A stretch of 64,000 bases of DNA from a virus. Numbering within the stretch: the first letter of the stretch is position 1; every line of letters starts with the position of its first letter. A program made the position numbers and the translations under genes. Shown in pieces: positions 1-64,000 of the stretch. The notes beneath the pieces were generated by a model. The model was not told the origin of the DNA and searched no databases. It saw only the letters and a list, made by a program, of their open reading frames with translations. Location of the stretch: positions 1 to 64,000 of the IMG/VR virus record IMGVR_UViG_3300037520_001276, one strand, 5' to 3'.

Positions 1-35
1 GAGATCTTCTGTTTGTCATACTTGTCACTTTCCAT
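1..35 (-). CDS. 5' end of a hypothetical protein running off the window (MESDKYDKQKI...)
   Basis: ATG at 35-33 after an A-rich leader; frame open to the window edge. Confidence 0.35.
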   Translation of the reverse strand, partial: MESDKYDKQKI

Positions 36-67
36 AACACTTGTTTTTATTTGTTTATTTTATTTAG

Positions 68-141
68 TCTAAGTGAGAGGGCTCGAACCTCCGGCCTGAG
101 AGTCCCAAACTCCCCGCTCTACCAAACTGAGCTACACCTAG
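68..141 (-). tRNA. tRNA-Pro(TGG)
   Basis: Cloverleaf CTAGGTG/CACTTAG, D-arm GCTC..GAGC, anticodon loop TT-TGG-GA, T-loop TTCGAGC. Confidence 0.95.
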
Positions 142-151
142 TTATTTTTTT

Positions 152-240
152 TGGAGGAAGCCTGAGGTGTCGATCCCCATACGTGTTTCAGTACCACTAG
201 TTTTCAAGACTATGTTTAGCGCCGGCTAAATTAGACTTCC
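152..240 (-). tRNA. tRNA-Ser(TGA), atypical; can fold 8/4 with a 6-bp D-stem; CCA encoded
   Basis: GGAAGTCT/AGGCTTCC acceptor, TTTAGC-CGGC-GCTAAA D-arm, loop CT-TGA-AA, long variable arm, T-loop ATCGACA, 3' TCCA. Confidence 0.85.
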
Positions 241-248
241 AATTATTG

Positions 249-319
249 TTGTTCCCCAAGGACTCGAACCTCGATTCCACGGACCAAAACCGCGTGTCCT
301 GCCATTAGACGAGGGAACA
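249..319 (-). tRNA. tRNA-Gln(TTG)
   Basis: TGTTCCC/GGGAACA acceptor, CGCGG-TTTTGGT-CCGTG anticodon arm, TTCGAGT T-loop. Confidence 0.95.
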
Positions 320-332
320 TTATAAGGCCAAT

Positions 333-344
333 ATGTCAAAGAAC
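333..344 (-). promoter_or_regulatory. boxA-like antitermination element inside the tRNA operon
   Basis: GTTCTTTGACAT between tRNA-Thr and tRNA-Gln; resembles rrn boxA (GCTCTTTAACA). Confidence 0.55.
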
Positions 345-355
345 TTTTTCTTTTG

Positions 356-428
356 AGGTTTCTATCGGGTTCGAACCGATGACTCCGGGTTACAAAGCCG
401 GGATATTACCAAACTATACTAAGAAACC
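356..428 (-). tRNA. tRNA-Thr(TGT)
   Basis: GGTTTCT/AGAAACC acceptor, loop TT-TGT-AA, TTCGAAC T-loop; C-C mismatch at the base of the anticodon loop. Confidence 0.9.
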
Positions 429-438
429 AATATAAAAC

Positions 439-471
439 AAAAAACCCGAGATTTTTTACGTCTCGGGTTTT
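439..471 (-). terminator. Intrinsic terminator (candidate attenuator) just upstream of the tRNA cluster
   Basis: AAAACCCGAGA-CGTAAAAAA-TCTCGGGTTTT followed by TTGTTTT. Confidence 0.85.
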
Positions 472-501
472 ACATTTCTTTTATTTATTTGTTAAACGTT
501 T

Positions 502-609
502 TTAACTCATAAGTGAAAATACCCTCGACGGTTTAGGCGTAATATAACTAAACGACCACTGATTGTTCGGTTTGTTACAAAGGACCATATGTCTAAGGTT
601 TGTTTTCAT
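502..609 (-). CDS. 35-aa putative leader peptide MKTNLRHMVLCNKPNNQWSFSYITPKPSRVFSLMS
   Basis: Translated by hand; ATG behind two promoter motifs, TAA about 30 nt before the terminator. Confidence 0.6.
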   Translation of the reverse strand: MKTNLRHMVLCNKPNNQWSFSYITPKPSRVFSLMS

Positions 610-616
610 TTTTTGT

Positions 617-624
617 TATAAATA
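617..624 (-). promoter_or_regulatory. Phage TATTTATA motif (putative late promoter)
   Basis: Same motif recurs just upstream of many starts in the window. Confidence 0.6.
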
Positions 625-657
625 TATCGTTATTTCTAAAAGTTTTAATTTACTCTA

Positions 658-688
658 CAAAGATAGGTATTTTTTTCTAATAAACAAG
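658..688 (-). promoter_or_regulatory. Bacteroidetes-type housekeeping promoter (-33 CTTG / -7 TATCTTTG)
   Basis: TATCTTTG at 665-658 matches TAnnTTTG; CTTG 19 nt upstream. Confidence 0.65.
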
Positions 689-693
689 TGTTT

Positions 694-915
694 TTATTTA
701 TTTTTTTTTCTATAAATTTTGGCACTTATACTTTGTTGCCATGTTTTTAGTTGTCTATGTATTTGTTCAAGAGACATACCCTTATCTTCAAAGTCATTTA
801 ATAGTTTTCTCATTTCACTTTCAAAATCACCAGAAAGTTTTGATTCATCTTCATTAATTACTCTTTTAACAATTCTTGTAAGGTCTGATTCTGTTAATCT
901 AACTATTCTTTTCAT
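694..915 (-). CDS. Small protein with shared leader [22 protein letters not shown]
   Basis: ORF track; leader near-identical to 922..1359 and 6759..7547. Confidence 0.85.
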   Translation of the reverse strand: MKRIVRLTESDLTRIVKRVINEDESKLSGDFESEMRKLLNDFEDKGMSLEQIHRQLKTWQQSISAKIYRKKNK

Positions 916-921
916 AATTTT

Positions 922-1359
922 TTATCTTTTAATGTGTGATGGTCTATATTCTTCAGGAAACCCACCATCTTTTTTCTTATCTCTTCTTTTTAAAAAGGAA
1001 ATAACATGATCAATTCCTGATTCAAGTGTGTCTTCAAAAACTCCACTATGTCTTTGAGTGGTTTTAAGTAATACTCTATCTTTTTCATTTTTGGCACTTC
1101 TTGGTTGAACTATACATTGACCTTTATCGTTAACCGTTACTTGTAAGTCTTCCTCATCGTCTCTTTTTATTGTAATAAAATCTAAATTGATTCCTGATAA
1201 TTTTGAATTATGTCCGGCTTTACTTAATTCTCTTTCCAATTTTCTAAGAGGATTTTTTGGCATGTCTTTACTGTGTGACATTTTTGATTTATCCTCTTGG
1301 ATAACTCGTTTAACAATCCTTGTTAAATCTGATTCTGTTAATCTTATTATTTTTTTCAT
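922..1359 (-). CDS. Hypothetical protein with shared leader [22 protein letters not shown]
   Basis: ORF track; TATTTATA upstream. Confidence 0.85.
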   Translation of the reverse strand: MKKIIRLTESDLTRIVKRVIQEDKSKMSHSKDMPKNPLRKLERELSKAGHNSKLSGINLDFITIKRDDEEDLQVTVNDKGQCIVQPRSAKNEKDRVLLKTTQRHSGVFEDTLESGIDHVISFLKRRDKKKDGGFPEEYRPSHIKR

Positions 1360-1394
1360 AGTCTATTTTATTATAAATATATCTTATTTTAAAA

Positions 1395-3749
1395 TTAGCC
1401 CTTTTGGTTGTTGGAGTCTTCGGCACCTGTAGTTGTTGATATTGTCTCTCCTGCGGCTTTCTTTTTAATGTCTCCGTATGTCGGTAAACCAGCCATTTGA
1501 ACCACTTTTGCCTCTGTCTTTTTAACCGCAGTGGTTATTAAATTTTTAGATACCTCACTCACCGCCTGTTTTTCTAAATATTGACCAACTTTTGTGGAAA
1601 TGTAAGTATCATAAGCTATGACATTTTTTAATGCGTTAAATTCTGTTAATGTCATGGGGGTACCTCTTACTAGTTTTATTTTTATAATTCTAGCTAAATC
1701 TGTACTCATTTTACCTAAACCTGGTATTTTACCTATAAAAGGTAAACATGCAAAAAGTAATTCAACCGCCGCCGCTTTATGATTACCTTTTCTGTATTGT
1801 GCGGCTGCACTTCCAAGACTGATACCCGCAGATATTACAGGACCAACAACAGGTATGAACGCCGACGCTAAAGCAAATACATTAATCACTAGTTGTTGAT
1901 TATCCGCGTTTGACCAATTTTTTGATGTTTGTGTTTTATTAATATTTTGTGAGATTGTTTGACCCATCCTATTTTGATAACCTCTACCATCATCAACAGA
2001 TATATTTAAATCAACAGCATTCATATCCCTACATCCACACGTATAGTTTGCAGTGTTAGCCCCACGTACCCATAAACCACCAAAATCCTTACATAGGGTA
2101 TACATACTTAAATAAGCATCAATAATTTTAGGGTCATTACCACCTCTTGCCACTCGTTTCTCCCTCCTTAATGGCATTGTACAATATTGTGGTATTAATT
2201 TTTTTTGTTGTACCAACGCATTATTAAACTCAATCATCTTTTTTTGATTGACAACATTTTGACTTTTTCTTATACCCGCAGCGGTGGTTGACATTGGGTC
2301 TAATTTTACTTGGTTTGTGGTCTTAAATCTGTCAAAATTAGCTTGCTCATAAATTCTATTTTCATTAATATTTGTAGTTGTTGTACATTCTTTACTATAT
2401 AAAGTTGGGTATGGGTAAATATTATTATTTAATTTCCAACCAAAATCTTCAGGAACTCTTGCCCTACCTCTCTTCATTCCAGCAAAAGTTTCAAACCATA
2501 AAAGTGGGTCTTTATTTGTATTCCAAAGATCATAAGGAACTTGACCCGCCTTATTTGTTTTACCACCTCCTGGGTTTTCTTCAGTAAACGTTAATTTACA
2601 TTGTGTTGAAAATTTTGTAACTTTAGGCCCTACATTATTATCAAGTAAATTCAAATAAGATACTTGTATTGCTTGTACGTGATATTTTGTAGAAACGTTC
2701 ATAAAAGACCTTACAAACTTATATGGGTCCGTTTTTAAAGCATTTGCAACTTTATTATACATATCCATATTTTTAATGGCCATAAATGCCGCTTCAGCCC
2801 AAGCTTCATTATCCTGAATTGTACCTCTTGATTCTTTTAATATTTTAGCAATAAATTCAGGTGTTGGGTTATTTTTTAATTCATCGTATGGATAATTTTT
2901 ACTTTTTGTTGGTGTTGTTGGTGTTGTTTTGGATTTATTATTCCATAGAGTTACTAATAAAAAAGGCATCATCATCATAACGTTAGGTTCATTAAGTGCC
3001 GGTCCCAAAGAAACTTTTTCACCATTATTTCGCTTTAACCATCCACCAGCAAGTTTACCATCCTTTTGCATAGATGGGTCCCATTTACCAATACTTTTCC
3101 AACTAGTCTTATCATATAATTTAACATCACCGTTTTGCCAAAACCCTAGTTGTACACCATTAGCATAATAATTTGTTAAAAAATACGCATCACCCTTATC
3201 TGATTTGACTAACTTTACATTACTAGGTTTATATTGATTTAATTTACTATATAAATCGGACCAAACGGCAGAAACTCCGGGCTTTGCTTTAATATCTTTG
3301 TTTAATTCATCTGTAATTTCTTTTTGACTTTTTTTGAACATTGAATAACCCATAGGGTAAGTATAAGTACTGAATCTGGCCGATAGCATTAACTTATTTA
3401 AATCCAATGTTCCCCTATATATACCATCTTTAAATTTAAAATGATAATATTTTTTATCGGATCCATAGAAATATATTGGATACCCACCATTTACTTTAAG
3501 ATCTTTTGATATAATCCAAGAACCCCAATACATGTAGCCAGATTTTGCTGGGTCGTTCGGGTATTCGTATTTTACAGGAAACCCATTTTTTTTAAGATTA
3601 TCATATAAAGCTTTCCAATACCCTATTGGGTCTTTTGGTTTTCCCGCAGGCGCTCTTTCCCATGTTTCGGGTAGAATAGTTCTTTTCTTTCTCTCCTCAG
3701 AAAGAACTAATTTCACTAATCTATCTATTTGGATTTCTTTTATAGTCAT
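1395..3749 (-). CDS. 784-aa putative virion/ejected protein with an annexin-like repeat and a C-terminal hydrophobic hairpin
   Basis: Long ORF; paralogue of 3751..6756; IAKILKESRGTIQDNEAWAEAAF and ASAFIPVVGPVISAGI segments. Confidence 0.75.
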   Translation of the reverse strand: MTIKEIQIDRLVKLVLSEERKKRTILPETWERAPAGKPKDPIGYWKALYDNLKKNGFPVKYEYPNDPAKSGYMYWGSWIISKDLKVNGGYPIYFYGSDKKYYHFKFKDGIYRGTLDLNKLMLSARFSTYTYPMGYSMFKKSQKEITDELNKDIKAKPGVSAVWSDLYSKLNQYKPSNVKLVKSDKGDAYFLTNYYANGVQLGFWQNGDVKLYDKTSWKSIGKWDPSMQKDGKLAGGWLKRNNGEKVSLGPALNEPNVMMMMPFLLVTLWNNKSKTTPTTPTKSKNYPYDELKNNPTPEFIAKILKESRGTIQDNEAWAEAAFMAIKNMDMYNKVANALKTDPYKFVRSFMNVSTKYHVQAIQVSYLNLLDNNVGPKVTKFSTQCKLTFTEENPGGGKTNKAGQVPYDLWNTNKDPLLWFETFAGMKRGRARVPEDFGWKLNNNIYPYPTLYSKECTTTTNINENRIYEQANFDRFKTTNQVKLDPMSTTAAGIRKSQNVVNQKKMIEFNNALVQQKKLIPQYCTMPLRREKRVARGGNDPKIIDAYLSMYTLCKDFGGLWVRGANTANYTCGCRDMNAVDLNISVDDGRGYQNRMGQTISQNINKTQTSKNWSNADNQQLVINVFALASAFIPVVGPVISAGISLGSAAAQYRKGNHKAAAVELLFACLPFIGKIPGLGKMSTDLARIIKIKLVRGTPMTLTEFNALKNVIAYDTYISTKVGQYLEKQAVSEVSKNLITTAVKKTEAKVVQMAGLPTYGDIKKKAAGETISTTTGAEDSNNQKG
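3281..3720. repeat. Copy 1 of an ~440-bp duplicated 5' region (copy 2 at about 6281..6720)
   Basis: Long exact nucleotide runs shared; both encode PETWERAPAGKPKDPIGYWKALYDNLKK...KDIKAKPG. Confidence 0.9.
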
Positions 3750-3750
3750 A

Positions 3751-6700
3751 TTACGAGGATCTTACTTCTTGATTTGATTTATCGACTTCAGCAGCAACCG
3801 CCTTTGTTATATTTTCTTTAGCTTTTTGAGCCTGTACTGGATCAAGTTTTTCTGAACCAACTGATGCAAAGTACTGTGCACCTTGCATAGATGCCCTAGC
3901 GGCCATTATCTTTTGTTTAAGAGCCGGAGCAGTTGCTGACGTTATTTTAGTCTTTGCTAACATTGAGATTTGTTTGGCATTTCCCATACCTCCTAAAAAT
4001 GCTGTCGCTATAGCCTTTTCTGAATTTATTATTGTAAAAAATCCCCTAATTTCGGCCGCAGTAAAAGTACCATTTTTAATCAATTTAGCCCCTATTGACT
4101 TAATTAGGTTAGTTTCAAGTTTTAAAACACCAAGTCCAGGTAATACTGAAAAAAATAACGAGATCCCCGCCTGTACTGGATCTCCTTGAACTACACTTAA
4201 AGTTGCGTCCGCTATACCACCAATTACTCCTATTAAAGGTGCTGCTGCCGGAAAAAATAAAGACCCAATAATTGCTCCCCATTGGACTGCTTGTTTTGTA
4301 ATTTCTACCCATGTTGTTGGGTCGGACCAATCTCTTGAAGTTTGTTGGTCTTGAATGTCGGAACCTATGTTTAAAAAGGTACCATACACATCCGTAGCAT
4401 CTGCAGGAGCTTTTTTTCCGTTTGTTCCTGTGTCAAGTTGTATTTTTCCAAATATAGGTGACTTTAAATCTCTACACGTACAAGTATACTTATTTGTGAG
4501 TCCACCACTAACCCATAATCCTCCATAGTCTTTACAAATAAATGACATTGATAATTTTTTTGAAGACATTACTTTGCTTGTTCTTTGATATGAAATGTTT
4601 CCTCCTTGTCCACCAACGGGGTGTTGGTATTCTAAAGTCTCATTAACTTCTAAAGGTGTTGTACAATATTGTGGTATTAATTGTTTTTGTCTTGCCAATT
4701 CCCCATTCCAGTCTTGCATTGTTTTAATTGGTTTGAAATCGGCCTCCTCTTTTTGTTTTTGAGCATTCAATCGATCCTCATCTTTTTGTTTTTCTTGTCT
4801 ATTATATGTATCCACGTCTCGATCTGCTTGGATTTTTCCGTCCATACCAATTTCATTAATTTGATTTGATTTTAATTTAAACTTGTATTTTTTAACAATG
4901 TCTTCAATTATTTGTTGTTTTGGTGATAGTTTTACAAATCTGGACTCAACGTTTAATTTTCCGATAGATTTTTTTGCGCTATTAACCCAATCCATTGGAT
5001 ATGCTAAAGGGAACGGATAAATTTTAGGATTTAAGTCCCACCCAAAGTTTTTAATAATTGTTGCCTTTTCTCCTTTTATGTAAGGATCTGTAAAATTTTT
5101 ACCTTGTGTTAATTCAAAAACAACGGTATTGGTATTTTTATTCAAAAACTTAGGTCCTGTACCACCAGGATTATCAACTCTAAAAGTCAATTTACTATTC
5201 AAGTTTTTCATGAAATCTTTAGAGTTTGGATCTAATCCTGTCATTTTTGGTGCAAAAATGTTTTCGTATGATGCTCGAATTGAAGGTACTTTATCTGATA
5301 ATGGTTTTTCTATTTGTTTAGTTGACAAAAAGGTTTGAACAAATTTAAATGGGTCTTGTTTCATTATCGCAGCCATTTGGTCATATCTTTGTTTGTTATT
5401 AATTCTAGAAAAAACTCTAGCAACTAAATTTTCACTGTCTCCATACCATCTTGTTGCATTTAAAATTATATCCGCTAAAAAATCTACAGCTGGACTTACT
5501 TGTGTTTCTAATATGTTTAAAGCCTGTGGTTCTGTATATTTTCTTACTGCGGTTTGTTTGTTTGCATAATTAAACTTGTCCTCAATTGCGGTTGCCTTTT
5601 TATCTACCATATTAATAACACCACCAACAGTTACACCATATACTTTTGCAATAGTACTTGCTGGTGGTACAGAATATCCTAAACTATTTAATCTTTTTGC
5701 AATAACATCCCATTCTGTTGGGTCCCAATCACTCATTTCAAGTTTAAACCATTGTTCAACGTTTTTAATCTCAGGAAATCCACCTGCTGCGATTTTTGCG
5801 TTTAATTTATCTAAAATACCTTTGTTTTTAATTTTATTGATTGCATTCATTGCCAATGTTTCATTGGTCCTATCATAATCAGTCCAATCGCCATCATTAT
5901 CATAATCAAACGCCTTTTTCAAATCTGTAAAAATTTGTTGTGCCAATTTTTCATCTTCAACATCACCAGCAATAAGTTGATTGTATGGGTAGCTCATAAC
6001 TTGCCCTATATCTAAAGTTTGACCATTTAAATTTTTAACTATTGGTTTACCGGATTTAGTGTCCCAAGACCAAGTACCCTTTTTTTCCATTACATTTGGT
6101 TTGACGGTAAACCATATTTCTGAATTCTTTTTAAATTGTAATTGTTTGTTTTCTTGAGTTGTTTTACCTTTATAATTCATAACCAATTTATCTCCACCGG
6201 ATTTGAAATATTGTACGGATGCTGGTTTGTTTTTTTCTAAAAATGGACCTAAAAGAGTATCAAAAGCATTTGAAGCTCCGGGTTTTGCTTTAATGTCTTT
6301 GTTTAATTCATCAGTAATTTCTTTTTGACTTTTTTTGAACATTGAAAGATTCATAGGGTAACTATAAGTACTGAATCTGGCAGATAGTAATAATTTACTT
6401 AAATCCGATGTTCCCCTATATATACCATCTTTAAATTTAAAATGGTAATATTTTTTATCGGATCCATAGAAATATATTGGATATCCGTTATTTATTTTCA
6501 GATCTTTTGATATAACCCAAGAACCCCACCACATGAAACCAGATTTTGCTGGATTATTTGCGTATTGGTATTGTACAGGTATCCCTCCTTTTTTAAGATT
6601 ATCGTATAAAGCTTTCCAATACCCTATCGGGTCTTTTGGTTTTCCCGCAGGCGCTCTTTCCCATGTTTCAGGTATAATAATTCTTTTCTTTCTCTCCTCA

Positions 6701-6756
6701 GAAAGTGTTAATTTTACTAAATCGTCTATTTGACTTTCGTTTAATTCTATTTTCAT
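3751..6756 (-). CDS. 1001-aa putative virion/ejected protein with two annexin-like repeats and a C-terminal hydrophobic hairpin
   Basis: Long ORF; paralogue of 1395..3749. Confidence 0.75.
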   Translation of the reverse strand: MKIELNESQIDDLVKLTLSEERKKRIIIPETWERAPAGKPKDPIGYWKALYDNLKKGGIPVQYQYANNPAKSGFMWWGSWVISKDLKINNGYPIYFYGSDKKYYHFKFKDGIYRGTSDLSKLLLSARFSTYSYPMNLSMFKKSQKEITDELNKDIKAKPGASNAFDTLLGPFLEKNKPASVQYFKSGGDKLVMNYKGKTTQENKQLQFKKNSEIWFTVKPNVMEKKGTWSWDTKSGKPIVKNLNGQTLDIGQVMSYPYNQLIAGDVEDEKLAQQIFTDLKKAFDYDNDGDWTDYDRTNETLAMNAINKIKNKGILDKLNAKIAAGGFPEIKNVEQWFKLEMSDWDPTEWDVIAKRLNSLGYSVPPASTIAKVYGVTVGGVINMVDKKATAIEDKFNYANKQTAVRKYTEPQALNILETQVSPAVDFLADIILNATRWYGDSENLVARVFSRINNKQRYDQMAAIMKQDPFKFVQTFLSTKQIEKPLSDKVPSIRASYENIFAPKMTGLDPNSKDFMKNLNSKLTFRVDNPGGTGPKFLNKNTNTVVFELTQGKNFTDPYIKGEKATIIKNFGWDLNPKIYPFPLAYPMDWVNSAKKSIGKLNVESRFVKLSPKQQIIEDIVKKYKFKLKSNQINEIGMDGKIQADRDVDTYNRQEKQKDEDRLNAQKQKEEADFKPIKTMQDWNGELARQKQLIPQYCTTPLEVNETLEYQHPVGGQGGNISYQRTSKVMSSKKLSMSFICKDYGGLWVSGGLTNKYTCTCRDLKSPIFGKIQLDTGTNGKKAPADATDVYGTFLNIGSDIQDQQTSRDWSDPTTWVEITKQAVQWGAIIGSLFFPAAAPLIGVIGGIADATLSVVQGDPVQAGISLFFSVLPGLGVLKLETNLIKSIGAKLIKNGTFTAAEIRGFFTIINSEKAIATAFLGGMGNAKQISMLAKTKITSATAPALKQKIMAARASMQGAQYFASVGSEKLDPVQAQKAKENITKAVAAEVDKSNQEVRSS

Positions 6757-6758
6757 TT

Positions 6759-7547
6759 TTATACAAATTCTTCATCATCAAAATCATCATCATCAAAATC
6801 ATCGTCATCGTGTCTCCACCCTCTTTCATCACCAATGTCCCCTAAAAGATCTTCCCAACTATCAAACGATTCTTCATCACTTCCCATTAATTCCGTACCT
6901 TCAAAGTCTCTCATTCCTGGTCTTAAAGCCCTTTTGTAATCATCTTTTTTAATTGTTCTAAATTCTCTCGGATCATAGTCTTTGAATTTTTTTTTGGTAA
7001 TAAAATCATCAAACCCCTCATCTAGTTCTTCATCTCTTCCTTTTGTTTTTGCAAATGCTCTCTTTAAATCATTTACTGAGTGCCCGCCAATTGAGTCGTA
7101 TGGTTCATCTAAATCCGCAAAACCTTCTTTATTAAGTAATTCTTCAATTTCTTCGGCTAATTCGTCATTTCCTTCATCATATAGTGCCTCAACTATATCG
7201 TATTCACTCATTAGATTTAAATCATGTAAATCATATCCACATTCATCTTCCAATATTTGTCTTGCAACTTGGATTAAATCTTGTAGTTCTTCTTCACCTC
7301 TATCAGTTTCGCCCCACTCTTCATCTTCTTCCTCATCGTCAAAAAATCTACCTCTCATGGTTATATCATCTTCGTCATCTAATCCATCATACATGGTATT
7401 ATCTAAATCACTGAAATCACCATCTTCATCGTCACCATAATATGGATCATACATACTTCTATCTTTGTAATCATCACTCATCTCGTTGATGGTTCTTTTA
7501 ACAATTCTTGTTAAATCTGATTCTGTTAGTCTTATAATTTTTTTCAT
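6759..7547 (-). CDS. Hyper-acidic protein with shared leader
   Basis: [22 protein letters not shown] then D/E-rich body ending [16 protein letters not shown]. Confidence 0.85.
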
Positions 7548-7577
7548 TATTTTTTTATTTATAAATAGTTTCTTATT

Positions 7578-8537
7578 TTAAAACTTTATCTCGTATCGAT
7601 AATTTTCTAATTTATATGCATCAATTATTTCAACAAAGTCGTCATCTAATCCAACCCTTTCTTGTCTTTCTTCTTTTGTTATATCATCATCTGGAAAATA
7701 TCTTTTATTTACAGTAAAAGAAAATGGTACTTTTTCATCATCACCATCTATTTCTTCAAAGTCACTTAATAACATTTCCCGCCCTTCAAATTCAGATAAT
7801 TTATTTCCAAGTGTTATATACGTTACTCTTGTGATATTATACTTGTATGTACCACTATCTTCTTCACCATAACCATCACAATATCCACAAGTGTGTGATC
7901 CATAACCTCCGCAATCTTCACAACTTTTGTGACCACTTCCCTCACACTCTGAACATTCATAATCACCTTGTCCTCCACAATTTCTACAATCTTCAGTTCC
8001 AGAACCTCCACAACCACCACAATCTACTTCAACTTCTACTTCATCACCTTCATCATCTTCTTCTGTGTCAGTTTCAGTTCCTTTACCATCACAATGCCTA
8101 CATTCTTCAGTTCCTTCACCATAACATTCATTACATTCAATTTTTCCATCACCATCACAATATTTACAATCTTCATTTCCTGTACCATAACATCTACTAC
8201 ATTCTTCATCACCAGAACCTTCACAATAACTACATTCTTGTTTTATTTCTTCTGTATTGTCATAAAAATCAATAACGTATAAAAAAAGACGTGAAGATAA
8301 ACCAATAATAGTTTCTTTTTTATATCTACCTGTAATAATAAGATAGGACATAAAAACAAGTTTAACTTTGTCTGCAGGTGTTGATACTCTTGAAAGTAAG
8401 AGTTCAGCGAAGTGACTTGTTTTACAAACTTTAAGTATTTTACTAAAACCAATAAAACCGTTTTCTCCGTATTCGTCTTTTGCAACTTCTGCTAAAGAAT
8501 AAGATATTCCATATAGTTGTTCATCATTTAATGCCAT
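7578..8537 (-). CDS. Protein with 10 DnaJ-type CxxCxGxG zinc-finger repeats
   Basis: CSYCEGSG...CGYCDGYG; start moved to MALNDEQ, 4 nt after TATTTATT. Confidence 0.85.
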   Translation of the reverse strand: MALNDEQLYGISYSLAEVAKDEYGENGFIGFSKILKVCKTSHFAELLLSRVSTPADKVKLVFMSYLIITGRYKKETIIGLSSRLFLYVIDFYDNTEEIKQECSYCEGSGDEECSRCYGTGNEDCKYCDGDGKIECNECYGEGTEECRHCDGKGTETDTEEDDEGDEVEVEVDCGGCGGSGTEDCRNCGGQGDYECSECEGSGHKSCEDCGGYGSHTCGYCDGYGEEDSGTYKYNITRVTYITLGNKLSEFEGREMLLSDFEEIDGDDEKVPFSFTVNKRYFPDDDITKEERQERVGLDDDFVEIIDAYKLENYRYEIKF

Positions 8538-8564
8538 ATAGAATAAATACAATGGATTTTAAAA

Positions 8565-8635
8565 AAAGAAACCGTGATGGGAGTCAAACCCACACCAATT
8601 TTTGTGCTAACCAATTACACCACACGGATTTCTTT
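8565..8635 (-). ncRNA. tRNA-like element lacking the anticodon arm
   Basis: CCGTG/CACGG acceptor-like stem extended by AAAGAAA/TTTCTTT, D-arm GTGT-AATTGGTTA-GCAC, T-arm GTGGG-TTTGACT-CCCAT, only 10 nt between D and T arms. Confidence 0.55.
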
Positions 8636-8740
8636 GTTGTTCTCAACTACCGAGTTAATTTTTCTTTATTGCTTTTACGGCCGAGTATTAGACAAAAGGG
8701 TAAAAATAACAAAATCCCTGAGAGGTTATCTATAAATATC

Positions 8741-9037
8741 TTATAGTTCTTGAACTTGAATCATAACCCAATCAACTTCACCTTCAGTTAAATGACCAAG
8801 TACGTCATCTGTAATATGAGTGTTGTAAGATATTTCCCAAGATTTTTCATTACCGTAAATAACGGCAACCTCCCACTCACTATCGTTTGATGTGTAAGAT
8901 GAATAACCACTTTTATTGAGGTAAAAGTTTTTATACCTAACAACGGAAACACCATAACCATTTTCAAAAAAGATTAGTCCATGAAGTCCTTCACCATATT
9001 TGTGTGGTTTAAATTCTATGTCTTTGAATGATTTCAT
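8741..9037 (-). CDS. Phage hypothetical protein (FENGYGVSVV...EVAV motif)
   Basis: ORF track; coupled to upstream ORF by overlapping stop/start. Confidence 0.8.
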   Translation of the reverse strand: MKSFKDIEFKPHKYGEGLHGLIFFENGYGVSVVRYKNFYLNKSGYSSYTSNDSEWEVAVIYGNEKSWEISYNTHITDDVLGHLTEGEVDWVMIQVQEL

Positions 9038-9336
9038 TAGTTATTTAACATTGCGTATTGGTCTTCTTCTAAACCTTTAACTCCAAGTTTCTCTAAGGCC
9101 ATTTTTAATACGTGTAGTTGTTTTGCCACGTTGTGTTTATTAACAAGTAAATTTCCAAGACTTATACCTGTTTCTTTTTGAAACTTATTGAAGTTTGAAA
9201 GTCTTGATTCTAAACGTAGTCTTAATTCACAACCCGATATGTAAAATTCTAAAAGTTGTTGTTTGTTGAAAATTTCAATTAAATGGTCTGATTCATGTTC
9301 CATGGCGAAAAATAGTGTTATAAGTTCTTTGTTCAT
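9037..9336 (-). CDS. Hypothetical protein
   Basis: ORF track; TATCTTTG promoter at 9358-9351. Confidence 0.75.
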   Translation of the reverse strand: MNKELITLFFAMEHESDHLIEIFNKQQLLEFYISGCELRLRLESRLSNFNKFQKETGISLGNLLVNKHNVAKQLHVLKMALEKLGVKGLEEDQYAMLNN

Positions 9337-9347
9337 TTTGTTTATTT

Positions 9348-9455
9348 CTACAAAGATACATATTTTTCTGAATACTCGTCAAGTTCTTTAAGATATTTTA
9401 TAAACTCTTCACTGTTTATAAATTCTTCGTGGATTTGTTGGTGTATGTCTTCCAT
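9348..9455 (-). CDS. 35-aa acidic hypothetical peptide MEDIHQQIHEEFINSEEF...
   Basis: Translated by hand; fills the gap after tRNA-Arg. Confidence 0.5.
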   Translation of the reverse strand: MEDIHQQIHEEFINSEEFIKYLKELDEYSEKYVSL

Positions 9456-9468
9456 CTTATTTTATTTG

Positions 9469-9542
9469 TGATCCCGAATGGATTCGAACCATTGACCTAC
9501 TGCTTAGAAGGCAGTTGCTCTATCCAGCTGAGCTACGGGACC
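9469..9542 (-). tRNA. tRNA-Arg(TCT)
   Basis: GGTCCCG/CGGGATC acceptor, ACTGC-CTTCTAA-GCAGT anticodon arm, TTCGAAT T-loop. Confidence 0.95.
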
Positions 9543-9548
9543 ATTTAA

Positions 9549-9725
9549 TTAAATCTTTTTAACTTCGTATTTGTGACCTGAATCTGAGTTCAATTCAAAT
9601 ATGTCCCTCATTTCTTCTGCAATTTTTTGAGAGTCAAATTCCCAAATTTCCCCTTGAGTGTTTAATAAGATTACAGGAACTTTCTTTTTACTGTCTGTTT
9701 TAATATGTTTAATAATTACGTACAT
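9549..9725 (-). CDS. Hypothetical protein
   Basis: ORF track; start moved to MYVIIKH because the longer start overlaps a terminator. Confidence 0.7.
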   Translation of the reverse strand: MYVIIKHIKTDSKKKVPVILLNTQGEIWEFDSQKIAEEMRDIFELNSDSGHKYEVKKI

Positions 9726-9750
9726 AGTTTTTTTAATAATTATACAAAAT

Positions 9751-9783
9751 AAAAATCCCCCAGTCAATTAAGAAAGGGGGACT
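9751..9783 (-). terminator. Intrinsic terminator
   Basis: AGTCCCCC...GGGGGATTTTT downstream of 9802..10107. Confidence 0.7.
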
Positions 9784-9801
9784 AATTTATATTTTGTTTT
9801 T

Positions 9802-10107
9802 TTATGTTCCAATTACAAGTCCGTCCATGTCTAAACCGTTGGTCCCTTTCATCGTGTCTTCAACCTCATCGTATAAATATGATTTAACAACAGCAATTAC
9901 TGATTGTTCCGATTGGGCCAATTTGCTTTCCATCCAATCTTCAAGTTGTTCACCTTCTTCCATCATTTCCCACATTTTGTAAGCCAAAGTGGCTATGGTA
10001 AATAATTGTTGTTTCGCCATGTAAGATCCTTGTTCATCTTCATGGTTTTCTTTCAACATCTTAACCATTCTTTGTAGTTGTTTTTCTGTTATAATAATTT
10101 TACTCAT
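9802..10107 (-). CDS. Hypothetical protein with leader variant MSKIIITEKQLQRMVKMLKE
   Basis: ORF track. Confidence 0.8.
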   Translation of the reverse strand: MSKIIITEKQLQRMVKMLKENHEDEQGSYMAKQQLFTIATLAYKMWEMMEEGEQLEDWMESKLAQSEQSVIAVVKSYLYDEVEDTMKGTNGLDMDGLVIGT

Positions 10108-10120
10108 TGGTATTATTTTT

Positions 10121-10624
10121 TTACTGAAACTGTGTTATTATTAGTTTAAATGGTTCAAATTTAGCTTTAAAATCATTCATAACTTTAATTGTGTGGTTTT
10201 CGGCTGCCTTATAATTTGCTTGTTTTGTTAATAACTCCTTTTTTCTATCTTCGTCCTGTTCTTTATCTATTTTTGCCTGTAAATTTTTATTAATTGTTGA
10301 CATATCCGACTCCCTATCTCTATAAGCGTTTTCAATATCTTGACTAAATTCATTTAAAGTATCTATTAATTGAGATGCCTTGTTTCTAATTTTATCTTGG
10401 GCTGCCGCCATTTTTGGTGAAACGTCTTTTGATGCCCCTCTAAAAATATTAAAAAATCCTTCTAGTGCCGCATTTGAACGTATTTCTCCTGTCTGTGTCG
10501 GTTCAACCGTGTTTGTTGTATCACCGTCTAAAAGTTGTTCATTTATTAATTTATTTTGTTTCAAATAATTTTGCTCCAATTTTTTGTTAGATTCTTGGAT
10601 GTGTCTAATTTTACTATTACTCAT
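10121..10624 (-). CDS. Helical hypothetical protein
   Basis: ORF track; SKIRHIQESNKKLE...LINEQ N-terminus. Confidence 0.75.
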   Translation of the reverse strand: MSNSKIRHIQESNKKLEQNYLKQNKLINEQLLDGDTTNTVEPTQTGEIRSNAALEGFFNIFRGASKDVSPKMAAAQDKIRNKASQLIDTLNEFSQDIENAYRDRESDMSTINKNLQAKIDKEQDEDRKKELLTKQANYKAAENHTIKVMNDFKAKFEPFKLIITQFQ

Positions 10625-10645
10625 ATTTTTTTTATTTTTTATTTA

Positions 10646-11020
10646 TTACCATGTTCTACAAGCCCAATATCTTGGTTTCCATCTTGGACCAGGATTATCG
10701 CAATTATGTCTTGCTCTAAAAGACTTTCTTCTTTCTGGGTTATTTTTCTTTATAACCATTCTTTTACCTTTAGCCGATTTACCACCAAAACCAAAGTTCA
10801 CTTTAACCACCTTTCCTTTGTCGTTTTTAACATATACTTTGAATTTTTTGATGTCTCCTTGCATAATTTTACCAAGTTGGACTTTTCTTCCTTGGTATTC
10901 CGCTTCATTTAAAAAATTAAAATTTTCAACGGATCCATATATGTCTTCATATAAAAAAGAACTTTCTTCTTTAATGAATTCTTCTTTTAAAACTTTTCTT
11001 ATAATTTTTTCTATGTTCAT
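10646..11020 (-). CDS. Basic phage protein (RRKSFRARHNC...YWAC motif) with leader MNIEKIIRKVLKEE
   Basis: Start moved to the ATG 3 nt after TATTTATA; motif recalled from large-phage proteins. Confidence 0.8.
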   Translation of the reverse strand: MNIEKIIRKVLKEEFIKEESSFLYEDIYGSVENFNFLNEAEYQGRKVQLGKIMQGDIKKFKVYVKNDKGKVVKVNFGFGGKSAKGKRMVIKKNNPERRKSFRARHNCDNPGPRWKPRYWACRTW

Positions 11021-11042
11021 ACCTATAAATATCATTGAAGTT

Positions 11043-12497
11043 TTAAATATATTTTTCTACGTGGTTTTTCATGATTTTATGTTGTGCAGGACCGACATGT
11101 ATCCCATCACCCGCAGCCCAAGTACCATCACCCTCAACTGTGGGTATTATTTTTGCCCCGCTTATTTGTGATGAAAGATCTTTTTGTAATTGAATCATTC
11201 TTTTTCTTCCTTCTCTCATGCATTCTTTATTACAAAGAACTGAACCGTCTTTTTTATAAGTGGGTTTTAAATTCTTATCTGTCATTACGGAACTTGCATC
11301 ATAACCTAAGAAAACGTAGGCCTTTCCTCCTTGTTTATTAACTGCGTCTACCATTTTTTGAACGTTTGATACAGCATTTGATAATTTTGTACCTATCCAA
11401 AATGCATCATTTGTTCCACCATAAATGAACACTTTATCGTATTTTTTTTCTGCCAATTTAGGTAACATATTATTTAACATCCAATCTGTTTTCATGCCAC
11501 CCCTAACAACGTGAGTGGTATTCCAACTTGGGTGATCCTTTTCAAGTAGATAATTCCAAGTAGATCCTCCAACACTTAAACTATCACCAACAAACATTAC
11601 ATTATTTGTTGTTTTATCGTCTTTTGATTTTTCTTTATTTGTTGTTTCAGAAGATTTTTCTTGGTTTTTACTTTTAGGGTCTCTAATAACCGAAGACTTT
11701 GTTAGTTTCTCCCAAGTACCATTTATTCTACTCTCTCTTTTTGTTTTAAAATCGTCTAATGACATTTCAATATATGAGACATCAACATTATTATCAAATG
11801 CGAATAAAAATACTCTGTCATCACTTTTTCTTTTTATTCCATAAATTGTTTCATCACCTTTTTTAGCGTTTAAAGTACCAACACTAGATATTTTTACCCT
11901 TGTTGGGTTGTGAATTTTACCTGAGTTAAGTCCGTATTTTAAATATTCTTTTGTTTTTGCTTTTTCTACAGGTTTTTCGGGTGAAGATGATCCATCATCA
12001 GATTTTCTTGAAATATGTACGTGGTGATCGTGACCCTTGAACCCAAACCATAAAACCGCTTTATCATTTCCACTTTCTGAATTAATTTTATAACCCATAC
12101 TTTCTAATGCCCGAACAAACCTTTCAATTTTATCGTAAATTCCATTTTTTTTAGCACTTTCAATACTACTATAACCTACATTATCAAACATAGCAACATC
12201 TACAGCCAACCCGGCCTCATGTCTAGTGCCTGTGTCATGACCAGAAACCGCAGTTGTGATAGATGCTTTTACACCGGCAATTCCTGCAGCGATATCAACA
12301 TCGGCTAATAAAGAAGGATTAATTTTATCTTTTGAAGGTTTACTGTTACCAACTACTCCATCTCTAAAATCAATATTACTATATTTTGAGGGGTCAACTA
12401 ATTTTGGTTCCTCATTTAATAAATTTGAATATTTTTTTAGAACCTTTCTATTGTGGTGATCTAATATTACGTTTCTTATGATATTTTTTAAATGCAT
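11043..12497 (-). CDS. M15-like Zn peptidase + shared linker domain + SGNH/GDSL esterase
   Basis: RHEAGLAVD...HDHHVH; FVGDSLS, GGTND, DGIH. Confidence 0.8.
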   Translation of the reverse strand: MHLKNIIRNVILDHHNRKVLKKYSNLLNEEPKLVDPSKYSNIDFRDGVVGNSKPSKDKINPSLLADVDIAAGIAGVKASITTAVSGHDTGTRHEAGLAVDVAMFDNVGYSSIESAKKNGIYDKIERFVRALESMGYKINSESGNDKAVLWFGFKGHDHHVHISRKSDDGSSSPEKPVEKAKTKEYLKYGLNSGKIHNPTRVKISSVGTLNAKKGDETIYGIKRKSDDRVFLFAFDNNVDVSYIEMSLDDFKTKRESRINGTWEKLTKSSVIRDPKSKNQEKSSETTNKEKSKDDKTTNNVMFVGDSLSVGGSTWNYLLEKDHPSWNTTHVVRGGMKTDWMLNNMLPKLAEKKYDKVFIYGGTNDAFWIGTKLSNAVSNVQKMVDAVNKQGGKAYVFLGYDASSVMTDKNLKPTYKKDGSVLCNKECMREGRKRMIQLQKDLSSQISGAKIIPTVEGDGTWAAGDGIHVGPAQHKIMKNHVEKYI

Positions 12498-12509
12498 ATG
12501 TTATAAATA

Positions 12510-13877
12510 CTAACCAATATAATATAAATGCCAAGGTTCGGCGATCCTTAAAGGTCCTTTAGTTTTATATGTAATTTCAAAACCGTATTTTGATGCATTA
12601 TCTGCGACCCATTTTTTTACATTAGGTTTACCGTCCCACCATTTAGTGTCTGTACTATATATGTCAAAAGCTCTTCCTGTGTGGTGTTGACTAAATCCTG
12701 GTAGCGTATTTGCTGACTGAACATCGTCTATAGTTCTTTTATCTTTTAATACTTTATTAGCGAAGTTTTTAACTTGATCTTCATAACTTCTATAACCAGA
12801 GACCAATCCTCCACTTATACCAAACTTTTTATTACAATCATTTATAAGTTCTAATATTTTCTTTTCCGCTACTTTATTTTTTCCCAAATCAGGTCTTGTT
12901 GACCCTTCCTGTTCAAATTCTTTATCTATATTTTTTTTTGTAATGTTAACACCTTTTTTTATTAAGTCATTAATTACCTTTAAAATTGGTTCTGAAAGTC
13001 TATCGTCTTTTAAATCTCCCGATTTTTGAGTTTCTTTATTTTTTGTTTCAGAAGATTTTTCTTGGTTTTTACTTTTAGAATCTCTAACAACAGAAGTTTC
13101 CGTTAATTTTTCCCATGTACCATTTATTTTAGATTCTTTTTTTGTTTTAAAATCTTCTAATGACATTTCAATATATGAAACTTCAAAATCATTATTAAAC
13201 ACAAATAAAAACACTCTGTCATCACTTTTTCTTTTTATTCCATAAATGTTTTCATTACCCTTTTTAGACTTTAAAGTACCAACACTAGATATTCTTACCT
13301 TTGTTGGGTTATAGACCTTACCTGAATTAAAAAGGTATTGTAAATAATCTTTTGTTTTTCCTTTTTCTACCGGTTTAACGATGTTTGAAACATCTGGTGT
13401 TGTAGTATTACTAAATTTAAAATACTTTGGAGCGAAATTTCTTGGGTTTTCCGCACTACTTGTCTGAGATTTTTTATAAACAAAATGTAGGTGTGGTCCT
13501 GTTGATAGTCCTGTTGAACCTACCGTACCGATAACTTTACCGGCAGAAACATAATCACCCTTATTAACAAGTCTTTTTTCTAAATGTAAATACATTGTGA
13601 CCGTACCATCGTCATGTAAAATTTCAATAAAATTACCATTAGCATTACCAAAATCAGACCTTAAAACTTTTCCAGGGTTTATAACAATTATTGCAGTACC
13701 TTTTGGTTCTCCATAATCTTGTCCCCCATGTAGTTTTTTAACGCCAGTTATTGGGTGAACCCTCATCCCAAAGGGACTTCCTCCGTTTTTAGGTTCCCAA
13801 ACCTTGTCACCCTCATTTAATATTTTTTTTAGGTGTGCCTCTTTTATAACCTTTCTTATTGTACCACTAAGACTCAT
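12510..13877 (-). CDS. M23 peptidase + shared linker domain + M15B (VanY-like) D,D-carboxypeptidase
   Basis: HGGQD, YLHL, STGPHLHF; SGYRSY, PGFSQHHTGRAFD, EPWH. Confidence 0.9.
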   Translation of the reverse strand: MSLSGTIRKVIKEAHLKKILNEGDKVWEPKNGGSPFGMRVHPITGVKKLHGGQDYGEPKGTAIIVINPGKVLRSDFGNANGNFIEILHDDGTVTMYLHLEKRLVNKGDYVSAGKVIGTVGSTGLSTGPHLHFVYKKSQTSSAENPRNFAPKYFKFSNTTTPDVSNIVKPVEKGKTKDYLQYLFNSGKVYNPTKVRISSVGTLKSKKGNENIYGIKRKSDDRVFLFVFNNDFEVSYIEMSLEDFKTKKESKINGTWEKLTETSVVRDSKSKNQEKSSETKNKETQKSGDLKDDRLSEPILKVINDLIKKGVNITKKNIDKEFEQEGSTRPDLGKNKVAEKKILELINDCNKKFGISGGLVSGYRSYEDQVKNFANKVLKDKRTIDDVQSANTLPGFSQHHTGRAFDIYSTDTKWWDGKPNVKKWVADNASKYGFEITYKTKGPLRIAEPWHLYYIG

Positions 13878-13899
13878 AGTAATAAATATAATGGGTAAT

Positions 13900-13925
13900 A
13901 AAAAAGGTGAGGATTATCCTCACCT
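13900..13925 (-). terminator. Intrinsic terminator
   Basis: AGGTGAGG-ATAAT-CCTCACCT followed by a T run. Confidence 0.8.
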
Positions 13926-13990
13926 ATTTTCGGGTCGACACAAGATGTGTTCGAACTGCCACCACTTTGTTTTAAAGATTAACAAAGAAA

Positions 13991-14257
13991 CTACCCCTCC
14001 AATTTAGATTTTGCAAGTACCACCTCAGCCATGGACACCTCTTTTGTCTTACCAATAACCAAAGATTCTTTCAGTATTGAACTTGGTATGTGAACTAAGA
14101 AGTCCTTACCGTTAAAGGTTGAAAGGTTTTGATTCAACTCTATTGATGAGTGAACCATATTTAAAAATATTTTGAACTGAACCTCATCCATGAAAGTCTC
14201 ATTTAAAACTTCTCCGAACTTAGGATGAACTATCATTACGTGTTTATGTGTTGCCAT
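13991..14257 (-). CDS. Hypothetical protein
   Basis: ORF track. Confidence 0.8.
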   Translation of the reverse strand: MATHKHVMIVHPKFGEVLNETFMDEVQFKIFLNMVHSSIELNQNLSTFNGKDFLVHIPSSILKESLVIGKTKEVSMAEVVLAKSKLEG

Positions 14258-14295
14258 ATTTTTTATTTACTGTAAAGTTAAGAATAAATTTTTAA

Positions 14296-14682
14296 TTAAA
14301 CAATTTCTTTGTAAGTTATTTTTTTAATATATACATCATCATAGTGAGTGTCTACGCCAAAATATTTAATCTCATTTGCTATTATTTTTTTAATTTTGTT
14401 TCTATAATAACCATTACATCTTACTTTATATTTTTCACAGTATCGATTTGTGTAAATATAATAACCACTATCTGATCTCATATCAACAACCACATCAAAT
14501 TCATACAAAAAACTACTACCCCAACCGCTTTTATATTTTCTTACATTAACAATTTTTACAACCGCCTTATCAAGTTCAGAATATGCCGCATTATCTACCT
14601 GTTTTAATTCAAAATTTGATTCTTTCAAAACCGTTTTGATTGCCTTTACTTGTGTGTCTCTGATTGCTTTTCCTTCTTTCAT
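14296..14682 (-). CDS. Hypothetical protein
   Basis: Start moved to MKEGKAIRD, 4 nt after a TATCTTTG promoter element. Confidence 0.75.
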   Translation of the reverse strand: MKEGKAIRDTQVKAIKTVLKESNFELKQVDNAAYSELDKAVVKIVNVRKYKSGWGSSFLYEFDVVVDMRSDSGYYIYTNRYCEKYKVRCNGYYRNKIKKIIANEIKYFGVDTHYDDVYIKKITYKEIV

Positions 14683-14781
14683 GATACAAAGATATGCAAA
14701 AATTTTTAATGCACAAAAAAATGGACAATAATATTTTATCATCCATCAATTTTTTTTACCAGTAATCATGTTTTAAAAAAA

Positions 14782-15598
14782 GGTTGAGATTACACCTGTT
14801 ATTGAGAACCTTTAGAGTCATTATTTATTCTACTCTTATCCACTTCCTTTTGAGAAGTATTCCTCAGTGACGATTATTTAGGTGAATCACTCCTTGAGGT
14901 TTGAATTACTCTCACCTTACTTGACTCTTTCCGAGGATGCCTCCCCAGTTCGTCCTTGCGGGACTAAAGGTTTTTCGGATAATTACACTCAGACTTGGGA
15001 TCCTTGTGTGCAATGAACGGCTCATTACTATGTAGTCACCTTTCATCCAAACCTGACAGACACTTTTCCTTTTTGTAGTTAATAATTTAGTTTTATTACT
15101 TTCCATAAAGTATTTGTGTTGTGGATTGTCAAAGTAGTGGTCTGCCAACCGAGCCAACCCATCTTTTGGACGAATCGATACTCAACTACTCTGTGAAATG
15201 TCCCCATTTCCATACATCAAGATTACTTCAAAACAATTCCTTTGGTAAGGAATTATTAGGGTTGGTAACAGCACCACCTGTACACGAACATACCTTTCGG
15301 TTTTAAGTACCCTATCATAATGGAACTCGCAATAATAAAATCGGATAATCTTATTTTTTGCATAATTCCTACGGGTTATTCCTCTTGGTGTTCCCACCTC
15401 AAACTGACAACCCACATTGCCAGTTCGTCGAACCACTTTCCCTACAGCGTTGCCCTCGGTACTAAAGGTTAAACGGTATCCCGCTTGTGTACTCGACCTC
15501 AACAAGTCATAAGACTCACCAAGACGCAAACCCATTACACGTTAGGTTCACTTTATCCCACTTTCGTGGTTTATTTTAATGGACCATACACGGCCCAA
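14782..15598 (-). ncRNA. Large structured ncRNA, probably GOLLD-like
   Basis: ~820 nt, higher GC than flanks, no credible ORF, GNRA hairpins (CCACGAAAGTGG, ACCGAAAGGT, GTCCCGCAAGGAC), 3' end GGTGTAATCTCAACC plus T run as recalled for GOLLD; ends approximate. Confidence 0.7.
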
Positions 15599-15684
15599 TG
15601 ACTTAATTTAGTTTCACACTTAAAGAAAGGGAGGTGTTAATTCGCTTTTTATAATTGTGACGACAATTTCAGTCGGTTTTAGTT

Positions 15685-15695
15685 TTTCAAAGAAC
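15685..15695 (-). promoter_or_regulatory. boxA-like element upstream of the large ncRNA
   Basis: GTTCTTTGAAA. Confidence 0.5.
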
Positions 15696-15750
15696 GTTTT
15701 TTAGACTTGACAACGAGTATCTTTCATCTCCTTTAGTTTCAAATCTTTTA

Positions 15751-15782
15751 CAAAGTTAAGTCTTTTTTTTCAATTAGACAAG
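15751..15782 (-). promoter_or_regulatory. Bacteroidetes-type promoter driving the large ncRNA
   Basis: TAACTTTG at 15758-15751, CTTG 20 nt upstream. Confidence 0.65.
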
Positions 15783-15789
15783 TACTTTG

Positions 15790-15930
15790 TTAATTTTTTT
15801 CTACGTACACCTTGTCAGTTCCGTATTTCTTAGCCATGATATCAGCAAACTGATAATTAGGTGTATATACTTTCTGACCTTCGTTATTGATGTAGGCGTA
15901 AATTTCATTTACAACTTGATCTTCACTCAT
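15790..15930 (-). CDS. 46-aa hypothetical protein MSEDQVVNEIYAYINNEGQKVYTPN...
   Basis: Translated by hand; not in the ORF track. Confidence 0.65.
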   Translation of the reverse strand: MSEDQVVNEIYAYINNEGQKVYTPNYQFADIMAKKYGTDKVYVEKN

Positions 15931-16077
15931 GTCTTAACATTATTTCAATTTATTATTAGGACGTTTCCTAATTGTTTTACAAATCTAAAACATTTATTTT
16001 AAACTGTCAATTGTTTTTTTAAAAAATAATGAATTTTGTCAGAGGTATTTTATAAATATACAATTGTTTATCAAAAG

Positions 16078-16509
16078 TTAAATTTTCTTGAAAAAAAAGT
16101 CATTCTCATAAAACCTATGTAATGATTTATAATCTAATTTTCTATAAATTCTCTGTGAGTAGTCGTTTTTTATTTTTACAATTAATGCTACATAACCATA
16201 ATCATAAAGTTTTGCAACTTTTTCTGTTTCTAACATTAATAGTTTACCATATCCTTTGTTTCTAAATTTTTCTTCTATTTTTAGGTTGTGTAAAAAAACG
16301 GTTATAGTTTCTTTTAAAAAACTATATGAATTATAATCTTCAATATTGTCTAATATGATTTCTATTTTTTTATCATATTCGTACATTGGGTCGATATCCA
16401 AAAGAAATATTTTACCTATCAACTCGTTTTTATCTTTTTTTTTAATTGATAGTTCTATTCCTGGCCACTCAGTTATATTTCCATTTTTTTCAAAAAAATA
16501 ATCCTCCAT
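16078..16509 (-). CDS. GNAT-family acetyltransferase
   Basis: Motif A FRNKGYGKLLM; V..KNDYSQRIYRKLDY. Confidence 0.85.
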   Translation of the reverse strand: MEDYFFEKNGNITEWPGIELSIKKKDKNELIGKIFLLDIDPMYEYDKKIEIILDNIEDYNSYSFLKETITVFLHNLKIEEKFRNKGYGKLLMLETEKVAKLYDYGYVALIVKIKNDYSQRIYRKLDYKSLHRFYENDFFFKKI

Positions 16510-16513
16510 TAAA

Positions 16514-18334
16514 TTAATATATGGACAAATTTTTCAATAATTCAATACCTAAATTTTTGTATTTACCCTTTAATGGTATCTCTAAAACTTTTTTACCAGG
16601 AAATTTATATACATTTTCAGGTAACATAAGTTTTATATGTCCTGTTTCGTCTATACCAACTAAAGGAAATTTTACATTTTCCATAGTTATATTACGACTA
16701 TTTATGATTGTACATTTTCCTGGATGGTCCCACTGACCTCTATTATCATTAATACAATTTAGATTTTCACTTATATATCCCCAATCACTGTTTGTTAATT
16801 TTTTTTGTCCTGTTATGTGATTTTTTAGTAATGATTTAACATCTTTTTTTGTAAAATTTTCATTAATATTTTTGCTTGACATTATTTCATTTAAAATATC
16901 GACAAAACGATCTTTTATTTCTTTTACTAAATCTAAATACCCTCTTTCTTGTTTTTGATTTATTAAAGAGTCTGTATTAATACCTTCCCTTTTCATTCCA
17001 CTAATGGCTGCTTGGATTTGTTTTTCAGACAATTTTCTAAATCTTAAAAGTTTTTGTTTTATATCTTTTATAAACGTATTTTGACCCTCATAAAAAGCAA
17101 TCGGTATTGCTTCTTTTGGTAAATCTTTGATATATGGTTTGTCGTAACCACTATACATGAAATTAATTCCTGAAATGTTTGTGATACATTTGTGTCCTCC
17201 TGAATTTGCAACCAAAAAATCATATCCATTAATTGATTGTGTGTTTGGATCGTAAGAAGGCATTGAACCATAAAGTGCCATCATGTCTTTTGAAGTAAAC
17301 CCTACAGATTCTTTTGTTGCTTCTTTTTCTGCAATTCTTTTAATTGTTCTAAATGGTAATATTTGTTTCTCCAATTCTGGTTTGAAATCTAATAAAACTT
17401 GATCTTTTATCTCACCTAAATTTATACCTTTAAGTGCTCTACTTTCTTTGAACGGGTTACATGACGCTTGAACGCTACCAAATGGCATCCCTGTAACAAG
17501 GAAATCAGCATCAGGATTATTTCTAAATGGTGTGTATCTATCATATGCTCCCGGTTTGGTTGTTGATCCAAAACCATATTGTGATAAAATATTACCAGTT
17601 ACTTCAACGCCTGAATCTTTTCTACTTTGTACGTAGTCTTCAGTGTTTTTTGTTAATATTTCAGGACTTGCATAACCCTTATCAATTGCCACTTTTTTTA
17701 TAAAATTCAAAATACTTAAAAGAGATGGTTTTGCATTTAAAACAATATCTTCCAAAAAATTTGGTTTGTTTTTATATGCTAAAAGTAGTTTGTTAACGAC
17801 AAGTCCCATTAACATTTTATTTCTTTTTAATGTTTCGTTTTTGTCGTATTTGAAAAGGTAGTTCATAACCATTTCAGGTGTTATACTGTTTGCAACAAAG
17901 TTTGCTGAATCTACTGTTGAAATTAATAATATATCTTCTGCCGTAAATATTTCTTTAGGTGATAATATTTGAGATATTGTCTCCACATTTGATCTTGAAT
18001 GTCTAAAACTTGTTGCGGTATCACTTTCTACTCCAGCTTGTGAATCGTGGTGATCCGTATGTATAACAAACATTGGTTTCCCGTGGGCAAAATCCACTAA
18101 AACAGGCATTATATTACCCTCACCTTCAGGTTTTTTAATTGCAAATTCTTTAGCACCATATTGTATTACCTCAGCATCCACAACCTGAATACCATGTTGT
18201 TCAAGGTAGTCTTTCATGGCGAGTGCAGTAGTAACACCATCTAAATCTTGGTGAAAGTAAATTTTTGCTTTTTTGTATCTTTTTGCGATATTATTAATGT
18301 CTCTAATACCGGATTCTTTAATTAGTCTTTTCAT
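16514..18334 (-). CDS. DHH-family phosphoesterase with C-terminal extension
   Basis: YFHQDLDG, VDFAH, HTDHH, SGGH motifs. Confidence 0.8.
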   Translation of the reverse strand: MKRLIKESGIRDINNIAKRYKKAKIYFHQDLDGVTTALAMKDYLEQHGIQVVDAEVIQYGAKEFAIKKPEGEGNIMPVLVDFAHGKPMFVIHTDHHDSQAGVESDTATSFRHSRSNVETISQILSPKEIFTAEDILLISTVDSANFVANSITPEMVMNYLFKYDKNETLKRNKMLMGLVVNKLLLAYKNKPNFLEDIVLNAKPSLLSILNFIKKVAIDKGYASPEILTKNTEDYVQSRKDSGVEVTGNILSQYGFGSTTKPGAYDRYTPFRNNPDADFLVTGMPFGSVQASCNPFKESRALKGINLGEIKDQVLLDFKPELEKQILPFRTIKRIAEKEATKESVGFTSKDMMALYGSMPSYDPNTQSINGYDFLVANSGGHKCITNISGINFMYSGYDKPYIKDLPKEAIPIAFYEGQNTFIKDIKQKLLRFRKLSEKQIQAAISGMKREGINTDSLINQKQERGYLDLVKEIKDRFVDILNEIMSSKNINENFTKKDVKSLLKNHITGQKKLTNSDWGYISENLNCINDNRGQWDHPGKCTIINSRNITMENVKFPLVGIDETGHIKLMLPENVYKFPGKKVLEIPLKGKYKNLGIELLKNLSIY

Positions 18335-18370
18335 ACTAAATAAATATAAAACAAAACAAAAAAACCAACA

Positions 18371-19219
18371 TTACTGTTGGTCTTCTTTTATCTCTTCTAA
18401 TTTTTGAAAGTATTCTACCCTTGTCCTTGCAACTTCTGTATAGTTTGGTGATAATTCAATACCTAACCACCTTCGTCCTAAAACTTCCGCCGCAACTAAA
18501 CTAGTACCACTACCAGCAAATGGGTCCAATATTATATCGTTCTTGTAGGATAATATCTTAATCGCCTTGGTTGGGATGTCCATTGAAAATGTTGCCTTGG
18601 TGAGTGATTTAGTATCTGCAAAGTAATTCCACTGACCAAATACAAGTTCCATGAATTCTTTTTTATCTTGTTCCTCGTATACAACTTTTTTCTTAAAAGT
18701 CCCGTCTTCTTGTTCTATCTCCGTAGGAACTCCTTTCCATTGTGGTTCTCCTTTAACTTTTTTAATATGTTGTTTCTTATAAGCCAAAATAACACATTCC
18801 TTTGGGTTATAGATGTAAGGACTTGATGGTGACATCCAAGATCCCCATGCGGTGGTTTTACTTCTATGTGGTGATTGTTCTTCTAAATCAACAATACCAA
18901 AGAACCCAAAACCTATTTCTTTCATTATTTGGTACATTTCAGAAACAAAAAATATTCTTCCTCCTTTCTTTTGTCTGTTAATTTCATATGGGATATTCAA
19001 CGCAATTCGTCCGTCATCTTTTAATACATTATACGCCTCAGTTAACCAATTCCTTGCAAATACCAAATAATCATTAAACTCCACATCATCATCGTGAGTG
19101 TCATAAGCAATCCCTACTCCGTATGGTGGTGAGGTTACTATTAGGTCAATACAACCTTCAGGTAATGTTTTCATTACCTCAACACAATCCCCATTTATTA
19201 TATTGTTTGTTTCTATCAT
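18371..19219 (-). CDS. N4/N6 DNA methyltransferase, beta class
   Basis: TSPPY catalytic motif before DPFAGSGT SAM-binding motif. Confidence 0.92.
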   Translation of the reverse strand: MIETNNIINGDCVEVMKTLPEGCIDLIVTSPPYGVGIAYDTHDDDVEFNDYLVFARNWLTEAYNVLKDDGRIALNIPYEINRQKKGGRIFFVSEMYQIMKEIGFGFFGIVDLEEQSPHRSKTTAWGSWMSPSSPYIYNPKECVILAYKKQHIKKVKGEPQWKGVPTEIEQEDGTFKKKVVYEEQDKKEFMELVFGQWNYFADTKSLTKATFSMDIPTKAIKILSYKNDIILDPFAGSGTSLVAAEVLGRRWLGIELSPNYTEVARTRVEYFQKLEEIKEDQQ

Positions 19220-19866
19220 TTCTCTAATATAATTTTATTATCCAAAAGGTTTTGATTTATTAATAACATATCAGGACTAACCTTTCTCATTAAGGACATA
19301 CCACTTTTAGATTTTATTGAGTTTTTATTTTCAAATGTGTCAATTTTAGTAGAAAACCTTGTTATTGAAGTATAGGTACCAGTTTTTAATTTATCAATGT
19401 CCCTTTCTCCGAATTTTCTTATTTCATCTAAATTTAGAACCGGAGTTTTTCTAACTAATGTTTTATTTTTGAAGCTTAACCAATCGTAATTATACCCATC
19501 ATTTTGGTATAGTTTTTTTACTGAGTTTTTTAATGCCGACTCTAAGTGTTCAACACTTTTAAAATCACATTGGAGTTTTACAATGTAGTTAATATAATCT
19601 TCAGTTATAATGACATTACTTATACCTTCTTGTTCTTTTAAGTTTTCTTTAAATGATTTTACTTTTTCTTTAATATCATTAAGTTTTGGCACTTTTTCTC
19701 CGTATAAACTATCCAATGCTAGTATTGGGGTTACTTTATTTTTACTGGCACTAAGATTAACAGTGTATTTGAATGTTCCTGATCCGTCTGCATTTATTTT
19801 TAAATCATCAATAATTTCAATGCAAGATGTTAATAACAATATTAACAAAAAATAAAAATATTTCAT
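19216..19866 (-). CDS. Putative lipoprotein
   Basis: Signal MKYFYFLLILLLTS-C lipobox. Confidence 0.75.
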   Translation of the reverse strand: MKYFYFLLILLLTSCIEIIDDLKINADGSGTFKYTVNLSASKNKVTPILALDSLYGEKVPKLNDIKEKVKSFKENLKEQEGISNVIITEDYINYIVKLQCDFKSVEHLESALKNSVKKLYQNDGYNYDWLSFKNKTLVRKTPVLNLDEIRKFGERDIDKLKTGTYTSITRFSTKIDTFENKNSIKSKSGMSLMRKVSPDMLLINQNLLDNKIILEK

Positions 19867-20084
19867 TTTTTCTCTAATGTATCAATATGATGTTGTAAAT
19901 ACCACAACGCCTTTTTTAGGTCCTCCAACTCTTTTTCTTTGTTTTTCTTTCCGGCTCTTGAAATATACTTTACGGTATTTCCTAAACTGAATCCAAGATC
20001 CCAAGCATCAATGACTTTGATTGCTTCATAAATGTTATCTTCACCTCCATAATGTTGGGGGTGATTTACTTGTTCACTACTCAT
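19863..20084 (-). CDS. DUF3310-like phage protein
   Basis: VNHPQHY, FSLGNTVKYISRAGKK, EDLKKALWYL. Confidence 0.88.
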   Translation of the reverse strand: MSSEQVNHPQHYGGEDNIYEAIKVIDAWDLGFSLGNTVKYISRAGKKNKEKELEDLKKALWYLQHHIDTLEKK

Positions 20085-20271
20085 AAATTCCCAATTGGAT
20101 TAAATAACCTCTCACTTTTTTTCCAAGCACCATATCATTTGGGTTTTCTTTAACCAAATTGATTATATGTTGTGGGTCAACATTAATTTTTTTCTTTTGA
20201 ACTGATGGGTGTTTATACCCAAACTCTTTTTCTTGTCTTAACTCGTTTAATGATCTTTGTTTTACTACCAT
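20077..20271 (-). CDS. Hypothetical protein
   Basis: ORF track; PNDMVLGKKVR. Confidence 0.7.
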   Translation of the reverse strand: MVVKQRSLNELRQEKEFGYKHPSVQKKKINVDPQHIINLVKENPNDMVLGKKVRGYLIQLGIYE

Positions 20272-20297
20272 GACTTTTTTATTTCAAAAGTAATAAA

Positions 20298-21047
20298 TTA
20301 TATTTTATTTGTCAAATTTTTGTGTTTAATAATTTTTGATTGGATCATGTAGTTCATTATTTTCCTTTTCGCAATAGGAATCAATGTTTCTTTGAGTGGG
20401 TAATTATTATTGTGGTTAATAGTAAAAACAATCAATTTACTATGAACCTTTGGGTCTTGTAGATTTTTAATTAGTGGTTTTTTAACCTCTTTTAGTTTTT
20501 CATCAAAATCTCCTTTTAGACATTCGCATATTCTTTTTATGTGACATTTTGTTTCTAAGTTCCCTTTCTTGATTGGTTTTATAATAAACTCATATAGATA
20601 AGTCTTACTACCATAATCTAAAAAGAAAAGACCTTGTTTTGGTTCAATGTTTTTTGGGTTTTGTACCGGGTCAATTGAAACTGTGTCATTTACAATATCC
20701 CAAATTGCTTTAGCGTGATTAAAGTAATCGGTCAGTTTTGTTGATGAGTATTTACATATGTGGTATACATCAAGTATTTCTTCTTTTGTTAGTAAGGGAC
20801 AATCAACCGGTATTAAGTCTGAAATTAAAATTTCATCGTCAGGGTCCTTTAATGTTCTATTAAGTGTTAAAATTTGACCTTTTTCAATTAAAAGATTGAT
20901 ACTAGCAAGATGTAATGATATTTCTTGAAACTGTGGATATAATTTAAAACTGTTTAAATTTTTGTCTAATTTTTGTAAATAACCTAAAAGGGTTAATTGT
21001 TTGTGTTCTAAATCTATGGGGTCTTGAAATAACCAGTCAGTTTTCAT
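20298..21047 (-). CDS. Hypothetical protein resembling a Bacteroidetes conserved family (DW..IDLEHK..LLGYLQ)
   Basis: ORF track; family recalled, not verified. Confidence 0.75.
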   Translation of the reverse strand: MKTDWLFQDPIDLEHKQLTLLGYLQKLDKNLNSFKLYPQFQEISLHLASINLLIEKGQILTLNRTLKDPDDEILISDLIPVDCPLLTKEEILDVYHICKYSSTKLTDYFNHAKAIWDIVNDTVSIDPVQNPKNIEPKQGLFFLDYGSKTYLYEFIIKPIKKGNLETKCHIKRICECLKGDFDEKLKEVKKPLIKNLQDPKVHSKLIVFTINHNNNYPLKETLIPIAKRKIMNYMIQSKIIKHKNLTNKI

Positions 21048-21096
21048 TAAAATATTTTAGATAAAAAATAGATGTTTTTTTGGTGAGTGTAAATGA

Positions 21097-22278
21097 TTAG
21101 TTATATCTCATAACGTAATATTCCTCTCCGTTGATCGTGTACGAATCTGCAGTTCCGTCATAACCATTTAAAACACTTCCATACCCATCAGATCTAATTA
21201 CGTCGTCAATAGCCGCCTCAATATCAACAAAATCTAAAAGTGCGTAATTATCATAACCTCTATCTCTTAATAAACTAAATATATCATCTTTGTTATCATC
21301 AACCATACCTTCTATGGTATCTTCAATTTCTTGTTCATTATAGTCACCTTCTGGATTTTCTTTAATGTCCTCTATTAATTGTTGGTAGTCGTAAATATCA
21401 CTTTCAATTTCTTCTTGTTCTTCATCGGTTAATCCGCCTTCTTCAAGTTTTTGATTTAATCTATCGATATTTGCTTGGTGTATTTCTAAATACCTTTTTT
21501 GTTGATCTGTTAATTCTTTATTTATATTCCAATCTTCTGGACTTTGTCTAACGTATTCACTATAGTCCTCATAAAGATAGTCCCTCACATATCTTTCATC
21601 AATATGATTTTCCCAAACCCATTCTCTAAATGTGTCAAAACCAGATTCCTCAATTTGTGATTCTAACTGTTCTTTTGCCGCATCATATATTTTATCACCT
21701 TCATAAACAACATATTCACTTTCAAAGTTTTTTGATCCTAACCACAAATAAACACTTGAATTACCATAATGATTATAATTCTCTTTAAATAAAAAATACT
21801 TATCTTCACCTTCTTCTACGTTTCCACTTTCTTTTAGGTATTCAAAAATTGCTTCAGTTTCATTTGATTCTTTGTCATCATTTTCAACATTCCAATCATC
21901 ATCCTGTCTTAATACGTCTTGATGTGCAAGTCTTTGTTTATGGATTTTTAATTTTTCTAATCTTTGCATTTCAGAACCGTAATAATCAAATCTACCTCTT
22001 ACTTTATTTTGATCAAAAAATGGAATTTTGGTATAACTGATATCTAAATCACCTTGTACTAAATCAACACTATCTATATTTGTCACATTTTTATTCCCTC
22101 TAAGATCTAATTCACCTGTAATTCTAATTTTTTTACCGTTATAATCTGGAAGTCTTTTAATAAATGAACCATCACCATTAACATAAGCCAAAAGTTCTTT
22201 ATACTCTTCAGGACTAACATCAACCCACTCTTCGGTTTCTTCTTTTATTATTTTTTTAATTAAGGAATTTAAACTCAT
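21097..22278 (-). CDS. Acidic protein with leader MSLNSLIKKIIKEE
   Basis: ORF track; TATTTATA 4 nt upstream. Confidence 0.85.
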   Translation of the reverse strand: MSLNSLIKKIIKEETEEWVDVSPEEYKELLAYVNGDGSFIKRLPDYNGKKIRITGELDLRGNKNVTNIDSVDLVQGDLDISYTKIPFFDQNKVRGRFDYYGSEMQRLEKLKIHKQRLAHQDVLRQDDDWNVENDDKESNETEAIFEYLKESGNVEEGEDKYFLFKENYNHYGNSSVYLWLGSKNFESEYVVYEGDKIYDAAKEQLESQIEESGFDTFREWVWENHIDERYVRDYLYEDYSEYVRQSPEDWNINKELTDQQKRYLEIHQANIDRLNQKLEEGGLTDEEQEEIESDIYDYQQLIEDIKENPEGDYNEQEIEDTIEGMVDDNKDDIFSLLRDRGYDNYALLDFVDIEAAIDDVIRSDGYGSVLNGYDGTADSYTINGEEYYVMRYN

Positions 22279-22320
22279 ATTTTATAAATACTTTATGTTT
22301 ACAAATGAATAAACATACTT

Positions 22321-22334
22321 TATAAATATTTATA
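22321..22334. promoter_or_regulatory. Palindromic double TATTTATA motif between divergent genes
   Basis: TATAAATATTTATA is a perfect 14-bp palindrome. Confidence 0.5.
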
Positions 22335-22364
22335 TATAAAATAAACCTCTAAAAAATTTTAGTC

Positions 22365-22505
22365 ATGGGATGTGGGTGTAAAAACAAAACTAACGAGCAA
22401 CAGGCACAACCTGTTCAGACACAACAAACACAACAACAACAAAACGGTCAAAATATTCAAAACGCCGTTCAAAAAATTGTAGAAAAATATTACAACAAAA
22501 AGTAA
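22365..22505 (+). CDS. 46-aa MGCGCK Gln-rich peptide
   Basis: Translated by hand: MGCGCKNKTNEQQAQPVQTQQTQQQQNGQNIQNAVQKIVEKYYNKK. Confidence 0.65.
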   Translation: MGCGCKNKTNEQQAQPVQTQQTQQQQNGQNIQNAVQKIVEKYYNKK

Positions 22506-22570
22506 TTACTATTTAGTCATATTTTTATTTTTTCTAACATTAATTAAAATAAAATGTTAAAAAATAAAAA

Positions 22571-23431
22571 ATGATAGAAGTTTCAAGTTTTTTAAGTGGT
22601 AAGAATTTATGTAATATTTTTGCTGACTTAGTTGTGAAAAAAATCAATGAAGTAACTCCTGACGCTAAAACACAGATAACTGTAATTAACGTCAGGAATT
22701 TTTTTATTGTAAAAGGAGTGACAACATCCGACAGTGTAATCAATCTTTCCGATATTTTATCAGGCATTTACGAAAAATACGATTCTGAATTATTAAATAA
22801 AGTAAGGGTTATTGATACCATTCTATATAATAAAGAATTTGATTTAAATTTAAACATAAATTTTTATGAAGATAAAAAAAACAAATCATTAATAAGTAAT
22901 CTATATAAAACATGTAATGACCTACAAAATGAAGGGTTTTATATAACAGTTAAATTGAATAATGGTATATTATTTTATGATTTTGAACACGAAAAGGACT
23001 TTGACCCATCATACATAAAAGAAAAGTTTCCAACATATACTTGTATTAAAGATGATTTTTCTCAAGACATATACACTTCTGAAGAAATTTATGGGTTGTC
23101 TAATAATGGGATTAAATATTACCACTTTTTAATAAGAAAAATATCATACAATTTATTATCAAGAGATTTTTCAAAAATCACCGACATATCTATTTCATCT
23201 GAGTTAAAATTAAACGATGTAGATGCCGAAAATATCAATTTAAAACTTAATAACAAATCAATTACAGATAACAGTGTTTTAGAAAGTTTAATTTTAGATA
23301 ATTTTAATTTTGATATTTCTAAATTGGAAAAAGAGGTGGATTTTAATGACTTTGATGTTTTAAAATCAATATCTGAAAGTTCTTACCTTTGGGAAAACTT
23401 TACGGGTACAAAAGACTTTATCCTATTATAG
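22571..23431 (+). CDS. Divergent SAM-synthetase (MetK)-like protein, probably non-catalytic
   Basis: LCNIFADLVV...FIVKGVTTS resembles MetK ICDQISDAIL...VxGEITT; HPDK absent. Confidence 0.5.
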   Translation: MIEVSSFLSGKNLCNIFADLVVKKINEVTPDAKTQITVINVRNFFIVKGVTTSDSVINLSDILSGIYEKYDSELLNKVRVIDTILYNKEFDLNLNINFYEDKKNKSLISNLYKTCNDLQNEGFYITVKLNNGILFYDFEHEKDFDPSYIKEKFPTYTCIKDDFSQDIYTSEEIYGLSNNGIKYYHFLIRKISYNLLSRDFSKITDISISSELKLNDVDAENINLKLNNKSITDNSVLESLILDNFNFDISKLEKEVDFNDFDVLKSISESSYLWENFTGTKDFILL

Positions 23432-23710
23432 GACGTAATCTTTCACCATTACAACTCCTTCATATATGTCTTGAAAGTCTCTGTCGGGTGCCAATAATCT
23501 AACATCCGATGGATTTTCATCTTCATCTAATGTCAATAACATAAGGGCCGGTACGTATTCATTTTCAGTTATTTTGGAAAATTCGTCGTATTCTTCGCTG
23601 TAATCATCAATATCTCTTTCCAAAAAAGGTAGGTTTTCTTTTTCTAACTCTTCTTTAATCATAGTACAAAAGGGACATCCCTTCATTGTGTAAACTACTG
23701 CAATTTTCAT
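23426..23710 (-). CDS. Glutaredoxin-like protein
   Basis: VYTMKGCPFC, YVP. Confidence 0.88.
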   Translation of the reverse strand: MKIAVVYTMKGCPFCTMIKEELEKENLPFLERDIDDYSEEYDEFSKITENEYVPALMLLTLDEDENPSDVRLLAPDRDFQDIYEGVVMVKDYVL

Positions 23711-24063
23711 ATTCTGTCTATTGTATAAAATTTATTCAAACCTTTAAGTAGTAAGTCAACATTAACACCACTATCTTCAGATGACATTATTATTAATTTA
23801 TATGTTTTTTCACTTTCTTTTGATTTAACATAAACCATTATTTTATAGGTACTACTGTAATCAATTAATGCCTCTTTTATTAATGTGTTTTGTCCATCAA
23901 ATACTTTACTAAACCATACCATTTTATTTTTTTTTGTCAACACATTAATAGCATCTACAGTTACATTCCTAGTTTGTATAAAACAAGGAAATTGTTCATA
24001 TTTTTTTACAAAAATATCTAAAACGTGTTCAGGTACAATATTTTTTTCAATTTCATTTGTCAT
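23707..24063 (-). CDS. Hypothetical protein
   Basis: ORF track; overlaps neighbours by 4 nt. Confidence 0.75.
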   Translation of the reverse strand: MTNEIEKNIVPEHVLDIFVKKYEQFPCFIQTRNVTVDAINVLTKKNKMVWFSKVFDGQNTLIKEALIDYSSTYKIMVYVKSKESEKTYKLIIMSSEDSGVNVDLLLKGLNKFYTIDRI

Positions 24064-25757
24064 GGTAGATCCATAAATAGTTCTTCAAAATAATTATAAT
24101 CGTTAGTATCAATAATAACTTTCTCATTTACTTCATTAACCCATATTGGGTATATATCATAAATAGGTTTTGTTTCATCAAATTCTTTAAATTTAGAAAC
24201 GGTTTTATTGGTTTTACCATTTTTAAATTTTTTAACCATAATTGGTAATTTTATAAATTCTTTTCTAAAAAGGTGATCGACTCGTCTATCTAACTCATCG
24301 ACAGGTATAATCCATTCATCTAAAAGTGGCATGTTATACTTACCTAAAGTTTGTGATCTTCTTAAACCGTCTCTTGTAAATTGGTATTCTATTGTTGCCC
24401 TTTCAATACCATCTTTATCTCCCTTTCTTAATGAAACAATAAAACAGTATGGTTTTTCAGAGTATGTCCTTACACAGTTGTGCTGGTGAATTGATTCTCC
24501 CTGGTATTGTTCTGTGGTTTTAAAAAGTATCGGAAAGTATGTGTTGTCATGAGTAAATATTGGATCCTCAACTAAAACTGAATCTTCTCCATAAAATCTT
24601 GTGATGTGACCATTACTATAAGAATCAATAAGTGTTGCCCATTCAGAGTGTTCGTGATTAAATTCATGTCTATTTTTAGCCAATAATTTAACATTTTCAC
24701 CATAATTTTCTAATTTAATTTTAAATCTTAAATGATCTCGTAACAAATTAATAAAATTTTCTGATTTTGTTTCGTTTAAAAGTGAAACAATATTTTCTTT
24801 TTCTTTTTTTGTTAAAAAAATATCTGCAGGTATTCCTTCATAAATGGAATTATAATCTGAATAAATTTTTTCAGTTATAAAAACTTCATCTTTAATTTTA
24901 TTAAATAAGTCTTGTCCTAAAAAATGGTATAATTGAACAACACCATTAAGGTCAATATTATCATATCTATTAAGTAGTGATTTTATTTTTCTACCTTTTA
25001 AATTGTATTTTTTCATTAACCATGTAACCAAGTTTGCGTCGTGTTTTCTAACATCTTTAAATGGTGCAAACATTTCAGAAAACTTTAAAAATGCGTTTGG
25101 GTATTTGATTTTTCCGTTTTGAAGTATAATTTCATAATACTTCGCTTTTGGTTTTTTATTTAATTCAATATTAAGACCTAATTTTTCAATAATTCTATTT
25201 AAAAAAATGTTAAAAACAGTATCACTATTCCCTTCGGTATACCGTTGGGACAGTGGCGAATAAACAAACGTGTTAAATAAATTTGTTATATTTATTTTAC
25301 ATTTGAACCCTATTTTTTGTTTTCTTTTAAATGCCGCTTCTCCTGTATAAAATAACTTTCTCTTATAATTAAATGTTAGATAATAAATTGTTTTTCTTGT
25401 CTTGAAATACCTTTTACCGACTTCTCTATTGTTTCTGTAATTAAAAACTTTTAATGCAATCTTATCATCATTTTCTTCAATAACATATAAATTTCTATTT
25501 AAATAACAACTAGTTAATAAATTGGAGTAGTTTTTTAAATATACTTCCTCACCATGCTCACAACCATCTCTTCCATGTTTACATGTGAAATTACCAACAT
25601 AGGACTTATGTGGGTTAATTGGTACATAATGCCGATTCGTAGTTATTCCAAAAAGATCTTCATCTTCGCTCTCCACATTTATTGAATTAAAATCTTCATA
25701 AAAGTAAGTTTCGTATTGTTTAAGCTCTTCTTTAAAAAGGACTGTCATATCTGACAT
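24060..25757 (-). CDS. PcfJ-like domain protein
   Basis: ESIHQHNCVRTY...RATIEY near the C-terminus. Confidence 0.7.
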   Translation of the reverse strand: MSDMTVLFKEELKQYETYFYEDFNSINVESEDEDLFGITTNRHYVPINPHKSYVGNFTCKHGRDGCEHGEEVYLKNYSNLLTSCYLNRNLYVIEENDDKIALKVFNYRNNREVGKRYFKTRKTIYYLTFNYKRKLFYTGEAAFKRKQKIGFKCKINITNLFNTFVYSPLSQRYTEGNSDTVFNIFLNRIIEKLGLNIELNKKPKAKYYEIILQNGKIKYPNAFLKFSEMFAPFKDVRKHDANLVTWLMKKYNLKGRKIKSLLNRYDNIDLNGVVQLYHFLGQDLFNKIKDEVFITEKIYSDYNSIYEGIPADIFLTKKEKENIVSLLNETKSENFINLLRDHLRFKIKLENYGENVKLLAKNRHEFNHEHSEWATLIDSYSNGHITRFYGEDSVLVEDPIFTHDNTYFPILFKTTEQYQGESIHQHNCVRTYSEKPYCFIVSLRKGDKDGIERATIEYQFTRDGLRRSQTLGKYNMPLLDEWIIPVDELDRRVDHLFRKEFIKLPIMVKKFKNGKTNKTVSKFKEFDETKPIYDIYPIWVNEVNEKVIIDTNDYNYFEELFMDLP

Positions 25758-25782
25758 AAAATAAAAAATTAAAAGGTTGTTA

Positions 25783-26064
25783 CTAATTCATACAAATTAA
25801 ACCCATGTGGTGTTGCATATGTGGCATTACTTTATCTACACCTTTTTTGTCACCATTGAGTTTTACTATTAAATCTATAAGTTGTTTTCTTGTTGGTTCT
25901 AATGGTTTTTCGTCATCTTCTGAATTAAATTCAACTATTTTTTTAACACCATTAAAAAACTTTTTGGGGTCTATATCACCTATAAGTTGTCTTAACTGAT
26001 CGGGGTTCTTGTCAAAAAACCCCTTAAAGTTTGTCATATATATTTCAATATCTAAATTCCCCAT
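25783..26064 (-). CDS. Hypothetical protein
   Basis: ORF track; TATCTTTG upstream. Confidence 0.75.
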   Translation of the reverse strand: MGNLDIEIYMTNFKGFFDKNPDQLRQLIGDIDPKKFFNGVKKIVEFNSEDDEKPLEPTRKQLIDLIVKLNGDKKGVDKVMPHMQHHMGLICMN

Positions 26065-26116
26065 AACTTTATTTTTTATTCAATAAACAAAGATAAGAAA
26101 TTTATTTGAGACTTTT

Positions 26117-27493
26117 TTACTTTTGGTCAAAAATAAAGAAGTTTCCGTCTCTTTCCGCTCTTTGTCTTAATGCATCAGGAATAGTTCCATCAAGTTTGCT
26201 ATTTTTAATATTAATAATTGAAAGTTTAGGTAATTCTGCTAAACATGCCGGTAATGGTTGTAAGTTTGGATTATCAGGTAAAGATAAGAACTTCAACTCT
26301 TTTAAATTACAAATACTATCAGGTATTTTAGATACACAACCAACAAGGTGTAATGCGCTTAACTGTTTAAAGTCTCCGATTTTTTCAGGTAAATCTAAAT
26401 TAAATGCCGATCCTCCTCCTTTATGTGTGAATTCTAATCTTTTAATGTTTTCAGGTAATGTATCAAAAAATTCATCAAACCCATAAAGTGCAATAAATTT
26501 AGATGCTGAATCGCCAGGATAATTAACAGATACTTTTTCACCATTATTTTGTGAAAGACCTTTCATAAATTCAGGTTTAAAGTATTCTTTAAGTCCGTCT
26601 TCTTGTTTAGATAAGAAATCAACCAAATCAATTTGTCTATCCGCAGGGTCCATATATTGATTATCAGGAAAATGGAACTGATAACGGAACGCCGGAAGTC
26701 CTGATTTTTCACCAACATCCATACTTCCTGTAAATTTAGTAGGTGAATTAGGTATAACCACATATAACGGCCCTTTACTAATATATCTTTCAAACCATGA
26801 TAAACCTGGTGATGATGTACACCATCTTGTTTCTCCTTTTTGTGGTTCTAAATGGTGTCCACCGTAAAAACATGCCGCGTCTTTTCCTAATTGTCCTGTG
26901 TCAGAAATACGGGCCACTGTCCAATTAGCCCCACGATAAACGATATCAGCACCTGGATGTTGATAAGTTTTGGATGCCTCTTTTTTCTCGTCAGCAGTTG
27001 CCTTAGTTTTTTCTAAACTGAAATCTTTTACTTGATTATAAAGTGTTTCAGGAGTTAACTTATTTATATCTCTATATTCTTGTGATAACCTTCCTTTAAA
27101 TTTTTCATACTTCATTAAGTCACCTGTAATCTTATAAATGTCTTCTAAAAATTGTGCTTGGTATTCTTTGATTGCTTGTTTAACTGCCGGACTATTAGGG
27201 TCGGTAACACCACTACTTAAATCAATATTTGGTGTTGCGAAGTTTTTAAGTAACCATTGGGTGTATTTTCCAATTTTTACTTTTTCCATGTCTTCGGGCT
27301 TTGCGTTAATTGCCTCCATTCCTTCAGGAATTCTTGATGTTGGATCTGCAGCAATTATCTCAAATAATACATTAAAAGGCATCATACCTTTTCTTGTTTC
27401 TTTGTTTGGTTTAACGTATTTGTCAAATAATACTTGGAATCTTGAGCTTTCAACAATTAAATCTCTTAAAATACTCGTAAATCTAATAGCCAT
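26117..27493 (-). CDS. Phage protein (TRWCT domain) with C-terminal leucine-rich repeats and leader ...LRDLIVES
   Basis: LPEKIGDFKQLSALHL, IPDSICNLKELKFLSL, LPACLAELPKLSIINI. Confidence 0.8.
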   Translation of the reverse strand: MAIRFTSILRDLIVESSRFQVLFDKYVKPNKETRKGMMPFNVLFEIIAADPTSRIPEGMEAINAKPEDMEKVKIGKYTQWLLKNFATPNIDLSSGVTDPNSPAVKQAIKEYQAQFLEDIYKITGDLMKYEKFKGRLSQEYRDINKLTPETLYNQVKDFSLEKTKATADEKKEASKTYQHPGADIVYRGANWTVARISDTGQLGKDAACFYGGHHLEPQKGETRWCTSSPGLSWFERYISKGPLYVVIPNSPTKFTGSMDVGEKSGLPAFRYQFHFPDNQYMDPADRQIDLVDFLSKQEDGLKEYFKPEFMKGLSQNNGEKVSVNYPGDSASKFIALYGFDEFFDTLPENIKRLEFTHKGGGSAFNLDLPEKIGDFKQLSALHLVGCVSKIPDSICNLKELKFLSLPDNPNLQPLPACLAELPKLSIINIKNSKLDGTIPDALRQRAERDGNFFIFDQK

Positions 27494-27539
27494 AATTAAA
27501 GTTTTTATTAATAAATATCACAAATATAAGAAAAATATT

Positions 27540-28379
27540 TTAATAATTCATAATCAATAACTCTTCTCCCATATTTTGTTTTTCTCCTTTCTTTGCGGAT
27601 GCCGCCTTAGCAAACTCTTTTTTAACCCAACGGTACTCATTTTCAGGAAACCAAGTGTGTAATAATTCAAAATCATAATAAGATAAACTAAATTTACCTT
27701 TAACCTTGTGTAAAACTTTAGCCAATCTTTCATGGTCCTGACGGTCAAAATCATGATTTGAGTAGTAGTTTTCAGTTTTCCAATAAGGTGGATCCAAATA
27801 GATATATGTGGATGGAGAATCGTATTTATCAATAACGTCTGAAAAATCCATGTTTTCAACATCAGTAATTTTTAAAAAGTGATCAACCCAATCAGGTTTT
27901 GATAACTTATCTCTAAATGTCAAATATTTTGATTTGTACTTACCTTTAAGGTCAATAAAGTTAGATGTCTCAGGTTTTGATCCACTAAATACTTGTGTTA
28001 GAATATAGACGTATTTGGCTGCGACTTCATAATCACCAGGTTCTACGCTGAAACCTTGACTAAAAATTTCAGCCTGAAAACTTACAAATTGTTGTTTATA
28101 TATTTCAGGTGTTAGATCAACACCCTGTTTTTGACAATCTATTGAATTAATTGCTCTCAATAATTCAGATGGATTTTGAACGCATTTGAATAAATTGTAA
28201 TTTAATGGATTAAAGTCGTTATAAACAACTTTTTTAAGGTTAGGGTATTGTTTTAGGTCCATGTTATAAAAACACCAATACATCCCTCCAAATGTCTCTA
28301 AATAGACCTCCATATCTTTATCATAGAAAGGGACTATCCACTTTCCGATCTTACTTTTACCTCCAATATAACTTAACAT
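27540..28379 (-). CDS. Dam-like (D12 class) DNA adenine methyltransferase
   Basis: YIGGKSK, YND, YLDPPY, GEELLIMNY. Confidence 0.9.
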   Translation of the reverse strand: MLSYIGGKSKIGKWIVPFYDKDMEVYLETFGGMYWCFYNMDLKQYPNLKKVVYNDFNPLNYNLFKCVQNPSELLRAINSIDCQKQGVDLTPEIYKQQFVSFQAEIFSQGFSVEPGDYEVAAKYVYILTQVFSGSKPETSNFIDLKGKYKSKYLTFRDKLSKPDWVDHFLKITDVENMDFSDVIDKYDSPSTYIYLDPPYWKTENYYSNHDFDRQDHERLAKVLHKVKGKFSLSYYDFELLHTWFPENEYRWVKKEFAKAASAKKGEKQNMGEELLIMNY

Positions 28380-28445
28380 ATTTTTTTATTGTAAAGATAG
28401 TAAATTTATTATATTTATCAATAAGCGAAAATATTATTAAAAAAG

Positions 28446-28477
28446 TTTTGGCAGTATCAAAAAAATCATTATCTTTG
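28446..28477 (+). promoter_or_regulatory. Bacteroidetes-type promoter
   Basis: TTTG at 28447-28450 and TATCTTTG at 28470-28477. Confidence 0.7.
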
Positions 28478-28512
28478 TACTGTTGATGTGGGTAACACTA
28501 CTGAAAACAAGG

Positions 28513-28599
28513 ATGTCAGTACTCCTAATTAACAATCTGACCGCTGAAAACTGGGTGAATCGGTTTGGGTTAATTACCTCAATTCTGGGAATGAAATAA
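28513..28599 (+). CDS. Possible 28-aa peptide MSVLLINNLTAENWVNRFGLITSILGMK (or an sRNA)
   Basis: Only sizeable ORF between a promoter and a terminator. Confidence 0.35.
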   Translation: MSVLLINNLTAENWVNRFGLITSILGMK

Positions 28600-28602
28600 T
28601 TT

Positions 28603-28633
28603 AAACCCCATCTTACAAAAGGTGGGGTTTGTT
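28603..28633 (+). terminator. Intrinsic terminator
   Basis: AAACCCCATCTT-ACAA-AAGGTGGGGTTT-GTT. Confidence 0.75.
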
Positions 28634-28645
28634 GTATTTATTAAT

Positions 28646-29128
28646 ATGAAACTATTAAATGTTTTAAAAAAATTAATAACAGAGTCAATTTTTATTGATG
28701 AATTTGAAATTGATGATCAAATAATTAAATTATTTCAGACTTACGAATCTTTAAGGGCGGTTTCAACTTCAAACAAAACAGGAAGGGTTAGTTCTGATGA
28801 AATTATGGATTCAATGTCAGATATTTATGACGTGATTATTGATCAATCTAATATCGTTTTAAAAAATTGTGTTAAAAATTGTTCTTTACTTATACGAGAT
28901 TTTAGGTTGGGCTTCGATTATCAATTGTTTATCAAAAAAGATAATGAAGATAAACTTAAAATAACAATAAACACGTCAATTAGACACCCTTTAGACTTGA
29001 GGAATAAAAAATTTAAAACCAGAGAAATTACTATAACTTCAAATGAAAATATTAGAATAAAAGAAAATTTCAATATTAATCAATTTACTAAAATAATAAA
29101 AGGTGATATTATTATTTATTATAATTAA
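28646..29128 (+). CDS. Hypothetical protein with leader MKLLNVLKKLITES
   Basis: Start moved to the ATG 3 nt after TATTTATT. Confidence 0.8.
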   Translation: MKLLNVLKKLITESIFIDEFEIDDQIIKLFQTYESLRAVSTSNKTGRVSSDEIMDSMSDIYDVIIDQSNIVLKNCVKNCSLLIRDFRLGFDYQLFIKKDNEDKLKITINTSIRHPLDLRNKKFKTREITITSNENIRIKENFNINQFTKIIKGDIIIYYN

Positions 29129-29136
29129 TTTAATTT

Positions 29137-29295
29137 ATGGAAAAGAAAGAAGCAACACAAGTTACAGGGTGTCAAACATGTAAAAAAGGTTTAAGTAAGA
29201 GTCAAATTGGTTTAATATTTTTTTCTATGTACATTTTTGCAAGTGCCATTTATGGTACTTACAAGATCATAGAAAATTTAGTTAACATGATTTAA
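29137..29295 (+). CDS. 52-aa membrane peptide with CxxC
   Basis: Translated by hand: [52 protein letters not shown]. Confidence 0.6.
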
Positions 29296-30267
29296 AACCA
29301 TTTTTAATTTATCTTTAGATTCTTCATCTAAAGATTCTGTTTTAACTACCGACAATTTAATATAAAAATGTCCCTTCCCATTGTTTGAATCATACCCCTT
29401 GTTTGGTATCCTTAAAGGTGTGTCAGTATCTATCCTATCTGGCATATTTACAGATAATAACCCGTCAGGATGTTCAATTAACAATTTATCATCTAAAACT
29501 AATTGGAGTGGATTTAACTTCATTTTAAATATAAGATCATCTCCAACCTTTTCATAGTTTTTATCGTCAATCATATCTACTTTTATAATGAGGTCCCCTC
29601 TTTGTCTTATATTTGGGTAAAAGTCTCCCTTTCCTCTCATCCTCATAAAGTGTCCGTTGTCGGTGTTTTTAGGGATTGTAAACATAAAAATTTCAGACTT
29701 TGTTTGTGTTGCCGTACCATTACATATTTTACATGGGTTCATTAACACAGAACCTTGCCCTTGACAAGTTGGACATTGCATTTGTATTTGTTGGCTGAAC
29801 ATGTTTGTACCAAATGTTTGTATAACAAATCCATTACCTTTACATGTTTCACATATTTTTTTGTTTCCTCCGGTACCATTACAAGGATCGCAAGATAAAT
29901 TACTTTGTAGTCTTATTTCTTTTTTTGCCCCGTGATATGACTCAATTGGTGTTATTTGTATTGAAACTACTTTATCAGGAGCCTTTGGTTTTTGTCTTCC
30001 TCCATTCATCATTTGTTCAAACATACTGTGAATGTCAAAACCTCCGTTTGACATACCAGCAAAAGGATTATTTTTTCTATTATCATAGTCCCTTCTTTTG
30101 TTTTCATCACCTATGTTTTCATAAGCCTCACTCACCTCTTTAAACCTTTCTTCACCATCAGGGTTTACATCCGGATGGAATTGTTTACTTAATTGTCTGT
30201 AGGCCTTTTTAATATCGTCTTGTGTTGCGTTTTCGTCAACACCTAAAATTTCATAGTAGTTCTTCAT
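29278..30267 (-). CDS. dnaJ: DnaJ chaperone
   Basis: [13 protein letters not shown] motif, four CxxCxGxG-type repeats, C-terminal domain; start moved. Confidence 0.95.
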
Positions 30268-30910
30268 GGATAGTAAATTTATTATCGTACTTTTTAAAAA
30301 TAAAAAAAAAAGAAAAATTATCAAACGTTATACCACAGAAAAAAACGCAAAATTGTTTTTTGATGATCTAATAGAAAAGCAAAATCAAATTATTTTTCCA
30401 AAAGTTATAGAGAACGCAGAAGAGACATCTTATACGTTAGGTCTTTTAACTAACACAACAAATGTTCAAAAAAGTTTATTTATTAAAGATGATGTCGGTA
30501 GAAACATACCCGCTACTATTGAAAACAGTCCTTATGTTTTTTTAGATTTAGTTAGTTATAAACAAGAAGAAAAGATTTTTGATTGGCAAACAAAGAATAA
30601 AATTACTTTTTTAGAGTTTATTAAAAATTACTGTAACAATACTGAATTAAAAAACATATTTACTCTTAACAATAAAATATGTGTTCAAAAAGATACTGAG
30701 TTATACGCATTCTCATTAAAAGATAAAAATGAATCTGTTAGATTTTTAGACACTTTACAGGACTATTTCTTTTCTAATAATAGACTGGATGGTCTTTTTG
30801 TAAAAGATATATCCACAACACAAAGGAAGTGGATATATAATGTGTTAACCGAAAAAGGTTTTGATAAGAAAAGATTATATAGACTAAAAACTACTTTTTC
30901 AAAAAGGTAA
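30266..30910 (+). CDS. Hypothetical protein
   Basis: 214-aa ORF in an otherwise empty interval. Confidence 0.8.
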
Positions 30911-31109
30911 AATTAACGTTCCCTATTGATACTACGCACTTGTTTCTTTTTCCGTTATTTAATTCTTTAGATATTTGTTCAAATATGGTTTCTTCTAAAT
31001 AACTTATAATTTCAATTGGATCATTACCTAAAAACGTGTCTTCTATGTTTTCAACAACGTTTGCAAATTTAACTAACTCATCCCTAAAGTTTTCAATATT
31101 CTTCGCCAT
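30891..31109 (-). CDS. Hypothetical protein
   Basis: ORF track. Confidence 0.65.
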   Translation of the reverse strand: MAKNIENFRDELVKFANVVENIEDTFLGNDPIEIISYLEETIFEQISKELNNGKRNKCVVSIGNVNFTFLKK

Positions 31110-31288
31110 AAAGTGTAGTTTTCCTCTTTGTGTATTGTATTTTGTATTTGATCTTTTTTGAACTTCATTAGTTCTTCAGAAAACTTTAATTTATCTTTTT
31201 CTAATAATACTTTGTTTAAATCTTTTTCCTCTACAAATTTACTTAGTTCTTTCTGTATTTTCGATATTGGTCTCCTCTGGCTCATCAT
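31073..31288 (-). CDS. Hypothetical protein
   Basis: ORF track. Confidence 0.6.
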   Translation of the reverse strand: MMSQRRPISKIQKELSKFVEEKDLNKVLLEKDKLKFSEELMKFKKDQIQNTIHKEENYTLWRRILKTLGMS

Positions 31289-31667
31289 TTTGCAAAATTT
31301 TAGTTAATTCTTCAATGTCGAACTTTAAACTTTTTAGATTTTCTAATTTTTCACTTTCAAAAATACTTTTTAACTCTTGTACTTTTGATTTAAACAATCT
31401 TTCTTTTTCTTCTCTTTCTATGTTTGTTTTAATAAAACTATCCATAGTTTGTTCCAAAATATCAATAAGAGTTTTGTTATTTTCACATACAAAAGAAGTA
31501 ACAACCCCATTATCTGTTTCTGTTTGTAAAACTTCAATACCTTCTGGGAATTTTTTTAAAGACATCCACGTAGTCGGGAATTTCATATCGAAACTTATAA
31601 AGTTTTTCAAAACTCTTACAGATGTCAAATACTTCGATACTTTTGTTATAAATTGGCTAAAAATCAT
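31239..31667 (-). CDS. Hypothetical protein
   Basis: ORF track. Confidence 0.75.
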   Translation of the reverse strand: MIFSQFITKVSKYLTSVRVLKNFISFDMKFPTTWMSLKKFPEGIEVLQTETDNGVVTSFVCENNKTLIDILEQTMDSFIKTNIEREEKERLFKSKVQELKSIFESEKLENLKSLKFDIEELTKILQNDEPEETNIENTERTK

Positions 31668-31671
31668 TTTC

Positions 31672-31860
31672 TTATAAAAATATTAAATAAGTTATAATAT
31701 AAGATACAAAAGATGCAATAACGATTAATTGTCTATCTGTATATTCTATTGTTTTTGGTGGGTTTGAAAATGTAGCCATTAAAAAATTTGAGCAAAATTT
31801 AAAAAACCCTAAAAGTGAAAAAATAAATAAAAATGTTTTTATTTGAAAAAGTAATTCCAT
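31672..31860 (-). CDS. Small two-TM membrane protein
   Basis: Two hydrophobic stretches. Confidence 0.65.
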   Translation of the reverse strand: MELLFQIKTFLFIFSLLGFFKFCSNFLMATFSNPPKTIEYTDRQLIVIASFVSYIITYLIFL

Positions 31861-31861
31861 A

Positions 31862-32041
31862 TTATTTTTCTGTCTTGTTATGTGCTAAAATTTCTTTTCT
31901 CAAAACTTGCATAAGTTCTTTTAGTTCTTGAGCAGCCTTTCTTGCTCTGGTACCCGCAGAACTATTATTTTTAGTGTAAAATTTTGTAGTTTCAGCATTT
32001 AATGTTTCAACCAATGATTTAATTTGTTCTAATGTTTCCAT
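31862..32041 (-). CDS. Histone H1-like (Hc1-family) nucleoid protein, 59 aa
   Basis: Translated by hand: METLEQIKSLVETLNAETTKFYTKNNSSAGTRARKAAQELKELMQVLRKEI...; AGTRARK signature. Confidence 0.85.
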   Translation of the reverse strand: METLEQIKSLVETLNAETTKFYTKNNSSAGTRARKAAQELKELMQVLRKEILAHNKTEK

Positions 32042-32108
32042 TTTTTAATTATTCTAAATTGTTTATTTTTTAAAAAAGGTAATTTTTATTTTTTTATTGT
32101 AAATAAAA

Positions 32109-32597
32109 TTAATTAACTTTAATTGACCTTTCTAATAGTTTATATAGTTCTGTGAATATTTCAATATCGGATTTTGTTTTCTTTTGTCCCCTGTCAAAAA
32201 GATTTGTAAAAAAATCATCTATTGCTGATTTAAAATTTTTATCGTTTTGAGCATAACAAATTTCAAAGAAAAATCCTTCAAAAAAAGAAAGATCCTCTTC
32301 ATTCAAATTAAACTTAATGTTTTCTTTTTTGAAGTTTTCTAACGTTTTATTTAAACACCATTTTAAGTGATCTTTTTTTTGTTTTTCTGTCATCCCTACT
32401 TTGGTTACCGTTTCCTCAAAATCATCACCAAGATATGTGTCTTTAACTAAATTTAAAAACGATAAACAAAAATCTCTAAAAAGTTCAGTAAGTTCGGGAA
32501 TGATATTATTGGCTAAATACCAAGCGGTAATATCGTCTTGGTCCATTGGTTTTGCTAACCAATCAAAAAAACGACCCATATTATTATCAATCATCAT
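32109..32597 (-). CDS. Hypothetical protein
   Basis: ORF track. Confidence 0.8.
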   Translation of the reverse strand: MMIDNNMGRFFDWLAKPMDQDDITAWYLANNIIPELTELFRDFCLSFLNLVKDTYLGDDFEETVTKVGMTEKQKKDHLKWCLNKTLENFKKENIKFNLNEEDLSFFEGFFFEICYAQNDKNFKSAIDDFFTNLFDRGQKKTKSDIEIFTELYKLLERSIKVN

Positions 32598-32636
32598 GTA
32601 TCAATAATAATATGGGTTTATCCAAAATAAAAGGTT

Positions 32637-33809
32637 TTATTGTGTTTTTTTTCCGTATGAAATAAGATTTTTAATTTTTTGAATATCTTCTAATATTACT
32701 TTTTCTTCTTTAGACTCTAATTTCATCATAATTTTAGATGCTTTATCTGTGTTTTCACCAGCCTCATCGTTTACCGGTTGTACTGATTTATTATACGCCT
32801 TTCTTTTCAGTTTAGCAAGTAAATTATCTTTTCTTATTTTGTTTCTTTCTTTATTAACAGGTGTTTCTACTGAATTGGCCCATTCAGGGTTATTACCTGT
32901 TCTTGAAGATCCTACAAGTAAATCGTCCATCCATTCTTCATTTGGTTTAATTCCGTCATTAAAATCTAAGTTTTCTAACCCAGCCGCTGTAAAATTTTTC
33001 ACATAATCATCAACAGCGTCAGATGGTATATACGCCTTTTTAGACATTTTAGCTAACTCACCATTTCCTTTAGGGAAGTGTTTAGCATCCATTTCATAAT
33101 CACCCTTAGAACCACCTTTTAAGTAGTCTTTCATTTTTTTAACAACACTATTAATGTAATCATCATTTTCTTTTTTAGATCTTGATTGTGCACTTTTAGT
33201 TACGTTATTAACTTTAGTCTTTTTATTTTTCTTTTTCTTTTCCTCTAAAACAATATTTTCAATAATATTAATAACTTCATTTTCTTTAAAATAGAATGTC
33301 TCATTTGTTGATTCGTCAAGAGTTATTTTATATGTTATACTTTCCTTTCTAAGAAGTTTAAAATCTTCCGAATCAATTTTATTATTTTTGTTTTTATCTA
33401 TGGCTCTCTGTCTGCCATATAACTTTTCTTTAACTTCTGATTTTTTAGATCTTAATTTTGCAAAATCGTTTGCCCCTATTTTATTATATGGTTTTGCTTG
33501 TTTTGCAATATGTTGTTGTCCTTTAGAAAGTGTTTTAGACTCTTTAAATTCACCTTCCATATATCCACATTCAGAACATTCTCCTTCAACCATATTACCG
33601 CTACCACATTCTGAACACATTCCTCTACTTTCTTCCATGTATCCACACTCTTTGCACTCACCTTCATACATATTTCCACTTCCACACTCTGAGCATAATT
33701 CTTTTTTCATATTTTTATCTTCAAAAATTTTATTTCCTAGTGAATGAATTCTTTTTTTTATTTCTTCCGAAATAACTTTATCAACTATTTTTAAACTATC
33801 ACTTCTCAT
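32637..33809 (-). CDS. Putative head-associated protein with tandem CxxC repeats and an EF-hand-like motif
   Basis: 2x CSECGSGNMxEGECxECGYME; DKNKNNKIDSEDF; TATTTATT 4 nt upstream. Confidence 0.75.
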   Translation of the reverse strand: MRSDSLKIVDKVISEEIKKRIHSLGNKIFEDKNMKKELCSECGSGNMYEGECKECGYMEESRGMCSECGSGNMVEGECSECGYMEGEFKESKTLSKGQQHIAKQAKPYNKIGANDFAKLRSKKSEVKEKLYGRQRAIDKNKNNKIDSEDFKLLRKESITYKITLDESTNETFYFKENEVINIIENIVLEEKKKKNKKTKVNNVTKSAQSRSKKENDDYINSVVKKMKDYLKGGSKGDYEMDAKHFPKGNGELAKMSKKAYIPSDAVDDYVKNFTAAGLENLDFNDGIKPNEEWMDDLLVGSSRTGNNPEWANSVETPVNKERNKIRKDNLLAKLKRKAYNKSVQPVNDEAGENTDKASKIMMKLESKEEKVILEDIQKIKNLISYGKKTQ

Positions 33810-33840
33810 AATTAATAAATATCTCGATAGTCATAAAGTT

Positions 33841-34335
33841 TTATTTAATTGATTTTAAAATTATCTTTTTGATTTCTTCTTCACTTAATCCTGTTCTTAG
33901 TGACACATTTTCAATCGCTTCACTAAGTGGTGATTTTTTTATTTTTCTCGGTTTAACTTCTCTTACAGGTTTATCTTTACTATCCCCCTGACTACAATAT
34001 GGAAAAGTTTTACATTTTTTATTAAACGAAACAAAAGAACCGCCAGGTATTTGTGTTCTTTTATATGATCTACCGGAACCTATTGGGTGATTACCTCGCA
34101 TATTAACGTCTTCAAACCCTGGCGCATCATAAGCACCAACAGAAGATGATGAGGTCGCTTCTTTAAATTCGCCCTCCATTCTTTTGTATTCTTCCTTTGC
34201 CTCCTCATCATTAGAAAACATAGAAAAAGCCGGACCTTCAAAACCACCAGCAGAACCTGCACCTGTAGCCTCTTTAGGTTCATCTTTAACTTTTTTTAAA
34301 GACTTTTTTATTAACTCATTTAATAATTTATCCAT
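33841..34335 (-). CDS. Hypothetical protein (repeated KEAT..S.G motifs, CKTFPYCSQG)
   Basis: ORF track. Confidence 0.75.
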   Translation of the reverse strand: MDKLLNELIKKSLKKVKDEPKEATGAGSAGGFEGPAFSMFSNDEEAKEEYKRMEGEFKEATSSSSVGAYDAPGFEDVNMRGNHPIGSGRSYKRTQIPGGSFVSFNKKCKTFPYCSQGDSKDKPVREVKPRKIKKSPLSEAIENVSLRTGLSEEEIKKIILKSIK

Positions 34336-34583
34336 TACTTCTTATTTTTTAAACTTCCTTGCCATGTGTTCTTTTTTGTCCACATTGTGTAATAAAACTC
34401 GGCCATCATATTGGTAAATATTTCATTAAAATCAGGTCTTAGTGATCCGTTTTTTAATTCTTTGCCCATTTTTTTAATTAATGTATCCTCAAATTTTTTA
34501 ACTGTAGGTTCTCCAAGAAAATCTTTTATCTCTTTTCTAACTAACGTTTCTAATTCTTTTTTTTCTTGTGGTGAAAGTGCCAT
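34335..34583 (-). CDS. Hypothetical protein
   Basis: ORF track. Confidence 0.75.
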   Translation of the reverse strand: MALSPQEKKELETLVRKEIKDFLGEPTVKKFEDTLIKKMGKELKNGSLRPDFNEIFTNMMAEFYYTMWTKKNTWQGSLKNKK

Positions 34584-34996
34584 TATTTAAATAATTGAAT
34601 ATAAACGAAGGAAGCCATTAAAACTCCGGAAGCAATTTCAACAATATTTGATTTTATTCCTGACCATTTTAATTTACCTCTTAGGTCCTTATTATCTTGT
34701 TCTACAAGTTTGTATTTTTCTTCAACACCAGCAACTATTAGTTGATTATTAACGTCTTTCTGCTCTAATTTTGATATAACTGAATCCTGCTTAACTATCT
34801 TTTTTTGTAATTCAATTATTTCAAAATCAGTTAATTTTTTTAACTCTCTTAATTTATCTAACTCATTTAAGTCAGTTTCTATTTGTCTACCCACTTCAGT
34901 AGGAAAACATATTTGTGTGGTGTCTTTTTTAACTTCTTTTTGTGAATATGAGTATGTCGATACTATCACAAAAAATAAAACTAATATTTTTTTCAT
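34583..34996 (-). CDS. Exported coiled-coil protein with C-terminal hydrophobic anchor (spanin-like candidate)
   Basis: Signal peptide MKKILVLFFVIVSTYSYS-Q, coiled coil, hydrophobic C-terminus. Confidence 0.6.
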   Translation of the reverse strand: MKKILVLFFVIVSTYSYSQKEVKKDTTQICFPTEVGRQIETDLNELDKLRELKKLTDFEIIELQKKIVKQDSVISKLEQKDVNNQLIVAGVEEKYKLVEQDNKDLRGKLKWSGIKSNIVEIASGVLMASFVYIQLFK

Positions 34997-34998
34997 AT

Positions 34999-35352
34999 TT
35001 AAAACTTATATCTTTTTCTCAATGAGCTATCAATTTGTTTATTAGTCCAACCCGGTATTTCTTTGGCCTTTTCATCATAATAGTTGTTTATTACTGTTTT
35101 TTGTGCTCTTATATTTTCAATGGTCTCATCAATTTTTTCTATGTCTTTTTTATAAACTGATATCGAGTCATCTAAATCTTTTTGTTTTTGTTTAAGGTCA
35201 TTAATTTTAGTATCTAACTGTTGTAATTTGTATTTCAACAACTCACTCTTGTCAGGTGCCGGAGTTAAAACTTTAACCAATAAAAAGACAACAACACCAA
35301 TTAATAGTGTTAATAATATTTCTTTAAAATATTTTTTTATAAAATTTTTCAT
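34999..35352 (-). CDS. N-terminal TM + coiled-coil protein (inner-spanin-like candidate)
   Basis: ILLTLLIGVVVFLLV then heptad repeats. Confidence 0.6.
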   Translation of the reverse strand: MKNFIKKYFKEILLTLLIGVVVFLLVKVLTPAPDKSELLKYKLQQLDTKINDLKQKQKDLDDSISVYKKDIEKIDETIENIRAQKTVINNYYDEKAKEIPGWTNKQIDSSLRKRYKF

Positions 35353-35921
35353 TACTTTTCTTCTTCTTTTTTAAATTCAGTTTTTCTTCTATTAGATAAA
35401 ATTTTAGCCCACTTAGATTTGAACTTATTATAGTAACCTGTTAATTTATTTATTAGTTCTGTAAGTTTTTCGTCTAATTTAATCATATCTCCGTTGATAT
35501 ATACTCCGTTGTTTTCTCCAATAGAGAAGAAGAATTCCAAATCAAAATCAATGACTTTACCGCTCCATTGTACTTCGTTTGGGTACATGTTTAAAACACC
35601 AAAATCAGACAAATCTGATACTTCAGAAACAAACTCATCCATAGTTTCTTGATAAGCGGTTTTTTCATCTGTAGTTAATTCAACGTCTTTTTTTTCTTTA
35701 CCATGTAATGTTAAAAGACCTCCTGATATTCTATAAGACTTACTTTTATCTCTTTTCTCTACTTCAGGTTTTTCATCTTGTACATCAGCAGTTTCATACC
35801 CTTGCTCATCATCTTCAATGTTATCTTCTATACTTTTTGCTAAATTTATTCTTGATGCCTGTTCTTGTAGCATTCTCGATCTTTTTAACAAATTTTTAAT
35901 TTCGTCGTACTGATTACTCAT
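35352..35921 (-). CDS. Hypothetical protein
   Basis: ORF track. Confidence 0.8.
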   Translation of the reverse strand: MSNQYDEIKNLLKRSRMLQEQASRINLAKSIEDNIEDDEQGYETADVQDEKPEVEKRDKSKSYRISGGLLTLHGKEKKDVELTTDEKTAYQETMDEFVSEVSDLSDFGVLNMYPNEVQWSGKVIDFDLEFFFSIGENNGVYINGDMIKLDEKLTELINKLTGYYNKFKSKWAKILSNRRKTEFKKEEEK

Positions 35922-36510
35922 TTTTTAATAGTTTTGTTAATAATTCAAAATTGAATGATGGGTTTAAATCTTTATATACAAAATCGTAGTTGCTTTTTGA
36001 GGTCACCCCTTTAAAGTCTATAACTTCTCCATATCTTACATTAGTACCAATACACTCTCTTTCTATATTCATTTTATCACATATTTCAATCAAAAGTTTT
36101 GAAAGACTTACTATTTGTTTTTCCTCATATTTGTCCCAATATAGGTAGTCTCTCCACTTTTTTTCAAATACTTCTTTTTTATAAATATCACCAACATAAT
36201 TTAGATATTTGTTTTCTAAAGCATTTTTTTGTAACCAACCATAATTTTCTAAAACTATAACAATTGATTTTTTATCTACTTTATCATTTCCCATAAATTT
36301 AGTGTGTTGGTTGTCATCTAAAATTTTATAAATTTCACCTTCTTTATCTACAATATAATTTGGTATATATGGGTTTTTACCGTTATATCTATATTTTAAA
36401 GAATTAATATAGTTTTTAGCAGATCTTTTAGATTCGGCTAATATTATTTGGGTTTTTTTGTTTGATGTCTCGACAGTTTTAAAGTCTGTCGATTTTGAAA
36501 GATCCACCAT
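35914..36510 (-). CDS. N-acetylmuramoyl-L-alanine amidase-fold protein, Zn ligands apparently lost
   Basis: QIIL, NYIVDKEGEIY, SIVIVLEN, QIVSLSKLL, KDLNPSF pattern; His ligands missing. Confidence 0.65.
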   Translation of the reverse strand: MVDLSKSTDFKTVETSNKKTQIILAESKRSAKNYINSLKYRYNGKNPYIPNYIVDKEGEIYKILDDNQHTKFMGNDKVDKKSIVIVLENYGWLQKNALENKYLNYVGDIYKKEVFEKKWRDYLYWDKYEEKQIVSLSKLLIEICDKMNIERECIGTNVRYGEVIDFKGVTSKSNYDFVYKDLNPSFNFELLTKLLKNE

Positions 36511-37651
36511 TTCTATTTATGTAAGAAAGACGTTTAGGTTCTGTTTGAATTACTTGATTAATGATTTCTTCATTATTTTTAATTACTTCTTCAACTTCTT
36601 CTTTTATTCCCTGTAAGTCTGTTAAATCCTCCCTTTCAAAGTATTCATCAACGGGAACATCATTTTTGTCAATATAAACAGGAACCTCAACAATTTTTTC
36701 CACTTCTTTTATTACTTCAACAGGTACCTCAACAATTTTTTCAATTATTATCGGTTCTACTTGGTCGGTATCTTGTATGGTATCATGTATGGTATCTTGT
36801 ATGGTAACTTGTGGGGTGGTTATGGTATAGTTATGGGGTGTGTCATCTTTTTTTCTTGTGTTTTTAAACGCCTGATTAGTAGCAATTACAAGTGTTATTG
36901 CCAATGGATCAAAAACAAATATTAAAATTAAAATGAAAAAGTTTGCGGTTTTTTTAATGTCCCAACTTAATAACTCACTTAAATACTTGATGGTACCTAG
37001 TTCTCCTCCACCAATCTCTTTTGATTCCATATTTAATATGTCAACATCTAGTTTTGTAATACTGTCATTAAATGCATCTATTTTTTTAGATATTGTGTCT
37101 CTTCTTGTTTGAGCCTCTTTTAATTGCCCTTCAAAAGATTTTCTATTTTCGTTATTTGCTTTTGTAATTAACTGTCCGGTTCTTTTATCTACTGTTTGTG
37201 TTGTTGTGTTATTTGATAATCCATCTCTTAATTTTGTGATATCTCCATCAAGTATTGTTTTTTCTTTATTCAGTTCAGTTTTTATATCTTCAAATCTTTT
37301 CTTTTTTACTTCAACATTTTTCACTTGTTTTTCACCTATTTCAAGTTTTGCAATATTATCTTGAAAACCGGTACTAAGTAATCCATATATACCTAAAGAA
37401 GTTATTATTGACAACGTTATTAATGCAATTGTCATATATATCTTTAAAACTCCATAGGTCTCTTTCCATTTGTCGTGTAAATATGTTGCTATAGCGATTT
37501 TAGATATTTCTAAAAATGTACCCATAATTATAACAGGAATTGCCGCACCAACAAATACAACAGCTAACCCAACAACGCTATAATACGCGGCAGTTCCTGA
37601 TAATCCTAATGCACAAAATAACAAAAACCAAGGTAAAAACTTTTCTTTCAT
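36479..37651 (-). CDS. Multi-TM coiled-coil membrane protein with VEVP repeats
   Basis: AAYYSVVGLA, MGTFLEISK, IFVFDPLAITL; EKIVEVPVEVIKEVEKIVEVP. Confidence 0.8.
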   Translation of the reverse strand: MKEKFLPWFLLFCALGLSGTAAYYSVVGLAVVFVGAAIPVIIMGTFLEISKIAIATYLHDKWKETYGVLKIYMTIALITLSIITSLGIYGLLSTGFQDNIAKLEIGEKQVKNVEVKKKRFEDIKTELNKEKTILDGDITKLRDGLSNNTTTQTVDKRTGQLITKANNENRKSFEGQLKEAQTRRDTISKKIDAFNDSITKLDVDILNMESKEIGGGELGTIKYLSELLSWDIKKTANFFILILIFVFDPLAITLVIATNQAFKNTRKKDDTPHNYTITTPQVTIQDTIHDTIQDTDQVEPIIIEKIVEVPVEVIKEVEKIVEVPVYIDKNDVPVDEYFEREDLTDLQGIKEEVEEVIKNNEEIINQVIQTEPKRLSYINRNGGSFKIDRL

Positions 37652-37693
37652 ATTTTAATAATATAATTAATAAATAGTTATAATAAAGTAATC

Positions 37694-37725
37694 AAAAAAA
37701 AACCACAGTATTCTGACTGTGGTTT
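37694..37725 (-). terminator. Intrinsic terminator after the sigma gene
   Basis: AAACCACAGT-CAGAAT-ACTGTGGTTT-TTTTTT. Confidence 0.85.
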
Positions 37726-37757
37726 GCCTAAGTGTATGACGACAAATAGGTCTTTTA

Positions 37758-38573
37758 TCATAAATATTCAAATAAATCTGAACACTCGTTTCTAAGTTTA
37801 CGAAGAGCCTTTTCTTTGATTTGTCTAACTCTTTCTTTTGTTAAACTAAAATCGGATCCGATGTCTTCCAATGTTCTTGGTGTTCCTGTGATTCCGTAGT
37901 AGTCTTCAACGATAACTCTTTCTCTATTGTCTAAAACACCCATAATATTCATCATTTTTTCTTTTAAAAGGTCTTTTGTTGAAAATATCTCGTCGGGTGA
38001 TTCTACGTTATCATTTTTAATGATGTCAATAAGGGTGTCACCGTCTTCGTTGATATGCATATCAAGATCAATCATTCTTGGTAGTGTAGCAAATTTGTCT
38101 GAAAGATCCTTATTTGTTTTTTCGTTTTCTTTCTTTTCTTTTTGCATATCCTGAACAACATTAACTGGAAGTCTTATTGTTCTTGAATTTTCATTAAGTG
38201 ATTGTAAAATTGATTGTTTAATCCACCATACCGCATACGATATAAAACGGTTATTTTTACTCCAATCAAAGTTTTTAATTGCCTTCATAAGGCCAAAGTT
38301 TCCTTCAGCAATTAAGTCAGATAAATCGACTCCTTGATTTTGGTATTGTTTGGCCACAGTAATTACAAATCGTAAATTACCTTCCAACATTTCTTTTTGA
38401 ATTTGTTCTCTTTCTCTATCCGTACAATCATTAGATGCTATACGTTGGGCTAAGAATTTTTCTCTGTCAGGTGTCATCACCTTCAGTTTTCTAATGTCTT
38501 TTAAATAAATTTGAATCTCATCTTGATTCAAAGGGTTTGACGATTTAACGTCCTCCATCTTTTCTCTTTCCAT
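37758..38573 (-). CDS. RpoD/SigA-family sigma factor (Bacteroidetes-type, no region 1.1)
   Basis: NLRFVITVAKQY, DLIAEGNFGL, FISYAVWWIKQSI, TIRLP, LTKERVRQIKEKAL. Confidence 0.95.
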   Translation of the reverse strand: MEREKMEDVKSSNPLNQDEIQIYLKDIRKLKVMTPDREKFLAQRIASNDCTDREREQIQKEMLEGNLRFVITVAKQYQNQGVDLSDLIAEGNFGLMKAIKNFDWSKNNRFISYAVWWIKQSILQSLNENSRTIRLPVNVVQDMQKEKKENEKTNKDLSDKFATLPRMIDLDMHINEDGDTLIDIIKNDNVESPDEIFSTKDLLKEKMMNIMGVLDNRERVIVEDYYGITGTPRTLEDIGSDFSLTKERVRQIKEKALRKLRNECSDLFEYL

Positions 38574-39126
38574 AATTGTCTAAAATTTCTTTTTCTGTCT
38601 CTGTTAATGATTCAATTCCTTTCTCTGATATTTTGTCTAATATTTCATCTACCGTTGGTAAATAATCGGGTTCGTTCTTTTGAACCATTTGATTAAAGTC
38701 CGTTGGCATTAAAAACTCAAACGTAAAATTTCTTAATTCTTCTTTTCTTTCTCTTAATTTACTTTCTACATTTATTTCTCCTGTTTTGTTTTCTTTCTTT
38801 TTTTCTTCTCCGTCAATATTCAAAAAATCTTTCTTTAGTTTTCTTGGCATTTTTATATCCACGTTCTTAGTTACTTCCATTAAAAAGTATTGTTCTGTAA
38901 TTTCTGACATACCCATATCGATATACTCTTTTAGGTCAGAAAAAACTTCTTTACTTCTAAAATGAAAAACAACACCGTACTCACCGTATGTAAACTTTAA
39001 AAATGGTGAAGATACGACTGTTAATAACTGAGACGACAAATTTGTTGCCAAGTTTTCTTGCTCATCAAAATCTCCAAAAATAAATAACATATAAGAGGGA
39101 TCTTGTTTTGGTTGTCTTTTTCTCAT
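38545..39126 (-). CDS. Hypothetical protein with C-terminal VDEILDKISEKGIESLT motif (DUF6576-like)
   Basis: Start moved to MRKRQ behind TAACTTTG at 39157-39150. Confidence 0.75.
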   Translation of the reverse strand: MRKRQPKQDPSYMLFIFGDFDEQENLATNLSSQLLTVVSSPFLKFTYGEYGVVFHFRSKEVFSDLKEYIDMGMSEITEQYFLMEVTKNVDIKMPRKLKKDFLNIDGEEKKKENKTGEINVESKLRERKEELRNFTFEFLMPTDFNQMVQKNEPDYLPTVDEILDKISEKGIESLTETEKEILDNYGKRKDGGR

Positions 39127-39184
39127 TAATTTACTTTTTATATATAGTACAAAGTTATATATTTTTTTTGATATTCCTAGCATG

Positions 39185-41632
39185 TTATTTTAATAAAAAT
39201 CCAAGTTCATACACTAAAGGTCTCATTTCATTATCCAAGTTACTTAGAAGGGATTCAAATACACGTTTTTCGTTTTCGGTGAATAACCTTTTTAGTTGTA
39301 TGTACCCAATATCCCACCCTTCTTCTGAAATTCTATCAACATATTTAGAGTAGAGTTTAAAATACTCTCTCAAAATATTTTGACATGGTTCGGGTAATTT
39401 ATCGAACATACCATCATTGTACAATATGTTTGCAACATACCTATCATTTGAAATTTCAAAATCGTTATAAACTGAAATTGTAGCATTTTCATTAATTTTT
39501 TTCCCTATATGTTTTTTTGTGAAGGGGAAAAATTGATTTTTTACACGATAGTTATTACCACCATACTCTTTAGTCAACCAAGCGGTTTGATTTGAGCTTT
39601 CAGAAAACATTGATTTTACAATTGACATAAAATAAAAACTTTCATACTGTTCGTGATTTTTGTTGGGATTTAAGTATTCATCTTGGTCATTTAACCAATT
39701 TAGTCTTATCAATTTTCTGGCCGAGAACATCATAACAGCCTCTTTAAACCCATCTTTATCAAAAGAGATTCCGTTAGAAGATGCAAATGGCATTGTATAC
39801 AAACCAACCATTTGACTATTGTATTGGACCTTGTTTGAGTTGTTATGTAAAAATCCGATAAAATTTGTTTTAACTGTATCCTTTCTAACACCTTCAATCG
39901 GAACATCAAAACCATTGATAGTTGGAACAAAAATTTCAGTATCTTTTTTATTAATCCACCCTTGTTTTAACCAATCTTTAGCGGATTTCTTACTGTCAGT
40001 ATTGTAAAAACTTTTTTCACCAATTTTTACCACGTCAAGACCTTGCCTCTCCAAAATGTCAAATGTAAAATTTTGTGAATCATCCTCAACTCCACATTCG
40101 AAAATCGCAAAAATAAGTGGCCAAGTTTTAACACCCGAAAATTCTTTAGCATTAAACACAAAACCTTTTATGAATTTGTGAGTTTTGGACATATATGTCC
40201 TTAGTGATTGGTAATCAGGGCCTGTGAAAAAAATTGGTTTGAAGAAATATGCGATGTGAACTTTTTTACCCGTTTTTTTATGGAGGTCTATGTCTTGAAA
40301 TAAGAATTGTGCGAATAGTTGGTCTGAACAAGAACCCAAACCTTCTTGTTTCATCAAACCTTTTACAATGGTATCTGATATACCTTCTTTACTTGATGAA
40401 CCAAAATTTGTGGAGGTACCATAAGGTGGATTCTGTAAACTTATAACTTCATCACAATTATTAATAAAATCATTAATCATTTTAGGAAGGTATTGGTTAG
40501 ATGTTGATAATCTATCAAAATCTAAGACATTAGAACCTTGATTCAACCCCCCCTGTAATATTGTATCTGAGTCTGATTTTTCTAAAGTAGTCTGTAGTAG
40601 TTTAGAATAAGAACGATCTCTTGTTAGATTACCGGTGCCGGCACTTGCATCCCAAACACCAAAAAAAGTATTTTGACGAAACGAAGGAAAAATAGACTCT
40701 AAATATTCATTCGCACACTCAGCCCAAACCTCACGAGTATAAAAAGCACCATTCCTTCTACGTTCAGCATCTTCAATTAAGGTATCTTGCGTGGAAATGA
40801 TTTTCTTTTTTTCGGTGTTTGTAAAATTTTGGACATCAAACCCGTTCATTAGATAACCGAAGGTTTTTACATCTACTTTAATCTTATTGTTACCAAAACT
40901 TTCTGTAATTAAAACACCGCCTTCACGGTCTTTATTTATTTTATTACTTGTAGGGTTTGTAAATAATTGTACAAACAAATTTACCGAATCGTTAGATTTC
41001 ATTTTAGTTTTTAAAACTTCTTCTTCCCAATAATCAAAGGCTTTTTTAATTTTATTTGCGGTTACAGGTCTTTTTTGGATAGCACCTGTACAATAATTAA
41101 TAACTTCTTTATATATAATAGGTAGTGAGTGTTCTGTGATTTTATGATATTGTGGTAATAGATCACCCGATTCCAAACAAATTAAGAGGTTTTCATATAA
41201 TGTCGGTAGTTTTGTATATGCATCATGAGCTGAGCTTACAGACCAATCAACATCTAAAGCTAAAAACTGTATCAATTGATTTGTATGAAAAAAAACAAAT
41301 TCATCTTTATCTACGATAGCAACAACTTTAGGTGTTTTAAGGTTACTACTTTCATCCATTCGTTTTAAATAAATTAAAGTTTGACATAACTTTTTAGCCA
41401 AATTCGAGTCATTATTTAAATTTGTTTGGAGTTTGAATTCAAAAAGAATACTTATGTATTTTGGGTCTCCGAGTTTTGCATCATTATATAATACACCGTC
41501 ATTTCTAACTTCTCGTTTAAATATTAGATTAGAATTAATTCTTTTAAAATACTCAATAATGCCTTGTTGTACAACTGTTTCATCATTTGCAACGTATAAT
41601 TGATTGATAGTATTACCTGTAATTGTTCCCAT
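39185..41632 (-). CDS. Fused restriction endonuclease-methyltransferase (Type IIG-like)
   Basis: N-terminal NDG...FEFK PD-(D/E)xK-like; GAFYT, WDASAGTGNL, NPPY. Confidence 0.75.
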   Translation of the reverse strand: MGTITGNTINQLYVANDETVVQQGIIEYFKRINSNLIFKREVRNDGVLYNDAKLGDPKYISILFEFKLQTNLNNDSNLAKKLCQTLIYLKRMDESSNLKTPKVVAIVDKDEFVFFHTNQLIQFLALDVDWSVSSAHDAYTKLPTLYENLLICLESGDLLPQYHKITEHSLPIIYKEVINYCTGAIQKRPVTANKIKKAFDYWEEEVLKTKMKSNDSVNLFVQLFTNPTSNKINKDREGGVLITESFGNNKIKVDVKTFGYLMNGFDVQNFTNTEKKKIISTQDTLIEDAERRRNGAFYTREVWAECANEYLESIFPSFRQNTFFGVWDASAGTGNLTRDRSYSKLLQTTLEKSDSDTILQGGLNQGSNVLDFDRLSTSNQYLPKMINDFINNCDEVISLQNPPYGTSTNFGSSSKEGISDTIVKGLMKQEGLGSCSDQLFAQFLFQDIDLHKKTGKKVHIAYFFKPIFFTGPDYQSLRTYMSKTHKFIKGFVFNAKEFSGVKTWPLIFAIFECGVEDDSQNFTFDILERQGLDVVKIGEKSFYNTDSKKSAKDWLKQGWINKKDTEIFVPTINGFDVPIEGVRKDTVKTNFIGFLHNNSNKVQYNSQMVGLYTMPFASSNGISFDKDGFKEAVMMFSARKLIRLNWLNDQDEYLNPNKNHEQYESFYFMSIVKSMFSESSNQTAWLTKEYGGNNYRVKNQFFPFTKKHIGKKINENATISVYNDFEISNDRYVANILYNDGMFDKLPEPCQNILREYFKLYSKYVDRISEEGWDIGYIQLKRLFTENEKRVFESLLSNLDNEMRPLVYELGFLLK

Positions 41633-41696
41633 GTCTATATTATTATAAATATTATTTTTACAAATATACGAACAATATTTAATATAGTTTCACTTT

Positions 41697-44030
41697 TTAC
41701 TGAAAAACTTTTGAAATATTGTCTTCTTTTGAAATTCTTATTGTGTTGTCACTCCAGGCGTTAACTATCGGATTGTGACTTATTAGTAAAATAGTTGGGA
41801 AAAAGTCTTTAATACCCATAAAGAAATTATGAACCATTTCTAAGTTTTCATTTGATATTTTCCCAAATACTTCATCAAAAACAATCAAGTTTGGTTTTGG
41901 TAAACTACATATCTTACTCAATACTGAACGTAACGCTAATGATGCAATTGTGCGTTCATATCCACTTCCTGATGACATTAGTTTTTCAACCCCCGTTCCA
42001 TTATCGATCATACTAAACTCAACCTCATTTTTATCATTAATTTGAATTTGAAGTTTAAAGTACGCACTTTCCTCCATCAATCTCTGAAGTTCTGAGTTAA
42101 TTAACGGGATCATTGTTTTCATTATGATTTTAGAAATTCCGTTTTTACCGTAAGCCTCCAAATATATCTTATAGATCCTTTCTTTTTCTTCCTCTTCAGT
42201 AATTTTAATGATGTTATTCAAGTTTGTTTTGATTTTCTCTTCTAACGTTTTAATTGAATACTCATCACCATTAATTTGATTTTGTTTTTGTGTCTTTTGT
42301 CTGTCAAGTTCTTCCAATCTCATGTTTGCTTTAATCAACATGGTGTCAACATGTTCATTTGCCTTGATTTTATCCAACATCTTATCATATTCCGTAAGTT
42401 TTGTTTGAAGTCCCCCTATTTTTAGTTGGTAGTTTTCAATTGTTGCTTCGTGTTTTTCTTTGATAAGTTTGTTTTTTTCATATTCATCAAATTGTCTTTT
42501 AATATCAACAAATCCCTTATCTTTGCCTGTTAAAACAGTCATTAACCCCTCTTTTTCCTCTTTTTGCCTAATATAACCATCAAGTTCGGATATTTTTTGT
42601 TGTGTAATACTAGCATTCATCAAGTCAATTCCACAGTGTTCACATTTGATCCCACCTTTTACTTCAGACTTTAATTTTTCAATCTCTGAGATTTTTGTGT
42701 CTAACTGAACTTTCTCTTTAAATGCAACATTATATTCTTCTTTTACTTTGTCGTGTTCATCCTCTTTGTAGTATTCTTTTGGTTCAACGACGTTAAGTTC
42801 ATTAAGTTTTAATTTTGTTTGTTCAATTTGAAACTCGTGTCCTTCAATTTCTTGTTTTACCTGACTTGGGTTTAATCTACTTAATTCAACATCAATATCT
42901 GTATGTTTTTTAGACATCATGTCATCACGGTAGTCCTTACCTTTAACAATATTTTCTTCTATTGTTTTTAGTTCGGTTTTATATGTTTCAATATTAGACT
43001 TCAGTTCAGTTATTTTTGTTTCATTATTTTCATTATCAGTTTTTAACTGTTCCGTGTTATAGATGTTTGACAACATTGATTTAGAAAAGTCTGAGTATAT
43101 TGATTTTGCAACATCTTCTTTTCTTCTTAAAAAATCAAGGCCCATAAATCTTGAAAGTACCTGACCTCTTGCTGTTGGTTTTGAATCAATTAGTTCTTCA
43201 AGATTTGTTGCGGTTGTAAGTATTGTCATTAAGAAATCTTCTTTTGTTCCAATAGATTCTTTGATGAACTTTTCGGTTTCTCTTCTTTGTTCTCCTGTAA
43301 AGTTTTGAAGTGTTCCGTCAGATAGTTTTTTAAAAAAGTCTAATTCGGTTTTAACATTCCATTCACCCTTTTTAGACATTTTTCTTTCAATATTTCTAAC
43401 AATAATATATTCTTCACCATCAATAACAATTTCACCTTTTACGGTTACTTTATCTTTATCTGTAAATCTATTGAATATCTCTTCGGCTTTTGTTGTTTTT
43501 GTTGTTTCATTAAAGAATAAAAACAATAATAGATCCACTGACAAGACAGTTTTTCCTCCGAAGTTCGGTGGGTTTGATTCAATAACTGTTAGTCCTCCCG
43601 TTTTTTCAAAATCCACTTTTTGATTTTCACCGTATGATAGGAAATTAGAAAACTCAATATTTTTAATAAACCATTTTTTAAATACCGCAGTTTCTGTTTC
43701 GGTTTCTTGCATTTTATTTTCAACCATTTTATTATGGTTCAAAATTGCGTCCAAATGCTTGTCGTAGTTTTTACTTGTTAGAAACTGTCTAAGTAACTCA
43801 ACTTGGTAGTTTGTGTCCATGATATTCACAGACACATCTACTGTTTGCTCACCCTCTTCTTTTTCAATTTTAGCCTTTGTTATTACATTGACGTTTGTTG
43901 TGTTATACTTTTTTTGAAAGTAATGTTTAACACTTTTGATTTTGTCTTGGGTGAAATTTTCATTATAATCTTCCCATACCACTTGAATAGTTGGGTTGTC
44001 AAACTTTGAAAATTCTATATCTTTTGTCAT
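41697..44030 (-). CDS. SbcC/Rad50/gp46-like recombination ATPase with N-terminal extension
   Basis: FSNFLSYG, NFGGKT, CEHC zinc hook, SGYE signature, VFDEVFG, LISH; start uncertain. Confidence 0.92.
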   Translation of the reverse strand: MTKDIEFSKFDNPTIQVVWEDYNENFTQDKIKSVKHYFQKKYNTTNVNVITKAKIEKEEGEQTVDVSVNIMDTNYQVELLRQFLTSKNYDKHLDAILNHNKMVENKMQETETETAVFKKWFIKNIEFSNFLSYGENQKVDFEKTGGLTVIESNPPNFGGKTVLSVDLLLFLFFNETTKTTKAEEIFNRFTDKDKVTVKGEIVIDGEEYIIVRNIERKMSKKGEWNVKTELDFFKKLSDGTLQNFTGEQRRETEKFIKESIGTKEDFLMTILTTATNLEELIDSKPTARGQVLSRFMGLDFLRRKEDVAKSIYSDFSKSMLSNIYNTEQLKTDNENNETKITELKSNIETYKTELKTIEENIVKGKDYRDDMMSKKHTDIDVELSRLNPSQVKQEIEGHEFQIEQTKLKLNELNVVEPKEYYKEDEHDKVKEEYNVAFKEKVQLDTKISEIEKLKSEVKGGIKCEHCGIDLMNASITQQKISELDGYIRQKEEKEGLMTVLTGKDKGFVDIKRQFDEYEKNKLIKEKHEATIENYQLKIGGLQTKLTEYDKMLDKIKANEHVDTMLIKANMRLEELDRQKTQKQNQINGDEYSIKTLEEKIKTNLNNIIKITEEEEKERIYKIYLEAYGKNGISKIIMKTMIPLINSELQRLMEESAYFKLQIQINDKNEVEFSMIDNGTGVEKLMSSGSGYERTIASLALRSVLSKICSLPKPNLIVFDEVFGKISNENLEMVHNFFMGIKDFFPTILLISHNPIVNAWSDNTIRISKEDNISKVFQ

Positions 44031-44040
44031 GATATTATAA

Positions 44041-44292
44041 TTAAACGGTCTGATCTCCTGAAATAGGTTCTGTTGATTCGGATTCTTCTTGTATTGTTTC
44101 TTTCTCATCTTCTAATAATCCAGTTAATCCCGACATAGTGTCTCCTGACATTGATGCAAATTTCTCTTTCATTGCATTCATTTGTTCTTCAAAAGCCTCT
44201 TGCCAAACTTTTTGCATTCTTTTTTCTTGTACTTTCATGTTAGCATTTCTTTTTGCTACTTTTGCTCTGTGTGCTTTTGCCGCCTTTCCCAT
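44041..44292 (-). CDS. Hypothetical protein, basic N-terminus
   Basis: ORF track. Confidence 0.7.
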   Translation of the reverse strand: MGKAAKAHRAKVAKRNANMKVQEKRMQKVWQEAFEEQMNAMKEKFASMSGDTMSGLTGLLEDEKETIQEESESTEPISGDQTV

Positions 44293-44340
44293 TATTAGTT
44301 ATTATTAGTTATTATTAGTTATTATTACTTGTTATTACTT
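44291..44340. repeat. 10-bp tandem repeat (ATTATTAGTT x3 plus two degenerate units)
   Basis: Seen directly. Confidence 0.85.
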
Positions 44341-44675
44341 GGTCTATTTTCTTCAAACCACTCTATTATTGCGTTTATTGCCCATACCAATCCGGCAGAT
44401 AACATCCCGTCAAAGAATACGGATAAAATTTTATTAAGTCCAATCAAATCCGCATTTGGCGAAAAATACGCTAATGATAAAAAGAAACCGACCCATGTTG
44501 ATGTGCATAAAACACAGGAAATAAGGCCAGATAGGAATTTACCTAAAAAGTTAAATGGAGATAATGGGTTATTACCCCAATTGTGTATGGATTGTCTTAA
44601 TCCACCGAATATTGATCCATAGACCAATATGTTTGTCATTCCGTAGGCAACCATTGCCCAAATTACTAAATTCAT
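44325..44675 (-). CDS. Membrane protein, DUF1360-like
   Basis: LISCVLCTSTWVG between hydrophobic segments. Confidence 0.7.
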   Translation of the reverse strand: MNLVIWAMVAYGMTNILVYGSIFGGLRQSIHNWGNNPLSPFNFLGKFLSGLISCVLCTSTWVGFFLSLAYFSPNADLIGLNKILSVFFDGMLSAGLVWAINAIIEWFEENRPSNNK

Positions 44676-44676
44676 A

Positions 44677-45312
44677 TTATTTATATAAGTTATCGTTTAG
44701 GTTAGAACTTCCATGAAACCTGGCAGGGGTATCTCCAACTTGTTTTGGTTGTTCTAACAATTTTTTTTCTAATTCTTCAATTTTCTTTTTTAATTCCCTT
44801 ATTTCTGTGTTAAGGTTTTGTATTGTCTGTTGTAACATTTTTGTTTTATTATCGTCTACGTTAATGTCTAAATTACGTCTAAGTTCATCTAAAGTTTGAC
44901 TAAGTTTAGATATTTCTTCATCTTTTTTAGTTATAGTTTCATTAAGGTCATTTTCTGTGTTTTTGTCACCAATATATTCTATTTTTGTGACAATCTTTTC
45001 TACAGGTACCTCTTTAATAACTTCAACAATCTTTTCAACTTCCTTGATTACTTCAACCGGTACTTCCACCCGTATTTCACGGATTACCTCAATTTCTACC
45101 TGTTTTTCACCAACAATACCCGTTTTTAAGTCTTTTTCATCTTCATTAAGTGTTTTTCCCAAAAGTCCGTACTTTTCTATATTAAACCCCGACTGAAAAC
45201 ATTTTTTAATAAACCCATCAACATCTTCAATATTATTGAGTTTACAATATTCAGATACTGATTTCAATATGGTTTTATTAAATATTTCTGAGTACTTCAG
45301 TTCCATTTTCAA
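44677..45312 (-). CDS. VEVP-repeat and coiled-coil protein
   Basis: RVEVPVEVIKEVEKIVEVIKEVPVEKIV. Confidence 0.8.
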   Translation of the reverse strand: MKMELKYSEIFNKTILKSVSEYCKLNNIEDVDGFIKKCFQSGFNIEKYGLLGKTLNEDEKDLKTGIVGEKQVEIEVIREIRVEVPVEVIKEVEKIVEVIKEVPVEKIVTKIEYIGDKNTENDLNETITKKDEEISKLSQTLDELRRNLDINVDDNKTKMLQQTIQNLNTEIRELKKKIEELEKKLLEQPKQVGDTPARFHGSSNLNDNLYK

Positions 45313-46057
45313 TATCAGAAAAAGATTTTATTGAAAACTTTAAAAACGGTTTTGGGTTTTCAAGGTCCGTATAGGTATATTCTTTAGTTCCGAAATCATA
45401 AGTTCCGAAACCGTGATTTCGGATACTCTCTCCGATGTTCTGTTGAATTGGTGATCCGATCATATACCCTTTACCGGTCTTGAAACTAAATTCCTGTCTT
45501 TTGTGAATATCTCCACATAAAACAATATCTAACCCATCAAACTTTTCAACATCATACGCGTGGTCTCCAAAGTCATAACCTAAGTCCGTAGTCATACCTT
45601 GTATTGGTCCATGAAATAAACCTACCTTTATTCCTTTTGCTTCACTAATTTCAGGAGGAATATTTCCTTGATACTGAGAATAAACACACCAACTAACATT
45701 ATCATCTTCATAAACACCTCTGTCTTTGTAATAGACAATGTTTTTGTTATTTAATGAGTCGATAATCGGAGATAATGCGTCTAACCTATCAATATTATTC
45801 ACTAAAAAGTCGTGATTACCAGGAATTAGAATGGTTTTTGTAATATTCGCACATTCAGTTAAAATCCAAGCAACAAACTCAATAAGTTCAGGAGTCATTT
45901 GATTTTTAGAGTGAACTAAATCACCGGTAAAGACAATACGGTCAGGTTTAATTTCTTTCCATTGGTTGATTGCATTCTCTAATATCTTTCGGTATTGGTC
46001 GTGATCTTTAAATAGTTTTACGTGAAGATCAGAAAAGTGTATTAATTTTTTAATCAT
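45278..46057 (-). CDS. SbcD/Mre11/gp47-like metallophosphoesterase nuclease
   Basis: SDLH, GDLVH, GNHD, FHG, GDIH. Confidence 0.92.
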   Translation of the reverse strand: MIKKLIHFSDLHVKLFKDHDQYRKILENAINQWKEIKPDRIVFTGDLVHSKNQMTPELIEFVAWILTECANITKTILIPGNHDFLVNNIDRLDALSPIIDSLNNKNIVYYKDRGVYEDDNVSWCVYSQYQGNIPPEISEAKGIKVGLFHGPIQGMTTDLGYDFGDHAYDVEKFDGLDIVLCGDIHKRQEFSFKTGKGYMIGSPIQQNIGESIRNHGFGTYDFGTKEYTYTDLENPKPFLKFSIKSFSDIENGTEVLRNI

Positions 46058-46293
46058 TACATTACAATTTTTGGTGGTCTTCCTAAATCATCATATCCAT
46101 CATCTTTGAATGGATTTGGTGGTATTGGTGCTGGTTCAAAAGTAGGTACATTAATTTTTGGATTTGAAAAAAACGGGTCAACGTCTTTAACTTCCAGCAT
46201 TTTATCAACAATTGGTAGAATATCTACATTTTCATCATTGAATTTACCGTGTAAATAACCTTCTAACCAAATATAAAATTCTTTATGTGTCAT
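46057..46293 (-). CDS. Hypothetical protein
   Basis: ORF track; EFYIWLEGY motif. Confidence 0.7.
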   Translation of the reverse strand: MTHKEFYIWLEGYLHGKFNDENVDILPIVDKMLEVKDVDPFFSNPKINVPTFEPAPIPPNPFKDDGYDDLGRPPKIVM

Positions 46294-46295
46294 AA

Positions 46296-46496
46296 TTAAT
46301 CCTCCTCAATACTAAAATCATATTCATCTTCGTCTTGGATTTTATCCCACTCCAATTCTTGATCTCCTCTGAAATCAACTTCTTCATAAAACTTCTCTTC
46401 ATCTTCTTCAAAAAGTTTTACTTCTTCATCCGTTAACTCGGCCGAATATTTACAAATTGTTGTGTAAGATTCAAACCATACTAATTTTTTTCCCAT
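46296..46496 (-). CDS. Small acidic protein
   Basis: ORF track. Confidence 0.7.
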   Translation of the reverse strand: MGKKLVWFESYTTICKYSAELTDEEVKLFEEDEEKFYEEVDFRGDQELEWDKIQDEDEYDFSIEED

Positions 46497-46500
46497 AATT

Positions 46501-46647
46501 TTATATTAATTCACGATTATAAAGATTTGCTAAAATAATTCTAGCAAACTTAAATTCTTTAGATCTGTTCAATTTTAATCCATAAGCAAGAGCAACACTT
46601 CTAAGGTGAGGATACGCTTCACTTATTGTCATTTTACCTATTTCCAT
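46501..46647 (-). CDS. 48-aa hypothetical protein MEIGKMTISEAYPHL...
   Basis: Translated by hand; TAATG coupling to the upstream ORF. Confidence 0.6.
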   Translation of the reverse strand: MEIGKMTISEAYPHLRSVALAYGLKLNRSKEFKFARIILANLYNRELI

Positions 46648-46862
46648 TACTTATCAAATAATTTAAAATCTTCATTTACATTTCCACAATCATTACACAT
46701 ATAAGTTGGGAACGGTACAATAGTGTCTTCAGGACTACCTGTTAATAGTTTAGGTACTTTTTTCAATATTGTAACTTCTTTAAAGTATGTTGATTTACAT
46801 TTTTCACAATCAATGGTTGGTTGATCTCTTAGATTGATTTTTGGTTTGATGATTTCTTCCAT
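46647..46862 (-). CDS. Small zinc-ribbon protein
   Basis: CEKC...CNDCG. Confidence 0.75.
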   Translation of the reverse strand: MEEIIKPKINLRDQPTIDCEKCKSTYFKEVTILKKVPKLLTGSPEDTIVPFPTYMCNDCGNVNEDFKLFDK

Positions 46863-46961
46863 TTTGTTTTATATTTTACTTTTATTTTTCCTACTTCTTT
46901 ATCCCAAGTGGTATTATACCACCACCTAATTGTTAATTCTGGTTTCATATTAAATTATAAT

Positions 46962-47828
46962 TTATTTTTTTAATGTTGTCAAACGTTCTTTAATATCCAT
47001 GTTTATTATCTCATCAATTACCTTTCTTTCTACCCTATATTCAGTAAAATCTTGTTCTTCTGTTAAGTGAACAATCACACAACCATAAAACCCAATACCC
47101 TCATATTTTGTTCCTTCCAACATTTTTAATAACACCTTTCCATATAGTGGTAATTGTGTGTTGTAGTGACCAAGAGCGGTATTTGGTAGGTATTTAAATG
47201 GTTCTTTCATCGGTTTTGTGTAGTCGTTAGATTCCATGTTTTTCTTTTTATTGGTTTTCCAATCGGTTATAACAATACCAAACCCGGTTTTTTGTTTATT
47301 AAACATTAACCAAACTTTATCAGGTTGGCCTGTGTATCCTAACTCAGGATGACCTAAAACTATCTCCGTGTCTAATAGAACCGCACCCCTTTCTTCCATG
47401 AGTTTCAAAAACTTATAGCCAGCTTTGATCATTCTATCACCTTTCATAATCATTTCCATATCACATTCATAGAGTGGTTGTCTAACCTCTTTTTTGATTC
47501 CATGTCTTTTGATTGTTTCAATCTCCAATTCATAATGGACTCTACTTCCCATATTGGTTGATATTCTACCAGCCTCTTCCCATTCTGCGAGCAGTGTTTG
47601 CATAACGTATGGGTCTCCTTTTGCCTTATTTCTTGCCGCTTCTTCAGTGGGAAAATCATCATAAAATAACTTCATTACTTTTGATACGGACGGAAAATCA
47701 TCTCTGATTGTTCCATCAATATCTTTCATGGTGTATCTATGTTTATCTTCTTCAAAAGTTAATTCTAACTCTTTTTGTCTTTCTGATAAGATATCTCGTA
47801 TTTCTTTTGCTATTTCTTTTAAATTCAT
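46962..47828 (-). CDS. PD-(D/E)xK exonuclease (RecB/Cas4-like family)
   Basis: GSRVH, TE, GQPD, DWKT, QLPLY. Confidence 0.85.
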   Translation of the reverse strand: MNLKEIAKEIRDILSERQKELELTFEEDKHRYTMKDIDGTIRDDFPSVSKVMKLFYDDFPTEEAARNKAKGDPYVMQTLLAEWEEAGRISTNMGSRVHYELEIETIKRHGIKKEVRQPLYECDMEMIMKGDRMIKAGYKFLKLMEERGAVLLDTEIVLGHPELGYTGQPDKVWLMFNKQKTGFGIVITDWKTNKKKNMESNDYTKPMKEPFKYLPNTALGHYNTQLPLYGKVLLKMLEGTKYEGIGFYGCVIVHLTEEQDFTEYRVERKVIDEIINMDIKERLTTLKK

Positions 47829-48745
47829 TCTTTTTCTTCTACTATATATTCGTTTATTTGACCTCTTAGGTCACAAACGTCTTTATCTTTTGGTAGTTTC
47901 ATCAACTTAACCCTACCATAAAGTTTTCCTCCGTTTAATTTGTCATAAATGTTTTTAGCATCTGTAAACGCATCTCCATCAAGACAAACAATAATGTCTT
48001 TTTTTGCCTTTTCGTAAAGTTTTTCCCATAAATTATCATTAACATATTTACCTAACAATGCAATTGAATTGTCTAAAAAGAAAGAATCAAACACACCCTC
48101 AACAAGGTATATATCTTTTTTCCAATCAATTAAACTTTCGTTAAATATAAGAAAGTCTTTTGCCGCTTCAGGGTTTTTGTATTTTAACTTTGATCTTGGG
48201 TTCCATGATCTTGATACAAAAAAGTTTAGATCTCCTTTTTTATTAAATGACGGAACAATAATACGACCAGCATACTCACCTTCAATACAAAGACCAATAT
48301 TATACTTATCTATTGTTTCTTGAGTTATACCTCTTTTTTTAAGGTAATTAAACGCCTCTTTTCTTGGTACGTGTAATGGGTGTATTTCCTCAAACTTTTT
48401 ATATTCTTTTGGTAATTCTAACTCTTTATATACTTTTTGTTTTTTTTCTACCTTATCCGGTCTGATGAGGTTATAGGTTTTTTTGTCTTTTTTTGAACCA
48501 AATTGTTCAATTAGTCTACCTAAATGTCCATGTGTGTCGTGTGTTTCAGAGCACGCCCAACATTTATAAACATGGTTAATATAATTTATTTCTAAATTTC
48601 CCTTACCATCGGTTTTTGATAAACCTTTTATCTCATAGGAACAAACGGGACAGTCAACAGATATTTGACCACTATATTCATTTACGTTTTTCGGTTCACC
48701 AAAAATATTCTCGATAAGGTCAACTAATAGTGACTCTTCTTTCAT
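47825..48745 (-). CDS. DnaG-type DNA primase
   Basis: Zinc-binding CPVC..CWAC, RIIVP, KYKN, TOPRIM VEGVFD and LDGDA. Confidence 0.92.
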   Translation of the reverse strand: MKEESLLVDLIENIFGEPKNVNEYSGQISVDCPVCSYEIKGLSKTDGKGNLEINYINHVYKCWACSETHDTHGHLGRLIEQFGSKKDKKTYNLIRPDKVEKKQKVYKELELPKEYKKFEEIHPLHVPRKEAFNYLKKRGITQETIDKYNIGLCIEGEYAGRIIVPSFNKKGDLNFFVSRSWNPRSKLKYKNPEAAKDFLIFNESLIDWKKDIYLVEGVFDSFFLDNSIALLGKYVNDNLWEKLYEKAKKDIIVCLDGDAFTDAKNIYDKLNGGKLYGRVKLMKLPKDKDVCDLRGQINEYIVEEKE

Positions 48746-48789
48746 ACATAAAAGATAAGAAATAAGGGTGAATAGTCAAACAGAATATA

Positions 48790-49392
48790 TTACCAAATGT
48801 TTTCTTGTTTCATATATCCAAGAACACAAGTATAAGAATCGGCCATATCATAACATTCTTTTTTAAGTGTGTTGTTTCTTGTATAATGCCAAGTAATTTG
48901 TGGTTCCTTATCTGAAACTCTTTTCCAAATAAGTTCTTTTTTGTCAACATCTTTAGGTAATCCACCAAACAAGACGTGTTTACCCTTATCGTTTTGTTGT
49001 ACTAAATCAGGCCATGCAAATTTTCTTGAGTTGTATGTAGAAATATATGATGGAACAATTCCTAAGATATCATAAATTGATTTTGTAATCATAGAATTAT
49101 ATCTAAGTAAAGTACCTACAGTCCAAACATTGTTTGAGTTAAGTAACGGCTCTTCAATTACGACACTTGTAATACCTAACTTTGTATAGTTTTGTAGTTT
49201 TTCTTCAAATGCGGTTACTTTCATCAAAAGTTCTTGAATTTTATCATCAACTTTTGGTTTTATTACAGGTGAGAAATGTGTTAATTCTAATAATTCTTGT
49301 GATTTAATATCAAATAAACTCCATCCTATTGTTTTTGTTGATATATCAAGACCCAACACCTTTGGTGAGTTCTTTAAATCTGTTTTTGCCAT
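48790..49392 (-). CDS. RuvC-like Holliday junction resolvase
   Basis: LGLDIST, VIEEP, DMADS. Confidence 0.8.
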   Translation of the reverse strand: MAKTDLKNSPKVLGLDISTKTIGWSLFDIKSQELLELTHFSPVIKPKVDDKIQELLMKVTAFEEKLQNYTKLGITSVVIEEPLLNSNNVWTVGTLLRYNSMITKSIYDILGIVPSYISTYNSRKFAWPDLVQQNDKGKHVLFGGLPKDVDKKELIWKRVSDKEPQITWHYTRNNTLKKECYDMADSYTCVLGYMKQENIW

Positions 49393-49398
49393 AAAAAT

Positions 49399-51591
49399 TT
49401 AAAAATCTAATTTAATAGGATACTGTTGAATCCCTTGTCTTTTTTCAGGTGATTGTATCTTAGAAATAACCATAAGTTCTTTCTCAGAGTTGTAAAGAGC
49501 AAGTTCGGTTACGTGTGGTGTCTTAGTTTTATCCCAAGTAGGGTTTGATGAATCAAAAAATTGTGTCTGACCTAAGTTACATAGATAGTTCATAACATAA
49601 ATTGTTGCCTGAATATCTGTCTGAATTGTACCATAAAAATAAAACTCACCACCAAAATTAAAAGTAGTCCCCGTTTGATTTAAAGATGGAAGGTCAATAT
49701 AATTATCTAATCTATATGTTGGTGCAGAATTATACAAAGTTTCAGTTATTTGTAATGTAGTTCCTGTCAATCCTGTCACTGTTAAATAACCACCTACGGT
49801 TGTTGCCGATAACTGTGAACTCATATCAATTTCTCTCCACTGTGTTGGGTCGGGTCTTGTCGTTCCATATGTTACTTTTTGTGCCAATATTTTTAAACTA
49901 TTCGCAGTAAAACCGCTTGGTGTTGTTCCAATTTGTGAAACTAAAAATGGAAACTCGTTTCCAAATCTGAATAAAACGTCTGTTGATCCTGGTATTGTTG
50001 TTTGGTCATAGCCCGATACTTTTGAGTAATAATTACAATGTAATGAGTTGGTAAATGCTGTATTGTTAAATCTATATGTTACAAATAAACTTTCCGCACT
50101 TCCTGATAATAATCCTGTAGTACTACCATCAGTACCACATAATGTATTTGGAATAATTAGTCCTAATTGTGGTGCCGGTAATGTCCAAGATCTGTTTGAT
50201 TTGTTATTTAATGTTGCAACAATTTCTTCATCATCAAATATGACCATTTTGTAGTCAGGATAAACTTTACCTACCCTATTTGGTATTCCGTTTGTATTTG
50301 GATGTGTGTCCCATAAATGATAGTACCTTAAACCAGGTGCATTAAAATTTAAGTCTCTTGTTGATTCCATATAATATTCTTGAAATAAATTAAGAGATGT
50401 AAAACCTGATGGGTCAACATAAAAATCTTCACCTACAGTTCCATTACTATTTTTGTGCCACATTAACCAAGGTAAAGACAATTTAAAGTTCCTTGCTTGT
50501 CCTGTATTACCTGGATTTGTTGGGTCATATTCTTGAAATGCGAATTTTTCACCATAAAAATTATCTATAGCTTGATTTGTATAATGTAAAATAGCAACCG
50601 ATTTTTGATCTTTCGGTTCTACTGTAATTTTTTCAGACAATGAATTATAGTAATATACCGAATCGGTATCTGTCTGTCCCTCAGATTTATTGTAACCGAA
50701 ATATTCTTTTGATCCTGTATATCCTGTAGATTCGTAAAAATTATAATTTTGGTTTAAATTATTAAATACCCCTGCTGGTGATTCAGTCCAAGGCGAATTC
50801 ATGTTCCAAATAACCACATTTCTTTGTGAAACATCACAATTTGTTTCAAAATTAAACACATCAGTAGCCCAATATGGTTGTGGTGTGAAAGTATCATATA
50901 GATCGGTCATTTGTTCGGGGTAAAATAAACAAGAACTATTTCCCGTTATACCCATAGAACTAAAATCAGGAACTTGTCTATCTACTTGTATAGTGATGGT
51001 AGTTGCTGTTGACGTATTACCTGTTATTCCGACAACCTTATATGTAAACATAGGTCCATTATTAGATACTGGAGATAATAACCCATTTGTAAATATTGTA
51101 ATAAAATCACCTTCACTAACAGTACCAGAAACACTAACATTTACGCTACTATACGTTAATGTTATTGTATTTCCTGATGATAAAGTCGTGTTATCAATTA
51201 CAAAATTTGGATTTAATGTATACGCCGAAGTTGTAAATCCCGTACTACCAGTAAAAAATCCTCTTGGTGCTGCACTATTAAAAACATCATCAATGTATGA
51301 GTCGTCAAATGGAATACCGAATGTACTTCCTGAAGTAGAATCAACAAATAAAGGATATTTAATGTTCATTCTATTTCTATCGGGTATTGGTGCCATGTTT
51401 TGAGCATTATATTGTGGCATCAAAACATTTGACTCAACTAAATTCATTCCATTTACACAATTGTAACAAACTTCGCTATCACCTACTTGAAAATAAGCAA
51501 TATCAAATTTTCCTTGTGAAAGTTTTTTTCTCGCAGCGTCTGTAAGTTGCGTATTAATTAATGCTGATGTGTTTTTAATTATGTATGACAT
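49399..51591 (-). CDS. Putative virion structural (baseplate/tail) protein
   Basis: T/S/G/N-rich; LTDAARKKLSQGKFDI N-terminus and VTELALYN...LMVISK C-terminus; context. Confidence 0.6.
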   Translation of the reverse strand: MSYIIKNTSALINTQLTDAARKKLSQGKFDIAYFQVGDSEVCYNCVNGMNLVESNVLMPQYNAQNMAPIPDRNRMNIKYPLFVDSTSGSTFGIPFDDSYIDDVFNSAAPRGFFTGSTGFTTSAYTLNPNFVIDNTTLSSGNTITLTYSSVNVSVSGTVSEGDFITIFTNGLLSPVSNNGPMFTYKVVGITGNTSTATTITIQVDRQVPDFSSMGITGNSSCLFYPEQMTDLYDTFTPQPYWATDVFNFETNCDVSQRNVVIWNMNSPWTESPAGVFNNLNQNYNFYESTGYTGSKEYFGYNKSEGQTDTDSVYYYNSLSEKITVEPKDQKSVAILHYTNQAIDNFYGEKFAFQEYDPTNPGNTGQARNFKLSLPWLMWHKNSNGTVGEDFYVDPSGFTSLNLFQEYYMESTRDLNFNAPGLRYYHLWDTHPNTNGIPNRVGKVYPDYKMVIFDDEEIVATLNNKSNRSWTLPAPQLGLIIPNTLCGTDGSTTGLLSGSAESLFVTYRFNNTAFTNSLHCNYYSKVSGYDQTTIPGSTDVLFRFGNEFPFLVSQIGTTPSGFTANSLKILAQKVTYGTTRPDPTQWREIDMSSQLSATTVGGYLTVTGLTGTTLQITETLYNSAPTYRLDNYIDLPSLNQTGTTFNFGGEFYFYGTIQTDIQATIYVMNYLCNLGQTQFFDSSNPTWDKTKTPHVTELALYNSEKELMVISKIQSPEKRQGIQQYPIKLDF

Positions 51592-51610
51592 ATTTCATAA
51601 ATACTTTGTT

Positions 51611-53539
51611 TTATAAAACCGTAGGACATGTTGGTCCTGTTTTTTGTGCTAAAGTAGATCTTGTTATTATTGTTGAATCTATTCCTTGGCAATTTAATGG
51701 TGTGATCGATATGTTTCTTACTTGTAAAGTTATTAACGAATTCGCCCTCAAAGTACATGAATTAGTACTGGCACATGTTTCATAAATATACTGACTAATA
51801 GTACCTCCAATCGTTGCAGTGTTATTAGTTATTAAACATGCTGAGTATGTGGTTTGGAATCCGCTAACAATAACTTGTCCTCCCGCACAATTATTGTTAA
51901 TTGTTGTACTTGAAGTCGGTGTTGTTGAAGTTGGTAAGTTTAGGGTTGTACCTGTCGATCCTGTAACAACGATGGTGTTATTTATTATTGGTTGATCAGT
52001 TGCGTTTGTTGTGCCTGTTGTTGAGATATCAAAAACTAAATCAAACTGTACGGTACTTGGTTGATTGAACGGTTGTGTTGGTGTTAAACTAATTGTAAAT
52101 GTAGTATTTTTTGTAAGTGTTGCAAAACTAGCAGCTTGAGTAGTTGTGTTAGATAATGGTGATGGTTCAACAAAATTAACATTAATTAAATAATTTACAA
52201 AGTTTTGTACAGGAACAATACTAAAAGTTTGATTACCTGAATTTTGTATTGGTGACGAGTCTTTAACATAAACAGTGTATGGTCCACCCGCTAAATTTGT
52301 TAAAAAGTTATTTGATGTAAAATTAATATTATCTAAAGAATATGTGTATGGTGCAGTGCCTCCAATAACATTAACGGTCGCAGAACCATAACTTGTTGAA
52401 CATGCCGGGTTTTGTGTTTGAACGCTAATTTGAAGTGGCGAAGTTGTACAAACACCTGTAGTTACATTAATGTTAGATATAAACGCACCTGGCGTTGTCC
52501 AAGTACCAACAGGTGGTGTGTTTGGGCTTTGTAGGTAAGGAACATTACTACTTGACCATCCACTTATTGTCCATCTCGTTGTTCCGCTATTATAATATAT
52601 AGTTTGTGTGCCGGCAGTCCAAGATGGGTAATTATTTATTGTGTTACCGCTGTAGTATGTTGTTTGATTTAGCGTTGCAGGATGAATTAATCTTGTAAAA
52701 CAAAGTGGTCCTCTATATATTTGCGGAGTAATTAGTATATTAATACCGCTATTACATATTAAACAAGAATTATATGGGCCAGCAGATTTAACGGCTACTT
52801 GATTTATAAATGTTTGTCCGCTATTTAATTCTGATCCTAAACTTTTCCAACACCCCATTTGTGATGTTAGTTTATAAATTTTATTAAGGGTAAATAAAGA
52901 TGGTTGACTTCTTAAATAATAAACCACTTCTCCGCATTGTGGTGTTGATGTAAACATTTCGATTGTACCTAACCAGTCATCTATTGTTCCGGAAGGACAA
53001 TCAGTATCATCGTTTAACCAATTTAATGTAGTTAAAGTAAGGAAAGACGCCAATTCCCATCTTTCAAGTGTTGGGTTCCAACCTAATACAAAATTTTCAT
53101 CTCCTGATCCTATATCTGCCATCCAAGTAAAAAGGTTTCTACCGTATTGAGTTCCTGTTGGTGTAAGATTAAATGTCTGAGCTTGTAATGTTGATGGGTT
53201 AGTCCATGTCAATGTTAAACCGCAATCACAAACTGAAGAACATTTTTGAAACTTTTCTAAAAAAAATGATTCGTATCCAACGGTACAGGTTGTCGATGCG
53301 CTAAAATCACCATAGTAATCGGTTACATTTACAGTATAGTCTCCCGGTATTAAATTTGTTATATATGTACCTTGAGCACCATTACTCCATGAAACCGTAT
53401 ATGGTGGTGTTCCTCCTGTGATTAGTACCGCCATATAACCGTTAGATGACGCTGGTGTTGACGCATTTATAGTGTCACAATCAATACCCAAAGGTAAAAG
53501 AGTTACGATATTACAACTATTTCCACTTAAATCTGCCAT
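51611..53539 (-). CDS. SprB-like repeat structural protein
   Basis: ITGGTPPYTVSWSNG...GDYTVNVTD; GGTAPYTYSLD...GPYTVYVKD. Confidence 0.7.
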   Translation of the reverse strand: MADLSGNSCNIVTLLPLGIDCDTINASTPASSNGYMAVLITGGTPPYTVSWSNGAQGTYITNLIPGDYTVNVTDYYGDFSASTTCTVGYESFFLEKFQKCSSVCDCGLTLTWTNPSTLQAQTFNLTPTGTQYGRNLFTWMADIGSGDENFVLGWNPTLERWELASFLTLTTLNWLNDDTDCPSGTIDDWLGTIEMFTSTPQCGEVVYYLRSQPSLFTLNKIYKLTSQMGCWKSLGSELNSGQTFINQVAVKSAGPYNSCLICNSGINILITPQIYRGPLCFTRLIHPATLNQTTYYSGNTINNYPSWTAGTQTIYYNSGTTRWTISGWSSSNVPYLQSPNTPPVGTWTTPGAFISNINVTTGVCTTSPLQISVQTQNPACSTSYGSATVNVIGGTAPYTYSLDNINFTSNNFLTNLAGGPYTVYVKDSSPIQNSGNQTFSIVPVQNFVNYLINVNFVEPSPLSNTTTQAASFATLTKNTTFTISLTPTQPFNQPSTVQFDLVFDISTTGTTNATDQPIINNTIVVTGSTGTTLNLPTSTTPTSSTTINNNCAGGQVIVSGFQTTYSACLITNNTATIGGTISQYIYETCASTNSCTLRANSLITLQVRNISITPLNCQGIDSTIITRSTLAQKTGPTCPTVL

Positions 53540-53540
53540 A

Positions 53541-53699
53541 TTATCTTGGTGTGTAACCTGGTCTTATATAACCATCATAAAATTCAATAGTTTCAATTTC
53601 ATCTCTTCTATTGTAGTATGCTATTTTTTGTTTTGTAAGTGTACCGGCGGTTGGGTGATCTACGGTATATGTTTCTATTTGATAAGTTCCTAAGTCCAT
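53541..53699 (-). CDS. 52-aa hypothetical protein (possible fibre chaperone)
   Basis: Translated by hand: MDLGTYQIETYTVDHPTAG...; fills the gap exactly. Confidence 0.6.
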   Translation of the reverse strand: MDLGTYQIETYTVDHPTAGTLTKQKIAYYNRRDEIETIEFYDGYIRPGYTPR

Positions 53700-53701
53700 A
53701 A

Positions 53702-55000
53702 TTAATATTCTAAATAAACGTTCATTTGTTGTCTAACACTTGTTGGGTTTGTTGCCCATGTTGGTGTTGTCCATCTTATTTCTATTTTATCTCCTTCTGT
53801 AACTGCTAAGGGTGATGATAATACATAACTTATATTTGCACTTGAAGAGTCGTAAGTATATGTTGTTGTTATCGTACTTTGTGTTGATTGTGTAAAATTA
53901 TTTATTGTAAACGTACTAGTTTCACTAGTACCTAAAGCACCACCAACTGTTTGACAAATACCTACTCTTACAATATTTCCTGTTTTAGGTACAATAACTC
54001 TTCTTCCATCGGATCCCGAAATAGGTGCTGTAAGATTGATTGAGTTACCTATATAATATGTCTGTGTATCACCAGGATTTAATGAATCATGTCCAAAAAA
54101 TAAAGCGATTAATTGTTTAGGGTTCACTGTTATTCCACTTACTGTTAAAGTATTAGCAGAAACAGTATTTGCAGTAATTGATTGTGATGATATAGTTCCG
54201 TTTGATGTTAAACCCGAAACGTCATCAAACAAAACTGAAATAGAACCTCCAGTACTATTTGTGTAGGTAAAGTTATTATTAGAATACGTTGCTCCTGTTA
54301 TAAAAACATCAGTCGCACCTGTATAAAACCCAGTCACATTAAAAGTACCTCCTGTATTATTTGTAAAAGTTGCAGTACCATTACTATATGTTCCTCCTGT
54401 AAGTCTAACATCTGTTGCACCTGTTAAAAAACCAGTTACATTAAAAGTGCCTCCGCTATTATTTGTAAAAGTTGCAGTTCCTGTTGAAGAATTATAAGTC
54501 CCTCCAGTTACTCTAAGATCAGAGGCTAATATTGACAAACTTGAAGTTAAAGTTACCCCATCATTTCTACTTAATGAAAGATTATAGTTGGAATTGTTAA
54601 ATGTCACTCCTGTTACAAATGTATCGGCAGATATTGAATTATTATTTATAGTTATTGTTGTTGCAGATATTCCTTGCGGGAATACTACCGGACTTAACAT
54701 GTTTATTGGTGAACATCCTGAAATACTACTAGTGTAAAGGGTCCCGTTTGACCCACACAAATCTATTGTTGTTGCACTAAATGTATTAGCCGAAAGTCCT
54801 CCGATGAAGTTTGTTTGTGAATTCACAGTTCCTCCTGTAAATGTACTTCCTGAAAATATAGAAGTTAGCTGTTGTAATTCAGCTTTATATGATGATCCAG
54901 CAGCGTTCTGCGATGGATCACCAGTATACACAATATGAATAAGTGTTGTTGGTGTAATAGCTGATGATTGTGCTAATGTTTTTTCTGTTAATCTTGCCAT
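53702..55000 (-). CDS. Putative tail fibre
   Basis: Repeats of VTGGTY..GTATFTNNxGGTFNVTGF; N-terminus shared with 60240..62249. Confidence 0.7.
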   Translation of the reverse strand: MARLTEKTLAQSSAITPTTLIHIVYTGDPSQNAAGSSYKAELQQLTSIFSGSTFTGGTVNSQTNFIGGLSANTFSATTIDLCGSNGTLYTSSISGCSPINMLSPVVFPQGISATTITINNNSISADTFVTGVTFNNSNYNLSLSRNDGVTLTSSLSILASDLRVTGGTYNSSTGTATFTNNSGGTFNVTGFLTGATDVRLTGGTYSNGTATFTNNTGGTFNVTGFYTGATDVFITGATYSNNNFTYTNSTGGSISVLFDDVSGLTSNGTISSQSITANTVSANTLTVSGITVNPKQLIALFFGHDSLNPGDTQTYYIGNSINLTAPISGSDGRRVIVPKTGNIVRVGICQTVGGALGTSETSTFTINNFTQSTQSTITTTYTYDSSSANISYVLSSPLAVTEGDKIEIRWTTPTWATNPTSVRQQMNVYLEY

Positions 55001-55010
55001 TTTAATTTAT

Positions 55011-55295
55011 TTATTGAAATTGATATTCGTCTCCATCTTGAAATTCAAAATAATCTCCGTCTTCAAATTGTTTATACGATGCCGATGATGTTTCACAATA
55101 AACACATCCCACATCATCAATAATTTTTATAACATAACTAGGGTATGTTTCATATACAGATGGTAATGTAAAACTATAAGGTGTTGTTGTTATTGTGTCA
55201 TGATACACACAAGTACCAAAACATGTGTCACATATCCATATATTATATGGCGATGTTCCACTTGTAATTGAATTAATTGTTACTTGATATGACAT
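55011..55295 (-). CDS. Small Cys-containing putative fibre adaptor (paralogue 1)
   Basis: GxxPY.I..CD...C.Y...I.DxxGC.Y pattern shared with 62271 and 62574. Confidence 0.7.
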   Translation of the reverse strand: MSYQVTINSITSGTSPYNIWICDTCFGTCVYHDTITTTPYSFTLPSVYETYPSYVIKIIDDVGCVYCETSSASYKQFEDGDYFEFQDGDEYQFQ

Positions 55296-55309
55296 TATCT
55301 ATAAATATT

Positions 55310-56920
55310 CTACCCTCTACTTTTACAGTTTCCATTTAATGTACAAAACTCAGTTAACAAACCTAAAGTTCCTACTTTATATATTTTAGTGCCGTATTGT
55401 ACATAATCAATAGTAACCGGTCTTGTTAAATTAATATCTCTATATATGTAAACACCTGTCTGTAAAACAGTGTCCGCTGAAGACGTGTAGAATGTTATTG
55501 CCGCCCCAAAATTTGTTAACTGACAAACAGGGCAAGATAATGAGTATTCTCCTTTAGCTTCCCAACTTTTATATGTGGTTCCTGTTATTACAGGTGTATT
55601 ACATTCTAAACAACTATCATAAACTGTTTGGGCGGAAGAAGTAAATATATTAGAGTTTGTAACAATAAATCCGCTTGGTGGTATATATCCAATAAAGTTT
55701 CCAATGTACTCATAACAAATCCCAGAATTTGTTTTTATAATATCATTTACAACCACATTTGATGGTGGGTATGATGTTTGAACTATCATACTATTATTAG
55801 TACAAGACGTAAACACAAATGAAGTCCCAATAGGATATGTCGGAGTAGGTGTTGGTGTTGGAGTAGGTGTTGGAGTAGGTGTTGGTGTTGGTGTAGGTGT
55901 TGGTAAATCACACTGTGAACAACCTGATATTAAAATTTCAATTATTTCTTTTACGGTCCTATTTGGTGACCCACTTACACTTCTTTCATAAGTAACACAC
56001 TGTATTTGGTCTGAATTAAAATCACTTAATGTCACAACAAACGTTGTCCCTGTTTGTATTTGAGTTCCGCTGTATATCAAACTATTGGTCACATAATAAA
56101 TGTCAGATGTTTGGCAGTCAACAAGTTTTTTAACTGTTGGACACACAAAAAACCCTTGATCTACCACAAAAGTAACACTTTCACCTGTAATTGGTATTAC
56201 CGGTGTAGGAGTTGGTGTAGGGGTTGGTGTAGGTGTTGGTGTAGGTGTTGGTGTTACTTCCTCAAAACTAATACTAGCAGTAAATACATTACAAGGGTCG
56301 GGTGTAGGGGTTGGTGTAGGGGTTGGTGTTGGTGTAGGTGTAGGGGTTGGTGTTGGGGTCGGTGTGGGTATTTCACACTCCAATAAAACATCAAAATCTA
56401 AAACCGAACACGGATCTGTTGGTGGTGGTGTTGGTGGTGGACAAACTCCGTTTGTTTGAATAGATGGTGCAAGATCAGGACAAAAACTTGTTGTTGGAAA
56501 AGACCCATAAAATAAACAAGTTCCACCAAGAGACGTACTTAAACACCATTTAGTATTGTCAAAATATAAAAAACCAGGGTCAGTTCCTCCTGTAAAATAT
56601 AAATAACCATTATAAGAACCATCAAGACTATATGTTCCTGTTATACCTGAATAGGTATCTCCAAGTAGTTCTAAACAAATAATATCATCACAACAAGACT
56701 CACAAGAAGGGTGAGTACACCCTGAAACAACAGTTGCGGTACCAACTAATGATGTAGTGATTACTGGTGTAATACCACTAGATACCGTATAGCACCCATC
56801 AACAATAACGGTATCTCCTGTTATGTTAAATACAGTACCAATGGCTGTTAAACCACCCCAACTTGTTGCACTATATGATATTTGATTGTAACAACAACTA
56901 CTTAATATTATGTCCGTCAT
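55310..56920 (-). CDS. Cys-rich structural protein with three Pro-Thr repeat linkers
   Basis: PTPTPT tracts near 55842-55883, 56201-56257 and 56299-56368. Confidence 0.8.
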   Translation of the reverse strand: MTDIILSSCCYNQISYSATSWGGLTAIGTVFNITGDTVIVDGCYTVSSGITPVITTSLVGTATVVSGCTHPSCESCCDDIICLELLGDTYSGITGTYSLDGSYNGYLYFTGGTDPGFLYFDNTKWCLSTSLGGTCLFYGSFPTTSFCPDLAPSIQTNGVCPPPTPPPTDPCSVLDFDVLLECEIPTPTPTPTPTPTPTPTPTPTPTPDPCNVFTASISFEEVTPTPTPTPTPTPTPTPTPVIPITGESVTFVVDQGFFVCPTVKKLVDCQTSDIYYVTNSLIYSGTQIQTGTTFVVTLSDFNSDQIQCVTYERSVSGSPNRTVKEIIEILISGCSQCDLPTPTPTPTPTPTPTPTPTPTPTYPIGTSFVFTSCTNNSMIVQTSYPPSNVVVNDIIKTNSGICYEYIGNFIGYIPPSGFIVTNSNIFTSSAQTVYDSCLECNTPVITGTTYKSWEAKGEYSLSCPVCQLTNFGAAITFYTSSADTVLQTGVYIYRDINLTRPVTIDYVQYGTKIYKVGTLGLLTEFCTLNGNCKSRG

Positions 56921-56937
56921 TTAATTAATTGGTTTTT

Positions 56938-58134
56938 TTATAAATATACATCTTTACGATTTATCCAATTATTATTTGTATCATAAACCCAATAAACCCA
57001 CCTATATGGGTTTGAAGTTGATTTGAAACTTACATTTAATTTTTCTTGGTTGTGGTTTAAATCTACCCTATATATTAAATCTCCATTTATATCTTCAAAA
57101 CCGATGTAAATAAATTTAAAATCTTTTGCTTTTGGTATGTTTAATTCAAATTCATAAGTTTGTTCCTCAATTAAAAACCATTCGGAATAATCATTGATTG
57201 GTGGGTTAATTCCTTTTAAAGTTTTGGGGTGTAGTTTTCTATTTTTAAAATTTATTCCGGCATAATCCTCATATTGTTTATGGGTTCTAACGTTACCTAA
57301 ACCATATTCTTCTAAATCTATATTATTATCTTCTTCCTGTAACATGTGTCTTAATCTTTTTTTTGACTCATCATCCATTTCCCACCATTGTTTTTCAACG
57401 ACACCTTTTGTTTTATTTTCTTGATTAAAATCTGTCCAATGTTTTGTTCTACCTTCTCTTGTGTATTCATGCCATACAACAGTTTTATGTGGATGATATA
57501 AATCATAACCTAAAGTATATGACCTTATTGATAAGCTAATCTCATCCCCTGCAAAGTATATATTTGGGTCGTATTTGTACTCTTCACAATGTTTTCCTAT
57601 TGTAAAAAAGAAATGACCACTAACAAATCTTGCAGGTATTGGTTTATCTAAAGTTTCCCAATTTTGTATTGCATGGGGTCTAAACATTATGGTACCACCT
57701 TCTGTGAAGTTTGTTGCAACCATTTTATACGGTTCAACATTTAATAATTGGTTATCGTTTGGTCTATACATACCAGCATATGATGTAATTATCGGTTTTT
57801 CTGAATCGACCATATTCATCATATTAATTAATTCTTCGTCCCAATTTTCAATAAACCTGTGATGCGAATCTAATTGAAGTGTGTATTCTTCTCCTCTCCA
57901 AAGTTTTTGTATTTCAGAACGTGCCCAACAAAGTCCTTTACTTTCCGACCAATGATATTCTAAAACTCTAAACCTATTATCAAATGTAAATTCCTCTAAT
58001 GATTCTGTTTCGTCACGTTGCCAACATATACCAAAAGTTAAATTTTCAGGATGTTTTGCCTTAGTTATACAATCTCTGATAGTCGGTAAAAGTTCGGGAT
58101 CCCTATATGACGCGATTTGAACAAATATTTTCAT
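56938..58134 (-). CDS. GT60/Gnt1-like polypeptide GlcNAc-transferase
   Basis: IFVQIASYRDPEL, SKGLCWAR, LQLDSHHRF, YFAGDEI, YTLGYDLYHP, WHEY. Confidence 0.82.
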   Translation of the reverse strand: MKIFVQIASYRDPELLPTIRDCITKAKHPENLTFGICWQRDETESLEEFTFDNRFRVLEYHWSESKGLCWARSEIQKLWRGEEYTLQLDSHHRFIENWDEELINMMNMVDSEKPIITSYAGMYRPNDNQLLNVEPYKMVATNFTEGGTIMFRPHAIQNWETLDKPIPARFVSGHFFFTIGKHCEEYKYDPNIYFAGDEISLSIRSYTLGYDLYHPHKTVVWHEYTREGRTKHWTDFNQENKTKGVVEKQWWEMDDESKKRLRHMLQEEDNNIDLEEYGLGNVRTHKQYEDYAGINFKNRKLHPKTLKGINPPINDYSEWFLIEEQTYEFELNIPKAKDFKFIYIGFEDINGDLIYRVDLNHNQEKLNVSFKSTSNPYRWVYWVYDTNNNWINRKDVYL

Positions 58135-58170
58135 AAATAAAAGTTATGAAAATATAAAAATAAATGAATA

Positions 58171-58398
58171 TTATTGTTTGTTATTTGATCTTATTTCGGT
58201 ACTTCTAATACCATTTTTAAAAACGACATAGTTTATTTCATCTAAAGTGTATTCAAAATCAAATTTCAATTCTTCTATTTTAGTGTAACATTCTTCAATA
58301 GTGTTTCCGTCAAAAACGTAGTTTCTTGTTAAAGTAATATCTGAAGTTTCAAATAAACTTAAAATTTCTATATCATTATATATTAATCTCCAAATCAT
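58171..58398 (-). CDS. Hypothetical protein
   Basis: Start moved to MIWRL to avoid overlap. Confidence 0.6.
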   Translation of the reverse strand: MIWRLIYNDIEILSLFETSDITLTRNYVFDGNTIEECYTKIEELKFDFEYTLDEINYVVFKNGIRSTEIRSNNKQ

Positions 58399-58400
58399 AT

Positions 58401-60236
58401 TTAATAAGTAATTGTCCAATTTTGAGGTGATCCTGTTAAAAACGCAACCGCGGCTAAACCATCAAACCCACCACTAGAATTGTCAGGGTTGGCGTTAGAT
58501 CCACCAATATTTAAATCTATACTATCCCAACCTGTTAAGTTATATGTTGCATTACCACTAAAATCAACAAGAATTTGATTAACCTCAGATGCCGTCATTC
58601 CGTTATTTTGTAACCTTATTCTTGAGTTTGTTGAAAATGTTGATCCTGATAATGGTTTAAAATCAACATAGTTAAGACCATTACCGTACAATGTTAATGC
58701 GGAATCGTTTTCTGAGACACCACCGTTATTAAAAGTATTTATTGTAACCGGAAATAAAACATCGGTTAATCCTGTATTACTAAAAATTTGTATCGATCCT
58801 GATAAACCAGAAAGTGGTGTCAAGTCATGAGTACCTGTAAGATTACAATTATACGCTAAATAATATGAAAACGTGTTTGCGGAAGATGATGGTCCGTGTA
58901 ATATTTGATTTAAATTTGTATTGTTATTACATGCAAAAGACCCACCTAATCCTGTTATTTTTGATAAATCAAGGGTACCTGTTAGATTACAGTTGTCAAC
59001 TAAAAATTGATTTGTAACACTTGCAACATTTTGATTATAGGTACATGCACTACTAAAAGTTATACCTGTTAAATTTGGGTTTAAGGATATATCAAATCTA
59101 CCACCTAATCTACCTGTAAATCCACTTAAATTTAAATTACCTGTTAAATCACACTCACTTAAAAGTATTGATCTGAAATTTTTTGTTGTTGAAGTAAAAA
59201 ATACGGATGTTAATCCTGTGTTGAATCTTAAATCAATTTCACCAACACTAGAAGAACCACCAAAGTTTGGAAAAATTGATAAATCTAAGGTACCTTGTAA
59301 GTTGCAACCCGCAAAGTCAAAATTTGTAATTCCGTTTGATATACAAGAATTTGTAGGGCTTGAAAATATTGCGGCTTGTGTTGGTAAAGTAATACCGGTC
59401 AAATTTGGATTGGTTCTAAAACTAATATTAACAGGAAACCCTGACAACATGGATAAATTTAAATTTCCTGTTATATTATTATTTTGACCAAATAATTGTG
59501 GTGATCCGACGGAAGCCACTCTAGCACCAACATTAGGAAACGTAACTCCAGTTAAAAAAAAGTTACTAGATATATCAAAACTATAGGTTGTGACATTCAT
59601 TCTATTATTCATACAAGAAAAATCTAAATCACCTATTAATCTATTATTACTAAAATCAATATTTCTTGGAGATCCTGCAATATAGAGACTTGGTAAAGTT
59701 ATAGATGATAATGATAGGTTATCTAATACGTCAATATCTCTCACTCTATTAAACATTGAAATATCTAAATCTTTTAATCCTGTTGATTGTAACCCATACG
59801 AAACCGACAAATTATACAAAGAATTTGTTATTCCCTTCCAATTTTGTGGGTTTGTCACCCCTGTTAAACTATTTGTTCCAACAATACTGAATTGGGCCTC
59901 AATTTTATTCCATTTTGAAAAATCAAGATTTCCAATTAAACCTGGACCTGCCTGTATGCTTGTTCGACCTATTTCTCCTGTGTTGAAAGTTTTTATTTGG
60001 GCTATTTTTTCTCCTGCAGTTAATCCTGTAATAATGTAGGGTCTTGTTGTTCCTGTACCACCGGCACTTCTAGTGACTCCACTGTACGATGTAGGATACC
60101 CACTAATACCAACTAACGCCCTCTTTATTGTCCCATCATCGGCAAAATAATGAGTAAAATTAAATGTTGTGCCGGTAAACCTTATATTAAATATATCCTG
60201 AGATTTGTTTGTAGAAAAAAATGCTGCTCCTTTCAT
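58401..60236 (-). CDS. Leucine-rich-repeat (beta-solenoid) putative receptor-binding protein
   Basis: Repeated CNLTGxLDLS / NPNLTGITF units. Confidence 0.75.
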   Translation of the reverse strand: MKGAAFFSTNKSQDIFNIRFTGTTFNFTHYFADDGTIKRALVGISGYPTSYSGVTRSAGGTGTTRPYIITGLTAGEKIAQIKTFNTGEIGRTSIQAGPGLIGNLDFSKWNKIEAQFSIVGTNSLTGVTNPQNWKGITNSLYNLSVSYGLQSTGLKDLDISMFNRVRDIDVLDNLSLSSITLPSLYIAGSPRNIDFSNNRLIGDLDFSCMNNRMNVTTYSFDISSNFFLTGVTFPNVGARVASVGSPQLFGQNNNITGNLNLSMLSGFPVNISFRTNPNLTGITLPTQAAIFSSPTNSCISNGITNFDFAGCNLQGTLDLSIFPNFGGSSSVGEIDLRFNTGLTSVFFTSTTKNFRSILLSECDLTGNLNLSGFTGRLGGRFDISLNPNLTGITFSSACTYNQNVASVTNQFLVDNCNLTGTLDLSKITGLGGSFACNNNTNLNQILHGPSSSANTFSYYLAYNCNLTGTHDLTPLSGLSGSIQIFSNTGLTDVLFPVTINTFNNGGVSENDSALTLYGNGLNYVDFKPLSGSTFSTNSRIRLQNNGMTASEVNQILVDFSGNATYNLTGWDSIDLNIGGSNANPDNSSGGFDGLAAVAFLTGSPQNWTITY

Positions 60237-60239
60237 TTT

Positions 60240-62249
60240 TTAATTATAATCATTACCTACCGTCCAATAAAGAATATTACCATCATATACACATGATAAT
60301 ATATCAACAGCGTTAGGATTACTGGTTAAATAAATCAATCCTCCTCCTCCACTTGATACTTTGTGTCTTCCTGAACCTGAAGTTCCGTTTATTGTTCCTA
60401 ACGTGATGGTCCTACTACCAACACTATCTTGAGTTAAAATAATTGTAGCATACTCACCATTTCTTATATTAGATACATTAAGTGTTGTTGTTGTTGCAGT
60501 TAAAGTTGCGGTATAATTGTTACTAACGCCAGAAACGTCCCAATTAATAGTAGATGCGGTTCCAGGATTAAAAAATGGTGGTACAGGTAAGTTTAAATAT
60601 GTTGTTGCTGATATTGTTGTTGCCGTAAAATTACCATAAACAGTAACACCTGAATTGGCAGCAAATAGTAAATTTGATCTGTTCGTTGAACTTAACCCAT
60701 TTCCTATTATAAACGCCCCTTGTGTGGTGTCTCCGGTTGAATTCCATTGTCCTATCGCCATTTGGTAATCACCTCTTGAGTATGTACCTAACCCTTCTGC
60801 GTGTGAATAGTTACCAAATGCCGTTGTTCCACTTCCTTCTGCATGTGAACCTGTTCCTGAAGCGGTAGTATTTCTTCCTTCAGCATGAGAATTAGCACCA
60901 GACGCAAGTGTAATATGTCCTTCTGAATGTGCATATGATGTTGTTGCTGATGTTTGAAACCCTTCGGCGTGTGAACCCGTTCCTGACGCCCTAGTACCAC
61001 TACCTTCTGAATGTGCGTATGATGTTGTTGCTGATGTTTGAAACCCTTCACTATGAGAACCGACTCCTGATGCTCTTGTAGTAACCCCTTCAGAGTGAGA
61101 TGCGATTCCTGTTGCCGTAGTTCCACTACCCTCAGCATGTGATGCGATACTAAGTGTGAAAGTGTTACTACCTTCTGCATGTGACGCAATACCATTTGCT
61201 ATTGTATATTCTCCCTCGGCATGTGCGTGTGTGTTTGAGGCCGTAGTCTCATAACCCTCAGCGTGTGACGCTTGTCCTGATGATAATGTTCGTATACCTT
61301 CTGAATGAGCATATAATGTTGTTGCCGATGTTTGAAACCCTTCGGCGTGTGTATAACTATTTTGTGTAAATGTAAGATTACCCTCTGCGTGTGACCAATT
61401 GCCGGAAGCAATTGTTTGACTACCCTCTGCGTGTGAACCAGAACCTGATGCTGTTGTTTGGGTCCCTTCCGCATGTGAACCACCACCACTTGCAGTTGTT
61501 GTATCACCTTCAGCATGTGATGCAGCACCTGACGCAAGTGTTAATTGTCCCTCAGAATGAGCATAAGTTGTTGTTGCTGATGTTTGGAATCCTTCAGTAT
61601 GTGAAGCACCTCCTGACGCCAACGTACTTTCTCCTTCCGCATGTGAACCATAACCTGATGCGAGTGTAAGTTGTCCTTCTGCGTGTGAATAATCTGTAGT
61701 TGCGGATGTTTGAAAACCAAAAGAAATAGATGATTGATCCGAAACTGTAGAACCGGTTGATCTTATTGAGTCATATATTGTTATTGGTGAACATCCGTGA
61801 ATATTCGTGACATATAAATCAACTATACAATTTCCTGATCCTCCCGTGAATGTTGTTCCTGAAGCGGTAATTCCTGTAACTTGGAATGTGTTATTTTGAT
61901 TATTTGTAAAAGTTAAAGTATCTATTAAAAACGTCCCTCCTGTTACAAAAGTGTCTCCTGTAATTTGTACACCATTAACAAATAAAGTACTAGCAGATAT
62001 TGTATTCGCAGTTAAACCATTTGTGAAGTTAGTTGCCCCACTTACAGTACCCCCACTTAATGGTAAGTAGTCACCTGAAACCGATCCTCCACTAAAAATA
62101 CTAGAAAGTTGTTGTAATTCGGCCTTATAAGACGATCCCGCAATATTTTGTGACGGATCACCTGTATAAACAATATGTATGAGTGTCGTCGGCGTTATTG
62201 CCGATGATTGTGCTAATGTTCTGTCAGTTAATAATTGATATGTTGGCAT
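60240..62249 (-). CDS. Tail fibre with YadA-head-like 14-aa SHAEG repeats
   Basis: More than 20 tandem xSHAEGxxTxASGx units. Confidence 0.85.
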   Translation of the reverse strand: MPTYQLLTDRTLAQSSAITPTTLIHIVYTGDPSQNIAGSSYKAELQQLSSIFSGGSVSGDYLPLSGGTVSGATNFTNGLTANTISASTLFVNGVQITGDTFVTGGTFLIDTLTFTNNQNNTFQVTGITASGTTFTGGSGNCIVDLYVTNIHGCSPITIYDSIRSTGSTVSDQSSISFGFQTSATTDYSHAEGQLTLASGYGSHAEGESTLASGGASHTEGFQTSATTTYAHSEGQLTLASGAASHAEGDTTTASGGGSHAEGTQTTASGSGSHAEGSQTIASGNWSHAEGNLTFTQNSYTHAEGFQTSATTLYAHSEGIRTLSSGQASHAEGYETTASNTHAHAEGEYTIANGIASHAEGSNTFTLSIASHAEGSGTTATGIASHSEGVTTRASGVGSHSEGFQTSATTSYAHSEGSGTRASGTGSHAEGFQTSATTSYAHSEGHITLASGANSHAEGRNTTASGTGSHAEGSGTTAFGNYSHAEGLGTYSRGDYQMAIGQWNSTGDTTQGAFIIGNGLSSTNRSNLLFAANSGVTVYGNFTATTISATTYLNLPVPPFFNPGTASTINWDVSGVSNNYTATLTATTTTLNVSNIRNGEYATIILTQDSVGSRTITLGTINGTSGSGRHKVSSGGGGLIYLTSNPNAVDILSCVYDGNILYWTVGNDYN

Positions 62250-62270
62250 ACTTTATTTTATAAATATTGA

Positions 62271-62558
62271 TTATTGAAAATAATATCCGACACCATCCAT
62301 GAAATCAAAATATATTTCGTCTTGGAATGCTTTTTGACCAACACAATTAAGTATTGTTGAGTAAATACATCCGTTTGTATCGACTATTCTTAAATAAAGA
62401 AAATTTTCATTTGGAAAATAATTTTCCGTATTTATTTCGACTGTTGCCGGTATATATGTTAATCCCGATATATAAAAACACCCTGTATTTGTTGGGTCAC
62501 ATAAAAATATATCATATGGTTCAAGACCTCCAGTGTCTCCTGTAATTTGTACTAACAT
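62271..62558 (-). CDS. Small putative fibre adaptor (paralogue 2)
   Basis: Shared pattern; C-terminus KAFQDEIYFDFMDGVGYYFQ. Confidence 0.7.
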   Translation of the reverse strand: MLVQITGDTGGLEPYDIFLCDPTNTGCFYISGLTYIPATVEINTENYFPNENFLYLRIVDTNGCIYSTILNCVGQKAFQDEIYFDFMDGVGYYFQ

Positions 62559-62573
62559 ACATATAAATAGTTT

Positions 62574-62861
62574 CTATTCAAAAACCAAAAAGTCTCCCCC
62601 TTCGGTTGTCATCATATCACCTAATTCGGTTAGGATTATGAATGTTTCTAAATCACAAGATATTATCTGAAAATAAATACAACCCGTACTATCAACAGAT
62701 TTTATCATTAAAGTAGTTGCCGTCTGTAATAATGTTGGTAATATATAGATACCCGGTGTTGTCCCTAATAAAGAACAATTATTACCATATTGGTCACAAG
62801 CATAGAAACTAATCGGTGCGGTACCACCTGAAACACCTGTTATGTCTATTGAATAAGCCAT
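62574..62861 (-). CDS. Small putative fibre adaptor (paralogue 3)
   Basis: Shared pattern; C-terminus LTELGDMMTTEGGDFLVFE. Confidence 0.7.
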   Translation of the reverse strand: MAYSIDITGVSGGTAPISFYACDQYGNNCSLLGTTPGIYILPTLLQTATTLMIKSVDSTGCIYFQIISCDLETFIILTELGDMMTTEGGDFLVFE

Positions 62862-64000
62862 TATACCGGTCCTCCGTCATATATATCCCAACTTTTAGTT
62901 GTTGTTAAATAGTTTCTTGCAGCAGTTGCCGTTGCCCCACTATATTTTGAATTTCCAAATTCTGCGACAACTCCATTTTGTAAAGACGCACCATATGATG
63001 ACCAACCTATTAGTAAATCATTATAACTATCCGTGGTAAATGCGACTACCGTAGGGCTACCATCATTATCTTTTAGGAATTCCGATAACCCCGGAAAACT
63101 AGTAATATCAGTAACATCCCAACTTCCTATGTTATTAACTTCAGTTGCTCCACTAAAGGCGTTATAAAATAATTTTAAAGAAGTTCTACCATTTAGATTT
63201 GGTGTGTCGATAACATTATCAAATTTTAAATTATAACAACCTCTAAATTCATCGTTAGGTCTTGGTCGGTATCCACCCCACTCGTCGATTGATATAAATT
63301 TCAATCTGTCTGAACCTCTATCATATGGAGAAGTTCCTGGGTATCCGACTTGAAATTCCCAACTAGGTATTAATCCATTATCCGGAAAAATACTAATTTG
63401 ATAAATTCCTGGTGTAGGGTAGGTATGAAGACTGCTGGTTCCCACTAAAGGACTTGTAGTACCATCCCCCCAATGAATACTTCCGTTAGAGAAAGACTGC
63501 CCAGGTGATGAAAAAGGTAATCTTATAACGTATGGTCCCGATGATGTAATCATTTGGTCTCCAGTTATAGGGTCAATATATGAACCATAAACAATTCTAG
63601 TATCTACAGTAAATCTAAATGCAGGTATCGGTGTTGGAGTCGGTGTTGGAGTCGGTGTTGGAGTTGGTGTTGGTGTTGGAGTCGGAGCAACCGGATAAGT
63701 GTATATAAATGTATTTGAGTAATCACTTACACCAGCACCGTTACATGTTTGTTTTATTCTAAAATAAACAGTACTTGTTGTTGCTGTTGTTGCTGTTGTT
63801 GGTATTGTTCTATACAAAGAACAAGCACCGGTATTTGAGTTCCATGTTGCCCCACTATTTGTTGAGTACTCAACTGTTGTTGCTAGACAAGGTCCGCAAG
63901 GTAAGTTAAAATAAATACCAAATAATCCTGTCGTATTTATTGGACCTGCACTTGATATTGTTGGTGTACAACATACTACGGTTGGTGTTGACGCTGTTGA
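62861..64000 (-). CDS. 5'-truncated structural protein: PT linker, PKD-like and BspA/DUF285-like domains
   Basis: Frame stays open from 63817 to the window end; IHWGDG..HTY, NIGSWDV, YNDLLIGWS. Confidence 0.75.
   Translation of the reverse strand, partial: STASTPTVVCCTPTISSAGPINTTGLFGIYFNLPCGPCLATTVEYSTNSGATWNSNTGACSLYRTIPTTATTATTSTVYFRIKQTCNGAGVSDYSNTFIYTYPVAPTPTPTPTPTPTPTPTPTPIPAFRFTVDTRIVYGSYIDPITGDQMITSSGPYVIRLPFSSPGQSFSNGSIHWGDGTTSPLVGTSSLHTYPTPGIYQISIFPDNGLIPSWEFQVGYPGTSPYDRGSDRLKFISIDEWGGYRPRPNDEFRGCYNLKFDNVIDTPNLNGRTSLKLFYNAFSGATEVNNIGSWDVTDITSFPGLSEFLKDNDGSPTVVAFTTDSYNDLLIGWSSYGASLQNGVVAEFGNSKYSGATATAARNYLTTTKSWDIYDGGPV

What the first reader, a model, noticed from the sequence alone, without database searches (positions are those of the whole stretch)
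68..688. Leader-peptide attenuator apparently gating a phage tRNA operon
Seen on the minus strand: two promoters, a 35-codon ORF (609-502), a strong terminator (471-439), then tRNA-Thr starting about 10 nt later. Codons 27-32 of the ORF (CGUC-GA-GGGU-A-UUUUCA, 530-514) can pair with the terminator 5' arm and loop (UG-U-AAAACCC-GA-GACG, 474-459): CGUC/GACG, a tandem G.A pair, GGGU/ACCC, UUU/AAA, CA/UG. This helix excludes the terminator. The ORF uses 16 of 20 amino acids and G-ending codons unexpected in AT-rich DNA (CCG x2, TCG x2, ACG, CAG, AGG), which belong to the Pro/Ser/Thr/Gln/Arg boxes read by the phage tRNAs. Established: leader-peptide attenuation controls amino-acid operons, and host anticodon nucleases deplete tRNAs during infection. 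Inference: complete translation favours termination, while stalling lets tRNAs be made, so the phage supplies tRNAs on demand. I know of no described attenuator of this kind for phage tRNA arrays.
Basis: partly seen in the sequence, partly recalled or inferred. Interest (0 to 1): 0.88.

Follow-up and report, generated by a model that had tools for sequence, protein, structure and literature searches.

The report
Leader-ORF attenuator before phage tRNA genes
An uncultured giant lake phage of Bacteroidota places a tiny translated gene and a switchable transcription stop directly in front of its tRNA genes, which probably ties tRNA production to how well ribosomes are translating, a control I could not find described for tRNA genes.

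Summary
On the minus strand lie a Bacteroidota-type promoter (687-658), a phage TATTTATA motif (624-617), a 35-codon ORF (609-502), a hairpin terminator (471-441 plus U run) and tRNA-Thr (428-355). There is no room for a promoter between terminator and tRNA.

About 52 IMG/VR contigs carry the same module. The ORF is open in every full-length copy, with indels only in threes, yet the peptide is weakly constrained (pN/pS 0.3-2.0). The terminator covaries, and 35 of 35 distinct copies are followed by a tRNA array.

GGG in the last ORF codons pairs with CCC of the terminator 5' arm, but UUUC pairs with GAAA in the conserved linker. This long alternative hairpin forms in 32 of 33 copies. It is weak in one clade.

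The strongest support comes from outside the family. In at least 8 unrelated leader-ORF families before boxA-tRNA units, the ORF 3' end carries a 7-11 nt complement of its own terminator arm.

The window peptide uses exactly the 15 amino acids of the tRNAs in its block, plus Met. Function is untested.

The scan has noted this class before on other DNA, including this family. I found no published account.

The parts
658..687 (-). Host-type (Bacteroidota sigma-A) promoter: TTG 687-685, 19-nt spacer, -7 box TATCTTTG 665-658. Expected start near 653.
   Evidence: Sequence. Conserved in the family alignments. The consensus TAnnTTTG at -12 to -5 comes from passages of PMC9723704.
617..624 (-). Phage-type TATTTATA motif 8 nt before the ATG.
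   Evidence: The same 18-mer recurs before the 145-aa gene at 1383-1366. TATTTAT lies 4-19 nt before the ATG of 17 of 72 minus-strand ORFs. TATTTATA occurs 17 times in sense and 6 times in antisense.
502..609 (-). Leader ORF of 35 codons, stop TAA at 504-502.
   Evidence: Open in 33 of 33 aligned copies, while the other two sense frames carry 1-7 stops. 34-36 codons, with indels only in threes. pN/pS 0.3-2.0.
591..608 (-). Region 1: UGAAAA (608-603) and CCUUAGAC (598-591). It pairs with region 2 (helix P1) and buries the start codon.
   Evidence: Pairs 57-62/152-157 hold in 100% of cells. Own partners beat swapped partners in both clades (p 0.002 and 0.0095).
553..569 (-). Invariant internal hairpin CGAAC-loop-GGUCG. 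It holds codons CCG (Pro14), CAG (Gln17) and UCG (Ser19).
   Evidence: RNAalifold pairs 96-112, 97-111, 98-110, 100-108 and 101-107. The stem is nearly invariant and the loop varies.
514..530 (-). Region 2: the last ORF codons CGUCGAGGGUAUUUUCA. This is the 5' strand of the antiterminator and also the 3' strand of P1.
491..506 (-). Hairpin GUUAAA-AACG-UUUAAC enclosing the stop codon. It forms the apex of the antiterminator hairpin.
   Evidence: Pair 170-175 reads UA in 21 copies and AU in 9.
459..478 (-). Region 3: conserved linker GAAAU (478-474) plus the terminator 5' arm and first loop bases (ACCC 468-465, GACG 462-459). This is the 3' strand of the antiterminator.
   Evidence: Linker columns 193-210 are conserved in 33 of 33 copies.
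434..471 (-). Intrinsic terminator: stem 471-461 / 451-441, 9-nt loop, U run down to 434.
   Evidence: -14.5 kcal/mol. 97.5% of cells paired, with 4 pairs showing compensatory change.
355..428 (-). tRNA-Thr(UGU), first gene of the array, starting 5 nt after the U run.
   Evidence: A tRNA follows in 35 of 35 distinct copies: 33 Thr and 2 Trp.
328..344 (-). boxA-like element GTTCTTTGACATATTGG, identical to an element in the 16S-23S spacer of Bacteroidota rRNA operons.
67..319 (-). Next tRNAs: Gln(UUG) 319-248, a Ser(UGA)-like tRNA with a long variable arm 240-156, and Pro(UGG) 141-67. The array runs off the contig end and continues in the identical contig L003.

Best explanation
This is a ribosome-mediated (leader-peptide type) transcription attenuator at the head of the phage's first tRNA block.

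Transcripts start at the host-type promoter or at the TATTTATA motif. They must pass the terminator at 471-441 to reach tRNA-Thr, the boxA element and the rest of the block.

The last eight ORF codons (region 2) can pair in two ways. They can pair with the start-codon region (region 1, helix P1). Or they can pair with the conserved linker and the terminator 5' arm (region 3), forming a long antiterminator hairpin with the stop codon at its apex.

The proposed outcomes are:
- No ribosome: P1 forms and the terminator forms.
- Ribosome reaching the stop codon: region 2 is covered and the terminator forms.
- Ribosome delayed in codons 1 to about 24: region 2 is free and captures region 3 before the 3' arm is made, so RNA polymerase reads on into the tRNAs.

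Slow decoding would therefore raise tRNA synthesis.

What is shown: the parts, their conservation, the three competing helices and the recurrence of the design. What is inferred: that the ORF is translated, that ribosome position decides the fold, and that the signal is tRNA supply.
For: Architecture: promoter, ORF, terminator, then tRNA 5 nt after the U run. The same order holds in 35 of 35 distinct copies from about 52 IMG/VR contigs.

ORF kept for translation rather than for its product:
- Open in 33 of 33 copies. Column shuffles leave it open in the reference in 8.5% of trials and in all 33 copies in 0 of 20000.
- Three indel sites, all of 3 nt.
- Variable columns by codon position are 17/19/21 of 38.
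- pN/pS is 0.3-2.0 in 28 pairs.
- It has the same TATTTAT start region as real phage genes.

Switch:
- The terminator is 97.5% paired, with 4 compensatory pairs.
- The antiterminator hairpin is 95.8% paired against 91.2% shuffled, and covariation is 0.221 against 0.138 (0 of 500 shuffles reach it). Slid controls stay at or below 0.079. Pair 150-206 reads CG in 24 copies and UA in 9; pair 144-213 reads CG in 14 and UA in 14.
- It is the MFE in 32 of 33 copies when region 1 and the 3' arm are left out, at -7.2 to -16.3 against the terminator's -11.6 to -17.3 kcal/mol.
- L148 changes U145C together with A212G.
- Constraint folds of the window give the antiterminator with a ribosome on codons 1-10 or 12-22, and a free 5' arm with a ribosome at the stop.

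Recurrence: 35 distinct terminator contexts before boxA were examined. In 13 modules from 8 peptide families, a 22-37 codon ORF ends -11 to +16 nt from a 7-11 nt exact complement of its own terminator 5' arm, with shuffle p<=0.05 (sequences). The arm and its complement change together between families, for example CCAUCUCC/GGAGAUGG against CCAUCUUC/GAAGAUGG.

Matching to the tRNAs:
- The window peptide holds all 15 amino acids of the tRNAs between leader 1 and leader 2 of the identical contig L003, plus Met, and has no Ala, Asp, Glu or Gly. Random peptides do this about once in 1e6.
- Leader 2 (L003 7657-7731) is rich in Leu, Gly, Ala, Glu, Asp and Arg, and precedes tRNAs Leu, Met, Gly, Arg, Glu and Asp.

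Rare codons: 7 of 35 codons are NNG codons used at 5-14% within their amino acid.

Read-through: one RNA-library contig (X17, record 16) spans 336-573 across the terminator. This is a weak hint, since DNA carry-over is not excluded.

Host background: passages of PMC9723704 report strong clues for leader-peptide attenuation before amino-acid operons in a Flavobacterium.
Against: - No experiment bears on this element.
- In the window the drawn helix is matched by 5.25% of shuffles.
- In the 18 copies with the 3-nt insertion, the region 2: region 3 duplex averages -7.0 kcal/mol (L004 -5.1) and is no better with its own partner than with swapped ones (p 0.81).
- The compensatory changes are few and follow the main clade splits. 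The same 9-versus-24 partition accounts for both 150-206 and 170-175, so they may represent only one or two events.
- There are no runs of one codon, unlike trp or his leaders.
- 14 of 35 peptide positions are invariant in 24 peptides, so a peptide function is not excluded.
- The start codon is paired in P1 in all copies, which could mean poor translation.
- The rare G-ending codons lie in stems: CCG pairs with UCG, and AGG sits in GGG/CCC.
- Other clades carry Ala31 and sometimes Gly or Asp at codon 28, which breaks the exact amino-acid match.
- One database peptide (P0003) has a frameshifted C-terminus.
- In the same phage, leader 2 is followed by a consensus promoter between terminator and boxA. 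About half of the outside modules are too. There the terminator cannot be the only gate.
Confidence: 0.55

Rival explanations
1. The element is an unregulated, leaky terminator behind an independent small gene. The 35-codon ORF would encode a small peptide with a job of its own, or none. Its terminator would trim a strong promoter to a fixed level of read-through into the tRNAs, and the alternative pairings would have no regulatory role.
For: 14 of 35 peptide positions are invariant. The start region is like that of real genes. The antiterminator is weak, with no co-evolution, in the 18-copy clade. In leader 2 of the same phage and in several outside modules, a promoter sits between terminator and boxA, so those ORF-terminator units look like separate genes.
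Against: pN/pS is 0.3-2.0 and variation is equal at all codon positions. A frameshifted variant exists. The linker between stop codon and terminator is conserved and pairs with the ORF end. In 8 unrelated families the ORF end carries a complement of its own terminator arm that changes with it, which a plain gene plus terminator does not need. The amino-acid set matches the tRNA block.
Confidence: 0.2
2. The element is a structured non-coding leader (a riboregulator) or a stable small RNA in which the ORF is incidental. The conserved hairpins would bind a protein, a tRNA or a small ligand that sets termination, or the terminated 215-nt RNA would act in trans.
For: Constraint acts at the nucleotide level: synonymous sites are as conserved as the others. 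The hairpin with AGUGGUCG is invariant. P1 buries the AUG. The whole leader folds better than shuffles (z -2.39).
Against: The frame is open in 33 of 33 copies, against 8.5% for a single shuffled sequence and 0 of 20000 for all copies. All indels are in threes. No Rfam family reaches threshold in 1-1500; the best sub-threshold hits have E 0.3-10, and no T-box was listed. Outside families share the ORF and complement geometry but not the structure or sequence.
Confidence: 0.15
3. The hairpin is a true end of transcription, and the tRNAs are made from another start, for example the TATATTGG stretch at 434-427 or a phage polymerase that ignores host terminators.
For: TATATTGG differs from TAnnTTTG at one base. 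Related modules do have a real -7 box at the homologous place (L172, L243).
Against: A -7 box at 434-427 would put the start near 422, inside tRNA-Thr (box position from PMC9723704 passages). The stretch is not conserved in the family, reading AAAATTTG, AAAATTCG or AAAAATCG. An RNA-library contig bridges the terminator (weak).
Confidence: 0.07

Closest known systems
Leader-peptide transcription attenuators of amino-acid operons (trpL, hisL, leuL, thrL, ilvL, pheL of enterobacteria). Named from general knowledge. pheL abstract and one passage seen in PMC3082878.
   Same: A short ORF lies between the promoter and the structural genes. An intrinsic terminator follows. A 1:2 / 2:3 / 3:4 set of mutually exclusive helices is present. 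The antiterminator strand is covered by a ribosome that finishes the ORF.
   Different: The regulated genes are tRNAs, not enzymes. There is no run of one regulatory codon; instead there are one to four codons for each of 15 amino acids. Region 1 includes the start codon. The stop codon sits at the apex of the antiterminator hairpin. The setting is a phage, with a host that lacks Shine-Dalgarno sites (abstract of PMC6847099).
Multivalent attenuators (thr leader for Thr and Ile; ilvGMEDA leader for Ile, Leu and Val) and the pheM leader of pheST. Recalled, not read here.
   Same: One leader reports on several amino acids. pheST shows attenuation applied to a gene of the translation apparatus.
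   Different: Here up to 15 amino acids are sampled, and the products are the tRNAs themselves.
rrn antitermination boxA (NusB/S10 site). Consensus recalled.
   Same: The 17-mer at 344-328 is identical to an element that lies after the spacer tRNAs and 81-152 nt before 23S rRNA in Pedobacter and Flavihumibacter operons.
   Different: It lies downstream of the leader terminator and of tRNA-Thr. It can therefore protect polymerase only after the gate has been passed. Binding was not tested.
T-box riboswitches
   Same: They are leader RNAs that set a terminator/antiterminator choice according to tRNA status.
   Different: No T-box family appeared among the hits in 1-1500 up to E = 10. T-boxes have no ORF and regulate synthetase and amino-acid genes.
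Earlier notes of this scan on other phage genomes (136 notes in at least 106 genomes; the same family in e1-5380555, e1-5983138, e1-6049000).
   Same: The layout is the same: promoter, tiny ORF, terminator, boxA, tRNA block. The claim of codon matching is the same, as is the remark that the switch is weak in some copies.
   Different: Those are AI notes on other DNA, not publications. Here the design was re-derived from this window and tested on its own relatives.

Membership tests
Ribosome-mediated (leader-peptide) transcription attenuator | A short ORF in the 5' leader, between the promoter and the regulated genes | tested here: met
   ORF 609-502 lies behind the promoter at 687-658. It is open in 33 of 33 copies.
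Ribosome-mediated (leader-peptide) transcription attenuator | An intrinsic terminator after the ORF and before the regulated genes, with no promoter in between | tested here: met
   The hairpin 471-441 with its U run covaries. tRNA-Thr starts 5 nt after the U run. The spacer is not conserved and holds no TAnnTTTG box.
Ribosome-mediated (leader-peptide) transcription attenuator | An antiterminator helix that excludes the terminator | tested here: met
   The hairpin 530-459 is 95.8% paired in the family, with compensatory pairs 150-206 and 144-213. It is the MFE in 32 of 33 copies. It is weak in one clade.
Ribosome-mediated (leader-peptide) transcription attenuator | An anti-antiterminator (1:2) that restores termination without translation | tested here: met
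   P1, 608-591 with 530-514.
Ribosome-mediated (leader-peptide) transcription attenuator | The antiterminator strand lies within a ribosome's reach of the stop codon | tested here: met
   GGGUAUUUUC ends 10 nt before UAA. In the outside modules with shuffle p<=0.05, the stop lies -11 to +16 nt from the end of the complement. The footprint size is taken from general knowledge.
Ribosome-mediated (leader-peptide) transcription attenuator | Regulatory codons for the amino acid(s) sensed | tested here: inconclusive
   There are no tandem runs. The amino-acid set equals that of the tRNA block in the window clade, but other clades add Ala, Gly or Asp. The rare NNG codons also lie in stems.
Ribosome-mediated (leader-peptide) transcription attenuator | Read-through depends on translation of the leader | not testable with these tools
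   Only thermodynamic constraint folds and one bridging RNA-library contig are available.
boxA antitermination site | Sequence and position as in host rRNA operons | tested here: met
   The identical 17-mer occurs in at least 120 stretches of genome contigs, most of those listed from Bacteroidota. It lies in the 16S-23S spacer after the tRNAs in L257 and L260.
boxA antitermination site | Binds NusB/S10 and makes polymerase resistant to termination | not testable with these tools
   None.
T-box riboswitch | Match to the T-box covariance model | tested here: not met
   No T-box hit up to E = 10 in 1-1500.

The most novel reading that the evidence does not exclude
Bacteroidota phages carry a general, unpublished class of 'codon-sampler' leader peptides. 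Each block of phage tRNA genes would sit behind a mini-ORF spelled in the amino acids of that block. The 3' end of the ORF is the antiterminator of its own terminator. Any shortage of those tRNAs, whether from codon-usage mismatch or from host tRNA-cleaving defences, would stall the ribosome and switch on exactly that block. A host-type boxA would then make the polymerase termination-proof.
Probability: 0.35. Interest if true: 0.9.

Novelty: new variant of a known kind. Interest (0 to 1): 0.78.

Why it matters
How phages control their own tRNA genes is largely unknown. As far as I know, tRNA genes in general are thought to be regulated at promoters, not by attenuation.

A translation-coupled gate would give a direct feedback from decoding speed to tRNA supply. 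It would also explain why tRNA arrays in large phages begin with conserved mini-ORFs that gene callers treat as hypothetical proteins.

The module is compact and could be tested in Flavobacterium reporters. It recurs in many uncultured phages. It also suggests a route by which phages could answer tRNA depletion.

The co-opted rRNA-operon boxA adds a second layer, processive antitermination, on a viral stable-RNA operon.

Tried and rejected
Rfam: nothing at threshold in 430-690. Sub-threshold hits (SpF39, ohsC, L10_leader, His_leader at 17.7 bits against a cut-off of 49) are noise.

Cultured phages: the INPHARED collection matches only the tRNAs, so no cultured relative was found there.

sigma-70 scan: not informative for a Bacteroidota host.

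T-box-like reading of the invariant UGGU: dropped. There is no model hit, and there is no link to the discriminator base.

boxA-like reading of the 5' UTR stretch AACUUUUAGAAA: dropped. The similarity is poor, and the window holds only one match to the 17-mer at up to 3 mismatches.

A second antiterminator in clade B: the invariant GGUC could pair with GACC at -9.3 kcal/mol in some copies, but this is not conserved.

My recollection that E. coli pheV has an attenuator-like leader: I read the 105 nt upstream and found no ORF plus terminator, so I dropped it. Searches gave nothing.

PHROGs on ten large proteins: 3 of 10 had any family (peptidase/endolysin-like, SbcC-like, one structural). Nothing bears on RNA polymerase or tRNA repair.

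tRNA-Arg at 9542-9468: it follows a protein gene and has no leader.

Peptide profile search: only three true clusters (34, 36 and 40 aa), so no wider protein family exists. The two longer hits are repetitive and unrelated.

RNA runs: they are contigs only, so they give no ends and no levels. Parts without cover mean nothing.

Literature: searches found no account of leader-peptide attenuation of tRNA genes or of phage tRNA arrays.
Full report
WHAT IS THERE

The window is the first 64 kb of an 84.4-kb IMG/VR virus contig that CheckV rates 29% complete. Relatives reach 290-304 kb. Near-identical DNA occurs in many lake-water metagenomes.

Read on the minus strand, the 73-aa gene ends at 694. The following parts then come in order:
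- a promoter TTG(687-685)-N19-TATCTTTG(665-658);
- a TATTTATA motif (624-617);
- an ATG at 609 opening a 35-codon ORF that stops at 504-502;
- a small hairpin around the stop codon (506-491);
- an A-rich linker;
- a hairpin AAAACCCGAGA / TCTCGGGTTTT (471-441) followed by TTGTTTT;
- tRNA-Thr(UGU) at 428-355, five bases later.

The -7 box consensus TAnnTTTG at -12 to -5 for flavobacterial sigma-A comes from passages of PMC9723704. It puts the transcription start near 653.

After tRNA-Thr come the 17-mer GTTCTTTGACATATTGG (344-328), tRNA-Gln, a Ser(UGA)-like tRNA and tRNA-Pro. ARAGORN misses the Ser-like tRNA here; the Rfam tRNA-Sec model scores it 37.6 bits, below its cut-off of 47.

The contig ends there. 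The identical contig L003 continues the array to 22 tRNAs.

IS IT CONSERVED?

Three pattern scans of IMG/VR, anchored on different parts of the ORF, converge on about 52 contigs. They give 39 distinct sequences, of which 33 are full length (alignment A2).

- All 35 distinct downstream sequences have a tRNA starting 74-90 nt after the ORF-end anchor used for extraction. 33 are Thr(UGU) and 2 are Trp(CCA). Each heads a long array.
- The ORF is open in every full-length copy at 34-36 codons. All three indel sites are 3 nt long.
- In the 33 aligned copies, frame 0 has only the terminal stop. The other two sense frames have 1-7 stops.
- Shuffling columns leaves the reference open in 8.5% of trials, and all 33 copies open in 0 of 20000. 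This null is harsh where gaps are present.

Yet the peptide is barely constrained:
- Variable columns number 17, 19 and 21 of 38 at codon positions 1, 2 and 3.
- pN/pS is 0.3-2.0 in 28 pairs of representatives.
- A profile search of 1.8 billion representatives finds only three true clusters. One is a 40-aa form with a frameshifted C-terminus.

An ORF kept open while its product drifts is what a leader peptide looks like. 14 invariant residues remain, however.

The start region is that of a real gene. The 18-mer with TATTTATA recurs before the 145-aa gene. TATTTAT lies 4-19 nt before the ATG of 17 of 72 minus-strand ORFs.

THE RNA SWITCH

RNAalifold on A2 gives four helices that can coexist:
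- P1, UGAAAA at the start codon with UUUUCA near the ORF end;
- an invariant internal hairpin;
- the stop-codon hairpin;
- the terminator.

The terminator is 97.5% paired, with four pairs changed on both sides. P1 is 100% paired in its outer part. Its inner part changes register between clades, and own partners beat swapped ones (p 0.002 and 0.0095).

Two of its pairs are unpaired in 23-24 of 33 copies. In the window it is worth -13.9 kcal/mol against -14.5 for the terminator, and 5.25% of shuffles match it.

Leaving out region 1 and the 3' arm shows a better-conserved form:
- GGG(524-522) pairs with CCC(467-465).
- The next base pairs U-A or C-G.
- UUUC pairs with GAAA in the linker.
- The stop-codon hairpin sits on top.

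32 of 33 copies fold this way. On the alignment it is 95.8% paired. Its covariation score of 0.221 is reached by none of 500 shuffles and by no slid control. This also explains why the linker is conserved.

Constraint folds of the window give the antiterminator when a ribosome is placed on codons 1-10 or 12-22. They give a free terminator arm when the ribosome sits at the stop codon. Without a ribosome the truncated RNA prefers P1. This is the classical 1:2, 2:3, 3:4 logic.

WEAK POINTS

- In the 18 copies with the 3-nt insertion, the region 2: region 3 duplex averages -7.0 kcal/mol and shows no co-evolution (p 0.81).
- The compensatory pairs follow the deep clade splits. They may therefore be only two or three events, plus the U145C/A212G pair in L148.
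- The rare G-ending codons are real: 5-14% usage, 7 of 35 codons. They also sit in stems.
- The RNA evidence is one 238-nt contig of an RNA library that bridges the terminator. It could be DNA carry-over.

SUPPORT FROM OUTSIDE THE FAMILY

The 17-mer after tRNA-Thr is widespread.
- In genome contigs it occurs in at least 120 stretches, most of those listed from Bacteroidota.
- In two rRNA-operon contigs it lies after the spacer tRNAs and 81-152 nt before 23S rRNA. That is the place of the spacer boxA in E. coli (recalled).
- In IMG/VR it occurs in more than 114 contigs, most of them unrelated phages, usually just before tRNAs.

I examined 35 distinct contexts in which a terminator precedes it. 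In 13 modules from 8 different peptide families (sequences):
- a promoter is followed by a 22-37 codon ORF;
- the ORF ends -11 to +16 nt from a 7-11 nt exact complement of its own terminator 5' arm;
- shuffle p is <=0.05.

The complement changes with the arm from family to family. This recurrent, independent design is the best evidence that the ORF end is an antiterminator meant to be covered by a ribosome.

About half of these modules have a consensus promoter between terminator and boxA. So does leader 2 of this same phage. In those cases the gate can only add to a basal level.

MATCHING TO THE tRNAs

This was prompted by earlier notes of the scan and tested on L003.
- Leader 1 contains every one of the 15 amino acids carried by the tRNAs between leader 1 and leader 2, plus Met. 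It has no Ala, Asp, Glu or Gly.
- Peptides drawn from the phage's own composition do this about once in a million.
- Leader 2 (MKNLHIILLGGLAIAEDRSFREVV) precedes tRNAs Leu, Met, Gly, Arg, Glu and Asp.
- The four invariant rare codons ACG, CAG, UCG and CCG are read by the first four tRNAs of the array. I noticed this after the fact.
- Other clades break the exact set, with Ala31 and occasional Gly or Asp.

VERDICT

The element is real, conserved, and best read as a translation-coupled attenuator of a phage tRNA operon (confidence 0.55). The revised antiterminator is described above.

It works like the trp or his attenuators and meets their structural criteria. Translation dependence and the nature of the signal remain to be shown.

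I found no published description (searches; supplements closed). The scan itself has reported the same class, and this very family, on other DNA.

Noticed in passing
window 328-344 (-): GTTCTTTGACATATTGG is identical to an element in the 16S-23S spacer of Bacteroidota rRNA operons, after the spacer tRNAs and 81-152 nt before 23S. It recurs before tRNAs and other structured RNAs in more than 114 IMG/VR contigs. It is probably a co-opted boxA antitermination site.
   Followed up: partly
L003 7590-7870 (identical relative, beyond the window's end): A second leader in the same phage. It consists of a promoter, a 24-codon ORF MKNLHIILLGGLAIAEDRSFREVV whose end GGAGGUGG pairs with its terminator arm CCAUCUCC, the terminator, a consensus promoter TTG-N19-TAACTTTG, a boxA with one mismatch, and tRNA-Leu(UAA). 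Met, Gly, Arg, Glu and Asp tRNAs follow.
   Followed up: partly
window 156-240 (-): A Ser(UGA)-like tRNA with a long variable arm and an encoded CCA. ARAGORN does not call it here. The Rfam tRNA-Sec model gives 37.6 bits (cut-off 47). Relatives have an ARAGORN-called tRNA-Ser(tga) at the same place (L016, L126, L130, L132, L144).
   Followed up: partly
window, minus strand, e.g. 1366-1383, 7547+, 12497+, 41632+, 62249+: A TATTTAT(A) motif lies 4-19 nt before the start codons of 17 of 72 ORFs (TATTTATA: 17 in sense, 6 in antisense). It is likely a phage-specific promoter that gives very short 5' leaders.
   Followed up: partly
window 694-915, 922-1359 (-); L003 6241-7353; L004 12378-13159: Several otherwise unrelated phage proteins start with the same roughly 20-residue N-terminus, MK(K/R)I(I/V)RLTESDL(T/A)RIVK(R/Q/M)VI.
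   Followed up: no
L003 10996-11071; L004 20675-20750: ARAGORN calls a tRNA with a four-letter anticodon (ttaa) at the far end of the array in two relatives. It could be an odd anticodon loop or a UAA-reading tRNA.
   Followed up: no
L094 (IMG/VR contig of 14520 nt): The leader module is found at both ends in inverted orientation (14425-14462 + and 59-96 -). The contig looks like a fold-back assembly artefact.
   Followed up: no
L150, L156, L161, L163 and others: In many unrelated phage contigs, the boxA 17-mer is flanked by the same conserved structured-looking sequences that are not tRNAs. These may be phage non-coding RNAs transcribed under boxA.
   Followed up: no
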